Shown: piece by piece, positions 1-64,000 of the stretch
How positions within the stretch are numbered: the first letter of the stretch is position 1
Layout: the number at the start of each line of letters is the position of its first letter
Assembly (NCBI GenBank): GCA_964291675.2
Contig: OZ219866.1
Location: 2,688,001 to 2,752,000 of the forward strand
Length of the DNA: 64,000 bases
Reading direction: 5' to 3'
Source of the DNA: Alphaproteobacteria bacterium
GTDB lineage: Bacteria; Pseudomonadota; Alphaproteobacteria; MPNO01
Program-made: the position numbers and the translations under genes
The notes under the pieces: model-generated
The model's database searches: none
Told to the model about the DNA's origin: nothing
The model's input: only the letters and a program-made list of their open reading frames with translations

Positions 1-951
1 CTTCAGAGGCAGTGGCTCGGGGAGGATATCGTCGTCTGGTCCGACGACGGGGGAGCGGTCTGCGCGGCCCGCGCGGTGTGCCCCCATCTCGGCGCCTCCC
101 TGGGTCCTGCGGCCGGCGGGCGGGTGCGCGACGGTCGCCTCGTGTGCCCGTTTCACGGCTTCGCCTACGACGCCCGCGGCGCGTGCGTCGCCACGCCCTT
201 CGGCCCGCCGCCGCCTGCGGCGAAGCTGGAGGTGTTCGAGACGCGGGTGATCTCCGGCCTGGTCTTCGCCTGGTGGGGCATCGACGGGCGTCCGCCGCGA
301 TGGCGCCTTCCCGAGGACCCGCCGGAAGGCGACGGGTGGGGCGGGAAGGAGATCCGCACCATCCGGTTTCCCGGCCACCCGCAGGAGACCACGGAGAACT
401 CGGTGGACCTCGGCCATCTGCGCTACGTGCACGGCTACGACGCGGTCAAGCCGGTCGGCGAGACCGCGGTGGAGGGCGCGTATCTCCTGACCCGCTTCGA
501 TTTCAGGCGCCGCCGCCGGATCGCCGGGTTCACCGACCTGATCTACGACATCTCGGCGACCGCCCATATCCATGGGCTGGGCTATTCGTTCGTCGAGGTC
601 GTCGAGCGCACGATCGGCATGCACTCCCGCCTCTGGGTGCTGGCCACACCGGTCGACGGCCGGCTCATCGACATGGTCCTGGTCTCGCAGCTGCGCGAGC
701 TGCGCGAGCCCAGGCGCCCGATCTCCGGTCTCGGTTTCCTGCCGGTGAAGCTGCGCACCCGGCTGATGAACAGGATTCTGATGTCCTCGCAGGTAAGGGA
801 CGTTCGACAGGACGTGACGATCTGGGAAAACAAGCGATACCGGCCGCGGCCGAGCCTGTCCCGTTCCGACGGCGAGATCGGCAGGTACCGGCGCTATTGC
901 AGGCAGTTCTATCCGTGCGGCCGCGCCGGCGGCGTGCGGGGAGAAGATTGA
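1..951 (+). CDS. Rieske [2Fe-2S] non-heme iron oxygenase (KshA / cholesterol 7-desaturase-like), 5' end truncated by window
   Basis: Frame is open from base 1 (LQRQWLGEDIVVW...). Rieske motifs CPHLG and CPFHG; mononuclear Fe motif ENSVDLGHLRYVH; C-terminal QDVTIWENKRY typical of KshA/Neverland-type enzymes. Confidence 0.8.
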   Translation, partial: LQRQWLGEDIVVWSDDGGAVCAARAVCPHLGASLGPAAGGRVRDGRLVCPFHGFAYDARGACVATPFGPPPPAAKLEVFETRVISGLVFAWWGIDGRPPRWRLPEDPPEGDGWGGKEIRTIRFPGHPQETTENSVDLGHLRYVHGYDAVKPVGETAVEGAYLLTRFDFRRRRRIAGFTDLIYDISATAHIHGLGYSFVEVVERTIGMHSRLWVLATPVDGRLIDMVLVSQLRELREPRRPISGLGFLPVKLRTRLMNRILMSSQVRDVRQDVTIWENKRYRPRPSLSRSDGEIGRYRRYCRQFYPCGRAGGVRGED

Positions 952-1014
952 GGGGAAGCCGCGCGGGCGGCACGACGATTTCTATGCTCGGCGCATTCGA
1001 AGGAGATCTCGGCC

Positions 1015-2172
1015 ATGGGTGAAATCACGCTCGGCGTGGAAGAGGAGTTGATGATCGTCGATCCGCGCACGCGCGACGTGGTCGCCGACCCCGACGAGGG
1101 GATCATGGTCCGGGCCGTCGAGCTGGCCGGCGAGCACAAGGTGGTCAGCGAGTTCATGCGTTCGCAGATCGAAACCAATTCCCGGGTGTGCGGCTCGGTC
1201 GCCGAGGTCGAACAGAGCCTCAGGGAGACGCGGCGCTGCGCCATCGACGCCACGCGCGAGCACGGCGCCCGGGTGATCGCGTCCTCGACCCATCCCTGGG
1301 CCCGGTGGCAGGAACAGCAGGTGACGCAGAAGGAGCGCTACCAGCGCGCCGAGATCGATTTCCAGGACAGCGTGCGGCAGTTCTTCATCGGCGGGATGCA
1401 CATCCATGCCGGGTTCGACGGCGACGACCGCAGGATCGAGGTGATGTACGCGCTGCGCGGCTATCTGGCCCTGTTCCTCGTGCTCTCCTGCTCGTCGCCC
1501 TTCCATGGCGGCCGGCTGACCGGGCTCAAATCCTACCGCCAGATGGCGATCGGCGCGCTGCCGCGCACCGGGACGCCGCCGGCGATGCGCACGCGGTCCG
1601 ACTACGACGCCGTGGTGGCGCGTTACAAGTCGATCGAGGCGATCGAGGACGGCAGCGAGCTGCGCTGGGACATCCGCCCGTCGGCGAGCTACGCCACGAT
1701 CGAGCTCAGGATCTGCGACATCTGCCCCAGGATCGAGGAGGCCGTGGCCATCGCCGCCCTCTATGCCTGCCTGATCCGCAACCTGAACGCGCGGCTGGAT
1801 GCCGGAGAGCGGCTGGCGGAGATTCCGCCGGAATCGGTCGAAGAGGGGCGCTGGATCGCGCAGCGCTACGGTACCTTCGCCTTCCTGCCCTACCCGGACG
1901 GGCGAGGCGGCCGGGTCGATGTTGCCGATTTCGCGGGCGAGCTCGTGGCCGCGCTCGGCGACGATGCGCGGGCGCTCGGCTGCGAGTCGGCGCTCGCGCG
2001 GGTCGAACGAATCGTTGCTCTCGGCAACAGCGCCGACCGGCAGGAGGACGTCTACCGGCAGGCGATGCTGGACGGGGCGGACAGCGCGGAGGCGCTGCGC
2101 GCGGTGGTCGATTCGGTGATCGCCGAGACCGAGCGCGGAGTCGCGTCCGCCGACGCAGCGGCGTCCGGGTGA
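1015..2172 (+). CDS. carboxylate-amine ligase / glutamate-cysteine ligase family 2 (YbdK-like)
   Basis: Motifs TLGVEEELMIVD, GMHIHAG, SSPF, WDIRPS..YATIELRICD; RBS AAGGAG upstream. Confidence 0.85.
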   Translation: MGEITLGVEEELMIVDPRTRDVVADPDEGIMVRAVELAGEHKVVSEFMRSQIETNSRVCGSVAEVEQSLRETRRCAIDATREHGARVIASSTHPWARWQEQQVTQKERYQRAEIDFQDSVRQFFIGGMHIHAGFDGDDRRIEVMYALRGYLALFLVLSCSSPFHGGRLTGLKSYRQMAIGALPRTGTPPAMRTRSDYDAVVARYKSIEAIEDGSELRWDIRPSASYATIELRICDICPRIEEAVAIAALYACLIRNLNARLDAGERLAEIPPESVEEGRWIAQRYGTFAFLPYPDGRGGRVDVADFAGELVAALGDDARALGCESALARVERIVALGNSADRQEDVYRQAMLDGADSAEALRAVVDSVIAETERGVASADAAASG

Positions 2173-2205
2173 CGGCCCAATGCGGGATCGAGTGCGGACA
2201 AGCCC

Positions 2206-3063
2206 ATGAACCAAGACATGAACGGAAAAACCTGCCTGATCACCGGCGCCAACGCGGGAATCGGAAAGGCGGCGGCGCTCGGCCTCGCGCGGCTGGGCGC
2301 GACGGTGGTGCTGCTCTGCCGAAGCGAGGCCCGCGGCCGCGCGGCCGTGGCGGAGATCGAACGCCGCAGCGGCAGCCGCGCGCTCCATCTGCTGGTCGCC
2401 GACCTCGCCTCGCAGCCCGAGATCCGCCGCGTGGCGGCGGAGTACCTAGAACGCTTCGAGCGTCTCGACGTGCTGGTCAACAACGCGGCCGTGCTCGCCT
2501 GGCAGGAGCGCCGGCTCAGCGAGGACGGGCTGGAGCTCACCTTCGCTGTCAACCACCTGGCGCCGTTCCTGCTGACCGGGCTGTTGCTCGACCGGCTCAA
2601 GGCGAGCGCGCCTTCCCGCATCGTCACCGTGGCCTCGGGCGCGCACCGGAGAGCCCCGCTCGATTTCGACGACTTGCAGAACGAGCGCGACTACTCGCCG
2701 TTCGACGCCTATTGCCGGTCCAAGCTGGCCAATGTGTACTTCACCTACGAGCTCGCGCGCCGCCTCGAAGGGACCGGGGTGACGGCCAACTGCCTGCACC
2801 CGGGCGTGGTCTCGACGGCCCTGTTCCGCGACATGAGATGGTGGCAGCGGATCGCCATCTGGCTCGGCCGCCCGTTCCTCCTGACGCCGGCGCGCGGCGC
2901 CGACACGGCGGTCTATCTCGCCGCCTCGGGCGATGTCGCCGGCGTCACGGGAAAGTATTTCGAGAAGCGCGAGGCGGTCCGGTCCTCGCCCGTCTCCTAC
3001 GATGCCGAGCACGCGCGGCGCCTGTGGGAGGCGAGCGAGGCGTTGACGGAGGCCCGGGACTAG
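2206..3063 (+). CDS. short-chain dehydrogenase/reductase (retinol dehydrogenase-like SDR)
   Basis: ITGANAGIG Rossmann motif, LVNNA, catalytic YCRSK (YxxxK), LHPGVV. Confidence 0.9.
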   Translation: MNQDMNGKTCLITGANAGIGKAAALGLARLGATVVLLCRSEARGRAAVAEIERRSGSRALHLLVADLASQPEIRRVAAEYLERFERLDVLVNNAAVLAWQERRLSEDGLELTFAVNHLAPFLLTGLLLDRLKASAPSRIVTVASGAHRRAPLDFDDLQNERDYSPFDAYCRSKLANVYFTYELARRLEGTGVTANCLHPGVVSTALFRDMRWWQRIAIWLGRPFLLTPARGADTAVYLAASGDVAGVTGKYFEKREAVRSSPVSYDAEHARRLWEASEALTEARD

Positions 3064-3455
3064 CCTGCACCCGTCCGCGAGCCGGTTCGCCGCGCGAGCC
3101 ACCATGCGACCCAAACCGGCAGGCTCAGCGCGGCCGCCGCGACGGCGATGGCGACGGGTCCGAGCAGGCCGGCGAAGAGCCCGGCCGCCACGGTGAGCGC
3201 GCCGAGCCCGACACCCGCCGCCCAGGCGGATCTCCGGTAGCCCCGCCGCCACAGCGCGCGGCAGGCGAGCGCGAGCGGCAGGCCGCAGGGCGCAACGACG
3301 GCGAGGCTCCCCGCCGACATGAGCAACGTGGCCAGCCACAAGCCCGGCTCGGCCGGTGGCCCGAAGCGGAGCAGGGCGGAGGCGACGATGCCGGCCGGCA
3401 GCCACAGCAGGGCGAGCGGCCAGAACCCGTATCGCCCGGCGATCCCCGGTCTCAC
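3060..3455 (-). CDS. hypothetical integral membrane protein
   Basis: 131-aa ORF with about 4 hydrophobic segments; starts just downstream of dps and fills the gap to the SDR. Confidence 0.55.
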   Translation of the reverse strand: MRPGIAGRYGFWPLALLWLPAGIVASALLRFGPPAEPGLWLATLLMSAGSLAVVAPCGLPLALACRALWRRGYRRSAWAAGVGLGALTVAAGLFAGLLGPVAIAVAAAALSLPVWVAWWLARRTGSRTGAG

Positions 3456-3467
3456 GCCATCCCCCGG

Positions 3468-3962
3468 TCAGCGGTCGGCCTGGGCGTGCGCCTCCACCAG
3501 CCACAGGTTCTTGTCGATGTCCCGCGAGACGCCGACGAACATGTCTTCGGTATCGGCGTCGCCGATCTCCGCCGCCTCGGCGATCGCCCGGCGCACCTGC
3601 TTGGCGAACGCGGCGAGCGCCGTGCTCACCGCCTCGACGTGGTCGGCGCCGGCTCGAATCTCCAGGGGAAATTCGGGCAGCGTCGAGGCGGACGCCGCCA
3701 CCGCGGCCGTGCCGTGCGCGGTCCCGCCGAGCGCCGTGATCCGCTCCGCCATGTCATCGACATGGATCTGCACGGCGCCGTGGACGGTATCGAACAGTTC
3801 GTGCAGCGCGATGAAGCCGGGGCCCTTCACGTTCCAATGGGCCTGTTTCATCTGGCTCGACAGATCGACGCCATCGGCCAGCCTTGCGTTGAGCAGGTCG
3901 ATCGCCGCCGCGCGCAAATTGTCGGGGATGTCGATCTTCGTCCGGTGCAATGTCTGGGGCAT
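3468..3962 (-). CDS. dps: DNA starvation/stationary phase protection protein Dps
   Basis: Signature KQAHWNVKGPGFIALHELFD...DDMAERI and C-terminal DKNLWLVEAH. Confidence 0.95.
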   Translation of the reverse strand: MPQTLHRTKIDIPDNLRAAAIDLLNARLADGVDLSSQMKQAHWNVKGPGFIALHELFDTVHGAVQIHVDDMAERITALGGTAHGTAAVAASASTLPEFPLEIRAGADHVEAVSTALAAFAKQVRRAIAEAAEIGDADTEDMFVGVSRDIDKNLWLVEAHAQADR

Positions 3963-3980
3963 GCTGAGCCTGCTACTTCC

Positions 3981-3997
3981 TTTAGAACGATTCCAAA
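3981..3997. promoter_or_regulatory. Irr-binding iron control element (ICE box) upstream of dps
   Basis: TTTAGAACGATTCCAAA matches the ICE consensus TTTRGAAYNRTTCYAAA at all positions. It lies 19-35 bp upstream of an iron-storage gene, and an AT-rich 17-mer is unlikely by chance in this GC-rich DNA. Confidence 0.75.
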
Positions 3998-4071
3998 TGT
4001 GGTGTTTCGCGCGACGAATTCAAGAGCGGGGAGGCTCGCGTCTCCAGCCAGCCGTCCGCAAACCCGTCCGT

Positions 4072-4863
4072 TCAGTGCGATCGCCCGCGCCAGAACCGGG
4101 TGACGATGAACAGGGCGAGCGCCGCGACCACGATCGAGGGTCCGGACGGCGTATCGAGGCTTGCCGAGGCGAGCAGCCCGCCCGCCACCGCGACGATACC
4201 CGCGGCCGCGGCGCCGGCCGCCATGCCTTCCGGGCTCGCGGCGAAACGGCGGACCGTCGCCGCCGGGATGATCAGCAGGGCGACGATCAGGAGGACGCCT
4301 ACGATCTTGATCGCGCCGGCGATCACCGCCGCCAGCAGGATACCGAATATCAGCCGCGCGCGATCCGGCCGCAGCCCGGCCACCGATGCCAAGTCCGCGC
4401 TGACGGTCGCGGCGAGCAGAGGGCGCCAGATCCAGCGCAGAACCGCCAGGGCGATCGCGCCGCCGACCCAGACCACCGCCAGGTCGATGCGCGACACCGC
4501 GAGGAGGTCGCCGAACAGCAGCGCATGCAGGTTGAGGCGCATGCCGGGAAAGAAGGACAGAATGACCAGGCCGAGGGCGAGCCCGCCATGCGAGAGCAGG
4601 CCGAGCAGGGTGTCGGTCGGCAGAGTGTCGCGCCGTTCGAGATAGAACATCGCCAGCACGACCGCGGCGGCAACGGCGAAAATGCCGACCGCGAGGTTGA
4701 GGTCGATCAGGATGGCGAGGGCGACGCCGAGCAGCGCCGAATGGGCTATCGTCTCGCCGAAATAGGCGAGCCTGCGCCAGACGATGAAACATCCCGTGGG
4801 ACCGGTGACCAGCGCGAGCCCGATTCCGGCGATCAGGGCGCGGGTCAGGAAGTCGTCCAGCAC
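4072..4863 (-). CDS. znuB: Zn/Mn ABC transporter permease (copy 1)
   Basis: GPTGCFIVWRRLAYFGETIAHSALLG, LFGDLL, KIVGVLLIVALLIIPAA, DTPSGPSIV. Confidence 0.9.
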   Translation of the reverse strand: MLDDFLTRALIAGIGLALVTGPTGCFIVWRRLAYFGETIAHSALLGVALAILIDLNLAVGIFAVAAAVVLAMFYLERRDTLPTDTLLGLLSHGGLALGLVILSFFPGMRLNLHALLFGDLLAVSRIDLAVVWVGGAIALAVLRWIWRPLLAATVSADLASVAGLRPDRARLIFGILLAAVIAGAIKIVGVLLIVALLIIPAATVRRFAASPEGMAAGAAAAGIVAVAGGLLASASLDTPSGPSIVVAALALFIVTRFWRGRSH

Positions 4864-4866
4864 GGC

Positions 4867-5502
4867 TCAGCCCGGCTCGTCATGCTCGTGCGGCAGGAGG
4901 ACCACGACATCGTCGCCGATCGCCATCGCTCGCTCCAGATCGTGCGAGATCAGCAGCACCCCGCAGCCGAGATCGGCGCGGATGCCCTCGATCAATTCGT
5001 GCACCACATCGGCGCCGGCGAGGTCGACCCCCTGCGCCGGTTCGTCGAGCACCAGCAGGTCGGGGCGGTGAAGCAGCGCCCGGGCCAGCAGGAGCCTCTG
5101 GAACTCGCCGCCGGACAGGGTGGTGATCGGCGGGTCGCCCAGCCGCTCGAGGCCGACGTCGCGCAGCGCATCGTCGATCTCGCCCGCGGCGAACCCGCCG
5201 GTCAGCGTCATCAGCCGGCGCAGCGTGAGCGGCAGGGTCGCGGTCAATGCCAGACGTTGCGGTACATACCCCACCCCGATCGCGGGCGAGCGCTCGACGG
5301 TCCCCTCGTCGGTTCCGATCAACCCGAGCACGGCCCTCGCGCAGGTCGACTTGCCGGCGCCGTTGGCGCCGATGAGGAACACCAGCTCGCCCCGGCCCAC
5401 CTTGAGGTCGACATGCCGGACGATCCAGCGTTCGCCCCGCCGCACGCCGATGCCTCGGGCCGCGACCAGGGTTCCGGCGTCGCCGCTCCCGGCGTCCGTC
5501 AT
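4867..5502 (-). CDS. znuC: Zn/Mn ABC transporter ATP-binding subunit (copy 1, short C-terminus)
   Basis: Walker A GANGAGKST, GYVPQ, LSGGEFQR, Walker B LLVLDEP, SHDL; ATG at 5502 chosen as start. Confidence 0.85.
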   Translation of the reverse strand: MTDAGSGDAGTLVAARGIGVRRGERWIVRHVDLKVGRGELVFLIGANGAGKSTCARAVLGLIGTDEGTVERSPAIGVGYVPQRLALTATLPLTLRRLMTLTGGFAAGEIDDALRDVGLERLGDPPITTLSGGEFQRLLLARALLHRPDLLVLDEPAQGVDLAGADVVHELIEGIRADLGCGVLLISHDLERAMAIGDDVVVLLPHEHDEPG

Positions 5503-5718
5503 GGCCGCTGTCCCGCTGGCGCGGGGATGGCGTCGGGGCGGCAAGTCAGGCGGAAGCCGGTGCGCATTGCATCAGCTGGTTCGCTTGCAGGGAGTGCCAC
5601 CGAGAAACTGCGCGACCGGGCGACACGGCTGGACGCTCACGCATTCGTGAATGTACAAGCTACGACGCCAGACGCAAGGCGATCCGGTCGATAGCAGACA
5701 ATCGTTGGAGCCGGTTCC

Positions 5719-6729
5719 ATGGATTTCGCCGATTCTATGTCATCGTGGACTCGTTCCGGGCTTGCCGCGGCGGCGCTCGCCGGCGGCGCGTTCGCCGGCG
5801 CCTCCGCCGCTTCCGCCGACATTCGGGTGGTCGCCTCGATCAAGCCGGTGCATTCCCTGGTGAGCGCCGTGATGGCCGGGGTCGGCGAGCCCCGCCTGCT
5901 GATGCGGGGCAGGGCCTCGCCGCACACCTTCACCCTGCGTCCGTCGGATGCCGCCGCCTTGGCGGACGCCGATGTCGTTTTCCTGATCGACGGGACGATG
6001 GAGACGTCGCTCGCCCGCTCGGTCGAGGCGCTCGCGGGTAAGGCGCGCGTGGTTGCGCTGGCCGATGCGAAGGGGCTGGTCCGCCTCCCGCTGCGGGAGG
6101 GCGGAGCCTTCGACGCGGATCCCCACCACGACCATGACGAGGACCACGCGAAGGGCAGGTCGCATACGCACGGCGATCGCGACCACGACGATGACCACGC
6201 GCGCGGCGCGTTCGACATGCATGTCTGGCTCGACCCGGTGAACGGCCGGACGATGGCGCGCGCGATCGCCCACGCCCTGTCGCAAGCCGACCCGGTGAAC
6301 GCCGCCAGCTACGAAGCCAACGCGCGGATGCTTCTCCCGAGGCTCGACGCGCTGGCCAAGCAAGTCTCCGCGGAGCTTGCCCCGGTCCGCGGCAAGCCGT
6401 TCGTCGTCTTTCATGACGGCTACCGCTATTTCGAGGATCGCTTCGGCCTCAACGCCGTCGGCTCGGTGGTGGTCAGCCCGGAGCGGTCGCCGGGCGCCAA
6501 GCGACTTCGCCGGCTGCGCGCGAAGATGCGCGAGCTCGACGTCGCCTGCGTGTTCGCCGAACCCCAGTTCAACATGCGAATCGTCGATGTCGTTCTCGAG
6601 GGCAGCAAGATCAGGTCCGGAATCGTCGACCCCCTCGGCGCCGATATCGAGGACGGTCCGGAGCTGTATTTCACGTTGCTGCGCAACATGGCCGCGGCGT
6701 TCAAGGGCTGCCTCGCGCCGGGCGCCTAA
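5719..6729 (+). CDS. znuA: zinc ABC transporter substrate-binding protein
   Basis: Signal-peptide-like N-terminus, VASIKPVHSLV, SPHTF, His/Asp-rich loop, DMHVWLDP, VFHDGYRYFE, EPQF. Confidence 0.92.
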   Translation: MDFADSMSSWTRSGLAAAALAGGAFAGASAASADIRVVASIKPVHSLVSAVMAGVGEPRLLMRGRASPHTFTLRPSDAAALADADVVFLIDGTMETSLARSVEALAGKARVVALADAKGLVRLPLREGGAFDADPHHDHDEDHAKGRSHTHGDRDHDDDHARGAFDMHVWLDPVNGRTMARAIAHALSQADPVNAASYEANARMLLPRLDALAKQVSAELAPVRGKPFVVFHDGYRYFEDRFGLNAVGSVVVSPERSPGAKRLRRLRAKMRELDVACVFAEPQFNMRIVDVVLEGSKIRSGIVDPLGADIEDGPELYFTLLRNMAAAFKGCLAPGA

Positions 6730-7520
6730 CCTCGCCCCCTGGGCACCGGGACGAGCAGGCTGGCTGCAAATATCGCGCTCGTGACCAGCACGATGGCCGG
6801 TCCGGCCGGAACGTCCCATTGGAGCGAGCCGAACAGCCCGGCGACGACGGAGACGACGCCGATCGCGGTCGCCGCCACCGCCATCCCCTCGGGCGTCGCC
6901 GTCAGGCGGCGCGCGGCCGCCGCCGGAATGATCACCAGCGCCACCACCAGCAGCATGCCGACGATCTTCATCCCCACCGCGATCACCGCGGCGACCAGCA
7001 GCAGGAGCAACATGCGGACCCGCTCCACCGGCACCCCTTCGACCGCTGCGAGATCCCGGTCCACGGCGAGAGAGAGGAGGTTGCGCCACTGCCAGGCGAT
7101 GACGGCGACGACGACGGCGGCGGTCGCGAAGATCAGCCAGAGGTCGGCGGCGCTCACCGCAAGGATGTCGCCGAACAAATATCCCAGCAGATCGACGCGC
7201 AGCCGTTCCATGAACGCAACCGCGACCAGCCCCGCCGCGAAGACGGCATGGGCGAGCACCCCGAGCAGGGCGTCGAGCGACAGGTAGCGCTGGCGTTCCA
7301 GCAGCGTCAGGCACCCCGCCAGCAGGAGACAGACCGCGAAGACCGCCAGGATCGGCTCGATGTCGAGCAGGAAGCCGAGCGCGATGCCCAGCAGCACCGC
7401 ATGCGCGAGCGCCGCCCCGAAATAGGCCATGCGGCGCCACACCACGAAGCAGCCCACCGGCCCGGCGGCCAGCGCCGCACCGATTCCGCCGCCGAGCGCG
7501 CGCAGGAAAAATTCCTCCAT
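6726..7520 (-). CDS. znuB: Zn ABC transporter permease (copy 2)
   Basis: MEEFFLRAL...GPVGCFVVWRRMAYFG, YLFGDILAV, DVPAGPAIV; this is the C-terminal part of track ORF 6726..8339. Confidence 0.9.
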   Translation of the reverse strand: MEEFFLRALGGGIGAALAAGPVGCFVVWRRMAYFGAALAHAVLLGIALGFLLDIEPILAVFAVCLLLAGCLTLLERQRYLSLDALLGVLAHAVFAAGLVAVAFMERLRVDLLGYLFGDILAVSAADLWLIFATAAVVVAVIAWQWRNLLSLAVDRDLAAVEGVPVERVRMLLLLLVAAVIAVGMKIVGMLLVVALVIIPAAAARRLTATPEGMAVAATAIGVVSVVAGLFGSLQWDVPAGPAIVLVTSAIFAASLLVPVPRGRG

Positions 7521-8320
7521 CAGGAGCGGCCGGCGGGAGGTGCCGATTCCTCCGGCGCGCCCGGTTCCATGGACCGGGGCTCGCCCAGCGCGTCGTGGCG
7601 GTGATCGTGCATGTGGCGGTAGACCGCCAGCGTGTCCGACAGATGCGGGCCGTAGAGCGAGATGAACTCCGGGTCGCGCAGCACCGCCTGGGGATGGCCG
7701 GTGCAGCAGACATGCCCGTTGAGGCACACCACCGTGTCGGTGGCGGCCATGACCAGATGCAGGTCGTGCGAGACCAGCAGAACGCCGCAGCCGTAGCGGT
7801 CCCGGATCGCCGCGATCATCCGGTATAGCTCGCTCTGGCTGGTCAGGTCGACGCCTGCCAGCGGCTCGTCGAGCACGAGCAGCCCCGGCTCGCGCAGCAG
7901 CGCCCGGGCCAGCAGGACGCGCTGCATCTCCCCGCCCGAAAGTTCGGCCAGCGGGTCGTCGATGACCCCGCCCGCACCGACCTCTTCGAGCATCGCATCG
8001 AGCTTCCGCTGCGGCGCCGGCGCGCCCAGTGTGAGGAAACGCCGCACCGTCATCGGCATGATCGGATCGCGCTGAACCTGTTGCGGGGTGTAGCCGATGC
8101 GCAACCCCGGCGCGCGGATCACCGCTCCCGAATCCGGCCGGATTATGCCCAGGATCGCGCGGACCAGGGTCGATTTGCCCGCGCCGTTGAGCCCGACCAG
8201 GGTGACGATCTCGCTGGCATGGACGGCAAGGTCGACCCGGTCCAGAACCGTCCGCCGCCCGAAGCGGAGGCTCACGTCCCGCGCGGCCACCAGCGGCGAG
8301 GCGGGCGATGCGGAAACCAT
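7520..8320 (-). CDS. znuC: Zn ABC transporter ATP-binding subunit (copy 2)
   Basis: GLNGAGKST, LSGGEMQR, LLVLDEP, and the ZnuC tail VCLNGHVCCTGHP...YRHMHDHRHD. Confidence 0.92.
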   Translation of the reverse strand: MVSASPASPLVAARDVSLRFGRRTVLDRVDLAVHASEIVTLVGLNGAGKSTLVRAILGIIRPDSGAVIRAPGLRIGYTPQQVQRDPIMPMTVRRFLTLGAPAPQRKLDAMLEEVGAGGVIDDPLAELSGGEMQRVLLARALLREPGLLVLDEPLAGVDLTSQSELYRMIAAIRDRYGCGVLLVSHDLHLVMAATDTVVCLNGHVCCTGHPQAVLRDPEFISLYGPHLSDTLAVYRHMHDHRHDALGEPRSMEPGAPEESAPPAGRS

Positions 8321-8364
8321 GGGCGGACCCTAGCAGCACGCGGTGCAGCGCGCCACGCCCGGCG

Positions 8365-10971
8365 TCAGGCGGCGATCGACCTCCGCGCCGGGCCCGCGTC
8401 GAAGGCCAGCCCGTCCTCGCCCCGGGCGACGCGCACCGTCTCGCCGTCCTTGACCCCGCCTTCGAGGATCAGGGTGGCGAGCGGGTTCTGCAGGCTGCGC
8501 TGGATGACCCGCTTGAGCGGACGCGCGCCGTAGGCGGGGTCGTAACCCTGTTCGGCGAGCCAGGTCTTGGCGTCGTCGGCCACCGCGAGCGCGATCTTGC
8601 GGTCCTCCAGCAGCCCGGCGAGCCGGGCGAGCTGGATGTCGACGATCGCCTTCATGTGGTCGCGCCGGAGCCGCTGGAAGACCAGCATCTCGTCCAGCCG
8701 GTTGAGGAATTCGGGCCGGAAGGCGGCGCGTACGATCGCCATCACCGCCTCGCGCGAAGCCGCCGCGTCCTCGTCGTCGGCCTGCGCGGCCAGCATCTCG
8801 CCGCCCAGGTTCGATGTGAGCACGATCAGCGTGTTGCGGAAATCCACCTGCCGTCCGTGTCCGTCGGTCAATCGCCCCTCGTCGAGCACCTGGAGGAGGA
8901 TGTTGAACACGTCGGAATGGGCTTTCTCGATCTCGTCGAACAGCACCACCTGGTAGGGCCGCCGGCGCACCGCCTCGGTCAGCGACCCGCCTTCCTCGTA
9001 GCCGACATAGCCCGGCGGCGCGCCGATCAGCCGGGCGACCGAGTGCTTCTCCATGAACTCCGACATGTCGATGCGGATCATCGCCGCCTCGTCGTCGAAC
9101 AGGAACGCCGCCAGCGCCTTGGTGAGCTCGGTCTTGCCGACCCCGGTGGGGCCCAGGAACATGAACGAGCCGAGCGGGCGGTTGGGGTCCTGCAACCCGG
9201 CGCGGGCGCGGCGGACGGCGTTGGCGATCGCAGCCACCGCGTCCTCCTGGCCGACCACGCGGCGGGTGAGCGTCTCCTCCATCGCCATCAGCCGGTCGCG
9301 CTCGCCCTCCAGCATCTTGTCGACGGGAATGCCGGTCCAGCGCGACACCACGGCGGCGATGTCGCCGTCGGTGACCTCCTCCTTGAGCATCCGCCGGCCG
9401 CCGCTCTCCGCTCCCGCCCCGGCCTCGGCGAGGTCGCGCTCCAGCTCGGGGATCAGCCCGTAGGCGAGCTCGCCGGCGCGCGCGAGGTCGCCTGCCCGCT
9501 GCGCCGATTCGAGCTCCGACCGGGCCTGGTCCAGCCGTTCCTTGAGCTTCTGGCTTTGCGCGATCTTGTCCTTCTCGCGGGTCCACAGGGCGGTCAGCCC
9601 GGTCGCCTGTTCCTCCAGCTCGGCGAGCTCGCGTTCCAGCGTCGCCAGCCGCTCGCGCGCCGCCTCGTCGTTCTCCTTGCCCAGCGCCTCGCGCTCGATC
9701 TTGAGCTGGATGATGCGGCGGTCCAGTTCGTCGATCTCCTCGGGCTTGGAATCGACCGTCATCCTGAGGCGGGACGAGGCCTCGTCCACCAGGTCGATCG
9801 CCTTGTCGGGGAGAAACCGTTCGGTGATGTAGCGGTTGGCGAGCGTCGCCGCGGCGACGATGGCGCCGTCGGTGATCCGGATGCCGTGGTGAAGCTCGTA
9901 TTTCTCCTTGAGCCCGCGCAGGATCGAGATCGTGTCGGCGACCGTGGGCTCGGTGACGAAGACCGACTGGAAGCGCCTGGCGAGCGCCGCGTCCTTCTCG
10001 ATGCGCTTGCGGTGCTCGTCCAGCGTGGTCGCGCCGATACAGTGCAGCTCGCCGCGTGCCAGCATCGGCTTGAGCATGTTCGACGCGTCCATCGCCCCCT
10101 CCGCCGCCCCCGCGCCGACCAGGGTGTGGAGTTCGTCGATAAAGACGACGATATCGCCTTGCGCCGCCCTGATCTCCTCGATCACCGCCTTCAGGCGCTC
10201 CTCGAACTCGCCGCGATACTTGGCGCCGGCCACCATGGCGCCCAGGTCGAGCGCCATCAGCCGCTTGTCGCGCAGCGGTTCCGGGACGTCGCCGTTGACG
10301 ATCCGCTGGGCGAGGCCCTCGACGATCGCCGTCTTGCCGACCCCGGGCTCGCCGATCAGCACCGGGTTGTTCTTGGTGCGCCGCGCCAGCACCTGGATGG
10401 TGCGGCGGATCTCCTCGTCGCGCCCGATTACCGGGTCGAGCCTGCCCGACTCCGCCTGTTCGGTGAGGTCGGTCGCGTAGCGCTTGAGCGCGTCATAGGC
10501 CTGTTCCGCGGTGGCGCTGTCCGCGGTCCGGCCCTTGCGGAGCTGCTCGATCGCCGCGTTGAGCGATTGCGGCGTCACGCCGCTTGCGCGCAGGGCATCC
10601 GCCGCTTCCGTGCCGTTCGCGAGCGCGGCGCCGAGCAGCAGGCGCTCGACGGTGACATAGCTGTCTCCGGCCTTGTCCGCGGCCTCCTGCGCCGCCGAGA
10701 TGAGACGCGACGCCTCGGCCGTCATGTAGAGTTGGCCGTCTCCGCCCTCGACTCTGGGAAGCTTGTCCAGCGACGCCTCGGTGCGCGCGAACGCCTGCCC
10801 GGGATCGCCGCCGGCGGCCTGGATCAGCCCCGCGCACAGCCCCTCCCGGTCTTCCAGCAGGATCTTGAGAATATGTTCGGCTGTGAGGCGCTGGTGGCGG
10901 CGGGCGGCGGCCTGGGCCTGGGCCGCTTGCACGACGCCGCGCGCCCGTTCGGTGAAACGGTCGAAATCCAT
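8365..10971 (-). CDS. clpB: ATP-dependent chaperone ClpB
   Basis: Two AAA+ modules (GEPGVGKT; GPTGVGKTE), [11 protein letters not shown], coiled-coil middle domain, GARPLKR. Confidence 0.97.
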
Positions 10972-11064
10972 CGGCTGCAACTCCGGTTACAGACATTGCA
11001 TGTTGCGCCCCCTGCGACAGGCGGGCATGCCGGCGGACCCCTCGGGCGTCCGCTCGACAATCTC

Positions 11065-11094
11065 TATATGGAAACGCCGCTCAGGCCCTGCAAG
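11065..11094 (-). promoter_or_regulatory. putative RpoH (sigma32) heat-shock promoter of clpB
   Basis: Minus strand reads CTTGCA-N17-CCATATA, similar to the alphaproteobacterial RpoH consensus CTTGAA-N15-17-CCTATAT; about 95 nt upstream of clpB. Confidence 0.55.
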
Positions 11095-11125
11095 GCCTGC
11101 GATGCCGGGGAAATGCGGCCGCGGG

Positions 11126-11569
11126 CTACTCCCGGGACTGCGGCTCCTGGGGCGGGGCTTCCGGCGAGGCCTGCGCCGACAGGCCGTTCTGCGGCGGCTG
11201 CTCGGCGTCCGTCGCGCTGCCGTTGGACGCCTCGGCGGCCTGCTGGCGCGGCGCGGCGCCGTTGCTGTCGGCCCTGGCTTCGAGCTGGGGGTTCTGGCGC
11301 TGCCCCTGGGCGTTGCGGTCCTCGCCGCCGCCATTGGCCGTCATCACCCGGTAATAGTGCTCCGCGTGCTGAAAATAGCTTTCCGCCGTGATCCGGTCGC
11401 CGACGGAAGACGCATCCCGCGCCAGCGCCAGATATTTCTCTACCACTTGCTGGGCGTTACCCCGAACCTTCACCTCGGGACCGTTGCTCTCGAAGGTCTG
11501 TGACCGGGGATGCGAATTCTTGCGTCCTGTGCGGCCGCGCAAACGCTTCGGATTGGATCCTTGTCTCAT
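11126..11569 (-). CDS. DUF4167 domain protein
   Basis: FESNGPEVKVRGNAQQVVEKYLALARDA...AESYFQHAEHYYR; usual position between prmC and clpB. Confidence 0.88.
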   Translation of the reverse strand: MRQGSNPKRLRGRTGRKNSHPRSQTFESNGPEVKVRGNAQQVVEKYLALARDASSVGDRITAESYFQHAEHYYRVMTANGGGEDRNAQGQRQNPQLEARADSNGAAPRQQAAEASNGSATDAEQPPQNGLSAQASPEAPPQEPQSRE

Positions 11570-11785
11570 GGGTCCCACTTCTCTGTTCGGGCGAGTGTCT
11601 TTCCCTCAGCTTTCCACCCTGTCGCACCTCAAGGGAGCGGCGTCTCTCGACTTGGGCGGCGTGCTGTGGGGGTGCGCCTAGTTGCGGCCTGCAGTCTCGA
11701 GCCTTCGGCTTGCTGCTGTGCCCGTTGTTCAGGCTAGACCGCGAGCCCCGTCATTCCAACTATTATCTTGTCGACCCCATGTCGA

Positions 11786-12636
11786 TCAACCCCGGCATGC
11801 GAAGCCAAGGCAGCGCATGGTGCCCGCGAGATCGGCCTCGCGGGCGAATCGCTCGAGTCCGACTTCCGCCATGATCGCCTCGACGGCGCTTTCCTGGCCG
11901 GCGCCGATCTCGACAAAGGCGGCGCCGGGGGGCGCCAGGCGCCTTGCGATCGCCGGAGCCATCCGGCGGTAGGCGTCGAGCCCGTCGGCGCCGCCGTCGA
12001 GCGCCGTCCTCGGCTCCCAGCGCGCGATTTCGGGTTCCAGCCGGTCTATCGCGGCGCCCGGAATATAGGGCGGGTTGCCGAGGACCAGGTCGAACCTGCC
12101 CTCGACGCCCGAGTCCCAGTCGGCACGGCGAAACGACGCGCGCCCCGAAAGACCGAGCGCGGCGGCGTTGCGCGCCGCCGTGGCGACCGCCCCCGCCACG
12201 ATGTCGGTGCCCACGCCCGCCGCGTGCGGCAGTTCGCTGAGCAGCGCGAGAAGCAGGCATCCGGTGCCGGTCCCGAGATCGAGCGCGCGGATCCGCCCCG
12301 ACCGGCCGGCGCGCCAGCGAAGCGCTGCGGCGACCACCGTCTCGCTGTCCGGCCGCGGGTCGAGCGTATCTTCGGAGACCGCGAATTCCAGGCTCCAGAA
12401 CTCTCGCTTCCCGAGGATGCGCGACACCGGTTCTCGCTCGGTGCGGCGGGCGATCAAGGCATCGAACCGTTGCGCCCGTTCGGCCGCGACCGGTGCTCCG
12501 GGCGCGCGGACCAGGGCTTCGGCGGGTTGGCCGAGGGCGGCCTGAAGCAACACCCGGGCCTCGCCGCGCGGCCCTTCGATGCCGGCGTTTCCAAGCCTCT
12601 GCCCGGCCTCCCGCAGCAGCGCTTCGACGGTCCGGC

Positions 12637-12640
<4 letters not shown>
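11786..12640 (-). CDS. prmC: release factor glutamine methyltransferase PrmC (HemK)
   Basis: [43 protein letters not shown]; follows prfA. Confidence 0.95.
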
Positions 12641-13707
<1,067 letters not shown>

Positions 13708-13729
13708 CTGCACGGGCGGCCCCGCCGGT

Positions 13730-14974
13730 TCACGAGAGTCCGGCCAGAAGGTCGGCGAGGTGGGCGAGCGGAACTTCGTCCTGGGCGCCGCTGTCAAGGT
13801 CCCTCACCGTTGCCATGTCCCGGGCGAGCTCGTCCTCGCCGAGAATGACCGCCGCGCGCGCATTGACGCGATCGGCCCGGCTCAACCGGCGGCTCAGATT
13901 GCCGCGATAACCGAGCTCGATGGCGAACCCGGCGCGACGCAGCCGGTTGGCGAGGACCAGGGTTTCGGTCTCCGCCCTCGGACCCACCGGGATCAGCGCG
14001 ATCGGCCGTGGCGGCGGTTCCGGCGCGCCGGCCAGCATCGACAGCCGCTCGATACCGCCGGCCCAGCCGACTCCCGGGGTCTCCGGCCCGCCCATCTGGC
14101 CGATCAGCCCGTCATAGCGCCCGCCGGCGATGACCGCGCCCTGCGCGCCGAGCGCGTCGGTGGTGAATTCGAACGCCGTGTGGCAGTAGTAATCGAGCCC
14201 GCGAACCAGGCGGGGGTTGACCGCGTAGGCGATCCCGAGCCGGTCGAGCCCGTCACGGACGGATGCGAAGAAATCGGCCGATTCCGCATCCAGGCTGTCG
14301 CCCAGCGCCGGGGCTCCGGCGATGGCGGCACGGTCGCCCGGGTTCTTGGAATCGAGGATTCGCAACGGGTTGCGCGCCAGGCGCTCGAGGCTGTCGCGCG
14401 ACAAATCGTCGCGCCGCGCCTCGAAATAGTCGACCAGCAACTCGCGGTAGGCCGCCCGGCTCCGCGCGTTGCCGAGCGTGTTGAGCTCAAGCGTCACCTG
14501 CCCGGCAACGCCGAGCGCGTCCAGCGTCGCCGCCCCCAGGGCCATCGCCTCGATGTCGCCGAGCGGCTCCGCGACCCCCAGCAATTCGATGCCGATCTGG
14601 TGAAACTGGCGCAGCCGGCCCTTCTGCGGGCGCTCGTAGCGGAACATCGGGCCGGCATAGAAGTACTTGAGCGGCATGTGCTGGGCGAGCCCGCCCGAGA
14701 TGACGGCGCGCGCGACTCCCGCGGTGCCCTCGGGGCGCAAGGTGATTTCCGCGCCGCTTCGGTCGGCGAAGGTGTACATCTCCTTGGTCACGATGTCGGA
14801 CGTGTCGCCCAGCGTACGCTTGAAGACCTCGGAGAACTCGAAGATCGGCGTCGCCATCTCGTGATAGCCGTAGCGCTCCGCCACCGAGCGGGCGGCATCC
14901 GCCACGCGCCGGAAGGCGCGCGCCTGATCGGGAAGCAGGTCGTGGGTCCCGCGGACCGGCTGCAGCCTGGCCAT
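13730..14974 (-). CDS. hisS: histidine--tRNA ligase
   Basis: [38 protein letters not shown]. Confidence 0.97.
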
Positions 14975-15051
14975 GGCGACGTTTGCTCGCGCTCTTGAAC
15001 CGGCGCCTTATAGCGCAGATCGGCAAGCGGCAGAAAGCGCGCCGACCGCCC

Positions 15052-16203
15052 CTACCGTCGCAGGCCGTCCAGCGCAATATCGCGCATCACCGCCCCCGGC
15101 GGGCCGAGCGGCGGCATCGCCTTTCCGTCGACCAGCACCTCCAGGCCGCCGGCATTTCCGGTGATCAGCGTCAGACCCTGCTGCTGCGGTACGGCGTATC
15201 TCTGACCCTCGCGCAGCAGGCCCGAATAGAGCGGCGGCGCGTTGCCCGACCGGATTTCGATCCAGCTATCTGTCACCGCGCGCAGTACGAGGCCGGGAAG
15301 GGCGGCGGCCTCCGCGCCCGCCGGTCCCGGACCGTCATGGGCCTCGGCGTCGGGCGGAGGGGGAGGCGAGGGCAGGGAGGCCGTCTCCGTCTCCGCCCGG
15401 CTCTCCGATTCCGCCTGTGCCGGCTCCGGCGCGGCGGGGTTGTCGGATCCCACAGGCTCGGCCGGGGAGATCGGCTGCGGGTCCTGTTCCGCGGTTACGG
15501 CTCCGTCGTCCGAGAACGCGGCCCGGAGCTCCGGCTCCGGCTCCAGCTCCGGCGCCGAGGGCTCTCGTATCGCCACGACGGTCGCTTCGGCCTCGATGCC
15601 GCTGGAGGTGTCGCCGGCGCGGGCGCTCGATTGGGGCGTCGGCGGCGGCTCTTCCCTGGCTGGACCGGCGGGCGACGGGTCGCCGCCTCCCGCATCGGGC
15701 TCCTCGTCGAGCAAGCTGGCGAACCGGTCCGGCAGTGCCGCGACCCGTTCCATGGGATCGCCCTCGGTATTCGCCATGAAGTACCAGACCCCGTAGACCA
15801 CGATCGCGAGCAGAGCCGCCAGCAGCAGAACCGACCGGGTGGGGAGATGCCCTTCGTCGATGGGGGAAAACACCTGCAGCTCGCTGCGGTCTGCGGTGCC
15901 CGCGCGGTTGGCGCGCAGGCGTTCCGCCAGCTCCGCCCCGTCGAGACCGAGATAGTTCGCGTAGGCCCGCAGGAACCCGGTCTGGTAGGCGAGGCCCGGA
16001 AGATCTTCGAAGCGCCCCGCCTCGATCGCCTCGATATAGACCTGTCGAATGCGCAGGTCGCGCGCGACATGAGCCACGTCGCGTCCGAGGACGATCCTCG
16101 CTTCGCGCAGACTCGCGCCGACCTCGGCCGGCTCGAAATCCAGCGAAATCTCCTCACCGAACATTTCGCGGCGGGCTCTGGCGATGGGTCCACCTCCACG
16201 CAT
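15052..16203 (-). CDS. rodZ: RodZ-like protein (N-terminal HTH, one TM segment, C-terminal DUF4115)
   Basis: LREAR...VARDLRIRQVYIEAIEAG...GFLRAYANYLGLD, one TM helix, DSWIEIR...GNAGGL. Start could be 16164. Confidence 0.85.
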   Translation of the reverse strand: MRGGGPIARARREMFGEEISLDFEPAEVGASLREARIVLGRDVAHVARDLRIRQVYIEAIEAGRFEDLPGLAYQTGFLRAYANYLGLDGAELAERLRANRAGTADRSELQVFSPIDEGHLPTRSVLLLAALLAIVVYGVWYFMANTEGDPMERVAALPDRFASLLDEEPDAGGGDPSPAGPAREEPPPTPQSSARAGDTSSGIEAEATVVAIREPSAPELEPEPELRAAFSDDGAVTAEQDPQPISPAEPVGSDNPAAPEPAQAESESRAETETASLPSPPPPPDAEAHDGPGPAGAEAAALPGLVLRAVTDSWIEIRSGNAPPLYSGLLREGQRYAVPQQQGLTLITGNAGGLEVLVDGKAMPPLGPPGAVMRDIALDGLRR

Positions 16204-16330
16204 GGCGTCGACGCCGCCCGCCAGGCCGCGAAGTTCATCCCCAATGCGGTCCCCTGCGGAAACGGCATCTCAGTATAACGGGACTAGGCCACGTTGAAAG
16301 ACATGGTTTCCGCTCACCGGCGGGTGGCCT

Positions 16331-18607
16331 TCACAGCTCTGCGAGCTCGATCCCGTGGTCGATGGCGTAGTCCCGCAGGCGCTCCCGGATACTGTGATCC
16401 GGCAGGCTCAGAAGCGTCTTCATGAACCCGGCAAGCGCGCCTGCGTCGAGGCCGTTGACCATCGTCTTGACCGCCCCGAGCGTGCCTGCCGGCGCGGACA
16501 GGCTGCGGAAACCCACGCCGATCAGCGCCATCGCCTCGATCGGGCGGCCGGCCATCTCGCCGCACAGGGAAACCGCGACGCAGTCGTCGGAGCATCGGCG
16601 TGCCAGGTTCTCCAACACCGAGAGCAGGCCCGGGGAAAGCACGTCGTAGCGGTCCGCCACCAGGGGATTGCCGCGGTCGACGGCAAAGAGAAACTGGAAC
16701 AGGTCGTTGCTGCCGACCGACAGGAAGTCGACCTGCGGCAGGAGGGAGTCGAGCTGCCACATCAGGCTCGGCACTTCCAGCATCGCGCCCACCTCGAGCG
16801 GTTCGGGGATGCGCCGGCCGCGGCTCTTCGCCCGCTCGACTTCGAGGTCGAGTATGGCGCGTGCCGCCTCGAACTCCGCGACCTCGGCGATCATCGGGAA
16901 CATGACGCTCAGCGGGCTTCCGTCGCACGCCGCGATGAGGGCGCGGAGCTGCTGGCGCAGCATGCTCGGCCGGTCGAGCGCGACCCTGATCGACCGCCAG
17001 CCCATCGCCGGGTTCTGGTCGGCGGAATCGCGGAAATAGGGGAGCTGCTTGTCGCCGCCGATATCGAGCGTGCGGAACCTGACCGGCCGCCCCGCGGCGC
17101 CTTCCAGCACCCGGCGGTAAAGATCGGTTTGCGCCTCGACGCTGGGTAGCTCGGAGTGGAGCATGAACGGGATCTCGGTACGGTAGAGCCCCACCCCGTC
17201 CGCCCCGCTCGCCTCCAGCGATTGCAGGTCCATCAACAGCCCGGCGTTCACGTTGAGGCTGATATAGACGCCGTCCCTGGTGACCGCCGGCTCGTCCCGC
17301 TTGGCGCTGTAGGCCGCGAGGCGGCGCTGGCGGACGGAAAAATACTCCGCCACCGTTTGCTGGATGTCTTCCCCCGGCCGGACATAGACCTGGGAGTGGT
17401 CTCCGTCCACGATCACCGGATCCATCGGGTCGACCTGCGACAGCGCTCCCTTGACCCGGCCCACCACGGGGATGTCGAGCGCCCGGGCGACGATGGCGAC
17501 GTGCGAATTGGCCGAGCCCTCTTCCAGGATCAGGGCCTTGAGCCGCCGCGGCGCGTAGTCGAGGAGTTCCGCCGGGCCGATCGAATGGGCCACCAGGACC
17601 AGCGCCTCCGGCTGCTCCGCAAGATGCGCCGTGCGTACGTCGCCCGTCAGATGGTGCAGCATCCGGTAGGCCAGATCCTCAAGGTCCGCCATCCGTTCGC
17701 TCAGATAGGGGTCGGTGATCTGGCGCATCCGGGCGCGGGTGTCGTCGAGCACTTTCTGCACCGCGGCCTCGGCGGTCAGACCGCCGTCGATCGCTTCGCC
17801 GATGCGGCGCAACCAGCCCCGGTCCTCGGCGAACTTGCGGTAGGCGTGCAGCACGTCCAGGTGTTCGCCGGGTCGGCCGAGCGCATCCAGCGCAAGCATG
17901 TCGTCGAGCTCGCTATGCATCGACGACAGGGCTTCGGCGAGCCGCCGGTGCTCGGCCGCCGGGTCGTCGGCGACGAGCTGGGGGATGCTCACCCTCGGGG
18001 TGTGGTGCACGGCTTCCCCCGTGGCGAGGCCGCCGTTGATCCGGACTCCTTCGAGACGGATGGCGAGAATGGCGTTGCCCTGCGCCGGGGCGGTCTCCAC
18101 CGGGCTCACCAGCCCGCCGGAGGCGATCAGCTCGGCGATGACGACGGCGATCACCTCCAGCGTTTCGACCTCCTCGTCGCTGTATTGCCGCTGCGCCCGG
18201 TTCTGCACCACCAGGACGCCACGCACCCGCCCGCCCCGAATGACCGGCACGCCGAGCAGCGAGTGGAAGACCTCTTCTCCGGTCTCCGGCCGGTAGCTGA
18301 ATTGCGGGTGGCTCTGGGCATCGGGGAGGTTGAGGGGACGCGCCCGGGCCGCGACCTCGCCGACCAGCCCTTCGCCGACCCGGAGGCGGGTCAGGTGCAC
18401 CGCCGACGGGTTCAGGCCTTCGGTCGCGAACAGCTCGAGCGTTTCGCCGGCGCGCATCACGTAGACCGAGCACACCTCGGCAACCATTTCCGCCGCCACC
18501 AGCTTGACGATCTCGTCCAGGCGGTCCTGCGCCGAGCCGTCCCCGGCCATGATCGTCCGGAGCCGGCGAAGAGCCTGGCGGTGACCGCCCATGCCGGTCT
18601 GCGCCAT
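16331..18607 (-). CDS. ptsP: phosphoenolpyruvate-protein phosphotransferase EI(Ntr) with GAF domain
   Basis: N-terminal GAF (AEVCSVY...ATEGL), SHVAIVAR phospho-His, GVGLYRTE, RTLDIGGDK, SVGSNDL. Confidence 0.95.
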   Translation of the reverse strand: MAQTGMGGHRQALRRLRTIMAGDGSAQDRLDEIVKLVAAEMVAEVCSVYVMRAGETLELFATEGLNPSAVHLTRLRVGEGLVGEVAARARPLNLPDAQSHPQFSYRPETGEEVFHSLLGVPVIRGGRVRGVLVVQNRAQRQYSDEEVETLEVIAVVIAELIASGGLVSPVETAPAQGNAILAIRLEGVRINGGLATGEAVHHTPRVSIPQLVADDPAAEHRRLAEALSSMHSELDDMLALDALGRPGEHLDVLHAYRKFAEDRGWLRRIGEAIDGGLTAEAAVQKVLDDTRARMRQITDPYLSERMADLEDLAYRMLHHLTGDVRTAHLAEQPEALVLVAHSIGPAELLDYAPRRLKALILEEGSANSHVAIVARALDIPVVGRVKGALSQVDPMDPVIVDGDHSQVYVRPGEDIQQTVAEYFSVRQRRLAAYSAKRDEPAVTRDGVYISLNVNAGLLMDLQSLEASGADGVGLYRTEIPFMLHSELPSVEAQTDLYRRVLEGAAGRPVRFRTLDIGGDKQLPYFRDSADQNPAMGWRSIRVALDRPSMLRQQLRALIAACDGSPLSVMFPMIAEVAEFEAARAILDLEVERAKSRGRRIPEPLEVGAMLEVPSLMWQLDSLLPQVDFLSVGSNDLFQFLFAVDRGNPLVADRYDVLSPGLLSVLENLARRCSDDCVAVSLCGEMAGRPIEAMALIGVGFRSLSAPAGTLGAVKTMVNGLDAGALAGFMKTLLSLPDHSIRERLRDYAIDHGIELAEL

Positions 18608-18612
18608 CGGGA

Positions 18613-19683
18613 TCAGCCCCCGGCCGAGGCCCTCGCCTCGATGGCGGCGAGTGCCTGGTCGACCAGCTCGCCGATGATCTCCGCGGTCGGCTGCTCGCCG
18701 ACCACCATGCCGACGCTCTGTCCGGCCATCAGCGAACCCGAGTCGATGTCGCCGTCGATGACCGCGCGGCGCAGCGCGCCGGCCCAGAAATGCTCGATTT
18801 CGAGCTGCGCCTCGTCCTGCGCCATGTCGCCGGCGCGAACCTTGGCGATCACCCGTTTCTGGGTCTCGATGAAGGCCTGGGTTCCCTTGTTCTGCAGCGC
18901 CCGCACCGGGGTCACCGGAAAATCGGGGTCGACCTGCACCGAGGTCACCGCGTCGCGGGCCGAGGCCCGGATGAAGGCGCGCTTGAAATCGGGATGCGCG
19001 ATCGACTCGGTCGCGCACACGAACCGCGTGCCGAGCTGACAGCCCGACGCGCCGAGCTCCAGATATCCGAGGACCGCGTCGCCGCGCCCGATACCGCCGG
19101 CGATGAACACCGGAACCTGGTCGAGATTGGGCAGGATTTCCTGCGCCAGCACGCTGGTCGCCACCGGGCCCACATGGCCGCCCGCCTCCGCGCCCTCGAT
19201 GACGATCGCATCCGCGCCGAGCCGCACCAGCCGGCGCGCGACCGCCAGCGTCGGCGCGAAGCAGAGCACCTTCGCGCCGCTTTCCTTGATCCGGGCGATC
19301 GCCGGGCCCGGCGGCAGCCCGCCGGCGAGGATGACATGCGACACATGGTGGTCGCCGCAGACGTCGATCAGCGCGTCCAGCTGCGGATGCACGGTGATCA
19401 GGTTGACGCCGAAGGGGCGCGCGGTGAGGCGGTACGTGGCCTCGATCTCGGCGCTCAGCAGGTCGGGCGTCATCGCGCCGCAGGCGATGACGCCGAACCC
19501 GCCCGCGTTGGACAGCGCGGAGACCAGCTTGCGTTCCGACACCCAGGTCATCGCCCCGCCAAGGATGGCGTACTCGGCGCCCAGGAAAGCGCGGCCGCGG
19601 TGCCACAGGGCGTCGAGCCGCGCCCGTGCGGCGCGACGACCGGTCACCGACCTCTGACGTTCGCGGGCAGCGGTCCCGCTCAT
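18613..19683 (-). CDS. nitronate monooxygenase / FabK-like flavin oxidoreductase
   Basis: ILGGAMTWVS, EGAEAGGHVG, IAGGIGRG, GSLMAGQSVG; usual position between lysC and ptsP. Confidence 0.85.
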   Translation of the reverse strand: MSGTAARERQRSVTGRRAARARLDALWHRGRAFLGAEYAILGGAMTWVSERKLVSALSNAGGFGVIACGAMTPDLLSAEIEATYRLTARPFGVNLITVHPQLDALIDVCGDHHVSHVILAGGLPPGPAIARIKESGAKVLCFAPTLAVARRLVRLGADAIVIEGAEAGGHVGPVATSVLAQEILPNLDQVPVFIAGGIGRGDAVLGYLELGASGCQLGTRFVCATESIAHPDFKRAFIRASARDAVTSVQVDPDFPVTPVRALQNKGTQAFIETQKRVIAKVRAGDMAQDEAQLEIEHFWAGALRRAVIDGDIDSGSLMAGQSVGMVVGEQPTAEIIGELVDQALAAIEARASAGG

Positions 19684-20909
19684 GCGGTCTCGCCGTCGTC
19701 GAGACCGTAGGCGGTGTGCAGCGCACGCAGGGCGAGCTCGGTGTATTCCTCGGCCAGCAGCACGCTCACCTTGATCTCCGATGTCGATATCACCTGGATG
19801 TTGATGCCTTTCTCGGCCAGGGCGTTGAACATCTTCTGCGCGACCCCGGCATGCGACCGCATGCCGACTCCGATCACCGAGATCTTCACCACCTCCGGGT
19901 CGCCCTCGACGCGGCGGAAGCCGATCTTGTCGCGCGCCGCTTCGATCATGCCCAGCGCGCGATCGTAATCCGCCTGGGCGACGGTGAAGGTGATGTCGGT
20001 CTGCTTGCCGTCCGCCGATACGTTCTGGACGATCAGGTCGACATTGATGCTGGTCTCCGCCAGCGGGCCGAATATGCCGGCCGCGATCCCGGGGCGGTCC
20101 GGCACGCCCACGATGGTGACCTTGGCCTCGTCCCTGGTATAGGCGATGCCGCTGACGACTTGCTGTTCCACGTCCTCGTCCTCGTTGACCACGAAGGTGC
20201 CCGGCGCATCCACGAAGCTGGACAGCACCTGCAGCTCGACCCCGTGGTTCATCGCCAGCTCGACCGACCGGGTTTGCAGCACCCTGGCGCCCTGCGACGC
20301 CATCTCGAGCATCTCCTCGAAGGTGACTTTCTCGAGCTTGCGCGCCTTGGCGACGATTCGCGGGTCGGTGGTATAGATCCCGTCCACGTCGGTAAAGATG
20401 TCGCAGCGGTCGGCGCCGAGCGCGGCGGCGAGCGCCACCGCGGAGGTATCCGATCCGCCGCGCCCCAGCGTGGTGATGCGTCTCGCCGCGCTGAGACCCT
20501 GGAAGCCGGCGACGACCGGGACCTGACCCTGCGCCATGCGCCGCAACAGCTCGTCCGGGTCGATCTCGCCGATGCGGGCGCGGCCGTGCACGTCGTCGGT
20601 CAGGATCGGGACCTGCCAGCCGAGCCAGGACCGCGCGTCGACACCGGCGGCCTGGAGGGCGAGCGCCATCAGCCCCACCGTCGCCTGTTCGCCGGACGAC
20701 ACCACGACGTCGTATTCGCGCGCGTCGTGCACCGGGGCGATCTCGCGCGTCCACTCGACCAGCCGGTCGGTGGTTCCGGCCATGGCCGAGACGACGACGG
20801 CAACCTCGTTCCCGGCCGCGACCGCGTTGGCGACCCGGCCGGCGGCGGTGCGGATCCGGTCGATGTCGGCGACCGATGTTCCGCCGAATTTCTGCACGAG
20901 ACGCACCAC
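19680..20909 (-). CDS. lysC: aspartate kinase
   Basis: VQKFGGTSV, TTLGRGGSDTSA, TDVDG, ACT domains, ISTSEIK. Confidence 0.97.
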   Translation of the reverse strand: MVRLVQKFGGTSVADIDRIRTAAGRVANAVAAGNEVAVVVSAMAGTTDRLVEWTREIAPVHDAREYDVVVSSGEQATVGLMALALQAAGVDARSWLGWQVPILTDDVHGRARIGEIDPDELLRRMAQGQVPVVAGFQGLSAARRITTLGRGGSDTSAVALAAALGADRCDIFTDVDGIYTTDPRIVAKARKLEKVTFEEMLEMASQGARVLQTRSVELAMNHGVELQVLSSFVDAPGTFVVNEDEDVEQQVVSGIAYTRDEAKVTIVGVPDRPGIAAGIFGPLAETSINVDLIVQNVSADGKQTDITFTVAQADYDRALGMIEAARDKIGFRRVEGDPEVVKISVIGVGMRSHAGVAQKMFNALAEKGINIQVISTSEIKVSVLLAEEYTELALRALHTAYGLDDGETA

Positions 20910-21049
20910 TCAGCGCTCCCCTGCCGCAAATGCGCCCAGGCCGGATACGCCGGGATTTCGGCCGCCGCGGAGCCATGCGGTCCGGCGCGCCGCAAGGCCG
21001 GACTCTGCATCCGGCTGGCCCTTCCGCGGGGGCGCGCATACATATACAC

Positions 21050-21808
21050 ATGATGGCTGACAAGCAACCGAAGCCCGGCCGCGTCGACCAAGCCGAGGTG
21101 GCGAGGTTCTCCGCCCTGGCCGATGCCTGGTGGGACCCCGAGGGCGCGTTCCGCCCGCTGCACAAGCTCAACCCGGTGAGAGTGCGCTACATCCGCGACG
21201 CGCTGTGCGCGGCGAACGGCCGCGGCGTAACAGCGCCGGAGCCGCTGTCGGGCATGGAGATCGTCGATGTCGGCTGCGGTGGCGGGCTGCTGTGCGAGCC
21301 CCTGGCCCGGCTCGGCGCGAAGGTGACCGGCATCGATCCGAGCGCCCGCAACATCGAAATCGCCGCCAATCACGCCGCCCGCAGCGGGCTCGATATCGCT
21401 TACCGCGTGGGCACCGTCGAGGATCTCGCCGCGGAGGGGCGGCGCTTCGACGCGGTGCTGGCGCTCGAGGTGGTCGAGCACGTGCCCGACCTCCGGGCAT
21501 TCGTCGCCGCCTGCGTGTCCGCCGCCAAGCCGGACGCCAGGCTGGTCTTCGCCACCCTCAACCGGACGCCCCGGTCCTTCCTGCTGGGGATCGTCGCGGC
21601 GGAATATGTCCTCCGCTGGCTGCCGCGCGGGACCCATGACTGGCGGCGCTTCGTGCGCCCGTCGGAGCTCGGGCGCGCGCTGGAGGCCGGCGGCGCCACG
21701 CTCACCGCGCTGGACGGGGTGCGCTACGACGTGCTGACCGACGACTGGCGGCTGACCCCGAACGTTTCGGTGAACTACATGGCGACGGCCGAACCCGCGC
21801 GAGGGTAG
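21050..21808 (+). CDS. ubiG: ubiquinone biosynthesis O-methyltransferase
   Basis: WWDPEGAFRPLHKLNPVR, DVGCGGGLL, LEVVEHV, GTHDWRRF; divergent from lysC. Confidence 0.95.
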   Translation: MMADKQPKPGRVDQAEVARFSALADAWWDPEGAFRPLHKLNPVRVRYIRDALCAANGRGVTAPEPLSGMEIVDVGCGGGLLCEPLARLGAKVTGIDPSARNIEIAANHAARSGLDIAYRVGTVEDLAAEGRRFDAVLALEVVEHVPDLRAFVAACVSAAKPDARLVFATLNRTPRSFLLGIVAAEYVLRWLPRGTHDWRRFVRPSELGRALEAGGATLTALDGVRYDVLTDDWRLTPNVSVNYMATAEPARG

Positions 21809-21814
21809 GGGCGA

Positions 21815-22243
21815 TCAGGCGTCTTCGCGCGGGACCCAGGGAATGCGGCCGAAGGGGACGTCTTCCTCGATCAGCGCCTTGGTCTCGTCCTCGGTCGCTT
21901 CGCCGTAGATGTTGCGCTCGTCGGTCTCGCCGTTGTGGATCTTGAGCGCTTCGGTGGCGAAGTCGGGGCCGACATAGTCGCAGTTCTCTTCCACCTTGCG
22001 GCGCATCTCGCGCAACGTCTGGAGGTACTTGGTCCGCACTTGCGCCGGGTGCGGCATCTCGCCGGCGCCCTTCCTGGCGGCGCGCGACAGGCGCGGCGCC
22101 ATGATCGCCTTGCCGACGCGCACGTCGCCGCAGACCGGGCAGGCGACCTCGGCAGCCTCGACCTGACGGTCGAAGGTTCCGCTGTCCTTGAACCAGGCTT
22201 CGAACTCGTGGTCCCCGGCGCAGCGCAGGTTGTACAAGATCAT
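21815..22243 (-). CDS. DUF1178 family protein
   Basis: MILYNLRC...HEFEAWF...CPVCG...KAIMAP...YVGPDFATEA...IYGEA. Confidence 0.88.
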   Translation of the reverse strand: MILYNLRCAGDHEFEAWFKDSGTFDRQVEAAEVACPVCGDVRVGKAIMAPRLSRAARKGAGEMPHPAQVRTKYLQTLREMRRKVEENCDYVGPDFATEALKIHNGETDERNIYGEATEDETKALIEEDVPFGRIPWVPREDA

Positions 22244-22307
22244 CTAGGACCTACACATTGTTCCCGATGACTGAAACATCGCAGCTAATGTGGTCGATGT
22301 CGCCGCG

Positions 22308-22889
22308 ATGGGCAAGCCGTCCGTGACTCCGCACGGACGACTGGAATCGCCCTCGCCCTGGGTGCTGCGGTTCGCCCATCTGACGCCGCCAGGCGGCGGG
22401 GTGCTCGACCTTGCCTGCGGCACCGGGCGGCATGCGCGATACTTCCTGTCGCGCGGCCACAGGGTGACCGCGGTCGACCGTTACGGCGCGGGCGTCGCCG
22501 ACCTGCTGGGCCGCGCCGACTTCACGCTGATCGAGGCCGATCTCGAGGACGGCGGGGAATGGCCCGCCGGGGACCGCAAGTTCGCCGCCGTGGTGGTCGC
22601 CAACTACCTGTTCCGTCCCATCCTGCCGCACATCGTCGATGCGGTGGCAGACGGCGGCGTGCTGATCTACGAGACCTTCGCCGAGGGCAACGCGCGGTTC
22701 GGGCGGCCGCGCAACCCGGATTTCCTGCTGCGCCCGGGCGAGTTGCTGCGGGCGGTCGAGGGCGAGCTCTCGGTCGTCGCCTACGAGCACGGCGAGATCG
22801 CCCGCCCGGCGCCCGCCCTGGTGCAGCGCATCTGCGCCTGCCGCGGGTCGGGCTATTCGGCGGCGCGCAGGCTCGACGGCGGGGCGTAG
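22308..22889 (+). CDS. class I SAM-dependent methyltransferase
   Basis: PSPWVLRF, VLDLACGTGRH, VVANYLFRP, YETF, NPDFLLRPGELL. Start uncertain (22290 or 22308). Confidence 0.85.
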   Translation: MGKPSVTPHGRLESPSPWVLRFAHLTPPGGGVLDLACGTGRHARYFLSRGHRVTAVDRYGAGVADLLGRADFTLIEADLEDGGEWPAGDRKFAAVVVANYLFRPILPHIVDAVADGGVLIYETFAEGNARFGRPRNPDFLLRPGELLRAVEGELSVVAYEHGEIARPAPALVQRICACRGSGYSAARRLDGGA

Positions 22890-23698
22890 CGCCGGGCGTT
22901 GGCGAGCGCCGGCAGCGCCGCCCGGGCCTCGCGCACCCTGGCGGGCTCGATTTCCGCCAGCACGAACCCCGCCTCCTCGCCGCCGTCGGCGACGATGCCG
23001 CCCCACGGCTCGACCACCAGCGAGTGCCCGTAGCTCTCGCGCCGGCCCGCGTGGTCGCCGCACTGCGCGGGCGCGATGACGTAGCAGCCGGTCTCGATGG
23101 CGCGTGCCCGCAGCAGCGCGTGCCAATGCGCCCGACCGGTAATCCGGGTGAACGCCGAGGGCACCGCGAGGAAATCCGCGCCCGCCTGCGCGAGGTCCCA
23201 GTAGAGCGCCGGGAAGCGGAGATCGTAGCATACCGTCATCCCGAGCCCGCCCCACGGCAGCGCCGCCACGACGGCCGCCGTGCCCGCTTCGTAGCGCTCG
23301 GACTCACGCGACCGCCGCCCGTCCGGCAGGTCGACGTCGAACAGGTGGATCTTGTCGTAGCGCGCCGCGACCCGGCCATGCGGATCGACCATAAAGGACC
23401 GGTTGGCGAGCCTGCCGCCGCCAAGCCCCACGGTGAGCGAGCCGACCAGGAGCCAGACGCCGGAGGCGGCGGCGAACGCCCTGAAGGCGGCGAGCGCCCG
23501 GTGATCGCTCTCGCCGCGCGCCTCGGCCGCCAGCGCCGCGCGGTCCGGCTCGATCAGCCCGACGACCTCGGGAAAGGCGATCAGATCCGCTCCGGCGGCG
23601 TGGGCGTCGCGCGCCAGCGCGAGCGCGGCCGTGAGGTTCGCGGACGCGTCGTTGCCGGTGTTCGTCTGGATGCAGGCGACCGTGAACGGTGCCGTCAC
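22853..23698 (-). CDS. carbon-nitrogen hydrolase (Nit/nitrilase family)
   Basis: Catalytic triad motifs FPE, YDKIHLFDV, VCYDLRFP; RARAIETGC. Confidence 0.92.
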   Translation of the reverse strand: MTAPFTVACIQTNTGNDASANLTAALALARDAHAAGADLIAFPEVVGLIEPDRAALAAEARGESDHRALAAFRAFAAASGVWLLVGSLTVGLGGGRLANRSFMVDPHGRVAARYDKIHLFDVDLPDGRRSRESERYEAGTAAVVAALPWGGLGMTVCYDLRFPALYWDLAQAGADFLAVPSAFTRITGRAHWHALLRARAIETGCYVIAPAQCGDHAGRRESYGHSLVVEPWGGIVADGGEEAGFVLAEIEPARVREARAALPALANARRYAPPSSLRAAE

Positions 23699-23958
23699 CG
23701 GCCGATCCCGAGCAAAGCGTCGAGCTCGCCTGCGCGTTCCAGATCCGCGAGGTCGTCCGAGCCGCCGACATGGCGGCCGTCGATGAAGATCTGCGGCACG
23801 GTTCGGCGCCCGCCCGCGCGCTGCATCATCTGCTGGCGCAGATTGGGGTCGCGGTCGACGTCGATCTCCTCATAGGCGACGCCCTTGCGGTTCAGCAAAG
23901 CCTTGGCCCGGCTGCAGAACGGGCACCAAAGGCTGGAATAGACTTCAATCCGGCTCAC
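23695..23958 (-). CDS. grxC: glutaredoxin 3
   Basis: GTG start; CPFC active site, TVPQIFI, GGSDDL. Confidence 0.93.
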   Translation of the reverse strand: MSRIEVYSSLWCPFCSRAKALLNRKGVAYEEIDVDRDPNLRQQMMQRAGGRRTVPQIFIDGRHVGGSDDLADLERAGELDALLGIGR

Positions 23959-24011
23959 CGTTACGACCCCGCGATCTCCCGCTTCCAATATGCCTTTCCG
24001 CGGCCGATTTT

Positions 24012-24773
24012 CTACCCGTTTCCCGTACCGTCCTGCGAGGTGACGCGGGCGAGGGCCAAAACGTCCACCCCGTCCGCGCCGGCGCGCCGCAATGCGCTCG
24101 CGCACGCCTCGGCCGTCGCCCCCGTCGTCAGCACGTCGTCGATCAGCAGCACCCGGCGTCCGGCGACCGCCGCCTTGCCCGCCGCGGTCACGGAGAACGC
24201 GCCGCCCACATTGCGCCGGCGCTCGGCCGGGCTCAACCGCCCCTGCGGCCGGGTCTTGCGGTGTCTCGCGAGCCCGTCCGGCAGCCATTCGAGCCCGGCG
24301 ACCCGGGCGAGGCCTGCGGCGAGCAGGGCCGACTGGTTGTAGCGCCTGGCGAACAGCCGCGCCCGGTGCAGCGGCACCGGCGCCAGGACCGGGGCGCCGT
24401 CGAGCAGCTCGCCCGCCGCGTTGGCCAGCCAGCGCGCGAATACCGGGGCCGCGTCCGTGCGGTCGCCGTGCTTGAACTTGAGCACCAGGCCGCGCGAGGC
24501 TTCGTCGTAGCGCAGCACCGCGCGCGCCCGGTCGAAGCGCGGCGGACGGCCGAGGCATCCCGCGCAAACCGTCTCGCCCGGCACTTCGTAGACGAACGGC
24601 TCGCCGCAGACCGCGCAGAACGGCGCGGCGATGAAGGTGAGCGCGGGCCAGCAGGCACCGCACAACGTGCCCGGGTCGCTCACCGCCACGCCGCAGGCGA
24701 GACAGCGCGCGGGCAGGACGAGGTCGACCAGCGCCCGCCCGGCGGCGACGGCGGTGGTGGCGAGGCCGCTCAC
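24012..24773 (-). CDS. comF: ComF family protein (zinc ribbon plus phosphoribosyltransferase fold)
   Basis: Four CxxC motifs, RRYNQS, LLIDDVLTTGAT. Confidence 0.88.
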   Translation of the reverse strand: MSGLATTAVAAGRALVDLVLPARCLACGVAVSDPGTLCGACWPALTFIAAPFCAVCGEPFVYEVPGETVCAGCLGRPPRFDRARAVLRYDEASRGLVLKFKHGDRTDAAPVFARWLANAAGELLDGAPVLAPVPLHRARLFARRYNQSALLAAGLARVAGLEWLPDGLARHRKTRPQGRLSPAERRRNVGGAFSVTAAGKAAVAGRRVLLIDDVLTTGATAEACASALRRAGADGVDVLALARVTSQDGTGNG

Positions 24774-26353
24774 CCGTCGAACCGGCGGAACCGGGCGGTG
24801 CCGTCGGCTTCGAGCTGCGCGACCAGCTGCAGCTCCCATTCGAGATAGGCGTTCATCGCCTGGACCACGTCGCCGCCCCGGTCATAGGGCCTGAGCCAGA
24901 CATCGTCGGGGCGGTCCAGCATCGACTCCTCGCCGTCTCTGAGCGGCTTGCCCGCCGCCGCCCAGGCCTCGGTTCCGCCTTCGAGACAGGCGAATTCGCC
25001 GCCGCGCTCGGAAGCGGCCAGCCGGGCGAGCCGCCCGTCAGCCGAGGTCAACACCACCGTCCCTGCCTTCGGCAGCTTGTCCAGCACGCCATCCAGCCGC
25101 GATCTGAGCGCGAAACCAGCGCCCGGGATGTGTCCCGCCAGATAGGCACGGCTGCCGCCGAGATCGACCGCGGCCATGCTGCCGTCCGCGAGGCCCGCCG
25201 CAAGCGCCTCCACCCCGACCGAGCGGGCCTCCGCCCGGTCCAGACCGAGCAGGGCGGGCTGCCAGGCACCGGTTTCGATCTCGTCCGCCTCCGGGTCGAG
25301 GCGGTAGAGGGCGACCTCGGGCCAGCCCATCTCGACCAGCCAGGAGGCCGTCATCGTCGCCCGCACCCCGGTGTCGTCGATCAGCACGACCCGCGCATTG
25401 CGGGTGCCGATCACCGCGTCCGTCGTCTGCACGAGCTGGCCGCCCGGGATCGGGCGCGAGCCGGCGAGGTGGCCGGCCTCGTATTCGTCGACGCCGCGCA
25501 CGTCGAGCAGAAACAGAGAGCGCCGGTCCGCCTCGGCGCGCCTTGCGGCCAGCCCGTCGCGGTCGATGGTCTCGATGCCGCTTCCGGCCGCGACCCGGGA
25601 CGCACAGGATTGGGCCCGGGCAAGGCCCTGCGGGCTGACCGCGGGCGGCGGGCGTTCGTTGCCGCGTTCCAGCGTGAAACCGGCCAGCGCCCAGCCCATG
25701 GTGCCGTTGCGCAGCGCCATCACCCTGTTGGGAATGCCCGCCTTGATCAGCGACTGCGCGCCGATGATGCTGCGCGTCCGCCCGGCGCAGTTGACCACCA
25801 CCGTGGTGTCGGGGGAGGGCGCGATGTCGTGCACCCGGTAGGCGAGCTCGGCGCCCGGCACGTCGATCGCGGTCGGGATGTTCATGCGGCGGAATTCGTC
25901 CATCGGGCGGCTGTCGAGGACCACGAGGTCGTCGCCCGCGTCGAGCCGCGCCTTGAGCTCCTCGGCGGTGATGTTGGGGGTGTGGCAGGTCTCCTCGACA
26001 TACTCGCCGAACGCCTTGCTCGGGACGTAGACGCCGCTGAACAGCACATACCCCGCGCGCTCCCACGCGCCGGTGCCGCCGTCGAGGATCGAGACATCGG
26101 TGTAGCCGAGATCGGCGAGCCGGTCCGCCGCGCGCTCCGCCAGCCCGTCGCCGTCGTCGCACAGGACGACGCGCGCGGCCCGCCGGGGAACCAGCGCGTC
26201 GATGCCGAATTCGAGCCGGCTGAGCGGAAGCGAGCTCGCGAACAGGAGGTGGGAGTCCGAAAACACTCCTTCCTCGCGAACGTCGAGCAGCGCGAGCTCG
26301 CCGCCGTCGAGCAGCATCGCGCGCAGCTCCTGCGCGGTGACCGTGTTCGCCAT
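24770..26353 (-). CDS. multi-domain rhodanese-related sulfurtransferase
   Basis: Repeated rhodanese modules (LLDVREE, VLDSRP, LLDVRG..EY..GHL, GHIPGA), NCAGRTRS loop, LDGGT/LEGGT motifs. Confidence 0.88.
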   Translation of the reverse strand: MANTVTAQELRAMLLDGGELALLDVREEGVFSDSHLLFASSLPLSRLEFGIDALVPRRAARVVLCDDGDGLAERAADRLADLGYTDVSILDGGTGAWERAGYVLFSGVYVPSKAFGEYVEETCHTPNITAEELKARLDAGDDLVVLDSRPMDEFRRMNIPTAIDVPGAELAYRVHDIAPSPDTTVVVNCAGRTRSIIGAQSLIKAGIPNRVMALRNGTMGWALAGFTLERGNERPPPAVSPQGLARAQSCASRVAAGSGIETIDRDGLAARRAEADRRSLFLLDVRGVDEYEAGHLAGSRPIPGGQLVQTTDAVIGTRNARVVLIDDTGVRATMTASWLVEMGWPEVALYRLDPEADEIETGAWQPALLGLDRAEARSVGVEALAAGLADGSMAAVDLGGSRAYLAGHIPGAGFALRSRLDGVLDKLPKAGTVVLTSADGRLARLAASERGGEFACLEGGTEAWAAAGKPLRDGEESMLDRPDDVWLRPYDRGGDVVQAMNAYLEWELQLVAQLEADGTARFRRFDG

Positions 26354-26460
26354 CGTCCGCACCTCCCAAGGCTTGCCCGGCGGAATTTAGCCGATTTGCG
26401 CCCGGCATTGCATGCCGGGAACCGATTGAGCGCCGGCCGCCCGGGTGCGATAACGATGCG

Positions 26461-27363
26461 ATGGCCGGGCCCGTCACCGTCTTCGACCGTCCAGCCGTGC
26501 GCCGCCGGCGGGAACGCAGCGCCCGGCTCGGCGAGCGGGCGACATTCCTGCACGACGAGATCGCCGAACGCCTCGCCGACCGGCTGGACGATTTCGACCG
26601 GGTGTTCCGCCGCGTGCTCGTGCTGGGCGCCCTGAGCGACCGCCTGTGCGGCCTCGTCGCCGCGCGCACCGGGGTCGAGCTGGTCGCGGTCGCCGACGCC
26701 GCCGAGGCGCTGGCCAAGGGCCGCACCGGCATGGCGGTCGTCGCCGACGAGGAGGCCATCCCCTTCGCGCCCGGGAGCTTCGACCTCGTGCTCGCCGCGC
26801 TCAGCCTGCACGCGGTCAACGATCTCCCCGGCGCGCTGGCGCAAGTCCGCGATATCCTGGTCCCGGACGGGCTTTTGCTCGCCGCCCTGTTCGGCGGCGG
26901 GACCCTGCGCGAGCTGCGCCGCGTTCTGCTGGACGCGGAGAGCGAGGTCGCGGACGGCGCGAGCCCCCGCGTCGCGCCGTTCGCCGACACGCGCGACGCC
27001 GGCGCGCTGCTCCAGCGCGCGGGCTTCGCCCTGCCGGTTGCGGACAGCGACACGCTCTCCGTCACCTGGCCGGACGCGCTCGCCCTGATGCGCGACCTGC
27101 GCGCGATGGGCGAGGCGAATGCGCTGGCGGCGCGCAGCCGCACCCCCACGAGGCGGGCGGTCTTCGCGGCGGCGGCGGCGCGCTACCGGGCGCTGTTCGG
27201 CGACGCGGAAGGGCGTATCCCCGCCACCTTCCAGATCCTGTTCCTGACCGGCTGGGCGCCGTCCGCCGACCAGCAGCGCCCGCTCCGTCCCGGCAGCGCC
27301 GCCGCGCGGCTGGCCGAAGCGCTCGGCACCGAGGAACGTTCCGCCGGCGAACGGGCGGGCTAG
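26461..27363 (+). CDS. SAM-dependent methyltransferase (BioC/NDUFAF5-like)
   Basis: VFDR, VADEE..PF, LHAVNDLPG, LQRAGFALPVAD, DLRAMGE. Confidence 0.88.
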   Translation: MAGPVTVFDRPAVRRRRERSARLGERATFLHDEIAERLADRLDDFDRVFRRVLVLGALSDRLCGLVAARTGVELVAVADAAEALAKGRTGMAVVADEEAIPFAPGSFDLVLAALSLHAVNDLPGALAQVRDILVPDGLLLAALFGGGTLRELRRVLLDAESEVADGASPRVAPFADTRDAGALLQRAGFALPVADSDTLSVTWPDALALMRDLRAMGEANALAARSRTPTRRAVFAAAAARYRALFGDAEGRIPATFQILFLTGWAPSADQQRPLRPGSAAARLAEALGTEERSAGERAG

Positions 27364-28604
27364 GCCGGGGCGGGCAGGGGCACGCCCATCCGGGGACGCT
27401 TTTCGTCCGGCTCCTCGCGGACCAGGAGGGCGAGCGCGGCGGCGAGCAGCGCGAGGCCGAGCGAGATCAGCCATACCCCCTCGTAACGCGCCGTGAGGTC
27501 GTAGAAGTAGCCGCCGAAGGCCGCGCCGAGCGCGGCGCCGATCGAATGCACGCCGAAGATCAGCCCCATCGACAAACCCATCATGCGGATCCCGACATGG
27601 GAGGCGATCAGGCTGGCAATCGGGGCGAGCGTCGCGAAGTTGAGGACGCCGAAGGCGACGGTGAAGACGAACAGGAGCGTCAGGCTCCCCGTCGTGTTGA
27701 GCAGGAGCACGAAGAGCAGCGCGCGCGCCGCGTACATCGCGGCCAGCAAACGAGCCCGGTGGAACCGGTCGGACAGCCAGCCGAACAGGATCAGCCCGAT
27801 CATGTTGCCGGCGCCGTGCGCGCCATGCGCCGCGGTCGAATCGACCAGGGCGAAGCCGCAACTCACCGCGTAGGGAACGAAATGGACGTCGAACACCCCC
27901 GCCGTGGTGAAGCCGCAGAGCACGAAAGAGCAGGACAGCAACACGAAGGTCCGGTTGCGCATCAGGATGGCGAGCCGGGCAACGAAGGTCGCCGCATCCG
28001 CATCGCCTTGCGCGCGTTCGCGGGGCCCGCGCCCCACCCCCTTGAGCAACAGCCAGGCGAGCGGGATCAGCGCCAGCAGCCCGAGCCCGAAGCTCAGATA
28101 GGCGCCGCGCCAGCCCAGCGCGACCACCAGCAGCGCCAGCAGCGTCAGCACCGGGAGCTGGCCCGCGGTCGAGCCCGACAGCGCGAAACCCGTCAACAGC
28201 CCGCTATGCCGTTTCAGCAGCTGTGCCATCATGGCGGTGACCAGCGGCAAGGAGATCGCGCCGTGGCCGACGCCGCCGATCACGCCGAACAGGAGCAGGA
28301 ACTCCCACTCGCGGGAGATCTGCGAGCTCGCCGCGATCGCCCCGCCCATGAAGACCAGCCCGCCCGCGAAGACGTGGCGCGGCCCGAAGCGGTCGATGAT
28401 GTCGCCCGCGACCGGGGAGATCAGCCCCATGATCACCAGCACCAGCGAGCTGCCGGTCGAGCTGAGGCCGCGCGACCAGCCGAGCTCGACCTCCCAGATC
28501 GGCATCAGCACGCCGACCGACGAGCGCGACGCGAAGGTGAGGCCGAGCGCGCAGAAGCAGAGCGCGATGATCGCCCAGACGCGGAGCGCCGAGGGTCCGG
28601 TCAC
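27360..28604 (-). CDS. MFS transporter
   Basis: About 12 hydrophobic segments; MFS motif GDIIDRFGPR and second-half GWLSDRF; start overlaps the mutT stop. Confidence 0.85.
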   Translation of the reverse strand: MTGPSALRVWAIIALCFCALGLTFASRSSVGVLMPIWEVELGWSRGLSSTGSSLVLVIMGLISPVAGDIIDRFGPRHVFAGGLVFMGGAIAASSQISREWEFLLLFGVIGGVGHGAISLPLVTAMMAQLLKRHSGLLTGFALSGSTAGQLPVLTLLALLVVALGWRGAYLSFGLGLLALIPLAWLLLKGVGRGPRERAQGDADAATFVARLAILMRNRTFVLLSCSFVLCGFTTAGVFDVHFVPYAVSCGFALVDSTAAHGAHGAGNMIGLILFGWLSDRFHRARLLAAMYAARALLFVLLLNTTGSLTLLFVFTVAFGVLNFATLAPIASLIASHVGIRMMGLSMGLIFGVHSIGAALGAAFGGYFYDLTARYEGVWLISLGLALLAAALALLVREEPDEKRPRMGVPLPAPA

Positions 28605-29020
28605 AGCAAATCCCGCAGCATCGCGACCAGCGGCCGGTCGGCGGGCGGCATCGGGTAGTCGCCGAGCCGCACCGGCCGGACCCATTTGAGGGCCTGGCCC
28701 TCGAGTGGACGCACCGAGCCGTTCCACACCCGGCAGACGAAGAGCGGCATCAGCAGGTGGAAGTCTTCGTAGCGGTGGGACGCGAAGGTGAAGGGGGCGA
28801 GGCAGTTCGCGGCGACGTCGATCCCGAGCTCCTCGCCGAGCTCGCGGATCAGCGCGCGTTCGGGAGTCTCGCCCGGGCCGACCTTGCCGCCCGGGAACTC
28901 CCACAGCCCGGCCATGGTCTTGCCTTCGGGGCGCTGCGCGATCAGCACCCGCCCGTCGGCGTCGACCAGCGCGGCGGCGGCGACCAGGACGACCGGGAGG
29001 TCAACTTCGGTAGTCGGCAT
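28601..29020 (-). CDS. mutT: 8-oxo-dGTP diphosphatase (NUDIX)
   Basis: Nudix box GGKVGPGETPERALIRELGEELG; WEFPGG; follows argJ. Confidence 0.92.
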   Translation of the reverse strand: MPTTEVDLPVVLVAAAALVDADGRVLIAQRPEGKTMAGLWEFPGGKVGPGETPERALIRELGEELGIDVAANCLAPFTFASHRYEDFHLLMPLFVCRVWNGSVRPLEGQALKWVRPVRLGDYPMPPADRPLVAMLRDLL

Positions 29021-30230
29021 TGATGTCGATATAGCCGTGCGTGAGGTCGCAGGTCCAAACCGTGGCCCGGCCGCGCCCCACCCCGACATCGATGCCGATC
29101 TCCACCTCCGAGCCGGCCAGATGCGCCGCCACCGGGGTCTCGTCATAGCCCTCGACCACCGCCTCGCCGTCGGTGATCTGCACGCCGCCCATGGAGATGG
29201 CGAGCGCGCCCACGTCGATGCGTTCGCGGGTCTTGCCCAGCGCGGCGACGATACGGCCCCAGTTGGCGTCGCTGCCGGCGATCGCTGTCTTGACCAGGGG
29301 GGAGTTGGCGACGGTAAGACCGATGCGCCGCGCCGCGGCCTCCGAGGTCGCGCCGGTCACGTGGATGGTGACGAGCTTGGTCGCCCCCTCGCCGTCGCGG
29401 ACGATCTGCCGGGCGAGGTCGCCGCAGACCGCGCCGAGCGCCTCCCGGAACGGGGAGAGGCGCGAATCGCGCCAATCGTCGATCGCCTCGTTGCCCGCCA
29501 GCCCGGTCGCGAACAGGAGCGCCATGTCGCTGGTCGAGGTGTCGCCGTCCACGGTGATCGCGTTGAACGAGCGGTTCACCGCCTGGCGCAGCAGCCGGTC
29601 CAGAACCGGCGCCGGAAGGCGGGCATCGGTGAACACGAAGGCGAGCATGGTCGCCATGTCGGGTGCGATCATGCCCGATCCCTTGGCGATTCCGGCGACC
29701 GTGACCGGCGCGTCCCCGATCCGGGCCGTCGCGCCGGCGCCCTTGGCGAAGGTATCGGTGGTGCGGATCGCCCCCGCCGCCCGCTCCCAGCCATCGTCGG
29801 CGAGCGACGCGGCGAGCGTCGGGATCGCCCCGGCGATGCGATCTATATTCGGCCGCACCCCGATCACCCCGGTGGAGGCCACCGCGACCGCGCGCTCGCC
29901 GCAGCGCAGCGCCGCGGCGGCGGCGCAAGCGGTGGCGGCGACGCACTCCGCGCCCGCCGGCCCGGTGAAGGCGTTGGCGTTGCCGGCATTGACCACCAGC
30001 GCCGCGGCGCGGCCCTCGGCCAGCATCGCGCGGGTCCACAGAACCGGCGGCGCGGCCGTCCTGGAGCGCGTGGTGACGCCGGCCACGGCCGTCCCCGGGG
30101 CGAGCTCGACCAGCAGCAGATCGTCGCGCCCGGCGTAGCGTTCGCCGCTGGCCCCGGCGGCAAGCCGGACGCCCGGAACCGGATCCAGCGCTGGAAAGCG
30201 GTCCGGCGCCAAGGGAGAAATATTCGCCAC
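29001..30230 (-). CDS. argJ: bifunctional ornithine acetyltransferase / N-acetylglutamate synthase
   Basis: NAGNANAFTG, KGSGMIAPDMATML, DGDTSTSD, DGEGATK, WTCDLT..YIDINADY. Confidence 0.96.
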   Translation of the reverse strand: MANISPLAPDRFPALDPVPGVRLAAGASGERYAGRDDLLLVELAPGTAVAGVTTRSRTAAPPVLWTRAMLAEGRAAALVVNAGNANAFTGPAGAECVAATACAAAAALRCGERAVAVASTGVIGVRPNIDRIAGAIPTLAASLADDGWERAAGAIRTTDTFAKGAGATARIGDAPVTVAGIAKGSGMIAPDMATMLAFVFTDARLPAPVLDRLLRQAVNRSFNAITVDGDTSTSDMALLFATGLAGNEAIDDWRDSRLSPFREALGAVCGDLARQIVRDGEGATKLVTIHVTGATSEAAARRIGLTVANSPLVKTAIAGSDANWGRIVAALGKTRERIDVGALAISMGGVQITDGEAVVEGYDETPVAAHLAGSEVEIGIDVGVGRGRATVWTCDLTHGYIDINADYRS

Positions 30231-30355
30231 GGCTAGGGTTTCCCGATGCGGAGGTTTGTCGGATCGAAGGCTTATGCCGCGCCGCAGCGGCGATGTCCAT
30301 GGCGGCGCGGCGGCGGACCGATCGTCACACCCGCAGCCCTGTCCCTGGCGCCTCG

Positions 30356-30384
30356 TTGACAGCGCAATGAGGTACTCTTATCTG
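30356..30384 (+). promoter_or_regulatory. putative sigma70-type promoter of secA
   Basis: TTGACA-N17-TATCTG about 60 nt upstream of the secA ATG, in the divergent argJ/secA gap. Confidence 0.45.
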
Positions 30385-30445
30385 TGGAGAACCCCGGGAT
30401 CGCGCTCGCCCCGATACACCCGACAGCTCAGTCCGAGGAATCCCG

Positions 30446-33262
<2,817 letters not shown>

Positions 33263-33274
33263 CCGGGCGCCGTC

Positions 33275-34246
<972 letters not shown>

Positions 34247-34249
34247 GGC

Positions 34250-35176
34250 TCAGCCGCGATTTGCCAGCGGATGGTGCGCCTCGACCAGGCGCTGCAGCCG
34301 GTCGTCCACCAGATGGGTGTAGATCTCCGTGGTGGCGAGGTCGGCATGGCCGAGCATGCGCTGCACGCTCCTGAGATCGGCCTCGTTGGCAACCAGATGG
34401 GTGGCGAACGCATGGCGAAGTACATGCGGCGAGACGCGATTCGCGTCAAGGCCGCAGCTTCCGGCCAAAGCCTTGAGTTCGCGGGCGAAATGCGAACGGG
34501 TGAGGTGCCCCGCCCGGGATCTCGAGGGGAACAGGAACTTGGACGTCCCGGCGTCCGGCACGAATTTCAGGCGATGGGGGAGATAGGCCTTGAGCGCGGT
34601 CCGGGCCGGTTCGCCGATCGGCACCAGCCGCTCCTTGGCCCCCTTGCCGCGCACCGAGATCAACGCGTCCTCGCCGAGCAGCGCGCCGACCGGCAGGGAG
34701 ACCAGCTCGCTGACCCGAAGCCCGCTCGCATAGAGCAGCTCCAGCAAGGCGTGCAGCCGGAGTCCGCGAATGCCCGGACGCTCTTTCGCGGCGGCGATCA
34801 GGCGCCCGACCTCGTCCTCGTTCAGCAGCTTCGGGAGCGGCCGGCCCCGCCGCGGCGGGTCGATCCGCGACATCGGGTCATCCGTGCGCACCCCTTCGGC
34901 GATCAGGAACCCGAAGAGCTGGCGAATCGCCGCGATGCGCCGGGACGCGGTCCGCGCCGAGAGCCCCCGCGCGGAGAGGGATGCGAGATAGATCCTGAGA
35001 TGCCCGTCCGCGACATCGGCGAGCGCCGGGCGGGAGGGCAGGGTGGAGAGGAACCGGCTCAGATCCTCGGCATCCCGCCGGTAGGCGGCGATCGTGTTAT
35101 GCGCCGCGCCCCGTTCGGCGGCCATCATCTCGAGGAAGGACTCGACGTGGCGGGCGTCTCCGGCCATGGCCGTCAC
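34250..35176 (-). CDS. xerD: site-specific tyrosine recombinase XerD
   Basis: YASGLRVSEL, GKGAKERLVP, SPHVLRHAFATHL, LGHADLATTEIYTH; usual position upstream of accA. Confidence 0.92.
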   Translation of the reverse strand: MTAMAGDARHVESFLEMMAAERGAAHNTIAAYRRDAEDLSRFLSTLPSRPALADVADGHLRIYLASLSARGLSARTASRRIAAIRQLFGFLIAEGVRTDDPMSRIDPPRRGRPLPKLLNEDEVGRLIAAAKERPGIRGLRLHALLELLYASGLRVSELVSLPVGALLGEDALISVRGKGAKERLVPIGEPARTALKAYLPHRLKFVPDAGTSKFLFPSRSRAGHLTRSHFARELKALAGSCGLDANRVSPHVLRHAFATHLVANEADLRSVQRMLGHADLATTEIYTHLVDDRLQRLVEAHHPLANRG

Positions 35177-37038
35177 AACCGGTACGCCACGGCGGTCTCA
35201 AGCGCGAGCGACCTGGCCTCCGGATCGAGGCCGACCCGCCTCAGGCTCTCGACCACCAGCCGCATCGCCGCCGCTCCCGGCGTCTCGCCGTTGGCGCCGT
35301 TGAGGCCGAGCAGGGCGATCAGAACGGTCTCTCCCACCCGCCCGGCCGCCGAGGCTTCCTGGAGGGCGCGCCCCCAGGCGATGTCGGGCGCCGCCATGCG
35401 GGCCGGCGGTCCCGCCGCCAGCAAATCCGCCCAGCGCCCCGGGCCCGGCTCCGCGCCGAGCGCCTCGAGCAGGGAGAGAGCGACCACCTCCGCCTGGCGC
35501 GCGGTCTCCGCGTCGCCGCCATGGGCGCTGCGCCGCCATGCCGCCAGGGCGGTCTCGTCGACCGCCGCCGCGGTGTCCGGTGCGGCCAGGAGGCCGATCG
35601 CCCAGAGGCGGGACGAGGCTTCCCCGGCCACCGTGCCGGGCTCCGCTTCGCTCTCGGCGAGCCCCAGCCAGGCCCGTGCCTGTTCCACTTGGCCTGCCGT
35701 CAGCAGGGCCGACACCGCGTCGGGAGCGAACCAGGCCAGCGCGGGGTCCTGCGGAAGCGCCGCGAGGACCGGCACGCTCGCCGCGGCCACGACGTCGTAG
35801 CCGCCGTTCTCCTGGGCAAGCTCGAAGGCGTGTCTCAGGAGCCGGGCCTTCGCTTCCGCGCCGTCCGCGGCCGCCGCGCTGAGCAGCAGCAGGGCGCGGC
35901 CCCGCGGTCCCCATACGCCTGCCGCGGTCTTTGCCGGATCGGCGTGGGCGTCGTCGTCCCACTGCACCGCGGCGTAGAGCTCGTTCAGCCGGTCCGCGTC
36001 GATCGCGCCATAGACCAGCGCGCGCTCGCCCGCCGCGAGCCGCAGATCGAGCCCGGCGTTCGGGCTGGCGGCGACGCTGCGCAGCACCGCCGGGCGGTCC
36101 GAGCCCAGCACGTCGGCCGGAAGGCGCACATTGGCCGCGCGCATCATCGCCAAATCGAGCCCGGCGGGGTCGGGAAGGCTCTCGACGACCGCCGTCTCGC
36201 CGCCGTTGAGCGTCTCCACCAGCTCCGGGAAGAACGGCGCACTCTCGTCGCCGCGCTCGGCAAGGACATCCACGATGATGTCGGCCCGCGCGCCTTCGTC
36301 CGAGAGCAGCAGGCAGAACGCGAACGCCCGCTGCCAATAGGAGTCCTCGGAACGGCGGGCGACGTCGCGCACGCGCTGGCAGGCGCCGGAATTGTCGTTC
36401 AGCAGGAACAGCGCCTCAACGGCGCTGCGCGACAGGGTCTCCCCGGCCCGGTCGAGCGGAACCTGGTTCGCCAGGCGGCTCGCCGCTTCGGCCGCGCCGA
36501 GCTCCACCAGCCGCGCGACGCGCGAGGTCAGCATGTCGGGCCCGTTCGATTCGCCATGCGGCGCCTGCGCGCGGGTGGACAGCAGCCGTATGGCCAGCTT
36601 GCGGGCCGAGGCGGAGCGCGATTTCGCGGGCAGGCGGGCGAGGAGCTTCTCGATCAGGGAGCGCTTAGATCCGCGCCACAACGTGACGCCGAGCCCGCCC
36701 TCGTCCTTGTCGATGAGTCCGACCGATGCCGTATCGAGAACCTCGAGCGCGGTCGCCGTCACCGACCCGCCGTCCGGCGGCTCCGCCTCCCGCGCGGCGG
36801 CCGGCGGCGTACCGGTCTCGGGCGGCTTGACCGGCTCGGCGGAGGGCTCCTCGGAGCTCGCCGGCGGGATCAGGCGGACGGGCGCGCTCGGGCGTTCCGA
36901 CGAGTCGGTCTGGGCGAGGCGGAGCGGCCTGTCCCCGTCCCGCGCCGCGGCGCCGGGTGCGGTCGCCGCAAGGGCGAGGGTTGCGACCGCCGTGGCGGCG
37001 GCGAGCAATGCGACCGGTCTAGCGTGGCAACCGCGCAT
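35173..37038 (-). CDS. conserved exported hypothetical protein
   Basis: Signal-like N-terminus, Pro-rich linker, GLGVTLWRGS motif, C-terminal GRVGE...GLDPEARSLALE; sits upstream of xerD as in other alphaproteobacteria. Confidence 0.75.
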   Translation of the reverse strand: MRGCHARPVALLAAATAVATLALAATAPGAAARDGDRPLRLAQTDSSERPSAPVRLIPPASSEEPSAEPVKPPETGTPPAAAREAEPPDGGSVTATALEVLDTASVGLIDKDEGGLGVTLWRGSKRSLIEKLLARLPAKSRSASARKLAIRLLSTRAQAPHGESNGPDMLTSRVARLVELGAAEAASRLANQVPLDRAGETLSRSAVEALFLLNDNSGACQRVRDVARRSEDSYWQRAFAFCLLLSDEGARADIIVDVLAERGDESAPFFPELVETLNGGETAVVESLPDPAGLDLAMMRAANVRLPADVLGSDRPAVLRSVAASPNAGLDLRLAAGERALVYGAIDADRLNELYAAVQWDDDAHADPAKTAAGVWGPRGRALLLLSAAAADGAEAKARLLRHAFELAQENGGYDVVAAASVPVLAALPQDPALAWFAPDAVSALLTAGQVEQARAWLGLAESEAEPGTVAGEASSRLWAIGLLAAPDTAAAVDETALAAWRRSAHGGDAETARQAEVVALSLLEALGAEPGPGRWADLLAAGPPARMAAPDIAWGRALQEASAAGRVGETVLIALLGLNGANGETPGAAAMRLVVESLRRVGLDPEARSLALETAVAYRL

Positions 37039-37159
37039 CGGGGATGACCTTCTCCACCCTGGCCGTCGGCGGCGGGATATCGGAGAGCGCGAAATAGACG
37101 GCGCCCGCGACGACCGCCAGCACGGCAACGACAACCAACACGCGGGACAGCCTGTGCAT
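37019..37159 (-). CDS. small single-TM protein (46 aa)
   Basis: MHRLSRVLVVVAVLAVVAGAVYFALSDIPPPTARVEKVIPDARLPR; I recall this type of small gene divergent from aroK in alphaproteobacteria. Confidence 0.7.
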   Translation of the reverse strand: MHRLSRVLVVVAVLAVVAGAVYFALSDIPPPTARVEKVIPDARLPR

Positions 37160-37207
37160 GCGGCGACTCGACCCCAGAAGCGATGCCGGCGGAAACCCCT
37201 CCCGCCG

Positions 37208-37226
37208 CCGATGTCGGCGACATCGG
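37208..37226. repeat. perfect 9-1-9 inverted repeat in the divergent promoter region
   Basis: CCGATGTCG-G-CGACATCGG, with TATAAT at 37240-37245. Confidence 0.5.
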
Positions 37227-37341
37227 GTACCATCCATACTATAATTCGCCGGCTAATGTATGACTGTGGCAAATTTGCGGCGGGTCGCCTTCGCGGCGGG
37301 AAATCCCGCCGTGCAGCCGGGCTTGTCCAAGGGCGGTCGCC

Positions 37342-37908
37342 TTGAGCGAGCGAGAAACCCCCGGGATCTCGCGCTCCATCGTGCTCGTCGGTCTGATGGG
37401 GGCGGGCAAGACGTGCATCGGCCGCGAGCTCGCCAAGCTCTACGACCTGCCGTTCGTCGACGCCGACGACGAGATCGAGGCCGCCGCCGGCTGCGCGATC
37501 GAGGACATATTCGCCGTCTACGGCGAAGCGGAATTCCGCAGCGGCGAACGCCGGGTGATCGCGCGGCTGCTCGACCGGCCGACCCAGGTGCTGGCGACCG
37601 GCGGCGGCGCGTTCATGGATTCCGACACCAGGGCGGCGATCCGCGCCAAGGCGGTCTCGGTCTGGCTGCGCGCGGATGTCGAGCTGCTGCTGGGCCGGGT
37701 GGCGCGGCGCGACAATCGCCCGCTCCTGAAGCAGGACGACCCCCGCCGGGTTCTCGAGCGTCTGATGGCGGAGCGCTACCCGGTCTATGCACAAGCCGAC
37801 CTCGTGGTCGACACGACGGAGGAAAAGCCGCGGGCCACCGCAGCCCGCGTGGCCGCGGCGATCGACGCATTCCTGGCCGGAGAACGGACGGCGCAACCGG
37901 CGATATGA
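37342..37908 (+). CDS. aroK: shikimate kinase
   Basis: GLMGAGKT, FVDADDEIE, LATGGGA, RPLL. Confidence 0.95.
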   Translation: MSERETPGISRSIVLVGLMGAGKTCIGRELAKLYDLPFVDADDEIEAAAGCAIEDIFAVYGEAEFRSGERRVIARLLDRPTQVLATGGGAFMDSDTRAAIRAKAVSVWLRADVELLLGRVARRDNRPLLKQDDPRRVLERLMAERYPVYAQADLVVDTTEEKPRATAARVAAAIDAFLAGERTAQPAI

Positions 37909-39014
37909 GCCAGACCCTGCGAGTCGAACTCGGCGAGCGCTCCTATGACATCGTCGTCGGCGACGGGCTGATCGACCGGGCCGGCGCGCATCTCGCGCCG
38001 CTCGCCGGACCGCGCCCGTTGCTCGTGGTCACCGACGAGACCGTTGCCTCGCTTCATCTCGGCCGGCTCGAAGCCTCGCTCGATGCCGCCGGTCTCGCAT
38101 GCCATCGCTTCGTCCTGCCCGACGGCGAGGCGAGCAAGAGCTTTGCGCAGCTCCAGGATCTGCTTGAAGGAATCCTGGAGACCCGGCCCGAACGGTCGTC
38201 GGTCGTGGTGGCGCTCGGCGGCGGCGTGGTCGGCGACCTCGCCGGCGTTGCCGCGAGCCTCGCGCTGCGCGGCCTCGGATTCGTGCAGATCCCCACCACG
38301 CTGCTCGCCCAGGTGGACAGCGCCGTTGGCGGCAAGACGGCGATCAACAGCGGCTACGGCAAGAACCTCGTCGGCGCGTTCCACCAGCCGAAGCTGGTGC
38401 TCTCCGACACCGGGACCCTCGACACGCTGCCCAGGCGCGAGCGTCTCGCCGGCTACGCCGAGGTGGTGAAATACGGGCTGCTCGGCGACCGTGCCTTCTT
38501 CGAATGGCTGGAGGACCAGGGCGGCGCGGTGATCGACGGCGGGGGCGAGGCCCGCGGCTACGCGGTGCGCAAGAGCTGCGCCGCCAAGGCCGCCATCGTC
38601 GCCGCCGACGAGACCGAGCAAGGGGTGCGCGCGCTGCTCAATCTCGGCCACACCTTCGGCCACGCGCTCGAGGCGCGGGCGCGCTATGACGGGGCGGTGC
38701 TGCATGGCGAGGCGGTCGCTGTCGGTCTGGTCCTCGCCTTCGCCCTGTCGGCCGAGCTCGGGCTCTGCGGGCACGACGACGCGGCGCGGGTGCGGCGCCA
38801 TCTGCGGGCGGTGGGGCTGCCCGCGGCGGTGGCCGAGCTCGGCGCCGAGCTCGGCGGCGCGGACGACCTGATCGCCGCGATGGGGCGCGACAAGAAGGTT
38901 CGTTCCGGCGAGCTCAACTTCGTCCTGGCGCGCGGGATCGGCGACGCGTTCATCGCTTCCGGGATCGACCGTTCCGCGCTGGAGACCGTCCTCGCGCGCG
39001 AGTTCGCCGCATGA
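37905..39014 (+). CDS. aroB: 3-dehydroquinate synthase
   Basis: GGGVVGDLAG, PTTLLAQVDSAVGGKT, LNLGHTFGHALE, LHGEAV. Confidence 0.96.
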   Translation: MSQTLRVELGERSYDIVVGDGLIDRAGAHLAPLAGPRPLLVVTDETVASLHLGRLEASLDAAGLACHRFVLPDGEASKSFAQLQDLLEGILETRPERSSVVVALGGGVVGDLAGVAASLALRGLGFVQIPTTLLAQVDSAVGGKTAINSGYGKNLVGAFHQPKLVLSDTGTLDTLPRRERLAGYAEVVKYGLLGDRAFFEWLEDQGGAVIDGGGEARGYAVRKSCAAKAAIVAADETEQGVRALLNLGHTFGHALEARARYDGAVLHGEAVAVGLVLAFALSAELGLCGHDDAARVRRHLRAVGLPAAVAELGAELGGADDLIAAMGRDKKVRSGELNFVLARGIGDAFIASGIDRSALETVLAREFAA

Positions 39015-40324
39015 CCATCGCGCTGGTCGCCACGCTCGCGGGCATTGCCGTTCTGATCCTGCTGTCCGCCTTCTTTTCCGGCTCCGAGACCGCGCTCACC
39101 GCCGCCTCGCACCCGCGCATGCACCAGCTCGAGCGCAAGGGCGAGCGGCGGGCGGGCATCGTCAACCGGCTGCGCCAGCGCAAGGAGCGGATGATCGGTG
39201 CCATCCTGCTCGGCAACAATTTGGTCAACATCCTCGCCTCGGCGCTGGCCACCAGCGTGCTGATCTCGGCGGTCGGCGAGACCGGGGTGGTCTACGCCAC
39301 GATCGCGATGACGCTGCTGGTGCTGGTCTTCGGCGAGATCCTTCCCAAGACCTTCGCGTTTCAGAACCCGGACCGCGTGGCGCTGCTGATCGCCCCGGTG
39401 TTCCGGGTGCTGGTGGCGGTGCTGGGTCCGATCACCGACGGCTTCCAGATCGTCGTCCGCGGGCTGCTCGGCCTGTTCAGGGTCTACTCCCGCGGCGGCG
39501 AGGAGCGCGCCCGGGCGCTGGAGGAGCTGCGCGGCGCGATCGAGCTCCACCCGGGCAGCGGCAGCTCCGCCGACCAGGAACGGGCGATGCTGCGCAGCAT
39601 CCTCGACCTCAACGATGTCGAGGTCGAGATGGTGATGCGCCACCGCATGGACGTGGTCGCGCTCGACGCCGACCAGCCGGCGTCGGAGATCGTCGACCAG
39701 GCGCTCGGCAGCCCGCATACCCGCATCCCGCTGTGGCGCGACAACCCCGACAACGTGGTCGGCGTATTGCACGCCCGGGAGCTCGCCCGCGCCATGCGCG
39801 CCCATGCCGGCGACCTCGATTCGCTGGAGATCGACCGCATCTGCGCAAAGCCCTGGTTCGTGCCGGAGACCACCACGCTGCTCGACCAGCTCCAGGCCTT
39901 CCGGCGGCGGCACGAGCACTTCGCGCTGGTGGTCGACGAGTACGGCGCCCTGATGGGGATCATCACGCTGGAGGACATCATCGAGGAGATCGTGGGCGAG
40001 ATCTCCGACGAACACGACGTCGTCCCGATCGGCGTCCGGCGGCAGCGCGACGGCGCCTATCTGATCGACGGGGCGGTGACCGTGCGCGACCTCAACCGGC
40101 GTTTCGACTGGGAGCTGCCCGACCAGGAGGCGGCGACCATCGCGGGCCTGGTCATCCACGAGGCCAGGATCATCCCCGAGATCGGCCAGATCTTCGTGTT
40201 CCACGGCTTCCGCTTCGAGGTCATGCGGCGCGAGCGCAACCAGCTCACCCAGATCCGCGTCTCGCGCGCCGATGGCGGGGCGCAGGAAACCCCGCCCGCG
40301 CAACAGGCCGCGCCCGCGGGTTGA
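39011..40324 (+). CDS. HlyC/CorC (CNNM) family membrane protein with CBS domains
   Basis: SAFFSGSETA, GNNLVNI, FGEILPK, CBS pair, VDEYG...LEDIIEEIVGEI, CorC C-terminal domain. Confidence 0.92.
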   Translation: MTIALVATLAGIAVLILLSAFFSGSETALTAASHPRMHQLERKGERRAGIVNRLRQRKERMIGAILLGNNLVNILASALATSVLISAVGETGVVYATIAMTLLVLVFGEILPKTFAFQNPDRVALLIAPVFRVLVAVLGPITDGFQIVVRGLLGLFRVYSRGGEERARALEELRGAIELHPGSGSSADQERAMLRSILDLNDVEVEMVMRHRMDVVALDADQPASEIVDQALGSPHTRIPLWRDNPDNVVGVLHARELARAMRAHAGDLDSLEIDRICAKPWFVPETTTLLDQLQAFRRRHEHFALVVDEYGALMGIITLEDIIEEIVGEISDEHDVVPIGVRRQRDGAYLIDGAVTVRDLNRRFDWELPDQEAATIAGLVIHEARIIPEIGQIFVFHGFRFEVMRRERNQLTQIRVSRADGGAQETPPAQQAAPAG

Positions 40325-40327
40325 CGC

Positions 40328-40441
40328 GGGCGCCTCTGGAGCGTCCATCCGGAGCACCTCGATTCGCGGGGTCTGGCGGCGCTGTGGCGCGAGGCCCTGC
40401 TCGCCCGGGCGGTGCTGCGCGGCGCAACGAGGGGATACCGG
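40328..40441 (+). pseudogene. remnant of a pyrimidine-dimer DNA glycosylase / endonuclease V family gene
   Basis: Translates as (G)RLWSVHPEHLDSRGLAALWREALLARAVLRGATRGYR, resembling the family N-terminus MRLWSLHPxYLDxxGLVALWREALLAQAVL.G.T.GY. GGG sits where the start codon is expected, and similarity is lost after GYR. Confidence 0.7.
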
Positions 40442-40543
40442 ATCGGGTTGCCATGGCTACGGGAGAACGGAACGCGGCCGGGCGTCGGCCGCGCCGTGCC
40501 GTGGCGGGCGCCCCCGGACCGTCGGACGAGCGCGCGCGGACCG

Positions 40544-41068
40544 CTACCCCGGTTCGAAGCCCTCCGGCAGCCGCCACTCCGAGTAGGCGATCGCGTCGAT
40601 GTCGACGGTTATCCCGTGGCCGCGCGCGGGGCCCCGCGGCAGGTCGGCCGCGCCCGCATAGCCCTCGTGGCAGAACAGCTCGATCACGTTGCCCGAGGGA
40701 TCGCGGAAGAACATCAGCGCCTCGATGCCCTGGCGCGTCCACAGATTCGTGGTCGGAATGCCGCAGGCGGCGAGCCAGTTCTGCATCGCGATCAGCGAGT
40801 CCGCATTGCAGGCGAACCCCAGATGGGGGTATTCGGCGCCCGGCTCGATAAAGCTGCAGCCCGCCGACCCGATCCCGATACGCGCGCCGCAGATGTCGAA
40901 CAACGCAAACGCGTCTTCCCTGACCAGCATCTCGCCGCCCAGCACGTCGCGGTAGAAGCGGATCCCCTCGTCGAGGTCGCGGCACGGAACGCTGACATGG
41001 TCGATTCCGTCGAAGCGCGGCGGGCCGGCGACGCCGGCGCCTCGCTCGGCGACTGCGATCTCGGCCAT
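40544..41068 (-). CDS. VOC (glyoxalase/bleomycin resistance/dioxygenase) family protein
   Basis: IDHVSV...FYRDVLG, PHLGF, FFRDPSGNVIEL (His/His/Glu metal triad). Confidence 0.85.
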   Translation of the reverse strand: MAEIAVAERGAGVAGPPRFDGIDHVSVPCRDLDEGIRFYRDVLGGEMLVREDAFALFDICGARIGIGSAGCSFIEPGAEYPHLGFACNADSLIAMQNWLAACGIPTTNLWTRQGIEALMFFRDPSGNVIELFCHEGYAGAADLPRGPARGHGITVDIDAIAYSEWRLPEGFEPG

Positions 41069-41148
41069 TCGACCCTCCCTTCGGTTTTCGAGGCCGGGAT
41101 GGTAGGACAGTTCCCGCCACCAACAAAGCGGTTGTACCGACAGTGCCG

Positions 41149-42090
41149 ATGCCCGAGCCCAAGCCTTCCGTCGTCTCCCTGCGCGGCGTGAGCAAGCGCT
41201 ACGGCCGGCGTCTGGCCGTCGACGGGCTCGACCTCGACGTTCCGGCCGGGCAGTGCTTCGGCCTGCTCGGCCCCAACGGCGCCGGCAAGACGACGACGCT
41301 GAGGATGATCTACGGCGCCGCCCGGCCGAGCGCCGGCACGGTCTCGGTGTTCGGCCGCGACGTGGCGCGGCACGGCCGCGCGGTGCGCGCGCAGCTCGGC
41401 GTGACGCTGCAGGACAACGTGCTGATCGAGACCGCGACCGCGCGCGAGAACATGGAGATCTTCGGGCGCCACTATCTGCTGGACGCCGAGACCATCGCGC
41501 GGCGCGTCGGCACGCTGGTCGAGTTCCTCCAGCTCGGCGCCCACGCCGACATGGTCGTGCGGCGCCTGTCGGGCGGGTTCAAGCGGCGCCTCGCGGTTGC
41601 GCTCTCGCTGATGAACATGCCCGAGCTGCTGATTCTCGACGAGCCCACCACCGGGCTCGACCCCAATGTCCGCCAGGGGCTGTGGTCGCGCGTCCGCGCG
41701 CTCCGCGCGGCCGGCACCACGGTGCTGCTGACCACCCATTACATGGACGAGGCGGAGCGGCTGTGCGACCGGGTGGTGATCATGGCCGCCGGGAGGGCGA
41801 TCGCCGACGACGCCCCGGCCGCGCTGATCGCCACGCATCTCGCGCGCGAGGCCATCGAGTTCGACTGCGACGAGGTGGAGGGGGGGCGGTTCCTCGCCGG
41901 CCTCGCCGATGCCGTGCCGTATCTCCGCGCCGGCAACCGGCTGATGGCCTTCGCCGACGATGCCGGGCGGCTGCAGGAGGCGCTGCGCGCGCTCGACGGC
42001 GGCGACAGGAGACCCATCGTCCTCCGCCCGGCCAATCTGGAGGACGTGTTCCTCTCGCTCAGCGGCACCAGGCTGGACGAGGAGGGCTGA
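41149..42090 (+). CDS. ABC-2 type exporter ATP-binding subunit (NodI-like)
   Basis: CFGLLGPNGAGKTT, LSGGFKRRL, LDEPTTGLDP, LTTHYMDEAERLCDR, RPANLEDVFL. Confidence 0.9.
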   Translation: MPEPKPSVVSLRGVSKRYGRRLAVDGLDLDVPAGQCFGLLGPNGAGKTTTLRMIYGAARPSAGTVSVFGRDVARHGRAVRAQLGVTLQDNVLIETATARENMEIFGRHYLLDAETIARRVGTLVEFLQLGAHADMVVRRLSGGFKRRLAVALSLMNMPELLILDEPTTGLDPNVRQGLWSRVRALRAAGTTVLLTTHYMDEAERLCDRVVIMAAGRAIADDAPAALIATHLAREAIEFDCDEVEGGRFLAGLADAVPYLRAGNRLMAFADDAGRLQEALRALDGGDRRPIVLRPANLEDVFLSLSGTRLDEEG

Positions 42091-42091
42091 A

Positions 42092-42859
42092 TTGGACGTC
42101 TCCCCGCGCCACGCCTGGTCGGTCTGGCGCCGCAACGCGACGCTCTATCGGCGCACCTGGAAGTTCAACATCCTGCCGAATTTCTTCGAGCCGGTGTTCT
42201 ACCTGACGGCGATCGGCATCGGCGTCGGCGCCTATATCTCCGAGATCGGCGGGATGCGCTATATCGAGTTCCTGACGCCCGGGTTGCTGGCGGTCGCGGC
42301 GATGCATGGCGCGAGCTTCGAGGTGACCTACAACGTCTATGTCCGAATCCATTTCGAGAAGGCGTATGACGGCATGCTGACCACACCGGTCGGGCCGGAC
42401 GACATCCTGATCGGCGAGGTCCTGTGGTCGATGACCCGCTCGCTGATCTATGGCGGCGGGTTCTTCGTGGTGGCGACGCTGTTCGGGCTGGTGCCGTTTC
42501 CGGGCGGGCTCGCGGCGCTGGCGGTGATTCCGCTCGCGGGCCTGCTGTTCGCCGCAATCGGCCTCGCCTTCACCATGCGCATCCCCTTCATCGACCTGTT
42601 CAGCTTCTACTTCACCCTGTTCCTCACGCCGCTCTTCCTGTTCTCGGACGTCTTCTTCCCGATCCGCGAACGTCTGCCCGGGGCGTGGCTGATCGTGGCC
42701 GAGGCGCTGCCGCTGCTGCACCCGGTGCGGCTCGCCCGCTCGGCCTTCCAGGGCGAGTGGGGCTGGGTCGCGCTGTGGGATGTGGGCTACATCCTGGTGG
42801 TCTCCGCGCTGCTGCTCGACTTCGCCCGCCGCGGGGTGGCGAAGCGCCTGATGAACTGA
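42092..42859 (+). CDS. ABC-2 type exporter permease (NodJ-like)
   Basis: TTG start; VWRRN, EPVFYL..IGIGVG, Y.EFL.PGL, TPLFLFS.VFFP, LPLLHPV. Confidence 0.88.
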   Translation: MDVSPRHAWSVWRRNATLYRRTWKFNILPNFFEPVFYLTAIGIGVGAYISEIGGMRYIEFLTPGLLAVAAMHGASFEVTYNVYVRIHFEKAYDGMLTTPVGPDDILIGEVLWSMTRSLIYGGGFFVVATLFGLVPFPGGLAALAVIPLAGLLFAAIGLAFTMRIPFIDLFSFYFTLFLTPLFLFSDVFFPIRERLPGAWLIVAEALPLLHPVRLARSAFQGEWGWVALWDVGYILVVSALLLDFARRGVAKRLMN

Positions 42860-42929
42860 CCGGGCGCGCCGATTGCCGGGCACAGCGGCGGCGTGTAGCA
42901 TCCGCGCGCCCCAACGCGGAGGGAGAGAC

Positions 42930-43673
42930 ATGGACGGCACCACCAGCGGGATCGGCGCGAAGGTCGTCGCCCTCCGGGAGACCTGGCACACCAAGAAGCA
43001 CCCGTTCTTCCAGGCGATGACCGACGGGTCGCTGCCGCTCAAGGCGCTCGGGATCTACATGGCGAACCACTACAAGTTCGTCGAACAGGCGCTGCCGTCC
43101 TTCGGCCTGCTGCTCTACCGCGCGCCCAAGGACGTCGTCCAGTCGCTGGTCGAGAACCTGGCCGAGGAAGAGGGGCTGATCGCCTCCCCCGGCGAGGACA
43201 AGCAGCCGCACGACCACACCGAGATGATCTTCGACTTCTGCAACGCGGCCGGGCTCGCCACCGAAGAGGTCAGGAAGCTGAAGATGGGTCCCGCCTGGTG
43301 GGGGCGTACCCTGCACTACGTCCACTGCCTGCGCGACGAGCCGGTGGGCGTGGCGCTCGCCATGCAGTCGACCCAGGAGGGCCAGCAGGTCGCGCTCAAC
43401 ACCGAGATCACCATCCCTTCCTTGGCGAAGCATTACGGCTACGGAGCGGATGCGAAGGAGATCGCCTTCTTCGTCGAGCACGCCGAGGCGGACCTCGAGC
43501 ATTCCAACCGCCAGATGGCGCTCTGCGAGAAATACGTCACGCCCGAGCTGGAGGCGCGCACGCTGGAGGTCTGCGAGGAGGCGGTCCGGCTGCGCTGGGC
43601 GTCGATTACCGAGATCTACCGCGAGCACGTGCTCAACGAGGCCGGGATCCTGCCCCCCGGCGTCGCCGCCTGA
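42930..43673 (+). CDS. heme-oxygenase-like diiron oxidase (CADD/PqqC/TenA superfamily)
   Basis: HPFF, ENLAEEEG, HDH, QEGQ, FFVEHAEADLEH (HxxxDxxH); RBS GGAGGGAGAG. Confidence 0.8.
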   Translation: MDGTTSGIGAKVVALRETWHTKKHPFFQAMTDGSLPLKALGIYMANHYKFVEQALPSFGLLLYRAPKDVVQSLVENLAEEEGLIASPGEDKQPHDHTEMIFDFCNAAGLATEEVRKLKMGPAWWGRTLHYVHCLRDEPVGVALAMQSTQEGQQVALNTEITIPSLAKHYGYGADAKEIAFFVEHAEADLEHSNRQMALCEKYVTPELEARTLEVCEEAVRLRWASITEIYREHVLNEAGILPPGVAA

Positions 43674-43689
43674 ACCTGCCGGGGTCCGG

Positions 43690-45093
43690 TCAGGGCAGGA
43701 AGTCGTCCAGCTCCACGCTGTCGAAGTTCTTCGGGATCGCGCGCTCGAAGCGGGCGCGCGCCTCGACCTGGGTCGGCGCCGGCATGGTCGCGTCGATCAT
43801 CCACTTGGTGCCGATCCGGTGCAGGCTGTCCATCCCCTCGACGATGGGCGAGATGTTGTCGAGCGGGAACACCCGGGTGTTGGGGATCAGGACCACGTCC
43901 TTCTCGGCATGCACCCGGGTGGTCATCGACCACATCACCTGGCGCAGATCCGCGGCGTCGATGTCCTCGTCGACGGCGATCGCCACCTTGGGGTGGAGAT
44001 AGGGTCCCGACAGCGCCGCCATCAGCGCGGTCTTGGCCTGGCCCTCCACCCGGGGGCGGATTTTCAGCACCAGCATCATCAGCCCGGCCGCGGTGACGCA
44101 ACGGATGTCGCGCAAATCGAGCCCGCCCTCGACATTGCGCAAATGCTCCCGGGTCGCGATCTCGATGCCGAGCGCGGTGGTCTGCTGCGTGTCGGTGACC
44201 GGGAAGCCGCAATGGATGGCGTAGAAGATCGGGTCCCTGCGCCGGGTGATCGCCTTGACCCTGAAGATCTCGGAATGGCCCTGCATGGCGTAGGTGCCGG
44301 GCACCTCGCCGAACGGGCCTTCGGGCTCGAGATGGTTGGGCAGCACCTCGCCCTCGATCACCAGCTCGGCCTCGGCCGGGACCTCCACGTCGATGGTCTC
44401 GCACTTGACCATGCGCACCGCCTCGCCCATCAGCCCGCCGGAGAGTTCGAGCTCGTCCACGCCGAACCGGGTCGTGTAGGCCGAGCCGAAGAAGATCGCC
44501 GGGTGCACGCCGAACACCATCGCCACCGGGGTCGGCTCGTTGCGCGCCGAGTACATGTCGTAGATCCGCCGCGCTTGGCGGTGCAGCATCAGGAACCCGG
44601 TCTTGTCGCGCCCCATGATCTGCTGGCGGTGGATCGACATGTTGCGGATGCCGGTCTCGGGGTCCTTGATGATCGCCATGCCCGATGCGAGGAAGCGCCC
44701 GCCGTCCTTCTCCGAGACGATCATCGACGGGATGTCGTCGAGGTCGGCGTCGTCCCCCTTGAGGATCACCTCCTTGACCGGCGCGCGGTCGGCATCGACG
44801 TCCTCCGTCGGGATCGGCTCGCGCAGCCGGAGCGACATGGTCTCCAGCATCTCGTCCTCGGGGATGCCGAGCCCGATCGACCATTTCCTGCGGTCGGCGA
44901 GGATCTGGCTGCAGGCCTGCCAGCCCGCATGGCCCTTGATGTTGCTGAACAGGCTCGACTTCCCGAGATCGTTATAGGTCTTCCACTCGACCGCCGACAT
45001 GTTGGAGAGCGGGTCGACCTCCTTGGTGAAGTGGATCATCTCGCCCTGCTGCTGCAGGTTGGCGAGAAAGGTGCGGTAGGATTGATCGGGCAT
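43690..45093 (-). CDS. UbiD family (prFMN-dependent) decarboxylase
   Basis: DGGRF, NMSIHR, VPAEAELVIEG, EGPFGE, VDEDID, DAT.P. Confidence 0.9.
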   Translation of the reverse strand: MPDQSYRTFLANLQQQGEMIHFTKEVDPLSNMSAVEWKTYNDLGKSSLFSNIKGHAGWQACSQILADRRKWSIGLGIPEDEMLETMSLRLREPIPTEDVDADRAPVKEVILKGDDADLDDIPSMIVSEKDGGRFLASGMAIIKDPETGIRNMSIHRQQIMGRDKTGFLMLHRQARRIYDMYSARNEPTPVAMVFGVHPAIFFGSAYTTRFGVDELELSGGLMGEAVRMVKCETIDVEVPAEAELVIEGEVLPNHLEPEGPFGEVPGTYAMQGHSEIFRVKAITRRRDPIFYAIHCGFPVTDTQQTTALGIEIATREHLRNVEGGLDLRDIRCVTAAGLMMLVLKIRPRVEGQAKTALMAALSGPYLHPKVAIAVDEDIDAADLRQVMWSMTTRVHAEKDVVLIPNTRVFPLDNISPIVEGMDSLHRIGTKWMIDATMPAPTQVEARARFERAIPKNFDSVELDDFLP

Positions 45094-45175
45094 CGGCCGG
45101 ACTCCGGGAAACGCGCGCCCGACCGCCTGCCGGCCCGGGCTTCGGCGTGGTTTTAGAGGGCGGGCGGGGCGGGCG

Positions 45176-45985
45176 CTACTGCCCCTTGAAGCTGGGGCGG
45201 CGGCGCTCGGCGAAGGCCTTGAGCCCCTCCGCGCGGTCCTCCGACCAGGCCAGCATGTAAGCGAGATCCGCCTCCTGCATGAAGCCGTGCATCAGCGGCA
45301 GGTCCATGCCGCGGTCGATCGCCTGCTTGGTCATCATGATGGCGAGCGGACCGTTCCGCGCCATCGCCTCGACGATCTCGCGCGCCTTGGCGAGCGCCTC
45401 GCCCTTCGGCGTGACGTGGTTGACGATGCGGTAGGACCGGGCTTCCTCGGCGCCGATCCGGCGCGCCGTCCAGATCAGCTCCTTGGCGAGCGCGGCGCCG
45501 ATCATGCGGGGCAGGTTCTGGGTGCCGCCGGCGCCCGGGATCAGGCCATGGCGGGATTCCGGCAGGCCGAACTGGGCGTCCTCGCCGGCGACGATGAGGT
45601 CGCCGAACATGGCGAGCTCGAACCCGCCGCCGAGGCAATAGCCCTCGACCGCCGAGATCACCGGCTTGGTATAGGCCTGCATGAACTTGTAGAGCACCCG
45701 GTTGCGGCGCACGTTGTAGCGGGCGCGGTAGTTGTCGTAGCGCTCGTGGATCTCGTCCTTGAACCCGCTGAGGTCGGCGCCGGAGCAGAACGCGCGCTCG
45801 TCGCCCTGGAGGATGACGGCGAGGATGTCGCGGTCGAGCTCGACCTCGGCCAGCGCGTCCATGATCTCCTCGGCCATGGGCTCGTTGATCGCGTTCATCA
45901 CCTCCGGCCGGTCGAGCGTCACCTCGAGCGCGGCGTCGCGCCGCTCGGTCTTGATGTTCTCGTAGTCGCCGTTCTCGGTCGCCAC
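45176..45985 (-). CDS. enoyl-CoA hydratase/isomerase (crotonase) family protein
   Basis: LDRPEVMNAI, AFCSGADL, GYCLGGGFEL, FGLPE..GLIPGAGG; GTG start with GGAGG RBS. Confidence 0.9.
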   Translation of the reverse strand: MATENGDYENIKTERRDAALEVTLDRPEVMNAINEPMAEEIMDALAEVELDRDILAVILQGDERAFCSGADLSGFKDEIHERYDNYRARYNVRRNRVLYKFMQAYTKPVISAVEGYCLGGGFELAMFGDLIVAGEDAQFGLPESRHGLIPGAGGTQNLPRMIGAALAKELIWTARRIGAEEARSYRIVNHVTPKGEALAKAREIVEAMARNGPLAIMMTKQAIDRGMDLPLMHGFMQEADLAYMLAWSEDRAEGLKAFAERRRPSFKGQ

Positions 45986-46119
45986 CCCCGCCTCCAGCCA
46001 GTCATGCAAAGGCCGGCATTATAGCGGCGGGGCGGGGCGGTGCTATGGACCGGCCTTTGCGCGCCCGCTATATCTCCGCCCGCCCGGCGCGGGCCGCATT
46101 GCAGGGGAGAACGGGGACC

Positions 46120-47640
46120 ATGGAGACCTATCGACTCTATATCGACGGCGCCTTCGTCGATGCCGGGGGCGGCAGGACGAAGCCCAGCATCAACCCGTTC
46201 GACGGCGAGGCGATCGCCGACATCCCGGTCGCCGGCCCGGGCGATGCGGAGAAGGCGATCGCCGCCGCGCGCAGGGCTTTCGACGAGGGGCCGTGGCCAG
46301 GCATGAGCGGCGAGGAGCGCTCGGCGCTGATCGGCGCGCTCGCCGCCCGGATGAAGGAGCGCCAGAAGGAGCTCGCGGCCAACGAAGCGCGCGATTCCGG
46401 CGGCACCATCGCCAAATGCGGCGCCGATGCCTATCTCGCCCAGCGCCAGATGGCCTGGTTCGGCGAGATGGCCAGGCGCTACAACGCCGAGGCCCGCGAG
46501 ATCGAGGGCATGTCCCGTCCCGGGCGGTCCTTCAACTACACGATCCGCGAGCCGATCGGCGTCTGCGCCTCGATCATCCCGTGGAACTTTCCCCTGCTGA
46601 TGGCGGTGTGGAAGCTCGGCCCGGCGCTCGCCACCGGCAACACCATCGTCCTGAAGCCGGCCAGCGACACGCCGCTCAATGCGCTGGAGCTCGCCCGCAT
46701 CGTCGACGAAATCGGCTTCCCGCCCGGCGTGGTCAACATCATCGCCGGCCCCGGCGGGACCATCGGCGAAGTCATGACCACCAGCCCGCTGGTCGACAAG
46801 GTGGCGTTCACCGGCTCCACCGAGGTGGGCCGCGACATCATGGCCAAGGCCGCGGGCACGCTGAAGAAGGTCACCCTCGAATGCGGCGGCAAGTCGGCCA
46901 ATATCGTGCTGCACGACGCCAACTGGGACATCGCGGTCGACGGCTCGATCTTCGCCTCGTTCTACCACCAGGGCCAGGTCTGCGAGTCCGGTACCAGGCT
47001 GCTGCTGCCCAGCGATCAGCACGACGATTTCGTCGGCCAGATGGTCGCCAAGCTGGAAGCGCTGCCGATGGGCGACCCGCTCGACCCGGCGACCCGGCTC
47101 GGGCCGGTGGTGTCGGAGCGCCACATGGAGACCGTGCTCGACTATATCGAGCTCGGCAAGAAGGAGGGGGCGACGCTCGCCTGCGGCGGAGCGCGGGCGA
47201 CCGAGGGCCCGCTCGGCAAGGGGTATTTCATCGAGCCCACCGTGTTCACCGACGTCACCAACGACATGCGCATCGCCCGGGAGGAGATCTTCGGCCCGGT
47301 GCTGTGCGTGCTCAAATACGACAGCGAGGATGAGGCGGTCTCGATCGCCAACGACTCGATCTTCGGCCTCGGCGGCGGCGTCTGGAGCGAGGACCTCGAC
47401 CACGCGCGCGAGATCGCCGCCCGGATGCGCACCGGCACGGTGTGGATCAACGACTGGCATCTGCTGAGCGAGCGCATGCCGTTCGGCGGCTACAAGCAGT
47501 CGGGGATCGGCCGCGAGTTCGGCGAGGAGGGGCTGAACGAGTACACCGAGGTCAAGGCGCTGCATGTCGACGACACGCGGACGCGCGACAACAAGCCCTG
47601 GTACGACATGCTGGTGCCGCGCGCCAAGACGGACGCCTGA
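46120..47640 (+). CDS. aldehyde dehydrogenase
   Basis: IIPWNFP, FTGSTEVG, LECGGKS, catalytic GQVCES, EEIFGPV, PFGGYKQSG. Confidence 0.95.
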   Translation: METYRLYIDGAFVDAGGGRTKPSINPFDGEAIADIPVAGPGDAEKAIAAARRAFDEGPWPGMSGEERSALIGALAARMKERQKELAANEARDSGGTIAKCGADAYLAQRQMAWFGEMARRYNAEAREIEGMSRPGRSFNYTIREPIGVCASIIPWNFPLLMAVWKLGPALATGNTIVLKPASDTPLNALELARIVDEIGFPPGVVNIIAGPGGTIGEVMTTSPLVDKVAFTGSTEVGRDIMAKAAGTLKKVTLECGGKSANIVLHDANWDIAVDGSIFASFYHQGQVCESGTRLLLPSDQHDDFVGQMVAKLEALPMGDPLDPATRLGPVVSERHMETVLDYIELGKKEGATLACGGARATEGPLGKGYFIEPTVFTDVTNDMRIAREEIFGPVLCVLKYDSEDEAVSIANDSIFGLGGGVWSEDLDHAREIAARMRTGTVWINDWHLLSERMPFGGYKQSGIGREFGEEGLNEYTEVKALHVDDTRTRDNKPWYDMLVPRAKTDA

Positions 47641-47642
47641 GC

Positions 47643-48623
47643 GTGATCGACGCCGCCATCGTCGGCCTCGGCCGCTGGGGCCAGACGCTGGTCGATTCGC
47701 TCGGCGAGGGGTCCGACGCGATCCGCTTTGTCCGCGCCGTCACCCGGACCCCGTCGAAGGTCGAGGACTACGCGGCGGCGAAGGGGCTGGCGCTGGGGGC
47801 GGATTATCACGCCGCGCTCGCCGATACGGGGATCGACGCGGTTGTGCTGGCGACGCCGCACTCGCTGCATGGCGGCCAGATCGTCGCCGCGGCGAAGGCC
47901 GGCAAGCACGTGTTCTGCGAGAAGCCCCTCACCCTGACCGCGGCCGACGCGGCGGTGGCGATCGAGGCGGCGGACACGGCCGGGGTCGTGCTGGCGGTCG
48001 GCCACAACCGGCGCTTCGCGCCCAACTTCCGCGCACTCCGCTCGATCCTCGACGCGGGCCGGCTGGGCGACGTCCTGCACGTCGAAGGCAATTTCTCGGC
48101 CGATCTCCGGCGCGCGGCGGAGACCTGGCGCGCCGATGCGGCGGAGAGCCCGGCGGGCGGGATGACCTCGCTCGGCATCCACGTGGTCGACGCCTTCGTC
48201 GGGCTCGCCGGACCGGTGACTTCCGTCCGGACCCGGAGCAAGCGGATCGCGCTGCCCTTCGGCGTCGACGATGCGACCTCGGTGCTGATCGACTTCGATT
48301 CCGGCTGCACCGGCTATCTCGGCACCGTCGCCGCGACCGCCCATCTCTACCAGCTTCGCGTCATCGGCACCGGCGGCTGGGCCCAGATCCACGCGCTCGA
48401 CCGGCTGGAGGCGGAATTCGTCGACGGCGGAAGCGAGGACCGAAGCTGGGACGGCTACGACTACCCCGGCTACCGGACGATACGGGAGTGCCTGGAGGCC
48501 TTCGCGGCCGCCGCCTCGGGCGGCGCGCCGTTCCCCATCCCGCCCGGCGAGATCGGCCACGCGACGGGGGTGCTGGAGGCGATCGTCCGTTCCGCGGAGA
48601 GCGGCGAGGCTCAGCCGGTTTGA
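47643..48623 (+). CDS. Gfo/Idh/MocA family oxidoreductase
   Basis: IVGLGRWG, ATPHSLH, HVFCEKP, GHNRRF, GIHVVD. Confidence 0.9.
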   Translation: MIDAAIVGLGRWGQTLVDSLGEGSDAIRFVRAVTRTPSKVEDYAAAKGLALGADYHAALADTGIDAVVLATPHSLHGGQIVAAAKAGKHVFCEKPLTLTAADAAVAIEAADTAGVVLAVGHNRRFAPNFRALRSILDAGRLGDVLHVEGNFSADLRRAAETWRADAAESPAGGMTSLGIHVVDAFVGLAGPVTSVRTRSKRIALPFGVDDATSVLIDFDSGCTGYLGTVAATAHLYQLRVIGTGGWAQIHALDRLEAEFVDGGSEDRSWDGYDYPGYRTIRECLEAFAAAASGGAPFPIPPGEIGHATGVLEAIVRSAESGEAQPV

Positions 48624-49555
48624 TCGCGCTCGGCGCGCGACGTCGCCGCATAGACCCCGGCGAAGACCAGCACGATCCCGGCCGCGTGGTACCAGCGCGG
48701 CTCTTCCCCGAAGAAGGCGACCGCCATCGCCGTCCCGAAGATCGGCACGGTGTAGATGAAATAGCCCGCCGTGTTGGCGCCCACCCGGGCGATGGCCCCG
48801 ACCCAGAGGATCTGGGCGATCAGCGACGGGAACAGCGCGATGAACCCGACCGCCGCCATCGCGCCCGGGGTCCAGTCCGCCACCCGCCCCAGCACGACGG
48901 CTTCCAGCAGGAACAGTGGCAGGCAGGTGATCGCGCCGACCGCGCAGAGCACCGCCATCAGCTCGGTCGGGCTCAACGCCTGCGGCGCGCGCCTGAGGCT
49001 GGTCGAGTAGAAGGCGTAGCAGAGCGTGCTCGCCCAGAGCAGCGGGTCGCCGATCCCCACCGACAGCGTCAGCAGGACCGCCGGCTCGCCGCGCACGATG
49101 ATCGTGAGGATGCCGAGGAAGCCGATCGCCACGCCGCAGATCTGCACCCGCGAGATTCCGACCCCGAAGAACAGCCACGAAACGAGCACGATGTTGATCG
49201 TCATCGTGGCCAGCAGGATCGAGCCGTTAATCGCCTGGGTGTGCTCCAGCCCGAGGAAGAACAGGCCGCCGAAGGCGGTCATGTTGAGGCAGCCCAGCAG
49301 CAGGAGGTCGCGCCAATGCGCCCGCACGACGCTGCGCTTGGCGATCAGCGCCCGCCCGGTGAACGGCAGGACCGCAAGCAGGGCGATCGACCAGCGCCAG
49401 AAATTGATCGTCAGCGGCGGCACTTCCGGCGTCGCCGCCCGCCCGGCGATGATAGTCCCCGCCCAGCACAGCGCGACGAAGAGCAGGATCGCAAAGGCGG
49501 CCGTCCGTCCGGGCAGCGCGCCTTCGATCCGCGCGAGGAGGGAGGGGCTGGACAC
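48611..49555 (-). CDS. DMT/EamA family transporter
   Basis: About 10 TM segments in two EamA repeats; PPLTINFWRW, IARVGANTAG. Confidence 0.88.
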   Translation of the reverse strand: MSSPSLLARIEGALPGRTAAFAILLFVALCWAGTIIAGRAATPEVPPLTINFWRWSIALLAVLPFTGRALIAKRSVVRAHWRDLLLLGCLNMTAFGGLFFLGLEHTQAINGSILLATMTINIVLVSWLFFGVGISRVQICGVAIGFLGILTIIVRGEPAVLLTLSVGIGDPLLWASTLCYAFYSTSLRRAPQALSPTELMAVLCAVGAITCLPLFLLEAVVLGRVADWTPGAMAAVGFIALFPSLIAQILWVGAIARVGANTAGYFIYTVPIFGTAMAVAFFGEEPRWYHAAGIVLVFAGVYAATSRAERDQTG

Positions 49556-49689
49556 GGCGGCGATCCTATAGCGCCCGCACCGCCGCGCCGATAGGCTATG
49601 CTCACGGAATTGTGAGGCTCGGCTTGCTTGCGGATGCCGCCCGCCGCCCAAAGTAAAGGCGAACGATTCTTTTGGGAGGATTTGAGGCC

Positions 49690-50688
49690 ATGTCGATTCC
49701 GTCGAAGACCGTCGCGCGCGCGTTCGGAGCGGGGGGCGCGCTCGCGCTCCTGCTCGTTGCCGCGACCGCCGCCGCCAGCCCGGCCTCCTGGAAGTCGTCC
49801 TGGCCGAAGACCGACTTCTCGAAGCATTCCGTTCCGTTCGAGGAGATCATGTCGGGCGGCCCGCCGAAGGACGGCATCCCCTCGATCGACGATCCGAAAT
49901 TCGTGCCCCTCGCCGAGGCGACCGACCTCGCCGATACCGAGCCGGTGATCACGGTGAAGATCGGCGAGGACGCGCGCGCCTACCCGCTGCGGGTGCTGAT
50001 CTGGCACGAGATCGTCAACGACACCGTGGGCGGCATGCCGGTCTCGGTGACCTATTGCCCGCTCTGCAACTCGGCGATCGTGTTCGACCGCCGCCTCGAC
50101 GGGCGGGTGCTCGATTTCGGCACCACCGGCAAGCTGCGCAACAGCGACCTCGTCATGTACGACCGCCAGACCGAGAGCTGGTGGCAGCAATTCACCGGCA
50201 CCGGGATCGTCGGCGAGCTGGACGGCAAGATGCTCAGGATCCTGCCGGCCCGGGTCGAGTCCTTCGCCCTGTTCAAGGAGCGCCACGCGGACGGGCGGGT
50301 CCTGGTGCCCAACAGCTCGGCGATGCGGCCCTACGGCATGAACCCCTATACCGGCTACGACAGCGCCACGCGCCCCTTCCTCTATCGCGGCGACCTGCCC
50401 GAGGGCATCGCGCCGATGGCCTATGTGGTCAAGGTGGGCGACGAGGCCTGGCCGCTAGAACTGCTCCGGGAACGCAAGGAGCTGACCGCCGGCGATCTGC
50501 GGCTGCGCTGGCTGCCGGGGCAGAACTCCGCCCTGGATTCGGGCGCGATCCCGGAAGGCCGCGATATCGGCAACGTGATCGTCGAGCGCCGCGACGGCGA
50601 CGAGTGGAAGGACGAGGTGCACGATCTCACCTTCGCCTTCGTGTTCCACGCCTTCGTGCCCGGCGGGACGCTTCACAAGGGCGGGTGA
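49690..50688 (+). CDS. DUF3179 domain exported protein (Cys-containing form)
   Basis: Signal peptide; GGPPKDGIPSIDDP, ARAYP, HEIVND, YCPLCNS, GKLRNSDLVMYDRQTESWWQQ. Confidence 0.85.
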   Translation: MSIPSKTVARAFGAGGALALLLVAATAAASPASWKSSWPKTDFSKHSVPFEEIMSGGPPKDGIPSIDDPKFVPLAEATDLADTEPVITVKIGEDARAYPLRVLIWHEIVNDTVGGMPVSVTYCPLCNSAIVFDRRLDGRVLDFGTTGKLRNSDLVMYDRQTESWWQQFTGTGIVGELDGKMLRILPARVESFALFKERHADGRVLVPNSSAMRPYGMNPYTGYDSATRPFLYRGDLPEGIAPMAYVVKVGDEAWPLELLRERKELTAGDLRLRWLPGQNSALDSGAIPEGRDIGNVIVERRDGDEWKDEVHDLTFAFVFHAFVPGGTLHKGG

Positions 50689-50779
50689 GGCGCGGTCCCG
50701 GCCATTGTCGACAAACCGGGCTCGGCCTATATTCGGATCGCTCGGAACGAGGCGGATTTGCGAGGGTCTCGGCACCTAG

Positions 50780-52882
50780 ATGCCCCTGGACGCAGCATAT
50801 CCCGACATCGCCTTCTCGGTTTGCCCGCATGACTGCCCGAGCGCCTGCGCGCTCGACGTCGAGCGCCTGGCGCCTGACCGGATCGGCGCGGTGCGCGGCG
50901 CGGAGGACAACCGCTACACCGCGGGCGTGGTGTGCGCCAAGGTCGCCCGCTACGCCGAGCGGGTGCATCACCCGGACCGCCTGACCCGGCCGTTGCTTCG
51001 GACCGGGCCCAGGGGGTCGGGCGACTTCGCCGAGATCTCCTGGGACGAAGCGCTCGACCGGGTGGCCGATGTCTTCGCCGAGCGCGCCGCGCGCCTGGGC
51101 AACGAGACCGTCTGGCCCTACTACTACGCCGGCACCATGGGGCTGGTGCAGCGCGAGGGCATCAACCGTCTGCGCCACGTCATGCGTTATTCGCGGCAGT
51201 TGAGGACCATCTGTTCGGCGCTGACCGACGCCGGCTGGCTGGCCGGTGTGGGCGCCAGGTACGGCCCCGATAGCTGCGAGGTGGCGCTCAGCGACCTGAT
51301 CGTGGTCTGGGGCTCCAATCCGGTCCACACCCAGGTCAACCTGATGCACCACATCGCCGTCGCCAGAAAGACGCGCGGGGCCAAGCTGGCGGTGATCGAC
51401 CCTTACCGGACCGGGACCGCGAAGATCGCCGACCTTCATCTCGCGCTGCGCCCGGGCACCGACGGCGCGCTCGCCTGCGCGACGATGCACGTGCTGTTCC
51501 GCGACGGCTGGGCCGACCGGGGCTACATGGCGCGCTACGCCGACGACCCCGACCGGCTGGAAGCCCATCTCGCCGACCGCACGCCGGAATGGGCGGCCCG
51601 CATCACCGGGCTCGACGCCGCCGAGATCGAGGACTTCGCGGCGCTCTACGGCGCCAACAAGAAGGCGATGATCCGCGCCGGCTACGGCTTCTCGCGCTCG
51701 CGCAACGGGGCGGTCAACTACCACGCCGTGACCTGCCTGCCCACGGTGACCGGCGCCTGGGCGCATGAGGGCGGCGGCGCGCTCTACGCCAATAGCGGGC
51801 TGTTCGGCATCGACATGCGGCTGATCGATGGCACCGACGCCCTCGACCGCGACACGCGGGTTCTCGACATGTCGCGCATCGGCGCGGTGCTGACCGGCGA
51901 TCCGCGGGATATCGGCGACGGCCCGCCGGTCACCGCCATGCTGATCCAGAACACCAACCCGATGTCGGTGGCGCCCGAGCTGGGAAAGGTGAGAGAGGGC
52001 TTTTGCCGCGAGGATCTGTTCGTCTGCGTGCACGAGCAGTTCATGACCGAGACCGCGCGCATGGCCGATATCGTGCTGCCGGCGACGACGTTTCTCGAAC
52101 ATGACGACCTCTATGTCTCGCTCGGCCACACCCATCTCCAGATCGGCCCGCGCGCCATCGAGCCGCTCGGCGAAGCGCGGTCCAACCACGACGTGCTGTG
52201 CGCGCTCGCCCGGCGGCTCGGCGCGGAGCACGAAGGCTTTGGCATCGACGCCTGGGAGACGATCGACCGGACATTGTTGGCCTCGGGCTATTGCGGCGCC
52301 GACGAGCTGCGCGAGAGACGCTGGGTCGATTGCAACCCCCCCTTCGGAAAGGGCCATTTCACCGACGGGTTCCCGAATACGGACGGCCGCTTCCGCTTCG
52401 CCCCCGACTGGGCGGCGCTCGGCCCCCTGCATGAAGGGATGCCGGCGCTTCCCGACCACCACGCGATCATCGACGCGGCGGATGCGCGCCACCCGTTTCG
52501 GCTGGTCACCGCACCGTCGCGGAGCTTTCTCAATTCGAGCTTCACCGAGACCCCGACCGGGCAGGCGCAGGAAGACCGGCCGCGCGCGAAGATCCATCCC
52601 GAGGATTGCCGCCGGCTCGGCGTTGCCGCGGGGGACCGGGTGCGGATCGGCAATGACAGGGGGGCCGTCACCGTCGCCGCCGAGCCATTCGACGGGCTTC
52701 AGGAAGGCGTGACGATCGTCGAGGGGATCTGGCCCGGCAGCGCGTTCGAGGAAGAGATCGGCATCAACCTGCTGGTCAGCGCCGATCCCGGCCCGCCATC
52801 GGGTGGCGCGGTGTTCCACGATACCGCGGTGTGGATCGAGCCGGCCGGCCAAGCGCCGGATCGGCACGGGGGAGCCGCATGA
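50780..52882 (+). CDS. molybdopterin-dependent oxidoreductase (DMSO reductase superfamily)
   Basis: 4Fe-4S motif CPHDCPSAC...C, DRLTRPL, ISWDEALD, WGSNP, RPGTDGAL, ADIVLPA. Confidence 0.92.
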   Translation: MPLDAAYPDIAFSVCPHDCPSACALDVERLAPDRIGAVRGAEDNRYTAGVVCAKVARYAERVHHPDRLTRPLLRTGPRGSGDFAEISWDEALDRVADVFAERAARLGNETVWPYYYAGTMGLVQREGINRLRHVMRYSRQLRTICSALTDAGWLAGVGARYGPDSCEVALSDLIVVWGSNPVHTQVNLMHHIAVARKTRGAKLAVIDPYRTGTAKIADLHLALRPGTDGALACATMHVLFRDGWADRGYMARYADDPDRLEAHLADRTPEWAARITGLDAAEIEDFAALYGANKKAMIRAGYGFSRSRNGAVNYHAVTCLPTVTGAWAHEGGGALYANSGLFGIDMRLIDGTDALDRDTRVLDMSRIGAVLTGDPRDIGDGPPVTAMLIQNTNPMSVAPELGKVREGFCREDLFVCVHEQFMTETARMADIVLPATTFLEHDDLYVSLGHTHLQIGPRAIEPLGEARSNHDVLCALARRLGAEHEGFGIDAWETIDRTLLASGYCGADELRERRWVDCNPPFGKGHFTDGFPNTDGRFRFAPDWAALGPLHEGMPALPDHHAIIDAADARHPFRLVTAPSRSFLNSSFTETPTGQAQEDRPRAKIHPEDCRRLGVAAGDRVRIGNDRGAVTVAAEPFDGLQEGVTIVEGIWPGSAFEEEIGINLLVSADPGPPSGGAVFHDTAVWIEPAGQAPDRHGGAA

Positions 52883-52910
52883 GCCCCCGGCGAGGAAGCG
52901 GGTAGGCGCC

Positions 52911-53630
52911 ATGGCCAGGGATGTGACCCGCAGGCCGGGCAGCGGTGCCGCCAGATCGACGGGCGGCGATGTCGGGAAGTTCCTCGACCGGCTCGCGCAA
53001 ACGCCCAAGCTGAAGACCCCGGGCGGCAAGGGGCGGCTGATCTTCGCGATGGACGCGACGGCCAGCCGCGAGCCGAGCTGGGACCGGGCCTGCCACATCC
53101 AGGCCGAGATGTTCCGCGAGACCGAGGTTCTGGGCGGGCTCGAGGTGCAGCTCGTCTTCTACCGGGGCTTCGGCGAATGCAGGGCGAGCCCGTGGGTCGA
53201 TTCCTCGGGCGAGCTGGTGCGCCGCATGACCGCCGTCCGCTGCCTCGGCGGACAGACCCAGATCGGCAAGGTCCTCCGGCACGCCCTCAAGGAGACCGAG
53301 AAGAAGAAGGTCAACGCGCTGGTCTTCGTCGGCGACTGCATGGAGGAGGACGTGGACCGGCTCTGCCACCATGCCGGACGCCTCGGCGTGCTCGGCATGC
53401 CCGCCTTCATGTTCCAGGAAGGCGGCGAGCCGATCGCCACGCGCGCCTTCCGGCAGATCGCGAGGCTCACCGGCGGCGCCTATTGCAGCTTCGATTCGTC
53501 TTCCGCCCGCCAGCTTCGCGAATTGCTCGGCGCGGTGGCGGTGTTCGCCGCCGGCGGCCGGCTCGCGCTCAGCGACTACGGCAAGCGCACCGGAGGGGCG
53601 GCCTTGCAGATCACCAAGCAGATCGGCTGA
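52911..53630 (+). CDS. VWA (von Willebrand A) domain protein
   Basis: MIDAS-like IFAMDATASR, GGQTQI, VFVGDCMEE. Confidence 0.82.
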   Translation: MARDVTRRPGSGAARSTGGDVGKFLDRLAQTPKLKTPGGKGRLIFAMDATASREPSWDRACHIQAEMFRETEVLGGLEVQLVFYRGFGECRASPWVDSSGELVRRMTAVRCLGGQTQIGKVLRHALKETEKKKVNALVFVGDCMEEDVDRLCHHAGRLGVLGMPAFMFQEGGEPIATRAFRQIARLTGGAYCSFDSSSARQLRELLGAVAVFAAGGRLALSDYGKRTGGAALQITKQIG

Positions 53631-53649
53631 GCGCCCTAGACGCCCGCCC

Positions 53650-54372
53650 ATGTCCTATCTGATCCTCGTCATCGCGGTCGCCGTCGGCCTCTACCTCCTG
53701 GCCCGCGGGATCCAGGGCATCGACCCGAAGGTGCTGCTGCGCATCCTGAAATGGACTTTTGGGATCGTCGGGATCGCGCTGGCGACCTACCTGACGGTGA
53801 CGGGGCGCATCGCCTATGCGGCGATGATCGCCGCCGGCCTGCTGCCCATGCTGTTCCGCGCGCGGCGCATCGCCCAGACGGTGCGGAGCTTCGGCGGGCC
53901 GTCCCCCGGGCAGTCCTCCGATGTCGAGACCGCCTATCTGCGCATGACGCTCGACCACGATACCGGGGAGCTCCAGGGCACGGTGCTGGAGGGTCCGTTC
54001 CGCGGGCGGCTGGTCGAGGAGCTCAGCCTCGAGGAGCTGCTTGCGCTGCTGCGCGACTGCCGGGTCAACGATGCGCAGTCCGCCGAGCTGCTCGAATCCT
54101 ATCTCGACCGCATGCACGGCGCCGAGTGGCGCGGCGGCGACGGCGGCGCGCAAGGCGGCGGCGCGCAAGGCGGCGGCGCGGGACAGCCCGACGGGCGGCC
54201 GATGACGGTCGACGAAGCGTATGAGATCCTCGGCGTGCGCCGCGGTGCCGATGCGGACGAGATCCGCGACGCCCACCGCCGGCTCATGCTCAAGATCCAT
54301 CCCGACCAGGGCGGATCGACCTATCTCGCCGCCAAGATCAACCAGGCCAAGGAGGTGCTGCTCGGAAGCTGA
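53650..54372 (+). CDS. membrane-anchored protein with C-terminal J-domain (TimB / Pam18-like)
   Basis: N-terminal TM helices; MTVDEAYEILG...AHRRLMLKIHPDQGGSTYLAAKINQAKEVL with HPD motif. Confidence 0.85.
   Translation: MSYLILVIAVAVGLYLLARGIQGIDPKVLLRILKWTFGIVGIALATYLTVTGRIAYAAMIAAGLLPMLFRARRIAQTVRSFGGPSPGQSSDVETAYLRMTLDHDTGELQGTVLEGPFRGRLVEELSLEELLALLRDCRVNDAQSAELLESYLDRMHGAEWRGGDGGAQGGGAQGGGAGQPDGRPMTVDEAYEILGVRRGADADEIRDAHRRLMLKIHPDQGGSTYLAAKINQAKEVLLGS
54142..54180 (+). repeat. 15-bp in-frame tandem repeat (about 2.6 copies) encoding a GGAQG linker
   Basis: GGCGGCGCGCAAGGC x2 plus GGCGGCGCG, inside the J-domain gene linker. Confidence 0.7.
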
Positions 54373-54438
54373 CCGCGCGCCGTACATGCGCGCGGCCGGG
54401 GACGGGGCGGCAAGCGGTTCAGCAGTAGAGGTGACGCC

Positions 54439-55764
54439 GTGCGCATCGGAATGGTCGGCGCGGGCTATGTCGGGCTCGTATCCGGCGCCTGCTTCTCGGA
54501 ATTCGGAATCGAAGTCGTCGTCGTCGACCGGGACGAGTCGAAGATCGCGAAGCTGCGCGCCGGCGAGTTGCCGATCTACGAGCCGGGCCTGGCGGCTCTG
54601 GCCGAGTCGAACGTGAAGGCGGGCCGGCTTTGCTTCACCACCGATACCGCGCTCGCCGTCGCCGGTTCGGATGCGGTGTTCATCGCCGTCGGAACCCCCG
54701 GCCGCCACGGCGACGGCGCGGCCGATCTCGACAATGTCCGCGACGCCGTCACCGGTGTCGCCCGCTGTCTCGACGGCGGCTACACCGTCGTGGTGATGAA
54801 ATCGACGGTCCCCGTCGGCACCGGGCGCGAGATGGCACGCCTGATGGCGCGGCATTGCGCGCCCGCCAGCTTCGACATCGCCTCCAACCCCGAGTTCCTG
54901 CGCGAGGGCTCGGCGATCGGCGATTTCATGCGCCCCGACCGGGTGGTGATCGGGGTCGAGAGCGAGCGGGCCGCCCGGGTGCTGCAGGCGGTCTATCGCC
55001 CGCTCTATCTGCTCGAGACGCCGGTGGTGCTCACCGCGCTGGAGACGGCGGAGATGATCAAATACGCCGCCAACGCGTTTCTCGCGACCAAGGTCACCTT
55101 CATCAACGAGATCGCCGATCTGTGCGAGAGGGTGGGCGCGGACGTGCAGGACGTGGCCCGCGGGATCGGGCTCGACGGACGAATCGGTGCCAAGTTTCTG
55201 CATGCCGGGCCGGGTTACGGCGGGTCCTGTCTGCCGAAGGACACGCGCGCGCTGGTGTCCCTCGCGCGGCGGGCCGGCGCGCCGGTGCGGATCGTCGAGG
55301 CGGTCATCGCCGCCAACGAGAGCCGCGCGGGGCGCATGATCGGCAAGATCGAGGCCGCCTGCGGCGGGTCGGTCGCGGGCAAGCGCGTGGCGGTGCTCGG
55401 GGTCACCTTCAAGCCCAATACCGACGATATCCGCGAGAGCCCGGGCCTCGGCATCCTGTCCGGGCTGCTCGACCGCGGGGCGGAAATCCGCGCCTTCGAT
55501 CCGCAGGGGATGGGCGCGGCCAAAAGCCTGTTCGAGGGCATCGCATGGTGCGACGACGCCTATGCCGCGATGGAGGACGCGGATTGTCTTGCCATCGTCA
55601 CCGAATGGAACGAGTTCCGCGCCCTCGACTTCGGACGGATCGGGCGCCTGATGAAGACGCCGGCGTTGGTCGACATGCGCAACATCTACGAGCTCGACGA
55701 CATGGAGGATGCCGCGTTCGACTATCTGAGCGTCGGGCGCAGGCGGATCGAAGGCGCCGCATGA
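54439..55764 (+). CDS. ugd: UDP-glucose 6-dehydrogenase
   Basis: GAGYVG, FIAVGTP, KSTVP, SNPEFLREG, GYGGSCLPKD, FKPNTDDIRES. Confidence 0.95.
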   Translation: MRIGMVGAGYVGLVSGACFSEFGIEVVVVDRDESKIAKLRAGELPIYEPGLAALAESNVKAGRLCFTTDTALAVAGSDAVFIAVGTPGRHGDGAADLDNVRDAVTGVARCLDGGYTVVVMKSTVPVGTGREMARLMARHCAPASFDIASNPEFLREGSAIGDFMRPDRVVIGVESERAARVLQAVYRPLYLLETPVVLTALETAEMIKYAANAFLATKVTFINEIADLCERVGADVQDVARGIGLDGRIGAKFLHAGPGYGGSCLPKDTRALVSLARRAGAPVRIVEAVIAANESRAGRMIGKIEAACGGSVAGKRVAVLGVTFKPNTDDIRESPGLGILSGLLDRGAEIRAFDPQGMGAAKSLFEGIAWCDDAYAAMEDADCLAIVTEWNEFRALDFGRIGRLMKTPALVDMRNIYELDDMEDAAFDYLSVGRRRIEGAA

Positions 55765-57158
55765 GCGCGCGGCGGAGCGGCGCGGCGCGGGCGCTCGACC
55801 CGACGATCCTGCGCGCCTACGACATAAGGGGCATCGTCGGGAAGACGCTGTCGGAGGAAGATGCGACGGTGATCGGCCGCGCCTTCGGTACCGCAATCCG
55901 CGAGGACGGCGGCCGGAATGTCTGTGTCGGCTATGACGGACGGCTGCATTCCCCGGCGCTCGAAGCCGCCCTGGTCGACGGGCTGGAACGCACCGGGGCG
56001 TCCGTCATCCGCGTCGGGCTCGGCCCGACGCCGATGCTCTACTTCGCGGTGCGGTCGTTCGGGGCGGACGCCGGCGTCATGGTGTCGGGCTCGCACAACC
56101 CGCCCGACTACAACGGCTTCAAGCTGCTGACCGCCGCCGGGGCGTTCCACGGCGAGGACATCCAGCGCCTCGGCCGCATCGCCGCCGAGGGCGCGTTCGC
56201 CTCGGGCGCCGGGACCAGCGAGGACCGGCCGGCGCTGGAACCCTATGTCGAGCGGATCGCCGCGGATTTCGACGGCGCACGGCCGCTCAGGGTCGCCTGG
56301 GATGCGGGCAACGGCGCGGCCGGCGAAGCGATGCGGATGCTGTGCGACCGGCTGCCGGGCGCCCATGTGCTGCTGAACGAGGAGATCGACGGCCGGTTCC
56401 CCGCGCATCACCCCGACCCCGCGGTCGAGGACAATCTGCGCCAGCTCGTCCGCTGCGTCGCCGAGCAGGGCTGCGAGCTCGGCATCGCCTTCGACGGCGA
56501 CGGCGACCGGCTCGGCGTGGTCGACGGGGAGGGCCGCATCCTGTGGGGCGACCAGATCCTGATGCTGCTGGCGCGCGACATCCTCGGCCGGCTTCCCGGC
56601 GCGACCGTGATCGCCGACGTGAAGGCGAGCCAGACCCTGTTCGACGAAATCGCCCGGCTCGGCGGGGTGCCGCTGATGTGGCGCACCGGGCATTCGCTGA
56701 TCAAGGACAAGATGGCCGAGACCGGCGCGGCGCTGGCGGGCGAGATGAGCGGCCACATCTTCATCGCCGACGGCTATTACGGCTACGACGACGCGCTCTA
56801 TGCCGCGGTCAGGCTGCTCGGAGTCCTGTCGCGGTCGAAGGAGACGCTGGCCGGGATCCGCGACCGCCTGCCGGCGACGGTCGCCACGCCCGAGCTTCGC
56901 TTCGGCTGTCCGGACGCGCGCAAGTTCGCCGTCGTCGAGGAGATTCGCCGCCGGCTCCGCCGCGAGGGGGCCGAGATGAGCGAGGTCGACGGCGTCCGGG
57001 TGCGCACCGAGGACGGGTGGTGGCTGCTGCGGGCGTCGAACACCGAGGACGCGCTGGTCGCGCGCTGCGAGGCGGCGGACGGGGACGGGCTCGCCCGGCT
57101 CAGGGCGTCGCTGACGCGGCTGCTCGACGGATCTGGCATCGATGCCGGGGAGGTGTAG
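55761..57158 (+). CDS. pgmG: phosphomannomutase/phosphoglucomutase
   Basis: RAYDIRG, SGSHNP phosphoserine loop, FDGDGDR, GEMSGH, RASNTE. Confidence 0.92.
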   Translation: MSARRSGAARALDPTILRAYDIRGIVGKTLSEEDATVIGRAFGTAIREDGGRNVCVGYDGRLHSPALEAALVDGLERTGASVIRVGLGPTPMLYFAVRSFGADAGVMVSGSHNPPDYNGFKLLTAAGAFHGEDIQRLGRIAAEGAFASGAGTSEDRPALEPYVERIAADFDGARPLRVAWDAGNGAAGEAMRMLCDRLPGAHVLLNEEIDGRFPAHHPDPAVEDNLRQLVRCVAEQGCELGIAFDGDGDRLGVVDGEGRILWGDQILMLLARDILGRLPGATVIADVKASQTLFDEIARLGGVPLMWRTGHSLIKDKMAETGAALAGEMSGHIFIADGYYGYDDALYAAVRLLGVLSRSKETLAGIRDRLPATVATPELRFGCPDARKFAVVEEIRRRLRREGAEMSEVDGVRVRTEDGWWLLRASNTEDALVARCEAADGDGLARLRASLTRLLDGSGIDAGEV

Positions 57159-57194
57159 ACTCCGCCCCTCGCTAGCGGATCGCGGAGGCCGGGG

Positions 57195-57926
57195 ATGAGC
57201 GCCGAAGTCGAAGCCCTGCTGCACGGGCTCAGGACGCACATGCCGGTGGCGCTCGCGCCCTTCGATGCGGCGGCGCAGCGCACCGGGCTGGTGATCGTCG
57301 ACGAGGTGAACGGCTTCGCCACCGTCGGCGCGGGGCCGCTCGCCCCGCCCGAGCCCAACCCGCAGGTCAGCCGCATGGTGGCCGAGACCGACCGGCTCGC
57401 GCGCCGCTTCGCCGCCGAAGGCTGGCCGATCGCCGCCTTCCTCGACACCCACATCCCGGGCAAGCCCGAGCCGCCCTATCCGCCCCACTGCGAGCGCGGC
57501 ACCGGGCAGGAGGAGCTGGTGCCGGAGCTCGCCTGGCTGCATGGCTGCGCGCAGGCGACGCTGATCGAGAAGGACTGCATCAACGGTTTCGTCGGCGCCA
57601 TCGACACAAGGGGCGGCGGCAACCGGATCGTCGACTGGGCGCGCGCCGGGCGCATCGAGTGCGCGCTGGTGGTCGGCATCTGCACCGATATCTGCGTGAT
57701 GGACTTCGTGCTGACCATGCTGTCGGCGCGCAATCACGGGCTGATGCCGGACCTCGTCGAGCTGGTGGTCTACGAGCCCGGCTGCGCCACCTACGGGCTC
57801 GACCGCGACGCCGCCGAAGCGCTGGGCCTGCCCGAGACGGCGTCGCACCCGCAGCCGCTCGCCCACCATCTCGGCCTCTACTTCATGGCCTCGCGCGGAG
57901 CCCGGCTGGCGTCGGAGGTCCGCTGA
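57195..57926 (+). CDS. isochorismatase/cysteine hydrolase family; plant NIC1-like nicotinamidase
   Basis: VIVDEVNGF, FLDTH, PPHC, EKDC, VGICTDICV (D-K-C triad plus metal ligands); HPQ..HH.GLY. Confidence 0.8.
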   Translation: MSAEVEALLHGLRTHMPVALAPFDAAAQRTGLVIVDEVNGFATVGAGPLAPPEPNPQVSRMVAETDRLARRFAAEGWPIAAFLDTHIPGKPEPPYPPHCERGTGQEELVPELAWLHGCAQATLIEKDCINGFVGAIDTRGGGNRIVDWARAGRIECALVVGICTDICVMDFVLTMLSARNHGLMPDLVELVVYEPGCATYGLDRDAAEALGLPETASHPQPLAHHLGLYFMASRGARLASEVR

Positions 57927-57939
57927 GGCCGCTCCCGCC

Positions 57940-58350
57940 TTGCGGTACTTCTTCTACGGCACGCTGCTCGACCCGGATGTGCGGGCGCGCATCCTGGGAG
58001 CGTGGATAGGTCGGCGGGACCTGCCCGCGGCGCGGCTTCCGGGTTACCGGCGGGTCTATATCCGCGGCCGGCACTACCCGGTCGTGGTCCCGGCCGCCGG
58101 GGAGGCGGTGGAGGGCGTGCTGGCCGCCGGGCTCGACCGCGGTGCCGTGCTCCGCCTTGCGCGCTTCGAGAGCGACGAATATGTAGACGCCGAGCGCACC
58201 GTCCTGGTCGAAGGCGGACGGGCGCTCAGGGCGCGTGTATTCGTCGCCGGCCCGCTCGCCCACCCGAGCGATACGCCGTGGACCGTCGAGGCCTGGCGGC
58301 GTCGCCACAAGGGCGCGTTCATGCGCCGTCACTGCGTTCCGTTCCGCTGA
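57940..58350 (+). CDS. gamma-glutamylcyclotransferase (AIG2-like) family protein
   Basis: YFFYGTL, ARLPGYRR, YPVVVP, VEGVL, LARFE..EY; TTG start. Confidence 0.8.
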   Translation: MRYFFYGTLLDPDVRARILGAWIGRRDLPAARLPGYRRVYIRGRHYPVVVPAAGEAVEGVLAAGLDRGAVLRLARFESDEYVDAERTVLVEGGRALRARVFVAGPLAHPSDTPWTVEAWRRRHKGAFMRRHCVPFR

Positions 58351-58373
58351 ACGCCGGGCCGAGGGAGGAGCTG

Positions 58374-58766
58374 ATGGCTGGACCGAAAGTGATGAAGCAA
58401 GACGTGATGAAGGCCTGCGAGGGCATGCTGCAGAAGCAGCTCTACGTCGTCTTCACCACGCCGACGAACGGGCTCGGCCCGGTGATGGAGAATATCGGGC
58501 CGCATCTCGAATACCAGGTCTCGCTGGAGGCGCGCGGCATCATGTTCGGCGCCGGCCCGTTCTGGAACGACGACGAGACCGAGTGGCTGGGCGAGGGGAT
58601 GGTGATCGTCCGCGCCGCCAGCCTCGACGAGGCGAGGGAGATCGCCGCCGCCGACCCGATGCACTCCTCCGGCGCAAGGTCGTTCACGATCCGCCCGTGG
58701 CTGATGAACGAGGGCACGGTAACGGTGAAGATCCGCTACTCCGACGGCTCGCGCGAGGTGATCTGA
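58374..58766 (+). CDS. YciI family protein
   Basis: HLEYQ..LE..G....AGP, GMVIVRA.SLDEA..IAAADP....G.R.F.IRPW; RBS GGAGGAG. Confidence 0.82.
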   Translation: MAGPKVMKQDVMKACEGMLQKQLYVVFTTPTNGLGPVMENIGPHLEYQVSLEARGIMFGAGPFWNDDETEWLGEGMVIVRAASLDEAREIAAADPMHSSGARSFTIRPWLMNEGTVTVKIRYSDGSREVI

Positions 58767-58843
58767 GGGTGGCGCCGGGCGTTGAAGACCCCGCCCGCCT
58801 CGCCTAAGTTGGGGCGGTGGGCAGCGCAGGGAGAGGTGCGCCG

Positions 58844-59521
58844 ATGGCGGACGCAGCGATGGAAAGCCCGGTTACCCTCGACGAGTACCGCGCCATGGAC
58901 ATGGCGCAGCGCCGCGAGGTCTGGCTCGAGATCTCCGACATCACCGAGGCCCAGTTCGACGCCCACATGGCGGAGCAGAAGGCGCGCGAGGCGGCGGTGC
59001 CGCGGGTCGGCTCGATGGCGCCCGATTTCGTCGCCGACCGGCTCGACCGCAACCGCAGGCGGACCGGCCGGCAAATGCGGCTTTCCGACTACCGGGGGAA
59101 GCCGGTGGCGATCGCCTTCGGCTCGTTCACCTGACCTCCGTTCCGCGGCAAGGCCGTGCGCCTTAACGAGCTCTACGCCAGCTACGGGGACCGGGTGGAG
59201 TTCTTCCTGATCTACATCCGCGAGGCCCACCCCGCCAATGGCTGGCAGGTGCCCAACAACCTGATCGAGGACGTGATCTACGACGAGCCGGTCACCGACG
59301 AGGAGCGCAGCGAAATCGCCTCGGCCTGCCAGCTCGCCCTCGATATCGGGATGCCGATGCTGGTCGACCGCATCGACAACCACGTCGAGGAGAAATATGT
59401 CGGCCTGCCGATGCGCCAGTTCCTGATCGACGCCGAGGGCAGGATCGCCTATGCCGGCGCCAAGGGGCCGTTCGGCTGGGACGACGAGGCGTTTGAGGAA
59501 GCGCTGAAGGCGCTCTTGTAG
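58844..59521 (+). CDS. iodothyronine deiodinase-like selenoprotein (thioredoxin/peroxiredoxin-like fold; Sec at codon 97, TGA 59132-59134)
   Basis: Track ORFs 58817..59134 and 59156..59521 are in the same frame. Read-through gives VG..APDF...PVAIAFGSFT-U-PPF...FFLIYIREAHPANGW...VDRIDN...GPFG. RBS GGAGAGG precedes the ATG at 58844. Confidence 0.88.
59135..59170 (+). promoter_or_regulatory. candidate bacterial SECIS hairpin
   Basis: Directly 3' of the TGA: stem CGCGGC/GCCGTG (59144-59158) around AAG, with a possible lower stem CGTT/AACG (59139-59142 with 59165-59168). Confidence 0.55.
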
Positions 59522-59543
59522 CGCCGCCGCCGGGGAGGGCGGA

Positions 59544-59720
59544 GTGCCGAATATCACGGTCTCGGAAGAGGTGCTGAAGAAGCTCCGCGCGCTCAGGCGA
59601 CCGGGCGAGATCACCGACGACCAGGTGCTGGAGCGCATCGTCGGCGAGGCGTCGGGCGAGCAGGAGAAGCGGCTCAGGGCCTACGAGGCGCAGGAGCAGG
59701 ACATCCAGTCGACCAACTGA
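59544..59720 (+). CDS. small 58-aa protein, ribbon-helix-helix / antitoxin-like (not in ORF track)
   Basis: GTG start after GGGAGG; MPNITVSEEVLKKLRALRRPGEITDDQVLERIVGEASGEQEKRLRAYEAQEQDIQSTN; mostly G/C-ending codons; fills the gap between convergent genes. Confidence 0.7.
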   Translation: MPNITVSEEVLKKLRALRRPGEITDDQVLERIVGEASGEQEKRLRAYEAQEQDIQSTN

Positions 59721-59726
59721 GCCCGC

Positions 59727-60674
59727 TCAGATCCCCGCCGAGGCGGCGACCAGGGTGTCGGTCTCCATGTCGTCGTCGCGCACCGCGCCGATCAGGTCGG
59801 TGACGCGGGCGATGCCGCGCGCCGCGCACCACGCCTCCAGGTCGTCGATGATCGCGGTCAGCGCGGTCGGGTTGCGGAACCCGGCATAGCCGATGCCGAC
59901 GCCGTGCGCGCCGGCCAGCATGTACTCGACCACGTCCTCCGCCTTGGTGACGCCGCCGATGCCGATCACCGGCACGGTGACCTCCTTGGCCACCTGGTAG
60001 ACCATCCTGAGCACGATCGGCTTGAGCGCCGGCGAGACCAGCCCGCCGAACTTGTTGCCGAGCGCCGGGCGGAAATTGTCGGTGCGGATCTTGAGCGACA
60101 GGAAGGTGTTGGCGATCACCAGCGCATCGGCGCCCGCCTCCTCGGCGGCGACGGCGATGGAGACGATGTCGCCGGCATTGGGCGACAGCTTGGCCCACAC
60201 CGGGTGGTCGGTGGCGGCGCGGATGTCGCGCATGACCTTCGCCGTGTGCTCCTCGTGCAGCGAGAAATTGCCGCCCGTCGCGTTGCGCGTCGGGCACGAG
60301 ATGTTGACCTCCAGCACGTCGATCTCGGGGACGCTCAGGATCGAGCACATCTCGGCGAACTCGTCCGCGGTCTCCGCCGAGATGCTGGCGATAAACGGCG
60401 GCGTGAACTTCTTGTATTCGGGGACGATGTGGTCGAGAAAGTAGTAGACGCCCTTGCCCGGCAGGCCGATCGACTGGATGATCCCGGCCTCGGTCTCGGC
60501 CATGCGCGGCGTCGGGTTGCCGTTGCGCGGCTCCTTGCAGATCGTCTTGGCGACCAGCCCGCCCAGCCGGTTGAGATCGATCACGTCGGCATATTCCCAG
60601 GAGAACGCGCCCGAGGCGGGCATCACCGGGTTGGCGAGGTCGACGTCGCCGATGCGGATCGAGAGGTCTACCAT
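59727..60674 (-). CDS. pyrD: dihydroorotate dehydrogenase family 1B catalytic subunit-like (divergent active site)
   Basis: NPVMPASG, GNPTPR.AET, EVNISCP, KLSPN, ANT, IGIGGV; several substrate/FMN-binding residues differ from canonical. Confidence 0.75.
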   Translation of the reverse strand: MVDLSIRIGDVDLANPVMPASGAFSWEYADVIDLNRLGGLVAKTICKEPRNGNPTPRMAETEAGIIQSIGLPGKGVYYFLDHIVPEYKKFTPPFIASISAETADEFAEMCSILSVPEIDVLEVNISCPTRNATGGNFSLHEEHTAKVMRDIRAATDHPVWAKLSPNAGDIVSIAVAAEEAGADALVIANTFLSLKIRTDNFRPALGNKFGGLVSPALKPIVLRMVYQVAKEVTVPVIGIGGVTKAEDVVEYMLAGAHGVGIGYAGFRNPTALTAIIDDLEAWCAARGIARVTDLIGAVRDDDMETDTLVAASAGI

Positions 60675-61540
60675 CCGACTGCCTCCTGGATGTCGAATAC
60701 CGGCCCTTCGCGGCACACCCGCTTGAGGACGCGCTTGCCGTCGACCTCGAAGGTGCGCACGCAGATGTAGCAGGCGCCGAGCGCGCAGCACATGAGCTGC
60801 TCCATCGCCACCTGGCCCGGAATGCCGTGCGCCGCGCCGAGCCGCTTCATCAGCATCAGCAGGCGGTTGGAGCCGCAGGTGAAGAAGGCGTCCGCCCTGC
60901 CGCCGGCGATCAGCCTTTCGATGACGGCCTCGACATTCTCCACCGCGCTGGAGCCGTCGCTGTCGACGACCTCGATCACCTCGGCGCCGAGATCGGCGAA
61001 GAAATCGCGCGACATCAGGAGCGCCGGCGTGCGCGCGCTCAGGATGGCGGTGATCCTGACATCGTGCTCGGCGGCGAGCTGGGAGAGCGGCGCCAGCGTC
61101 GCCAGGCCGACGCCGCGGCCGAGCACCACGATATGCTTCCAGCCGGGCTCCAGGCTGAAGCCGATGCCGAGCGGGCCGGCGATGTTGAACGCGCCGCCCG
61201 GTTGCAGCATCGACATGCCGAGCGTGCCGCGGCCCTCGCATTTGTACAAGAATTCGAGCCGTCCGCCGGGCCGGTCGATGCGGTAGATGCTCATCGGCCG
61301 GCGCATCCACACCTCGGCGCCGTCGGGCGTCGGGCAGAGCAAGTGGAAGAACTGCCCCGCCCGGGCGCCGAGCGCGCGTTCCGGCGCATCGAGCACCAGC
61401 AGCCGGTTGGACTCGTTCACCATGTCGTTGGAGACCACCCGGCACACGAACTCGCCCGCAACCCGGTCGGGATAGGGGTCGGGCTCGCCGAGGCGCACCG
61501 GCCTCGCGGTGTACTTGTCCGATGCGGTGAGGTCCTGCAT
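60668..61540 (-). CDS. pyrK: dihydroorotate dehydrogenase electron-transfer subunit-like (FAD, [2Fe-2S])
   Basis: AGQF, RRPMSI, GPLG.GF, GRGVG, TCG, EQLMCCALGACYICV...RVCREGPVF. Confidence 0.8.
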   Translation of the reverse strand: MQDLTASDKYTARPVRLGEPDPYPDRVAGEFVCRVVSNDMVNESNRLLVLDAPERALGARAGQFFHLLCPTPDGAEVWMRRPMSIYRIDRPGGRLEFLYKCEGRGTLGMSMLQPGGAFNIAGPLGIGFSLEPGWKHIVVLGRGVGLATLAPLSQLAAEHDVRITAILSARTPALLMSRDFFADLGAEVIEVVDSDGSSAVENVEAVIERLIAGGRADAFFTCGSNRLLMLMKRLGAAHGIPGQVAMEQLMCCALGACYICVRTFEVDGKRVLKRVCREGPVFDIQEAVGW

Positions 61541-61562
61541 TGGCCGCAGCTTACCTCGCGGT

Positions 61563-61598
61563 CGTACAAAAATAAAGAAGAATCCCAAATTTGGTACG
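61563..61598. promoter_or_regulatory. AT-rich imperfect inverted repeat upstream of the pyrK-like gene
   Basis: CGTACAAAAAT-N14-AATTTGGTACG (9 of 11 positions complementary) in a strongly AT-rich intergenic patch. Confidence 0.35.
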
Positions 61599-61599
61599 C

Positions 61600-62907
61600 T
61601 CAGGGCCTCTCGCCGAACAGCAGGGTGATGTTGATCCGGTGGTTGGCATAGCCCGGGCGAAACCGCACCCGCCCCGATTCGTGGAACAGGTCGGAGCGGA
61701 ACAGGACGGCCCGGTTCGCGGCATGGGCGACCCTGAGGGAGCCGGCATCGCTCGCCTCCAGGAAGGCGCGGATGCGCCCCCTGTCCCGGTCGTAGTCGGC
61801 GATCCGCCAGCCTTCCGGCGGCGGCGCGCGGTGGACCGTGAGCCCGCCCGCGCCGGGCTCCAGGTTGGCGGCATCGGGGGTGAGCCAGAAATTGACGCTG
61901 ACCGCCCCCGAATCGGCGTGGATATCGATTCCCTGCGAGCCGGTCAGGCACTTGAAGGCCCAGGCCTGGGCCAGCGGGTGGAGGGCGAGGATGCCGGGCA
62001 GCGCGGCGCGGAGCTCGTCGGCGATCTGCAACAGGACGGGCGAGGCGAGACCGTCTTCCAGATAGGCCGCAAGGAAGCCCGGGATGTGTTCGCAATCGTG
62101 CCAGACGGTGCTCTCCAACAGGTGCCGGCGGAGCGCGGCGAGCGCCGGCGGGCTCAACAGGCGGTCGATGACGGCGATGCCGGGCTCCCGGCCCCGATAG
62201 CGCGCCTCGATCTCCGCGCCGTCGAGCAACGCATCCAGCGCCCCTCCCGGGATCTCGTCCGCCTCGGCGGTGTGGAGCGCGCGGTTGTAAGTCTCCGCCA
62301 GCTCTTCGGGCAGCGGCGCCGACCCCGCCCCGGCGGGCAGCTTCGCCGCCGCCCGTTCGTAGAGCGCGGCGAGCGCGGCGAAGTCGGCGCCCTCCCGCCC
62401 GGCGTCGGCGAGACGGCGGAGCTGGGCCGCGTCATGGGCGAGCTTGAGGCGCGACGAACGGGCGAAGGAGGGATGGTCCGCCCCCATCGCGCCCGGGTCG
62501 CGGCGGACCGCCCGGGTCTTGCGGAAGGCCGCAAGCGCGCCCCTTCGGTCGCCCGCGGCGAGCCGCATCAGCCCCTCGCGCAGGCGGATCTCGTAGAGCC
62601 CGGGGTCGCGTTCCAGCGCCGCCGCATAGGCCGCCGCCGCCGCCGCGTGGCGCCCGAGCGATTGCAGAACCCCGCCCCGGTTGACCCGGGCGTGGAGATA
62701 GTCGGAGCTGAGCGCGAGCGCGCGGTCGAAGGCCGCGAGCGCGGCTTCCGCGTCGCCGCTCCCGGCGAGCGCGACCCCCATATTGTGCCAGATGCCGGCG
62801 TTCTCCGGATCGCCCGCGAGCAGCGCCCGGTAGGCGGCGACCGCCTCCTCCAGCCGCCCGTCGCGGTGCAGCGCCGCCGCGCGGGCGAGACCGGCGTCCT
62901 CAGCCAC
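61600..62907 (-). CDS. TPR-repeat protein with C-terminal 2OG-Fe(II) oxygenase-like domain
   Basis: N-terminal TPRs (EEAVAAYR, WHNMGVAL, ARVNRGGVL); C-terminal IHAD...LFHES...RINIT (HxD...H...R). Confidence 0.75.
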   Translation of the reverse strand: MAEDAGLARAAALHRDGRLEEAVAAYRALLAGDPENAGIWHNMGVALAGSGDAEAALAAFDRALALSSDYLHARVNRGGVLQSLGRHAAAAAAYAAALERDPGLYEIRLREGLMRLAAGDRRGALAAFRKTRAVRRDPGAMGADHPSFARSSRLKLAHDAAQLRRLADAGREGADFAALAALYERAAAKLPAGAGSAPLPEELAETYNRALHTAEADEIPGGALDALLDGAEIEARYRGREPGIAVIDRLLSPPALAALRRHLLESTVWHDCEHIPGFLAAYLEDGLASPVLLQIADELRAALPGILALHPLAQAWAFKCLTGSQGIDIHADSGAVSVNFWLTPDAANLEPGAGGLTVHRAPPPEGWRIADYDRDRGRIRAFLEASDAGSLRVAHAANRAVLFRSDLFHESGRVRFRPGYANHRINITLLFGERP

Positions 62908-63661
62908 CCATCGCCTCGGCGAGCCGGGCCGAGACCTCGCGGCAATGACGGTTATAGGCGTCCGAGGTGCGAAAGCCGGTCTCGCTGCGGGGGTAGGGCG
63001 CATCGACCGCGATCTCGGCCGCGATGCGGCCCGGACGCGGTGTCATCACCAGGATGCGGTCCGAGAGATAGACCGATTCGAACACGCTGTGGGTGACGAA
63101 CACCACCGTCCAGCCCTCGCTCCGCCACAGCGCCAGCAGGTCGTCGTTGAGCCTGAAGCGGGTGATCTCGTCGAGCGCGGCGAAGGGCTCGTCCATCAGC
63201 AGCAGGCGAGGCCCGGTCACCAGCGCGCGGGCGATCGAGGCGCGCATGCCCATCCCGCCCGAGAGCTCGCGCGGATAGGCGCCGGCGAAACCCGCGAGCC
63301 CGACAAGGTCGAGCGCCCGTTCGATCCCGGCGCGCGCCTCCCGCCGCGGCCTCCCGGCGAGGCGGAGCGGCAGGAAGACGTTGTCGAACACCGTGGCCCA
63401 GGGCATCAGCGTCGGCTCCTGGAAGACGAAGCCGATGTCGCGCCGGGCGGTCTCGGCGGCGAGCCGGATGCTGCCGCCGCTGGGCTCGCCGAGACCCGCC
63501 ATCAGCCGCAGCGCGGTCGACTTGCCGCAGCCCGACGGGCCCAGGAGGCTGGTAAAGGAGCCGGCCCGGACGCGGAGCGTGAGGCCGTCGAGCGCAACGG
63601 TGCCGTTGGCGAAGGTCTTGGCGACGTCCGCCATCTCGACCACGGCGGTTGCGGCCGGCAT
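62900..63661 (-). CDS. NitT/TauB/SsuB-type ABC transporter ATP-binding protein
   Basis: GPSGCGKST, FVFQEPTLMPW, LSGGMGMR, LLMDEPFAALD, FVTHSVFE. Confidence 0.92.
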   Translation of the reverse strand: MPAATAVVEMADVAKTFANGTVALDGLTLRVRAGSFTSLLGPSGCGKSTALRLMAGLGEPSGGSIRLAAETARRDIGFVFQEPTLMPWATVFDNVFLPLRLAGRPRREARAGIERALDLVGLAGFAGAYPRELSGGMGMRASIARALVTGPRLLLMDEPFAALDEITRFRLNDDLLALWRSEGWTVVFVTHSVFESVYLSDRILVMTPRPGRIAAEIAVDAPYPRSETGFRTSDAYNRHCREVSARLAEAMGG

Positions 63662-63669
63662 GGCGCCCG

Positions 63670-63999
63670 TCAGCCGCCGGCGGCTTCGCCGATCAGCGCG
63701 ATGTCGCGCGCCGCATCGCCGCCGACGAAGGTGAGCGCGATCTCGGTCGCCCCGCCGGCGCCGAGCTCCTCGATCCGCCGCAGGCAGTCCCCGACCGTCC
63801 CGGCGATCCCGTAAGCGTCGACGAACGCCTCGTCGAGCGCCGTATCCGGGTCCTCGCCGGCCCGCAGCCGTTCCAGCGTCGCGGCGTGGAGCGCGGGCTC
63901 GATCGCGCCGCCGTGGCGCACCGCCGCCAGCGCGGCGGGCACGTCCGCAAACAGGTCCTCGTAGCCGCGGAGCTTTGCCGCGATCTCCGGCTTGATCGC
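63670..63999 (-). CDS. probable luciferase-like (LLM) flavin-dependent oxidoreductase, C-terminal part (truncated by window)
   Basis: Frame is open to the window end; C-terminal IAGTVGDCLRRIEELGAGGATEIAL is typical of LLM/Mer-like proteins. Confidence 0.6.
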   Translation of the reverse strand, partial: AIKPEIAAKLRGYEDLFADVPAALAAVRHGGAIEPALHAATLERLRAGEDPDTALDEAFVDAYGIAGTVGDCLRRIEELGAGGATEIALTFVGGDAARDIALIGEAAGG

Positions 64000-64000
64000 G

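Follow-up and report, generated by a model that had tools for sequence, protein, structure and literature searches.

Deiodinase-like selenoproteins of bacteria were first described in 2005 in the selenoproteome of the Sargasso Sea (Zhang, Fomenko and Gladyshev; PMC1088965), and they are listed in later reviews (PMC9312934, PMC13188914). In the cited passages of the original report and of one review, these proteins appear without a known substrate (PMC1088965, PMC13188914), in agreement with what a first-pass annotation of the present locus had said of them. According to the cited part of the 2005 report, thyroid hormones are not expected in bacteria, and its authors expected a different, redox function for the family (PMC1088965). 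For the animal enzyme Dio2, the cited text names Ser127, Thr129, Tyr157, Glu160, His162 and His182 as the proton-relay set, and gives a loss of about 1000-fold in deiodinase activity when Sec is exchanged for Cys (PMC11592359). Like the described bacterial members, the gene reported here is homologous to PF00837, carries an in-frame UGA at the catalytic site, has Cys-containing homologues and contains, just past the UGA, a small SECIS hairpin whose apical loop includes a G. In contrast to the UxxC motif given for the family in the tables of the two reviews (PMC9312934, PMC13188914), U-P-P-(F/Y) was found here, with no Cys at +3 in 65/65 distinct sequences. Also unlike the family as listed there, the clade has its own three-helix N-terminal extension and an invariant Cys162.

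The gene occupies positions 58844..59521 on the + strand of the window, by which we mean the whole stretch of 64,000 nucleotides analysed from contig OZ219866.1 (assembly GCA_964291675.2, Alphaproteobacteria bacterium). All features given below lie on the same strand. Two ORFs in the same frame were observed, one ending in FGSFT (58817/58844..59134) and one starting at GTG 59156 (..59521), and their sole separator is the TGA at 59132-59134. With the TGA translated as U, the frame from ATG 58844 to the TAG at 59519-59521 gave 225 residues, the 97th of them U (225 codons plus TAG). Translation thus reproduced the two in-frame ORFs and the 225-residue read-through product of the first-pass annotation, and the motifs FGSFT-U-PPF, YIREAHPANGW and LPMRQF were present as it had quoted them. 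The position of the ATG is common to the genus-level homologues, and a Shine-Dalgarno-like GGAGAGG, read from the sequence and of putative function, lies 7 nt 5' of it (58830..58836). A scan of 58300-59900 for promoter and terminator consensus gave no match. We conclude that a single unbroken gene very probably spans 58844..59521 and encodes a soluble selenoprotein of 225 residues from the bacterial deiodinase-like family, with UGA decoded as Sec97 and SelB recruited via the hairpin at 59150-59164. Direct observations are the reading frame, the conservation of its UGA and the purifying selection across it, the hairpin with its covariation, the Sec machinery, the deiodinase-type fold and the active-site residues, and each is described in turn.

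Read at face value, the TGA would be a true stop, and the locus would be a pseudogene, a sequencing error or two genes, of 96 and 121 amino acids, the second restarting at GTG 59156. This is how ORF finders and public gene calls treat it. The public calls split homologues into a piece of ~123 aa named 'deiodinase' and one of ~130 aa named 'hypothetical protein', as the first-pass annotation had expected of standard pipelines, and database fragments of homologues start with MRLNELY at the codon of GTG 59156. That GTG (59156..59158), taken by ORF finders as the start of a second gene, lies within the SECIS loop. Several observations argue against a stop. TGA was found at the codon equivalent to 97 in 79/79 homologous loci in which the site was located, namely 41 besides the window's own (L043) and 38 of 39 further loci, a frame-shifted copy (L101) having given no site. 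The Cys-form count among the 79 was zero, and the divergence among these TGA-keeping loci reaches ~40% identity. A search of 61 related genomes gave 59 matches with E ≤ 1.1e-33; each of the 59 holds exactly one TGA, and one also holds a TAA.

Codons 98-104, between the TGA and the GTG, would be non-coding if there were two genes. Among 26 sequences, they showed 79 synonymous and 11 non-synonymous codon differences, distributed 9/11/87 over the three codon positions. These codons evolve as coding sequence, under purifying selection that extends across the UGA. Real decay looks different, as in the copies with an extra TAA (G049) or a frame-shift (G043:C6). In the structural model the two halves make up one thioredoxin-fold domain and the active site lies where they join, which also counts against a stop. 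Independent contigs agree on the TGA. All four sequence runs compared at 58844-59521 were contigs; those from two other runs and one metatranscriptome library span the TGA, and no change at 59132-59134 was among the best-supported differences listed (there were 166 more). The metatranscriptome-library contig, of 475 nt, comes from a relative of ~92% identity and may stem from DNA. Taken together, a true stop at this codon is hardly credible.

The position of the UGA is that of the catalytic nucleophile. In mouse Dio2 and Dio3 the residue aligned with it is the catalytic Sec, which the crystallised proteins carry as Cys (Sec to Cys by the entry titles), and 13 more distant homologues have Cys at the site (alignment A1). 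The first-pass annotation had held that the TGA (59132..59134) falls on the catalytic Sec position beyond chance and that homologues should carry Cys or a Sec codon there. The codon shared by all located loci and the alignment with Dio2 and Dio3 bear out the former, and TGA or Cys was indeed what homologues had. We therefore read 59132..59134 as selenocysteine 97, on the conserved TGA of the located loci and the Cys of the distant homologues.

A hairpin follows the UGA at the distance of a bacterial SECIS. In the RNAalifold consensus, the upper hairpin (59150..59164) starts 15 nt past the UGA and consists of the 5-bp stem AAGGC/GCCUU and the apical loop CGUGC. It was fully paired in 65/65 distinct sequences, with compensatory changes at two of the five pairs and five pair types at each: AU 26, CG 16, GC 15, UG 5 and GU 3 at pair 19/33, and GC 44, UA 8, AU 6, GU 4 and UG 3 at pair 22/30. 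The covariation score was 0.332, against 0.148 ± 0.010 for shuffles (0/500 reached 0.332) and 0.041-0.096 for slid partners. A lower stem around an internal loop is possible at 59140..59171 (59140-59145 with 59167-59171). It is rated only as possible because 74.5% of its cells pair, and the one pair that changed on both sides is unpaired in 45/65 sequences. Folding of the single sequence 59126-59200 gave an MFE of -32.6 kcal/mol (z -2.26) and a structure that is not exactly the conserved hairpin; the hairpin is therefore called from comparative analysis. An Rfam scan of 58500-59900 returned four chance-level matches (E 2.9-9.4), far under the gathering scores and with no SECIS family among them. 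The SECIS of Escherichia coli fdhF is a hairpin within the coding sequence soon past the UGA; its small apical loop contains G-U, and it is read by SelB. Compared with it, the conserved stem here is shorter (5 bp), with the loop CGUGC and 15 nt from UGA to stem.

The genome has the machinery that such a hairpin would serve. A search for Sec genes, suggested in the first-pass annotation, found selA, selB, selD and tRNA-Sec, all four above curated cut-offs, and ARAGORN reported a tRNA-SeC with the anticodon TCA. Further UGA-containing genes of the genome encode Prx, AhpD-like and SelW-like proteins. In five other genes, an in-frame UGA at a CxxU redox motif is followed after 15-19 nt by a 5-bp stem with the loop CGUG(C/A); one of them scored 311.5 bits on NF041238 (AhpD-related (seleno)protein) and another passes TIGR02174 (SelW/T/H). 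This comparison within the genome is qualitative because TGA is not enriched upstream of such hairpins: genome-wide, the codon before CGUG(C/A) hairpins was TGA in 16 cases, TGG in 14 and TGC in 16. A Sec-type formate dehydrogenase (TIGR01553) was also considered, and its matches in the genome had no in-frame stop.

The same full-length frame would result if a near-cognate or suppressor tRNA, for Trp or Cys, read through the UGA in place of Sec-tRNA. One public call does render the homologous TGA as W (P0002), presumably with another genetic code applied. TGA ends ordinary genes here, however, such as the YCII gene upstream, which stops at TGA 58764-58766. A hairpin at SECIS distance that is shared with curated selenoprotein genes of the genome, together with a full Sec machinery, would then have no role. 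Animal deiodinases, moreover, have Sec at the site, and distant homologues have Cys. We consider such read-through very improbable and keep the reading of codon 97 as Sec.

The protein has the fold and the active site of a deiodinase. The Pfam search proposed in the first-pass annotation placed residues 46-216 on positions 66-228 of 237 of PF00837 (T4_deiodinase) at 84.2 bits, against a cut-off of 27. The AF2 model (pLDDT 94.3, pTM 0.90) is confident and folds the halves on both sides of the TGA into one domain of the thioredoxin fold, whose active site lies at their junction. Mouse Dio2 (9h48, E 4e-18) and Dio3 (4tr3, E 7.5e-15) were the best matches in both sequence and fold. In VIA-align, Dio2 reached Z 20.5 over 175 residues and Dio3 Z 19.6 over 165, with DsbE, ResA and AhpE behind them at Z 18-18.8 over 131-144 residues. 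The Sec position, FGSxT-U-PPF, YIxEAHPxxGW and the Arg of the late motif are shared with Dio2 and Dio3. The active-site motif F-G-S-F-T-U-P-P-F (residues 92-100, 59117..59143) aligns with fgsatCppf of Dio2 and fgsctCppf of Dio3. By alignment, Y-I-R-E-A-H (residues 124-129, 59213..59230), the first part of a longer motif reading YIREAHPANGW at residues 124-134, is the counterpart of the proton-relay motif YI(D/E)EAH. Arg191 (59414..59416) of LPMRQF (residues 188-193) is the counterpart of the Arg in (F/P)ERLY and was aligned with ...ferlyvi of Dio3. In alignment A4, S94, U/C97, Y124, E127, H129 and R191 were invariant in 50/50 sequences, as were F92 and A128, and T96 was kept in 49/50. Among the counterparts of the Dio2 relay, S94, T96, Y124, E127 and H129 are thus present and conserved, and the equivalent of His182 is missing; this residue aligns with Thr151 in the HMMER alignment or with Pro149 after manual re-alignment.

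Other features set the protein apart from Dio2 and Dio3. The identity is ~26%, the SECIS is a bacterial in-ORF element instead of one in the 3'-UTR, and the membrane anchor is absent. Residues 1-52 (58844..58999) form a hydrophilic N-terminal extension, conserved in sequence among orthologues, with three helices predicted in the AF2 model (12-17, 20-30 and 35-51), and model residues 1-46 align to none of the solved chains listed. The first-pass annotation had described about 50 hydrophilic residues in place of the membrane anchor, and the hydropathy profile agrees. The maximum of the 19-residue Kyte-Doolittle mean was 0.03 in the N-terminal part and 1.17 in the whole protein, and the customary threshold for a membrane segment is 1.6; an N-terminal transmembrane anchor, tested by hydropathy, is absent. 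The proximal and distal cysteines of Dio2 and Dio3 are absent as well, and a different Cys is conserved. This is Cys162 (59327..59329), found in 38/38 Sec-forms and 5/12 Cys-forms of A4, which sits in the predicted helix 152-165 at a position different from the distal Cys of Dio2 and Dio3. Its conservation in A4 makes it a candidate for the resolving thiol of the clade.

Two other groups of proteins were compared. On NF038285 ('deiodinase family protein', a model with EF-hand and deiodinase parts), only the C-terminal domain aligned, the catalytic domain covering positions 175-341 of the 347 in the model. Lacking the N-terminal EF-hand part of ~170 residues, the protein scored 174.5 and fell short of the cut-off of 250; a true member of that family (P0052) scored 459.6 bits and has Cys at the site. 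With peroxiredoxins and TlpA/ResA-type oxidoreductases, the protein shares the thioredoxin fold, the placement of the nucleophile where the first helix begins, and a conserved Arg; AhpC/TSA (PF00578) matched at 36.3 bits against 26, overlapped by the stronger PF00837 match. It differs from them in having Thr at -1 and not -3 of the nucleophile, no CxxC and ~30 extra residues, the deiodinase insertion. The peroxiredoxin active-site motif is PxxxTxxC. It was not found at this site, which reads A-F-G-S-F-T-U with no Pro at -7.

The first-pass annotation had put forward a putative role as a dehalogenase or thiol oxidoreductase. Most likely the protein works in the manner of a deiodinase or a peroxiredoxin, as judged from its fold and conserved residues. 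The hairpin at 59150-59164 would recruit SelB carrying Sec-tRNA(Sec), so that UGA 59132-59134 is decoded as Sec97. The Sec97 selenolate, tuned by the network of Ser94, Thr96, Tyr124, Glu127 and His129 and by Arg191, would attack an electrophilic atom in the substrate. A thiol, probably that of Cys162, would then trap the selenium in its oxidised state (Se-OH or Se-X), and the resulting selenenyl-sulfide could be reduced by thioredoxin or glutaredoxin. As substrate we lean, at somewhat less than even confidence, towards a peroxide or another oxidised sulfur or oxygen species, which would imply an antioxidant role. A halogenated phenolic compound, which would undergo reductive dehalogenation, is a weaker candidate, and the remaining probability falls to something else.

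Reductive dehalogenation as in the animal deiodinases would leave the selenoprotein itself unchanged and alter only its reaction; as the true reaction it is possible but rather unlikely. The details of such a reaction are equally tentative: Sec97 would take the halogen (formally as X+) from a phenolic compound bearing bromine or iodine, the ring carbon would be protonated via Glu127 and His129, and thiols would regenerate the selenol. In its favor, Dio2 and Dio3 are the nearest relatives in sequence and structure, including ~30 aligned residues that generic thioredoxin-fold proteins lack. Most of the runs with DNA of 58844-59521 are labelled sponge metagenome, and sponges are rich in halogenated tyrosine derivatives, which also counts for it. 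UbiD-family aromatic decarboxylase genes adjoin homologues at 2/19 loci, a further point on the same side. S-x-T-U and Y-x-x-E-A-H are invariant in 50/50 sequences and, according to the cited text, serve in proton relay and substrate contact in Dio2 and Dio3 (PMC11592359). Sec is strictly kept in the 79 loci, which fits an enzyme type in which its exchange for Cys is reported to be so costly (PMC11592359). On the other hand, dehalogenation is not known for any bacterial member, and the 2005 report, in the part cited, expected another, redox role (PMC1088965). The missing equivalent of His182 speaks against it too, as does the lack of catabolic or halogen-related genes around 19 diverse loci and 11 others. 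Homologues are also present in MAGs whose records are titled Defluviicoccus, Xanthobacteraceae, Beijerinckia and Betaproteobacteria, labels that do not indicate a halogen-rich niche. The fullest form of the proposal is more doubtful still: the clade would be a Se-dependent reductive dehalogenase that removes Br or I from halogenated phenolics of the habitat. It would then stand as a bacterial prototype for the deiodinases of animals, and its cycle would be closed by Cys162 together with glutaredoxin or thioredoxin.

The clade is concentrated in one alphaproteobacterial order, with 44 of the 61 genomes sampled there giving a match, compared to 4/300 other genomes of the class. The genes neighbouring the locus, for isochorismatase, GGACT, YCII, a 58-aa ORF and a DHOD-like pair, were common only to 11 genus-level loci of 22, and the other 11 had none of them. 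At more distant loci, Pfam searches covered two sets of neighbouring ORFs, 26 and 76, and no partner recurred except selA/selB in the sister family f3; outside the genus, the neighbourhood is not conserved and points to no substrate. In three genomes of one genus, the second gene downstream of a paralogue encodes a glutaredoxin domain.

The exception in f3 raises the question of a role in selenium handling, for example in reducing or carrying selenium species for selenophosphate synthesis. Of the 15 f3 genomes with a match, 10 have the best homologue immediately upstream of selA and in the same orientation, and at three such loci examined with Pfam, selA and then selB were identified. In one genome of family f4 the gene is ~5 kb from selA, and all 19 other genomes of the window's own family have both a match and selA. 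Co-occurrence with selA is uninformative, however, because selA was found in 61/61 relatives, 17 of which gave no match to the gene; these 17 count against a role in selenium handling. So does the distance of 90-146 kb from selA in the window's genome and genus, and no sequence feature indicates selenium transfer. Selenoprotein genes often stand beside sel genes merely as clients of the pathway. We regard selenium handling as improbable and retain a redox enzyme with Sec97 at its active site.

The gene is a further member of a family known since 2005, a sound but ordinary find. For annotation, it means that this selenoprotein gene and many of its homologues are halved in public calls, and the selenoproteome of the order is undercounted because of this. 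The organism-specific form of the SECIS (5-bp stem, loop CGUGC, 12-19 nt past the UGA) could serve to recover further selenoproteins. For the question of what the bacterial deiodinase-like proteins act on, the clade offers a small and soluble member with a confident model, in which Sec is strictly conserved and a Cys is a candidate for the resolving residue; such a protein suits biochemistry aimed at peroxidase versus dehalogenase activity. If the protein is merely another antioxidant selenoprotein, the find is routine; dehalogenase activity, if true, would bear on the origin of thyroid-hormone deiodination.

The selenoprotein gene opens with an ATG at 58844 on the + strand, with GGAGAGG 7 bases 5' of it, and its full frame closes with a TAG at 59519-59521; the sole interruption is the TGA at 59132-59134. 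ORF finding yields two pieces, one ending in FGSFT and the other starting from GTG 59156, and translation of the TGA as U gives a 225-residue product with U at position 97. The first-pass annotation had described two ORFs in one frame separated by this single TGA, and the ORF list and the translation confirmed that observation. The motif letters it reported (FGSFT-U-PPF, YIREAHPANGW and LPMRQF) are exact in the read-through translation.

The proposed deiodinase identity was supported by the profile search, in which the read-through protein passed Pfam T4_deiodinase with 84.2 bits (cut-off 27; profile positions 66-228 of 237), with a weaker, overlapping AhpC/TSA match of 36.3. It did not pass NCBIfam NF038285 (174.5 vs 250), which describes a longer architecture of EF-hand plus deiodinase. 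The sole strong sequence matches among solved structures were mouse Dio2 (9h48, E 4.1e-18) and Dio3 (4tr3, E 7.5e-15), and the UGA aligns with the residue called Sec->Cys in both entry titles. An AlphaFold2 model built from a 50-sequence alignment was confident (pLDDT 94.3, pTM 0.90), and Dio2 and Dio3 were the top Foldseek ranks. In VIA-align the model matched Dio2 with Z 20.5 (rmsd 3.2, 175 aligned) and Dio3 with Z 19.6 (rmsd 2.5, 165 aligned). Since DsbE, ResA and AhpE (Z 18-18.8) aligned over just 131-144 residues, the deiodinase insertion is present in the model. Residues 1-46, modeled as three helices, had no counterpart among the structures in the VIA-align list.

The reading of the UGA as Sec was likewise supported. 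A homologue match was found in 44 of 61 same-order genomes, and all 59 matches with E <= 1.1e-33 hold exactly one TGA, one of them also with a TAA. Loci were fetched from named MAG records (22), from the relatives' search (19 homologous), with 39 added to these. The TGA stands at the identical codon, in FGS(F/Y)T-TGA-PP(F/Y)R, in 79/79 loci where the site could be located. Homologues at a greater distance (30-40% identity) have Cys at the site in 13 of the 20 aligned sequences, and one public gene call translated a homologous TGA as W. If there were two genes, codons 98-104, which separate the TGA from the GTG, would not be translated. Among 27 distinct sequences, with one left out for low identity, the 26 compared showed 79 synonymous vs 11 non-synonymous codon differences there, distributed 9/11/87 over the codon positions. 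The genome also encodes the Sec machinery that the first-pass annotation had looked to: selD (314 bits), selA (565), selB (456) and a tRNA-Sec (76.7 bits; anticodon TCA by ARAGORN), with the selA-selB-selC cluster about 90 kb from the selenoprotein gene. Contigs from two further runs bridge the TGA, with no change there among the differences listed. A 475-nt metatranscriptome contig (58905-59379, from a ~92% relative) also bridges it with no listed difference, although DNA can be present in such a library. Signs of decay or mis-assembly appear in two homologues: in L077 (G049:C171) an additional in-frame TAA stands 13 codons past the UGA, and L101 (G043:C6), the sole fetched locus without a locatable site, is frame-shifted. 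This is the picture of genuine disruption in the deiodinase-like family.

A single conserved hairpin, taken as the SECIS element of the gene, was found by RNAalifold in 20 sequences at 59150-59164, starting 15 nt past the UGA, with stem AAGGC/GCCUU and loop CGUGC; the restart GTG of the gene callers sits within this loop. The five stem pairs form in 65/65 distinct sequences of a gap-free alignment, in which pair 59150/59164 occurs as AU 26, CG 16, GC 15, UG 5 and GU 3, and pair 59153/59161 as GC 44, UA 8, AU 6, GU 4 and UG 3. The covariation score was 0.332, vs 0.148 +/- 0.010 for shuffles (0/500 reach 0.332) and 0.041-0.096 for slid partners. The column of 59150 is a first codon position where the residue varies among K, Q, E, W, R and G, and these changes track the third base of the opposite Leu codon, which leaves RNA constraint as the sole explanation. 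A possible, weaker lower stem (59140-59145 with 59167-59171, + strand) is 74.5% paired.

Genome-wide, 136 hairpins with a 5-bp stem and loop CGUG(C/A) were counted. The triplet 12-20 nt upstream was TGA in 16, vs TGG in 14 and TGC in 16, and hence there is no statistical enrichment of TGA at such hairpins. Six of the 16 belong to long frames in which the TGA falls within a redox motif: the gene studied here, one SelW/T/H-family gene (CRV-U; TIGR02174 53.4 vs 34.2) and four C-x-Y-U-T paralogues, one of which, when scanned, scored 311.5 on NF041238, an AhpD-related (seleno)protein model. The selenoprotein gene thus bears the same hairpin form as other UGA genes of the genome. Two Prx-type and two CMD-type genes also hold one in-frame TGA apiece, and with multiple TGA-bearing redox genes the organism's Sec system is busy.

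Outside the window, at least nine further genes of this genome carry a single in-frame TGA within a redox motif (C1:551400, C1:739582, C2:581620, C2:1280209, C2:2502686, C2:1413734, C2:1210003, C2:1950075 and C2:768605). They comprise a SelW/T/H-like CRV-U gene, four AhpD-related C-x-Y-U-T paralogues, two other CMD-type genes, one PrxQ-like gene (TPG-U-T) and one Prx-like gene (HW-U-PFC), and five of the nine share a CGUG(C/A) loop 16-19 nt past the UGA. The formate dehydrogenase homologues of the genome carry no TGA.

Most runs holding parts of the window are labeled sponge metagenome, and the nearest loci among named MAG records show 87-94% identity. The gene is present in 19/19 other genomes of the same family, but an even sample of 300 other genomes across the class gave just 4 with the gene, and 2 of these have TGA. 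Some relatives have up to four copies, each with TGA. Neighbor genes are conserved within the genus only, and neither the distribution nor the gene context examined pins down a substrate. Upstream, a 77-nt spacer (58767-58843) follows a YCII-like gene and contains an inverted repeat rich in G+C (about 58790-58822). This spacer varies more between strains than any other part, with small indels in other runs and 83 other letters in its place in one RNA-library contig. A 58-codon ORF (59544-59720, +), 22 nt past the gene, keeps 76-93% amino-acid identity across 11/11 genus-level loci; it matched no Pfam family and was sub-threshold against the N-terminus of the NCBIfam T4SS SepA model (E 5e-4, 19.8 bits vs cut-off 110).

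In ten genomes (four genera) of a sister family (G025, G031, G034, G039, G041, G043, G047, G049, G055 and G057), selA is immediately preceded by the best homologue, in the same orientation and with a gap of about 70-220 nt. Pfam gave the order homologue, selA, selB in all three such loci fetched (L136, L137 and L138). L137 (G055:C1:448813-459442) has, just upstream, both a truncated AhpC/TSA call and a CMD gene, so the arrangement looks like a selenoprotein/sel-gene island. ORFs adjoining deiodinase-like genes at L033:726-1049, L129:5774-6088 and L137:4351-4686 cover the AhpC/TSA profile over its C-terminal two-thirds only, beginning near position 45, as would be expected if they were further Sec-containing peroxiredoxins that had been split at their UGA. 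A divergent paralogue clade, also with UGA, has EAHPTDGSQSPPN where others have EAHPxxGWQVPNN. In only three genomes, all from one genus (L141 G055:C6, L142 G025:C3, L146 G034:C18), same-strand genes for a PhyH-family dioxygenase and for a protein ending in a glutaredoxin domain come after it. UbiD-family genes flank two other homologue loci.

The gene belongs to an already described bacterial family. According to a Sargasso Sea study from 2005, deiodinase-like selenoproteins occurred there that had bacterial SECIS elements and homologues with Cys, and a redox function was considered probable because bacteria are not expected to have thyroid hormones (PMC1088965). Two reviews list PF00837 as a prokaryotic selenoprotein family of unknown function with motif UxxC (PMC9312934, PMC13188914). 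No functional study of bacterial or prokaryotic homologues was found in the full-text literature, subscription journals aside. In contrast to the family as listed in these reviews, our protein has U-P-P-F in place of UxxC, a soluble helical N-terminal extension and Cys162, and its relatives show selA linkage.

Among 38 Sec and 12 Cys forms, F92, S94, U/C97, Y124, E127, A128, H129, R155, P189, R191, G199 and P209 are invariant, and T96 is kept in 49 of 50. In Dio2, as described in PMC11592359, a hydrogen-bonded proton relay is made up of Ser127, Thr129, Tyr157, Glu160, His162 and His182, iodine passes to the selenolate, formally as I+, and recycling proceeds through a selenenyl-sulfide formed by the distal Cys. 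Five of the six relay residues have conserved counterparts in our alignment, whereas His182 has none. Unlike animal deiodinases, the protein lacks the proximal and distal cysteines and has instead Cys162, on a predicted helix (152-165), present in 38/38 Sec forms and 5/12 Cys forms. From the conserved relay residues and Cys162 replacing the absent cysteines, we infer a deiodinase/peroxiredoxin-type catalytic cycle, in which Sec97 would attack an electrophile, Cys162 would resolve, and thioredoxin or glutaredoxin would reduce.
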